Shown here one piece after another: positions 1 to 10,429 of a stretch of DNA of 10,429 nucleotides (the first letter of the stretch is position 1; each line of letters begins with the position of its first letter). Origin of the DNA: Vulcanimicrobiaceae bacterium (GTDB lineage Bacteria; Vulcanimicrobiota; Vulcanimicrobiia; Vulcanimicrobiales; Vulcanimicrobiaceae); the NCBI GenBank assembly GCA_046262595.1, contig JBHEMM010000044.1, forward strand, positions 264-10,692. Direction: 5' to 3'. The position numbers were made by a program, and so were the translations under genes. Under the pieces are notes generated by a model. It saw only the letters and a program-made list of their open reading frames with translations. It searched no databases and had not been told where the DNA came from.

Positions 1-155
1 CGGTTGTACGCTGTGCGCTGGTGGCCGCCGCGAACGACGGGGTCCCACTCCAGCAGGCGGATTGCCAGGTCGCGCCGCTTGGTCCACAGCTCTTCGATGA
101 GGGGAGCCACCTTGGGGATGAGGGCGTTCGCCTTTTCGGGCGAAAAGAGTTTCAT
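1..155 (-). CDS. DUF2203-like protein, N-terminal 51 codons (runs off the left edge; not in the ORF track)
   Basis: Reverse-complement translation from the ATG at 155: MKLFSPEKANALIPKVAPLIEELWTKRRDLAIRLLEWDPVVRGGHQRTAYN..., open to the window edge. The start resembles the F-T-x-E-E-A-N-x-L-L-P N-terminus of DUF2203 proteins. An in-frame TGA three codons upstream fixes the earliest possible start, and a GGAG lies about 12 nt upstream. Confidence 0.7.
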   Translation of the reverse strand, partial: MKLFSPEKANALIPKVAPLIEELWTKRRDLAIRLLEWDPVVRGGHQRTAYN

Positions 156-1023
156 GGCCGTTCAACGCTCCGCGCGGTTGGTTTTTGTCACAGGTCTCTC
201 CGGCGCCGGCAAAAGTCAGGCGATGAAGACACTTGAGGACTTGGAATTTTATTGTATTGATAACCTTCCTCCGAAGCTGGTGCTGCAAACCCTCTCGCTG
301 CTCAAAAACGCGCAGGTACGCGAAATCGCTATCGCCTTAGACGTGCGCAGCGGCGGCGCGCTCGGTGAAGCGGTGCCGATGCTTGGCGCCTTTGCCGGCG
401 ATGCAACCGAACCGTTCGTCTTATTTTTGGACGCGCGCGACGACGTGCTCGTGCGGCGGTACAGCGAAACGCGGCGCAGGCATCCGTTTGCATCCGTCGG
501 TTCGCTGCGCGATGCCATCGCCGTCGAGCGCACGACGCTCGCGCCGCTGCGCGCGCTGGCCACGCACGTGATCGACACGAGCACGCTCACGCAGGCCGCA
601 CTCAAAGAGCGCATCGCCGCCTCGTTCGAGTCCTCGCACCCCGACCGGCATGTGGCGATCACCGTCGTCGCGTTCGGATTTAAATACGGCATTCCACTGG
701 ACTTGGATCTGCTCTTCGACGTGCGGTTTCTGCAAAATCCGAACTACGTGGATAAACTGCGGCCGCTGACGGGCGCCGACCCCGCTGTGGCGGAATACAT
801 TGAAACCGATCCGTCCACCCAACCGTTCCTGGATCGGTTGTTCGACATGATGGATTTTTTAATGCCACGCTTTATGACCGAAGGAAAAGCCCAGCTCACG
901 ATCGGCGTTGGCTGCACCGGCGGGCGCCATCGCTCGGTCTACGTTGCCCGGCGGCTCGCGCTGCATCTGGAAGAGAACAGCACGATCGACCTTTTTCTCG
1001 ACACGCGGGACGCGACGCGCTAA
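154..1023 (+). CDS. rapZ: RNase adapter protein RapZ/YvcJ (P-loop NTPase), 289 aa
   Basis: Walker A GLSGAGKS near the N-terminus, CIDNLP, DVRS, RRYSETRRRHP, FGFKYGIP, DVRFLQNP and C-terminal GCTGGRHRSV. The track start at 4 is too far upstream; ATG 154 (or TTG 178) matches the normal family length. Confidence 0.96.
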   Translation: MAVQRSARLVFVTGLSGAGKSQAMKTLEDLEFYCIDNLPPKLVLQTLSLLKNAQVREIAIALDVRSGGALGEAVPMLGAFAGDATEPFVLFLDARDDVLVRRYSETRRRHPFASVGSLRDAIAVERTTLAPLRALATHVIDTSTLTQAALKERIAASFESSHPDRHVAITVVAFGFKYGIPLDLDLLFDVRFLQNPNYVDKLRPLTGADPAVAEYIETDPSTQPFLDRLFDMMDFLMPRFMTEGKAQLTIGVGCTGGRHRSVYVARRLALHLEENSTIDLFLDTRDATR

Positions 1024-2369
1024 TGCACCGGCTCAACCGTTTGCCGCCGTTCCTTCGCTGGGCCATTCCCGGCTTAGGCGTGAAGCGCTGGCTCTTCTTC
1101 GTCATCGCCGGGATCTTGCTGTTCGTGAATGGCTTAGACCGTTATTTGGTGGCCGTCGGTTACAACGTACACGCGAATGAAGCCGTGGATCTCTTCGTAC
1201 ACGACTATTTCGAGCCGAGCTGGCTCAAGTGGATCTTCATGCTGCTCGGCATCGCGATGATCTTCGTAGGCATCCGGCAATGGCTGCTCGCGATCTTGCG
1301 CGCGAGCGAGTCGGGCGGCGGTGGACGCATCCTCGACACACTCTATCAAATGCGTCTGCGCAACGGTTACAAGATTGTCGCCATCGGCGGGGGAACGGGC
1401 CTATCCACGCTGCTGCGCGGCCTTAAACGCGTCACCACGAATTTGACCGCGGTCGTCACGGTCAGCGATGACGGCGGCAGCTCCGGACGCTTGCAGCGCG
1501 AACTCGGCGTGTTGCCGCCCGGTGATGTGCGCAACTGCCTCGTCGCGCTTGCGGACGACGAAGCAATGGTCACCGACTTGTTCCGTTACCGCTTCCAGGA
1601 AGGCGAAGGCTTGAGCGGGCATTCGTTCGGCAATCTGTTTCTTGCGGCAATGACGGGCATCACCGGCAACTTCGATCGCGCCATCAAAGAGTCGAGCCGC
1701 GTGCTCAACATCAAAGGGCGCGTGCTGCCCTCCACGCTGGGCGTCGTGCGGCTGTGCGCGCGGCTCGCGGACGGCACCGTCGTCGAAGGCGAAACGACGA
1801 TTTCAAAATCGAAACAGCCCATACGCCAGGTCTTTTTCGATCCGCCGTATGCCGCGCCGCTGGGTGAAGTGATCACCGCCATTCGCGACGCCGACGCGAT
1901 CGTGCTTGGGCCCGGAAGCATTTACACGTCCATCCTGCCGAACTTTCTGGTTGACCGCGTCGCGCGCGAAGTTGCCGCATCGACTGCGCTCAAAATATAC
2001 GTCTGCAACGTCATGACGCAGCCCGGTGAAACGGACGACATGACCGCCGCCGATCACGTGCAGGCGCTCATCGATAATGCGGGCGCTAAAGTGTGCGATT
2101 ACGTCATCGTCAACGACGAGCCGCCCTCCAAACTGCGCGAAGCGTACGCAGTGGAGGGGCAGTTACCGGTCAAGCCGGACATCGAACGGATCAAAGCGAT
2201 GGGCATGACGCCTATCGTTTCGGAGATGATCAGCGAAACCGCGACCGTCCGCCACGATCCGCAGGAGCTCGCGCAAGTGGTGATCGGCGTCATCGATCGC
2301 AGCATCGCGCGGCGCGCGGCCTATATGCGGCCGGCACGTGTTTACGCTACTGCGACAAAGTCACTATGA
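1023..2369 (+). CDS. yvcK: YvcK/GlmR family (UPF0052, CofD-like) UDP-GlcNAc-binding gluconeogenesis/cell-wall factor with an N-terminal membrane extension, 448 aa
   Basis: IGGGTGL, DDGGSSG, LPPGD, GHSFGNL, GPGS, NVMTQPGET and RHD motifs. TAATG stop/start overlap with rapZ at 1021-1025. Two hydrophobic segments in the first ~95 aa. Confidence 0.95.
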   Translation: MHRLNRLPPFLRWAIPGLGVKRWLFFVIAGILLFVNGLDRYLVAVGYNVHANEAVDLFVHDYFEPSWLKWIFMLLGIAMIFVGIRQWLLAILRASESGGGGRILDTLYQMRLRNGYKIVAIGGGTGLSTLLRGLKRVTTNLTAVVTVSDDGGSSGRLQRELGVLPPGDVRNCLVALADDEAMVTDLFRYRFQEGEGLSGHSFGNLFLAAMTGITGNFDRAIKESSRVLNIKGRVLPSTLGVVRLCARLADGTVVEGETTISKSKQPIRQVFFDPPYAAPLGEVITAIRDADAIVLGPGSIYTSILPNFLVDRVAREVAASTALKIYVCNVMTQPGETDDMTAADHVQALIDNAGAKVCDYVIVNDEPPSKLREAYAVEGQLPVKPDIERIKAMGMTPIVSEMISETATVRHDPQELAQVVIGVIDRSIARRAAYMRPARVYATATKSL

Positions 2370-2691
2370 GCGTGAGCGGCTTATCGGGCAGCAAGTGCGC
2401 CGTCTGCGATGCGCTCGCTTTGTACGGCGAGTTGGCCGGCGGCGTCACCGCGTAATCGACCTCTCCGACGGGCACCCGTTCGAACGAAAACTTTCCCGAT
2501 GCATCCGTCGCTGCGGTGAGCACGGTGTCGACGGTGACCGTCGCACCGGCAACCGGCTTATTTGTCGCCGCGTCGAGCACCACACCGGAAACACTCTGGT
2601 ATGTGCCGCCCGGCGGAAGTGCGGCATCGTTGCACGCGGCAAGCATGCCGATGGCGAAAAGTGCCCCAAGGATGAGTCGTGCGCGTTTCAT
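2347..2691 (-). CDS. Small lipoprotein with a carboxypeptidase-regulatory-like (CnaB/prealbumin-type beta-sandwich) domain, 114 aa
   Basis: MKRARLILGALFAIGMLAAC is a type II signal peptide with an LAAC lipobox. The mature part has the pattern VSGVVLDAATNKPVAGATVTV...TDASGKFSF. A GGAGG SD at 2696-2700 supports ATG 2691 rather than the track start at 2757. Confidence 0.82.
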   Translation of the reverse strand: MKRARLILGALFAIGMLAACNDAALPPGGTYQSVSGVVLDAATNKPVAGATVTVDTVLTAATDASGKFSFERVPVGEVDYAVTPPANSPYKASASQTAHLLPDKPLTLIVTLSQ

Positions 2692-2695
2692 GCTG

Positions 2696-2700
2696 CCTCC
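2696..2700 (-). promoter_or_regulatory. Shine-Dalgarno GGAGG for the lipoprotein gene
   Basis: cctcc on the plus strand, 4 nt upstream of the minus-strand ATG at 2691. Confidence 0.6.
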
Positions 2701-2792
2701 ACTTCTGATTCTATAGTACCCGGACGGGCCAGCGTGACCAAGCGTTTTGCAGAGCAAAGGGCCGCAGAGTGGGTGCGCGGAACCGCGATTGC

Positions 2793-4196
2793 ATGACTAC
2801 AACGGCGTCCGACCCGCGCGCGGGCATGCACTATTACAGCGATGCTCTGGACGCGGTCGGCCACACGCCGCTTATCCGGCTGCACAAGGTAACCGACGGC
2901 GCGAAGGCGCTGATGCTGGCAAAAGTCGAGTACATGAACCCCGGCGGAAGCGTCAAGGACCGTCCGGCGGTGCACATGCTCAAAGCGGCCGAAGCCGCCG
3001 GACTGCTTAAACCGGGCGGAACGATCGTTGAGGCAACCAGCGGCAACACGGGCTCCGGCCTTGCGATGGCGGCGGCTATCCGCGGATACCGCTGCATCTT
3101 GGTCATGCCCGACAAAATGTCCAAAGAGAAGGTCGATTTGCTGCGCGCGTACGGGTCCGAGGTGGTCGTAACGCCGACGAACGTACCGAACGATTCTCCG
3201 GAGTCGTACTACGGCGTCGCGAATCGTCTGGCTTCCGAGATTGCGGGCGCCTTTCAGCCGAATCAATTTCACAATCAGGACAATCCCGAAGCGCATTACT
3301 ATTCCACCGGTCCCGAAATTTGGGAACAGACCGGCGGACGCATCACGCACTTCGTAGCGGGCATCGGCACGGGCGGCACGATCTCCGGCACAGCGCGCTA
3401 CCTGAAAGAGAAAAATCCGAAGATTCACGTCGTCGGCGCGGATCCCGAGGGTTCGATCTACTCCGGCGATACACCGAAATCGTATGCTGTCGAAGGCATC
3501 GGTATGTCGTATCTGCCTGAAACGGTCGATTTGAAAGTGATCGACGAAATGGTGCGCGTTTCCGATCGCGATTCGTTTTTGATGGCGCGCCGCATTACGC
3601 GCGAGGAAGGCTTGCTGGTGGGCGGCTCCTCCGGAACCGCTGCCGTCGCCGCAGTGAAACTCGCGCAAACGCTTCCCGAAGATGCGGTCATGGTAGTGCT
3701 GCTGCCCGACTCGGGGCGCGGATACATGTCCAAAATTTTCAACGACGAGTGGATGATCGCCAACGGCTTTATTGCTGAAGGCAAGCGGCGCGCCGTCGTG
3801 GGCGACGTGCTGCGCAGCAAACGTCCGCTGCCGCCGCTCATCACAGTAAAGGACACCGACGTCGTCAAAGACGCGCTCGAGCTGCTGCGCAACTACGCCA
3901 TCTCGCAGATTCCCGTCATGCGCGGGCACGAACAAATCGGCAGCATCAACGACGTCGCCGTCATGCAAGCCGTGTTCGATCAGTCCGATATCCTGCATAA
4001 GCCCGTGAGCGAAGTGATGGGACGGCCGTTCCCCGTTTTGGATCAAAGCGAAGAGATCGAGCGCGCGTATAAGTTACTGACGTTGGCCAATTCGGCGGTG
4101 GTGGTCACGGACGAAGACGAACCAATCGGCGTGCTCACGCGGCAAGACATTATCAGCTATCTCTCTGCCTCCAGCGAAACGCCGATACCGGAATAA
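2793..4196 (+). CDS. cbs: Cystathionine beta-synthase (PLP fold type II) with C-terminal tandem CBS (Bateman) domains, 467 aa
   Basis: GHTPL, EYMNPGGSVKDR (PLP lysine), EATSGNTG, GIGTGGT, VEGIG, GGSSG, PDSGRGYMSKIFND, then CBS-domain patterns (ISQIPV..., PIGVLTRQDII). Start chosen at ATG 2793; ATG 2826 is an alternative. Confidence 0.93.
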   Translation: MTTTASDPRAGMHYYSDALDAVGHTPLIRLHKVTDGAKALMLAKVEYMNPGGSVKDRPAVHMLKAAEAAGLLKPGGTIVEATSGNTGSGLAMAAAIRGYRCILVMPDKMSKEKVDLLRAYGSEVVVTPTNVPNDSPESYYGVANRLASEIAGAFQPNQFHNQDNPEAHYYSTGPEIWEQTGGRITHFVAGIGTGGTISGTARYLKEKNPKIHVVGADPEGSIYSGDTPKSYAVEGIGMSYLPETVDLKVIDEMVRVSDRDSFLMARRITREEGLLVGGSSGTAAVAAVKLAQTLPEDAVMVVLLPDSGRGYMSKIFNDEWMIANGFIAEGKRRAVVGDVLRSKRPLPPLITVKDTDVVKDALELLRNYAISQIPVMRGHEQIGSINDVAVMQAVFDQSDILHKPVSEVMGRPFPVLDQSEEIERAYKLLTLANSAVVVTDEDEPIGVLTRQDIISYLSASSETPIPE

Positions 4197-4253
4197 CGGT
4201 GCTGCCGGTTTTTTCTTGCCGCGACCGATGCGATCGGAGGCGCTTTGCTGACC

Positions 4254-4291
4254 GCGCCCGTGAACGGCAAGTTCGCCGGCGCCGCGTTTTA
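4254..4291 (+). terminator. Intergenic stem-loop followed by a short T run (possible terminator, attenuator or processing structure)
   Basis: GCGCC (4254-4258) pairs with GGCGC (4278-4282), then a C.C mismatch, then GTGAAC (4260-4265) pairs with GTTCGC (4271-4276, one G.U), loop GGCAA. It is followed by CGCGTTTTA. Confidence 0.3.
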
Positions 4292-4348
4292 CCAACCGCA
4301 CGCGTACCGCCCGCACCCCGTCTTCGGACACCATTGAAGGACGACCAG

Positions 4349-5518
4349 ATGAAGTTCAGCACGAAAGCGATTCACGCGGGCCAAGGCGCCGACCCGGCGA
4401 CGGGGGCGACGATCGTTCCCATCTATCAGACCTCGACGTACACGCAGGACGCGGTCGGCGCCCACAAAGGCTACGACTACAGCCGCTCGATCAACCCCAC
4501 CCGCGTCGCGCTCGAGACGCAGCTCGCGGCGCTGGAGGGCGCGCAGTACGGATGCGCGTTCGCAAGCGGGATGGCCGCCACGGCGGCCGTGATGAACATT
4601 TTAGCATCGGGCGATCACGTCGTCGCATCGGACGACATGTACGGCGGCACGTACCGCCTTTTCTCAAAAGTGCTCGAACGGTACGGCCTGCAGTTCACGT
4701 ACGTGGATATGGCCGATGCGAATGCCGTGCGCGCCGCGATACGCCCCAACACGAAGCTGTTTTGGATCGAAACGCCGACCAATCCGCTGCTTAAATTGAT
4801 CGACATTCGCGCCATTGCAGATCTCAAGACCGCCGGCGCAATCGTCGTTGTCGACAACACATTTGCGACGCCGTATTTCCAGCAGCCCCTGGCGCTGGGC
4901 GCCGACGTCGTCGTGCATTCGACGACGAAATATATCGGCGGGCATAGCGACGTGGTCGGCGGCGCCGCGCTCACGAGCGACAAAGCGCTGTACGAAACGA
5001 TCAAATTTCACCAGAACGCAGCCGGCGGCGTCCCGGGACCGCACGACGCCTGGCTCACGATGCGCGGCGCGAAAACGCTGGCCGTGCGGATGCGCGAACA
5101 TGCATCGAACGCGCAGGCTGTCGCGGAGTTCCTCGAAGCGCACGCGGAGATAGACCGCGTGTACTACCCCGGTTTGCCCTCGCATCCGCAGCACGCGTTG
5201 GCGAGAAGGCAGATGACGGGCTTCGGCGGCATGGTGTCGTTTACCCTAAAAGGACCGCAGCAAAGAGCGATCGATTTTGCGAATCAAATGCAGTATTTCA
5301 GCCTCGCCGAGAGCTTGGGCGGCGTTGAATCGCTGATCTGCCATCCCGGGCGCATGACGCACGGCTCTATTCCGAAGGAGTTGCGCGAAGCGCGCGGTGT
5401 CACCGACGGGCTCTTACGGTTGTCGGTGGGGATCGAAGATATCGAGGATTTGATCGGCGATCTTCGCGGCGCGCTGGAGCGTGTTAGTAGCGGTACCTTG
5501 GATACGCTACGGCGCTGA
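4349..5518 (+). CDS. Cystathionine gamma-lyase/gamma-synthase (Cys/Met metabolism PLP family; MetB/MccB-like), 389 aa
   Basis: MKFSTKAIHAG start, PIYQTSTY, YDYSRSINPT, FASGMAA, YGGTYR, ETPTNP, DNTFATP, HSTTKYIGGHSD (PLP lysine), AESLGGVESL, LLRLSVGIE. SD GAAGGA at 4336-4341. The position after cbs favours the gamma-lyase role. Confidence 0.93.
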   Translation: MKFSTKAIHAGQGADPATGATIVPIYQTSTYTQDAVGAHKGYDYSRSINPTRVALETQLAALEGAQYGCAFASGMAATAAVMNILASGDHVVASDDMYGGTYRLFSKVLERYGLQFTYVDMADANAVRAAIRPNTKLFWIETPTNPLLKLIDIRAIADLKTAGAIVVVDNTFATPYFQQPLALGADVVVHSTTKYIGGHSDVVGGAALTSDKALYETIKFHQNAAGGVPGPHDAWLTMRGAKTLAVRMREHASNAQAVAEFLEAHAEIDRVYYPGLPSHPQHALARRQMTGFGGMVSFTLKGPQQRAIDFANQMQYFSLAESLGGVESLICHPGRMTHGSIPKELREARGVTDGLLRLSVGIEDIEDLIGDLRGALERVSSGTLDTLRR

Positions 5519-6041
5519 CGTTGGCAAGATCGGCGCGCGCGTGCCGATCGTCAACATTTCCGTAACGCGACGTTTCCGCGAGGGTGACGCCGCGCACGCC
5601 GTCGGCCCACAGGTAGCGGAAGCTCGAAACCTGCGCGAAGCCGCTGCCGACCGTGACTTCTTCCCACACCGCGGGCATGCCGTTCGAAAGCTTTGCATCG
5701 CTGCGTTTGATGAAGGCCCCGTCGGCACTGCTGCGCGTATCGTTGTCGGACGTCATGGCGAATGCCGCGGCAGTCCCCTCAAAGTTGTCCATCGTCAAGG
5801 TGATCGCCGTCGCGTCTTGAGTGCCCGGATTTTTCACATAGACCGCAACGACGCTCTTTTGCTCGAACGTGCGGGGATCGTGCGGCGGAATCGGCACGCG
5901 GCGGAAGCCAGCGGGCGGCGTGAACGACATCGCCGGATCGTTGTACGTGTTGGCGTCGTCCGCGGCGCGGACGCCGGTGCAAAGCGGTGCCAGCATGGCA
6001 AGCAAGGCGAGCGTCAAAAGGCCCAGGCGTCGGATCGGCAC
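5484..6041 (-). CDS. Secreted hypothetical protein, possibly PsbP/Mog1-like fold, 185 aa
   Basis: GTG start 3 nt after the hydrolase stop. Sec signal peptide MPIRRLGLLTLALLAMLAPLCTGVRA|A. The YNDPAMSFTPPAGF opening resembles PsbP/Mog1/DcrB-like proteins; the fold call is tentative. Confidence 0.75.
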   Translation of the reverse strand: MPIRRLGLLTLALLAMLAPLCTGVRAADDANTYNDPAMSFTPPAGFRRVPIPPHDPRTFEQKSVVAVYVKNPGTQDATAITLTMDNFEGTAAAFAMTSDNDTRSSADGAFIKRSDAKLSNGMPAVWEEVTVGSGFAQVSSFRYLWADGVRGVTLAETSRYGNVDDRHARADLANVSAVAYPRYRY

Positions 6042-6044
6042 TCG

Positions 6045-7088
6045 TTACTCTCTGTCTAGAACGGCGGCAAGCGCCGGCAGTGATACTTCGTAGCGGTACC
6101 CGACGTTTCGATGATCGTCTTCGAACTCTTCGTGGCGCACCTCCATCCCCATCCCGCGCATGCGCGAGACCAGCACTCGTGCGCCGATATCGAGCGCGTA
6201 TTCATCGCGGCGGCCGCAATCGACGTAACGCAGACGCAGACGCGCAAGTTCCGGACGCTTGTCCAGGCACGCCTGCGCCGGGTCGAAAGCAAGCCACCGC
6301 GCGAAGATGTCGTCGCGCAGGGCGCCGGTTTCGCGCTCGAACGGCAGATCGAGGTCGAACGCCTTCGCGCTTGCGGGCGAATACGCGGCCGTATAGGCCA
6401 GCATCTCCATCGTCGCATATTCGTTCTGCGCGCGCTTGGGCTTGCTCTCGAAGGACTCGACGAACGCCTCGATGTTCCAATCGAACCGCTCGAGCGTGCG
6501 CTGCGTGTCGGCGAAAGCGCGCGGATGCGCGTATGGAAAATACGCATCGCCGCTGTGCGAGGCAAATGCCGCAAACGTTCCGGGATAGTGCATGCTCAAG
6601 TGCAGCGCGCCGAAGCCGCCCGATGATTTCCCGAGAACGGCTCGCCCTTCTTCGCGCGCGACCGTGCGGTACCGGCTGTCGATGTGCCCGATGACGTCGC
6701 GCACGACGTACGTGGCATAGTCGCCGTTGTGCACCGAGTTCACGTATTGCGATCCGCCCAGACGCGTGAAGCCGTCAACGATGACGAGCAGCGCGGCAGG
6801 CATGCGCTGCGCCGCGATAAGATTGTCCATCCACTGCACGACGTTGGTTTCCCACGGACGAGCGGAAAGCAGCGCGGCCGTGTCGCCCGTATATCCGTGC
6901 AAGCAATAGAGAACCGGATAGCGCCGGGAGGCATGCGCATCGTAGCCCGGCGGCAGATAGACGGCGATGGGGCGTTCGGACGGATCGCGGAGCGCGTTGT
7001 TCGCGAGCGCGGGGCTCTGTATGAAATCGATGCGCACGTCGCCTCGTATGCGCAGCAGCCGCGCGAGAGGCGATTGTTTTGCGTCCAT
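6045..7088 (-). CDS. Alpha/beta-hydrolase, Fes/enterochelin-esterase-like family (putative esterase), ~347 aa
   Basis: VYLPPGY...RYPVLYCLHG, nucleophile elbow GKSSGG (GxSxG), candidate acid in DCGRRDEY and His in EFEDDH. No signal peptide. Start uncertain (ATG 7088 or TTG 7118). Confidence 0.9.
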   Translation of the reverse strand: MDAKQSPLARLLRIRGDVRIDFIQSPALANNALRDPSERPIAVYLPPGYDAHASRRYPVLYCLHGYTGDTAALLSARPWETNVVQWMDNLIAAQRMPAALLVIVDGFTRLGGSQYVNSVHNGDYATYVVRDVIGHIDSRYRTVAREEGRAVLGKSSGGFGALHLSMHYPGTFAAFASHSGDAYFPYAHPRAFADTQRTLERFDWNIEAFVESFESKPKRAQNEYATMEMLAYTAAYSPASAKAFDLDLPFERETGALRDDIFARWLAFDPAQACLDKRPELARLRLRYVDCGRRDEYALDIGARVLVSRMRGMGMEVRHEEFEDDHRNVGYRYEVSLPALAAVLDRE

Positions 7089-7145
7089 GCGCGCGCTTTT
7101 CGCCGCCAGGGCCGCCAACTGCTACACCGAACACGGCCCGGCACG

Positions 7146-10100
7146 ATGATTCGCGGCATTTCTCTGCGCGGGGCGGTCAGCCTGAACACGATCACGATGA
7201 TCGGCGTCGGCCCGCTCATCACGATACCTCTCGTCCTGCAAAAGCTTCCCGGGACGATCGCGCTCGCTGGCTGGGGGCTAGGCGCCGTGGTGGCGTTGTG
7301 CGACGGTTTGGTTTGGGCGGAGCTCGGGTCGCAATATCCAGGTGCGGGCGGGACCTATGCGTATCTGCGCGATATCTTCGGTGCGCACGGCGCCGGGCGG
7401 ATGATGGCGTTTCTGTATAACTGGCAGTATTTTTTGAGCGCATCGCTGATTATCTCGACCGGCTACATCGGCTTCTCGCAGTACGCCGCGTATCTGTATC
7501 CGCCGCTGGCTGCAAACGCGCATCTCACGCAAGCGCTGGCGGTGACGATCGGCGTGGCGAGCATCGCGCTGGTGTACCGCCGCATCACGGCCGTCGCGCG
7601 CACCGGTACGGTGCTCGCGTTCTTTGCGATTGGGACGCTGCTCGTCGTCGGCGCGGCGGGGTATTGGAACGGCACGCCCGCGTACCTGTTCTCTGCCGGC
7701 GCCGGCGGCAGCATCGCGCCGTTTTCGCTGGGCTTCCTGTACGGCTTGGGAAGCGCGCTCTACATCACGCTTTACGATTACACAGGATACGCACAGATCG
7801 CGCTCGTGGGCGAGGAGGTGCAGCGCCCGCATCGCACGCTGCCGCTCTCGATCGTCATCTCGGTGCTTGCCGTGATGGCGCTGTATCTGTTTTTGCAGGC
7901 GGGCGTTCTTTCGAGCATCCCCTGGCACACGCTGTTCGATGCACACGGCGTGCCGACGCCGCAGGCGCAGTTCGTCGGTTCGACCGTCGTCGAACGAGCG
8001 TGGGGCGCGCATGCCGCCGTTGCCGTTACGCTGCTGGTGCTGGTGACGGCGTTCGCTTCGCTTTACGGAAATCTGGTCGGTGCGGCGCGCGTGCCGTTCG
8101 CCGCGGCACGCGATAAGGCGTTTCTGCCGGCGTTCGCGCGGCTTCACCCGCGCGGCGGCTTTCCGCACGTCGCGCTGCTCGCTGTAGGCGCCGTTTCGCT
8201 CGCCGGGTGTTTCTTCTCCCTGGATCTCGTCATTGCGGCGTTGATCGCCGCATCCATCTTGGGCGGCGCTTTGCCGCAGATCGTTGCGCTCTTCGTCCTG
8301 CGTTCGCGCGGCGTACATGCGCCGTTCCGCATGTGGCTCTTTCCGTTGCCCGCGCTGGTCGCGTTGGCGGGATGGATGCTCGCGTTTTGCAGCACCGGCG
8401 CGATCGCGATGTGGCTGGGAGCGCTTTGGCTGGCTGCGGGCGTCGTCGTTTATCTCACGCTTGCGCGCAGTCAGCGCGCGTGGCCGTTCGCCGTTGCGGC
8501 AGCACTTTCGCTGCTGGCATTCGTTCCCGCTCCGACGACTGCGGCGCAAAAGCCGGCGTTCGTCTACGCCGCGTCATTCTTTTACGAGCGGGTTCCCCGC
8601 AAACAATGGGCGCCCGCTTTGCGCGCCTACCGCGCGATGGGGATCAACACGATCGACCTGTACACGATGTGGAATTGGCACGAACTTTCCGACGGCGATT
8701 ACGACTTCAACGGCCGCACGGACCCGCAGCGCGATCTGCGCGGCCTGCTGCGCCTGATCCACGACGACGGCTTTGCGCTGATCGTGCGTCCGGGCCCCGT
8801 GATCCGCAACGAATGGCGCAACGGCGGCTATCCCGCCTGGCTCTTACGGCGTCGTGAGTATGCGATGCCCTTGCGCGACGTCCTCGAGGGCCGCTATCCC
8901 GCAACAGCTACGTTTCAGAACGCGCACTCCGATGCAGCCGCGGCGCAATGGATGGGCAACCTCACCCACATGCGATACGCTGCGCGATGGCTGCAGCGTG
9001 TACTCGCGCAGGTGCGGCCCTACCGCGACGACATCATCGCGGTCGCGCTCGACGACGATCAGGGCGCGTACATCGACAACGACACGTGGCCCGGTGCACG
9101 TTTTCACCGGTACCTGCGCTTTCTGGCCCGCAGCGTTCACCGCACGCTTCCCGGCATGCCGGTTTTCATCAACACCTACCAAATGAAGGTGACCGCGTCG
9201 GCGCCGGTGTGGGCGTGGGGCAACTGGTACCAAAGCGACGCGTATAGCATCGGCGAGCATGACCGCGCGCAGATTGAGTTCTCCACCGGCGTGCTGCAGA
9301 CGCAAGTTGCCGCACGGCCCGTCATGGTCAGCGAGTTCCAAGCCGGATGGCTCCAAGGCGCCGATCAATCGCGTCCGCGCGCCGCGGATCCCGCCGACAC
9401 GACGCTCGCGCTGCACACGTTCCTGCAGATGGGCGCGCACGGCGTCGTCAACTTTCCGGTGCAGGACACGCTTAACCCGGCCGGTTGGGAAGCGCCGTGG
9501 ACGAACGCGTTTTACAGCTGGGACGCGGCGCTCTCGGTGCAGCTCACGCCGCAGCCCCGATACGCAGCCACCGCGCGTTTCGGCGCGCTGATCGCGCGCT
9601 ACGGCGACGCGCTCGCCCAAACGCAGCCGGCTGCAGATGCGGCGATTGCCTACATGACGAGCGCTTATGATGTCCGTCGGCTCTCCAATACGCAGATCAT
9701 GCAGATCGCGCAGGCGACACTCTCGGCACAAGAAGGCTGCCGTGCCGCTCATATCACGTGCGCGCTGGTGGATCTGCGCTACGTTCCGGACGCGGAGCTG
9801 GCAAAGCGACCGGTGCTGATCGTGCCGCCGTCCGGAACGACGCTGCCGTACGTGAAGGGCGTTGCCGCGCGTCTTGCAGCATTCACGCGCAGCGGCGGGC
9901 GCATCGTTTCTCGCGCAGACCGAGCGCACGTTCGCCGCCCACACGCCGGCGGCATTCCCGACGCGGCGCTGCTCGTATCGCGTGACGGACGGATTGCGTT
10001 TCTGGATATCGTCAATTACTTATCGCGTCCGCTGCACACACCGCGCGCGCGCGTTTGGTCCGGTTCGTTTTCGGCCGTTGTTCCGGCGCAAACCGTGTCG

Positions 10101-10429
10101 CCGCGCGATGCGCGCCTGATCGCGCTGCGCGCGCGTTCTGCTGCGGTTGCGCTGCCCGCACTTCCCCTCGTGCGCCCAATTGTGGGAAGCATCCCGCTGC
10201 GGGCGGATAGTTGGGTCGCATCGATCGACGGCGGCAGCGCGCTTGCGTCGCAAACGGCGCGCCTGATCTACGCTCCGTGCGCCGGGGGGCGGGTATTCGT
10301 TTTCGAAGATCGTCAACACCGGGATAACTTATTCACCACGATCGGGGCGCTGCGCGACGCGTGGACGCCGGAATTCCCGCCCTCGCCGCGCGACTACATC
10401 GCAGCGTACACCCACCCGATTGCGGCGGG
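7146..10429 (+). CDS. APC-family permease fused to a GH35-type glycoside hydrolase plus further C-terminal domains (at least 1094 aa; 3' end outside the window; absent from the ORF track)
   Basis: Manual translation from ATG 7146 shows no stop to the window end. Residues 1-~445 carry APC motifs (MIGVGP, AELGSQYPGAGGTYAYL, YDYTGY...GEEVQRPHRTLP, ARVPFAAARD, LHPRGGFP, PFRMWLFP). From ~8553 there are GH35 motifs (YERVPRKQW, GINTIDLYTMWNWHE, DYDFNG, RPGPVIRNEWRNGGYPAWL, SEFQAGW, YSWDAAL). Confidence 0.92.
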   Translation, partial: MIRGISLRGAVSLNTITMIGVGPLITIPLVLQKLPGTIALAGWGLGAVVALCDGLVWAELGSQYPGAGGTYAYLRDIFGAHGAGRMMAFLYNWQYFLSASLIISTGYIGFSQYAAYLYPPLAANAHLTQALAVTIGVASIALVYRRITAVARTGTVLAFFAIGTLLVVGAAGYWNGTPAYLFSAGAGGSIAPFSLGFLYGLGSALYITLYDYTGYAQIALVGEEVQRPHRTLPLSIVISVLAVMALYLFLQAGVLSSIPWHTLFDAHGVPTPQAQFVGSTVVERAWGAHAAVAVTLLVLVTAFASLYGNLVGAARVPFAAARDKAFLPAFARLHPRGGFPHVALLAVGAVSLAGCFFSLDLVIAALIAASILGGALPQIVALFVLRSRGVHAPFRMWLFPLPALVALAGWMLAFCSTGAIAMWLGALWLAAGVVVYLTLARSQRAWPFAVAAALSLLAFVPAPTTAAQKPAFVYAASFFYERVPRKQWAPALRAYRAMGINTIDLYTMWNWHELSDGDYDFNGRTDPQRDLRGLLRLIHDDGFALIVRPGPVIRNEWRNGGYPAWLLRRREYAMPLRDVLEGRYPATATFQNAHSDAAAAQWMGNLTHMRYAARWLQRVLAQVRPYRDDIIAVALDDDQGAYIDNDTWPGARFHRYLRFLARSVHRTLPGMPVFINTYQMKVTASAPVWAWGNWYQSDAYSIGEHDRAQIEFSTGVLQTQVAARPVMVSEFQAGWLQGADQSRPRAADPADTTLALHTFLQMGAHGVVNFPVQDTLNPAGWEAPWTNAFYSWDAALSVQLTPQPRYAATARFGALIARYGDALAQTQPAADAAIAYMTSAYDVRRLSNTQIMQIAQATLSAQEGCRAAHITCALVDLRYVPDAELAKRPVLIVPPSGTTLPYVKGVAARLAAFTRSGGRIVSRADRAHVRRPHAGGIPDAALLVSRDGRIAFLDIVNYLSRPLHTPRARVWSGSFSAVVPAQTVSPRDARLIALRARSAAVALPALPLVRPIVGSIPLRADSWVASIDGGSALASQTARLIYAPCAGGRVFVFEDRQHRDNLFTTIGALRDAWTPEFPPSPRDYIAAYTHPIAA

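Follow-up and report, generated by a model that had tools for sequence, protein, structure and literature searches.

A single gene of a Vulcanimicrobiaceae bacterium encodes an APC-type carrier joined to a GH35 glycosidase, and this fusion is genuine. The ORF occupies positions 7146..10429 of the forward strand of the window (the whole stretch of 10,429 nucleotides that was analyzed), amounts to about 1,253 residues when its continuation past the window is included and a gap corrected, and has 119 two-domain homologs. As a tentative working model, which we hold at somewhat under even confidence, we propose that a periplasmic exo-glucosaminidase and an amino-sugar importer are made from this gene as one precursor.

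The fused reading frame

One stop-free forward frame runs from 7146 to 10427, giving 1,094 residues, and is open to the window end, in agreement with the initial annotation, which had described an uninterrupted frame of at least 1094 codons. A codon-usage score preferred this frame in 11 of 11 segments of 300 bases, the junction included. When the contig was followed beyond the window, the frame crossed a 155-N scaffold gap and reached its stop at contig position 11323, about 630 bases on; because the homologs show a single residue at this gap, the full length is put at about 1,253 residues. The ORF tool placed the start at an upstream GTG (6684), which overlaps the opposite-strand esterase gene; the homologs favor the ATG at 7146.

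A domain search on the full ORF returned the two families that had been anticipated: AA_permease_2 (PF13520) at residues 17-399 (E 1.5e-27; 97.1 bits, gathering score 27) and Glyco_hydro_35 at residues 469-572 (E 5e-31; 108.8 bits, gathering score 27), the latter spanning only profile positions 7-106 of 319. The same architecture recurs in other genomes. Both domains were found in all 119 homologs (the best 120 of 819 matches, the 120th being the window's own protein), at 50-72% identity; since this set was score-ranked and length-limited, it says nothing on how commonly fusion occurs. With a profile built to span the junction, 59 of 80 family genomes gave a match across it in a single frame free of stops. 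This excludes an assembly artefact or the recent loss of a stop codon, as do the two-domain homologs, and the claim that neither stop nor frameshift interrupts the junction holds.

Separate synthesis of the enzyme from an internal start was considered and rejected, as no conserved in-frame start was seen. The window's junction contains no in-frame start codon, and an SD-like motif with an in-frame start was found at 0 of 34 fused loci, which fits the earlier reading that no obvious internal SD and start exist; this SD test is weak because such motifs are rare in the window's genome (174 of 1,089 called genes). At the junction there were no promoter-like sites, and terminator-like sites numbered 3 against 2.7 expected. 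In a literature search mostly outside subscription journals, no APC-glycosidase fusion was found described, in keeping with the statement that no characterized counterpart was known; amino-sugar APC carriers and Eremiobacterota glycosidases likewise lacked a description there. Current annotations call members of the enzyme's GH35 subgroup 'amino acid permease' or 'beta-galactosidase'.

The carrier half

The carrier comprises residues 1-447 (7146..8486, forward strand) and ends at a WPF motif; many of the stand-alone paralogues terminate shortly beyond this motif. In the AF2 model (pLDDT mostly >90) it shows 12 helices in a LeuT fold with a broken TM1, and together with the PF13520 match this bears out the description of a complete multi-TM APC permease. 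Foldseek TM-scores by target were 0.76-0.83 for y+LAT1, LAT1, xCT, AdiC and BasC. The unwound part of TM1 carries the motif N-x3-M-x-G-x-G-P (7185..7214, forward), with invariant N14, M18, G20, G22 and P23, which was found in nearly all stand-alone carrier paralogues too; LATs have G-S-G-I at this motif where the fusion carrier has Pro. The TM6 motif Y-D-Y-x-G-Y (7773..7790, forward) contains the invariant Asp211, a candidate amine-binding residue. Every NCBIfam model scored far under its cut-off for the carrier. The FrlA fructoselysine model gave 52 bits against a cut-off of 800, which places the carrier outside that equivalog, and fructoselysine, which the initial annotation had mentioned, is not specially indicated.

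The glycosidase half

Residues 469-830 (8550..9635, forward) form a GH35 (clan GH-A) TIM barrel, with the eight strands of a (beta/alpha)8 fold in the model, whose nearest relatives are archaeal GlmA and the Ignavibacterium SGT. The best PDB sequence matches were the four GlmA structures; a PDB sequence search with the second barrel half alone returned chance matches only. In fold searches GlmA was the top match, tied with SGT, and VIA-align to 5GSM aligned 493 residues (Z 30.3, rmsd 3.4). By the same alignment the barrel is followed by an alpha/beta domain along with a first beta domain (9636..10130, forward), the three-domain layout of GlmA and GH42 enzymes. Next comes the start of an extra C-terminal beta-rich domain (10191..10429, forward), cut by the window end, which belongs to no Pfam family; an Atlas search with it gave unnamed clusters as top matches (0.90 and below) and named ones at 0.82-0.83, which count as leads only.

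The pair Asp637-Asp638 at the end of beta-4 (9054..9059, forward) and Glu730 on beta-7 (9333..9335, forward), the counterpart of the GlmA nucleophile Glu347, are invariant in 120/120 rows (the best 120 of 819 matches). In an ungapped match, D-D-D in the fusion against D-D-E in GlmA, Asp637 aligns with Asp178 of GlmA and Asp638 with its acid/base Glu179. The GH35 acid/base Glu after beta-4 is thus absent, with Asp in its place in all 120 of these rows. In GlmA, Asp178 selects glucosamine, and galactosidases carry Asn there (PMC6566704); SGT has Asn175 at the corresponding position (PMC8861115). A beta-galactosidase was rejected as the identity of the enzyme, for the Asn-Glu motif at the acid/base position is missing and Asp-Asp stands instead. 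Another GH35 of the window's genome, in a galactokinase/GalT-like operon, is canonical, with an E-N-E motif. The Glu-to-Asp change could lower or abolish hydrolysis; Asp does serve as acid/base in the GH2 glucosaminidase CsxA (PMC6566704).

The -1 subsite, mapped by sequence alignment through one archaeal homolog and not by superposed coordinates, departs from GlmA in that Cys101/Gly102 are replaced by Arg/Asn, Glu306 by Asn or Asp and Tyr379 by Pro; one of these four changed residues, Arg554, is invariant among the best 120 of 819 matches. The GlmA model NF041127 (NCBIfam) scored 106.6 bits against a cut-off of 1,500. Conservation along the protein is highest at the nucleophile and the active-site loops, with 70% mean identity (best 120 of 819).

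The junction

Residues 440-467 (8463..8546, forward) resemble a signal peptide, with a basic n-region, a short hydrophobic helix at 446-458 and a Pro turn, a resemblance that the initial annotation had overlooked. After the 12 APC helices the layout is that of a Sec signal (basic n-region, h-region of about 13 residues, P-x-A-x-A), and a cut by signal peptidase I is predicted after Ala466 or Ala467. That the segment has the character of a Sec/signal peptidase I substrate was judged by a home-made matrix, built from 100 N-terminal leaders that a rule had selected in the window's genome, and by motif counts. For 101 of 118 fused proteins, the top matrix site of the carrier-plus-junction region lay within the junction; here and below the 118 are drawn from the best 120 of 819 matches, P0059 and P0067 being left out because their WPF motif is absent from the expected range. 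The -1/-3 counts are partly circular, because the training leaders were picked by an A-x-A rule. The motif P-x(0-2)-A-x-A was present in 95/118 junctions against 29 ± 4 in shuffles, and, once redundancy was removed, in 43/61 segments against 14. In a Pro/Ala-rich linker taken as a control it was present in 18/112 against 14. The window's own site, P-T-T-A-A, is without a strict A-x-A. The h-region has a median of 13 residues and the n-region a charge of +2 or +3 in 106/118 proteins. The junction helix is less hydropathic than TM12 (1.71 vs 2.15); in 21/118 proteins the hydrophobic stretch reaches 18-20 residues, enough to anchor. Mean identity is 36% in the linker against 60% and 70% in its flanks, and the cleavage motif persists (best 120 of 819). 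In the model (pTM 0.63, mean pLDDT 88.6) residues 459-467 have pLDDT <50.

Stand-alone glycosidase copies that were checked at the same locus begin with Met and a hydrophobic leader of their own, and full-length Acidobacteria-type relatives have mostly leader-like N-termini, as judged by eye. Three signal peptidase I genes each were present in 5/5 genomes tested, and an outer membrane is described for a cultured member of the phylum (PMC9758169). The signal-type junction and the leaders of the stand-alone copies most likely place the enzyme in the periplasm, and it may be released by signal peptidase rather than tethered. A cytoplasmic enzyme was rejected on the topology (12 helices, basic tail, extra helix) together with those leaders. 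The glycosidase had originally been described as tethered, a view that finds no support in that form: the linker bears the marks of a cleavable signal peptide, and the carrier half has repeatedly been lost or is absent.

Fused and stand-alone copies in the family

By the junction-spanning profile the gene is fused in 59 of the 80 Vulcanimicrobiaceae genomes (61 with two loci cut by contig ends), including 30/30 of genus g4, and the glycosidase stands alone in 15. A second copy of the same carrier was found in 0/59 fused genomes vs 12/15 with a stand-alone enzyme. The enzyme is kept with no carrier found in 3/80 genomes, and the carrier is kept alone in 2/80. Among 8 independent pairs, fusion and second carrier changed in opposite directions in about 6.8 and in the same direction in none (median p 0.016), in line with the fused and the separate carrier being interchangeable. 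On the glycosidase tree the fused/split state changes 13 times, 8 of them forced by starred branches; these are quick trees with an unresolved base, the fused locus L112 was left out of the enzyme tree because it was too short, and L103 and L106 are not in the carrier tree. In fused proteins the distances between carrier halves co-vary with those between enzyme halves (Mantel r 0.70, n 33). No genome examined had the two as adjacent separate genes, apart from one frameshifted case (L055). The trees suggest that the fusion is old and that its carrier half was lost repeatedly, mostly where a stand-alone paralogue was present. The divergent esterase gene (PF00756; 6045..7118, reverse strand), for which no functional link is shown, marks a fixed locus: it is divergent at 23/23 stand-alone and 30/34 fused loci.

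Gene neighborhoods and inventory

The fusion's own neighbors (the esterase, cysteine genes and an aroA-like gene) are uninformative on sugars. Beside the stand-alone carrier paralogues, a NagB-II/GlmD-like SIS gene adjoins at 14/27 loci and GH20 at 4/20; one such carrier lies beside galactokinase and GalT. Wider carrier relatives, mostly from Acidobacteriota, have a PIG-L de-N-acetylase at 51/80 loci and GH4 and/or PfkB at 17/80, the GH4 neighbors scoring best to the alpha-galactosidase MelA. Near Acidobacteria-type relatives of the enzyme, a similar SIS gene occurs at 10/80 loci and a DegT-type aminotransferase at 8/80; neither a PIG-L gene nor an APC of the fusion carrier's family was found at these 80 loci.

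The NagB-II-like gene was found in 31/80 family genomes, with 0/30 in genus g4, and scores far under the NagB-II and GlmD cut-offs. In five genomes, PF01182 matches were present in 5/5, fitting either NagB or 6-phosphogluconolactonase, and NagA-like genes, just under cut-off, also in 5/5; possible suppliers of chitosan oligomers were scarce (PIG-L 0/5, GH46 0/5, GH18 1/5). The GlmA-type amine-binding Asp and the neighbors of the carrier family make an amine-bearing sugar a likely shared substrate, as had been put forward, and both parts probably handle glucosamine-type sugars.

Discussion

From these features we infer topology, cleavage, catalysis, substrate and coupling as follows. The gene would specify a precursor made up of two functional parts. 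Of these, the 12-helix APC would insert into the inner membrane, and its basic cytoplasmic tail with the short hydrophobic helix would act as an internal Sec signal, sending the glycosidase of about 790 residues to the periplasm, where signal peptidase I would probably cut at the A-x-A site and free it. With Glu730 as nucleophile and Asp638 as acid/base, the enzyme would be a retaining GH-A exo-glycosidase in which Asp637 selects a free 2-amino sugar, and it may trim glucosamine off the non-reducing ends of short de-N-acetylated glycans, possibly chitosan-type oligomers or products of cell-wall turnover. Import of the amino sugar, or of one of its small glycosides, would fall to the APC; phosphorylation would follow, and then wall-synthesis reuse or deamination.

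There is an appreciable minority chance that export and processing are as proposed and that the substrate common to both parts is something other than glucosamine. Candidates are a different amino sugar, such as galactosamine, muramic acid or a 3-amino sugar, as well as sugar-amine conjugates and neutral glycosides; alternatively the enzyme might be an SGT-like transglycosylase. The four changed subsite residues, invariant Arg554 among them, would fit this, as would the tie of SGT with GlmA, the MelA-like GH4 and galactokinase-GalT neighbors, the DegT-type aminotransferases and the failure to find a deaminase-like gene in 49/80 genomes. Against it, the Asp at the Asp178 position, the residue published as discriminating for a free 2-amine, never varies in the fused set, and the de-N-acetylase and NagB-II-like neighbors both indicate a de-acetylated hexosamine.

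We think it rather unlikely that the junction helix stays uncut as a 13th anchor and that an active, tethered periplasmic glycosidase passes the amino sugar to the carrier, as in the model of the initial annotation but on the periplasmic side. Retention of the fusion in 59-61 of 80 genomes, the co-varying distances and the junction helices of 18-20 residues speak for it, and a site 13 helices in may be poorly reached by signal peptidase; they are countered by a cleavage motif far above shuffles, by the 13 changes of state and by a linker that is variable and modeled at low confidence. Were the chain wholly or partly uncut, which we equally doubt, it would be a natural bacterial counterpart, in one chain, of the SLC7-SLC3 heterodimers of eukaryotes: a LAT-fold carrier whose 13th helix holds an active periplasmic glycosidase, with Asp as acid/base, that delivers freed glucosamine to a hitherto unrecognized amino-sugar APC subfamily; signal-peptidase processing could then switch the enzyme between tethered and free.

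A catalytically weak or dead GH35 domain, serving as a periplasmic sugar-binding or accessory subunit as SLC3 ectodomains do, seems improbable. The acid/base Asp in all 120 of the best 120 of 819 matches would allow it, and the rBAT and 4F2hc ectodomains are described as maltase/amylase-related TIM barrels and the b0,+AT-rBAT complex as without glucosidase activity (PMC7159911); yet the nucleophile and active-site loops are the best conserved part, the domain persists without the carrier, and CsxA is a precedent for the Asp. Slightly more improbable still is a frozen accident, in which a carrier gene landed in frame before a secreted glycosidase and the halves, cut apart, serve unrelated pathways: either part can be missing alone and the two are not seen as adjacent separate genes, but both families independently have amino-sugar gene neighbors, and fused genomes, spread over many genera, are in the majority.

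The precursor proposed here would be a candidate for a polyprotein of bacteria, with signal peptidase parting a transporter from an exported enzyme. It also draws attention to a GH35 subgroup common to Eremiobacterota and Acidobacteriota, with an Asp-Asp catalytic motif and likely a bacterial periplasmic exo-glucosaminidase, and to a widespread APC subfamily whose neighbors indicate an amino sugar rather than an amino acid. Nearly all genomes of the soil family Vulcanimicrobiaceae have at least one of the two parts; the gene is therefore probably a marker of a core route for nutrients or for cell-wall recycling, and it could hint at growth substrates for this barely cultured group.

Among known systems, the archaeal exo-beta-glucosaminidase GlmA, a dimer that releases GlcN from chito-oligosaccharides, shares the three-domain GH42-like layout and the equivalents of Tyr53, Glu103, Asp178 and Glu347. 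It differs in its acid/base Glu and in the residues at Cys101, Gly102, Glu306 and Tyr379, and the fusion enzyme has in addition an extra C-terminal domain, an export signal and a fused carrier, at 16-21% structural identity. The Ignavibacterium beta-1,2-glucosyltransferase IaSGT (GH35; 7VKW series) has the same fold; however, it is cytosolic, carries Asn175-Glu176 and transfers glucose (PMC8861115), whereas the fusion enzyme has Asp-Asp and a leader. LAT/APA-type carriers (BasC, xCT, y+LAT1, AdiC, FrlA) share the 12-helix LeuT fold at a TM-score of about 0.76-0.83, but structural identity is about 20%, and the fusion carrier has G-x-G-P, Y-D-Y-x-G-Y and sugar-gene neighbors in its family. The SLC7-SLC3 complexes (LAT1-4F2hc, b0,+AT-rBAT) likewise combine an APC carrier, an extra helix and an outside glycosidase-fold TIM barrel (PMC7159911). 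There the heavy chain is separate and disulfide-linked, with an amylase-like ectodomain; the fusion is one chain with a GH35 domain, its nucleophile kept and a probable cleavage site, and the likeness is one of analogy, not homology.

In the frlABCD operon of E. coli, FrlA is an APC carrier, FrlB an SIS deglycase and FrlD a PfkB kinase. A carrier for a sugar-amine thus stands with SIS and PfkB genes, as in the operons of the stand-alone paralogues; in contrast, the FrlA model gives 52-77 bits against 800, frlABCD is without a glycosidase, and the SIS gene of the paralogue operons matches GlmS-C, NagB-II and GlmD models, with no FrlB model among them. The cytochrome b-c1 precursor FbcH of Bradyrhizobium is a polytopic membrane protein with an internal signal sequence and an exported domain, and is cut into two. 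To our knowledge it is the only case comparable to a transporter/exported-enzyme-type polyprotein split by signal peptidase. The respiratory subunits of FbcH stay in one complex, whereas the fusion carrier and its enzyme have repeatedly been separated by evolution.

Results

Translation from the ATG at 7146 gives 1,094 codons without a stop up to the window end, and the codon-usage score supports this frame along its whole length, which confirms the uninterrupted APC-GH35 frame described in the initial annotation. As was expected there, Pfam identifies AA_permease_2 (aa 17-399) followed by Glyco_hydro_35 (aa 469-572). When the contig was followed beyond the window, the frame crossed 155 N and then met a stop at 11323; since the site of this scaffold gap is one residue in homologs, the protein should have about 1,253 aa. 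The architecture recurs in other genomes. Among the best 120 of 819 matches (the window's own protein included), all 119 other proteins carry both domains at 50-72% identity, and those named are nearly all Eremiobacterota, Vulcanimicrobiaceae or Baltobacteraceae, two being labelled otherwise (Dormibacteraeota, Binatia). At locus L055 (genome G164), a frameshift lies directly after the junction of the fusion gene, either an assembly error or a pseudogene.

In 301 genomes sampled from the phylum (six flagged unpublished, on which no other result depends), at least one half was matched in 203/206 genomes of the window's family versus 10/94 of other families, where the matches span the carrier half. 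Of the 206 family genomes, 80 were searched with a junction-spanning profile, namely the first 78 positives in the list and two of the three negatives. The halves are fused in one frame in 59 of these 80; contig ends near the junction cut the gene in 2, both genes are present far apart in 12, and the remainder have the enzyme only (3), the carrier only (2) or neither (2). Between the cystathionine lyase and esterase genes of genus g28 lies a divergent stand-alone carrier (L102:7820-9091), and in the g28 genomes searched with both halves no enzyme was found, G231 excepted.

Our preferred reading of the fusion as a whole, put forward tentatively, is that of a polyprotein: the carrier would be inserted into the membrane co-translationally, an internal signal would export the enzyme, signal peptidase I would cut the chain, the enzyme would free glucosamine in the periplasm, and the carrier would take it up.

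The top PDB sequence matches of the enzyme are four structures of GlmA, an archaeal exo-beta-glucosaminidase. In the fold search GlmA (5GSM; Z 30.3, rmsd 3.4, 493 aligned) was level with SGT, an Ignavibacterium beta-1,2-glucosyltransferase (Z 30.0), and an archaeal GH35 (Z 29.6). A different substrate or reaction is somewhat unlikely. When GlmA residues were mapped by sequence via a GlmA homolog of the Bathyarchaeota cluster, Asp638 was found at the position of the acid/base Glu179, and Cys101/Gly102, Glu306 and Tyr379 were replaced by Arg554/Asn555, Asn693 and Pro771; Tyr53, Glu103, Asp178 and Glu347 are present as Tyr506, Glu556, Asp637 and Glu730. According to PMC6566704, Asp178 of GlmA selects the free amine, D178N is inactive, galactosidases have Asn at this position, and Asp469 is the acid/base of the GH2 glucosaminidase CsxA; SGT carries Asn175 (PMC8861115). 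A second tier of Asp-Asp proteins (1,100-1,350 aa, stand-alone, most with leader-like N-termini) is labelled Acidoferrales where named; 80 loci of these enzymes hold mostly housekeeping genes, with a SIS gene in 10 and a DegT aminotransferase in 8. All 120 rows keep Asp637, Asp638 and Glu730. That the GH35 half is an inactive binding domain is very unlikely.

The carrier has the LAT/AdiC fold, and no named model passed for it; it belongs to the APC carriers but is not FrlA, which the initial annotation named as an example of such carriers. Fused and stand-alone carriers appear interchangeable, and stand-alone operons are therefore informative on the substrate. Stand-alone paralogues in the phylum adjoin a SIS gene in 14/27 loci; this gene scores best with the models for GlmS C-terminus, NagB-II and GlmD, in each case under cut-off. 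Twenty wider carrier loci contain a large carboxypeptidase-regulatory-domain protein (7; TonB-receptor-like, judging by its size), a GH20 hexosaminidase (4) and PfkB plus GH4 (2). In GTDB carrier loci (best 80 of 581 confirmed; mostly Acidobacteriota, and related rather than independent), a ~920-aa protein occurs in 51/80, usually directly upstream, with a PIG-L de-N-acetylase domain found in two representatives, and GH4 and/or PfkB in 17/80. At one Acidobacteria locus, a PfkB kinase and a GH4 glycosidase apparently share one frame of 809 aa (L143:3524-5953), a putative fusion. A conserved cassette common to two orders follows some stand-alone carriers (L087-L091, L093, L106) and encodes ~1,170-aa carboxypeptidase-regulatory-domain, ~490-aa no-family and ~690-aa F5/8-domain proteins.

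The SIS gene is patchy (31/80 family genomes; 0/30 of genus g4), which speaks against a simple catabolic picture. In five fused genomes tested, neither PIG-L nor GH46 was found and GH18 occurred once in total, but all have CE4 deacetylases (3-5 per genome), along with NagA-like genes and a weak GH20-like gene. The last occurs once in 5/5 genomes in an open frame of ~650 aa (G000:C2:77685-78218, window's genome) and is a possible partner enzyme. The SIS gene of the window's genome comes after an S13-family D-Ala-D-Ala peptidase gene, close to an amidase-like gene. Because of this neighbour, the SIS distribution, the deacetylase and glycosidase inventory and the near-universal retention of the fixed locus, we favour salvage of a de-N-acetylated wall or surface glycan over bulk chitin use. 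In that gene run (L107:9563-13943, contig C7) the NagB-II-like SIS gene goes with lysA and the S13 gene, the amidase-like gene lying opposite, which suggests a wall-recycling cluster. Elsewhere in this genome (L109:4565-8251, contig C23) a canonical GH35 beta-galactosidase gene shares an operon with galactokinase-like and GalT-like genes.

APC carriers usually have N-in topology, and thus the basic tail would be cytoplasmic and the extra helix would lead outward. In the AF2 model, 12 long helices are followed by a further helix of 13 residues (446-458), which a linker of low confidence (459-467) connects to the barrel. Among 118 fused proteins the n-region charge is +2 or +3 in 106, and the h-region (median 13 residues) is less hydropathic than TM12. 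A signal-site matrix trained on 100 leaders of the window's genome, picked by a rule that makes the -1/-3 counts partly circular, placed its top site in the junction in 101/118, all carrier helices competing. In an independent order test P-x(0-2)-A-x-A was found in 95/118 versus 29 in shuffles (43/61 versus 14 in non-redundant segments); a control Pro/Ala linker gave 18/112 versus 14. Many stand-alone carriers end a few residues past the WPF motif at the carrier end, and stand-alone enzymes, which face the same esterase in 23/23 loci, start with their own leader. The junction is most likely a Sec-type signal peptide. The enzyme is most likely periplasmic, because of the junction marks, the stand-alone leaders and a cultured phylum member described as diderm in PMC9758169. 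The junction is probably cleaved, and a tether left uncut is unlikely. Three signal peptidase I genes stand in tandem in 5/5 genomes tested (G000:C3:3789-5685 and four others), one of which might be specialised for internal sites.

The leader is very short and low-scoring in stand-alone enzymes of genera g21 and g23 and in two of the three from g20, with ~9 hydrophobic residues and without a basic n-region (L038-L042, L049, L050); export of these proteins is either in doubt or non-canonical. The N-terminus of the L037 stand-alone enzyme resembles the carrier's first residues, possibly a deletion scar.

Quick trees of the enzyme (60 rows) and carrier (61 rows), both with an unresolved base, showed 13 fused/split changes (8 forced by starred branches) and 4, respectively. 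In the carrier tree, most stand-alone carriers fall in genus-mixing groups that include a family of another order, and two are nested within a fused group. These results are read most simply as an old fusion that lost its carrier half by deletion again and again, for the most part where a stand-alone paralogue had arrived; given such trees, several independent fusions are possible. Whether the fusion arose once or repeatedly, the enzyme can do without the tether to the carrier that was initially envisaged. Carrier and enzyme distances co-vary in fused proteins (r 0.70, n=33), and less so in genomes that have the halves split (r 0.25, n=17); fusion and stand-alone carrier are mutually exclusive (8 independent pairs, median p 0.016). 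That the halves are unrelated is the least probable alternative.

Upstream in the window (4-2369, +; 5-7 kb from the fusion) are genes which we take to be rapZ/yvcJ-like and yvcK/glmR-like, whose products act in other bacteria as sensors of GlcN-6-P and UDP-GlcNAc. They occur in 11/19 and 16/19 stand-alone-enzyme loci, and their proximity is probably housekeeping synteny. The conserved locus also includes, at 2769-5518 (+), two presumed genes of cysteine metabolism: one is cystathionine beta-synthase-like and encodes CBS domains (17/19 loci), the other is cystathionine gamma-lyase-like (19/19). A 185-aa protein with a leader-like N-terminus (5484-6041, -) has no Pfam or NCBIfam family; a look-alike also adjoins the esterase in other loci.

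Discussion

Transporter-enzyme fusions and processed precursors are, to our knowledge, known kinds, and FbcH offers a parallel for internal processing by signal peptidase. No description of an APC-GH35 fusion was found in the open-access literature (main texts), in agreement with the initial statement that no characterised one is known. Their combination in one gene seems not to have been described before, and the same holds for the Asp-Asp subgroup of GH35 and for the APC subfamily linked to amino sugars. SLC7-SLC3 heterodimers, whose SLC3 ectodomains are amylase-like TIM barrels, have a similar layout by analogy only, and PMC7159911 reports no glucosidase activity for b0,+AT-rBAT. On the evidence so far the enzyme may act like GlmA, but it departs from GlmA at the acid/base, at three subsite residues and at the model cut-off.
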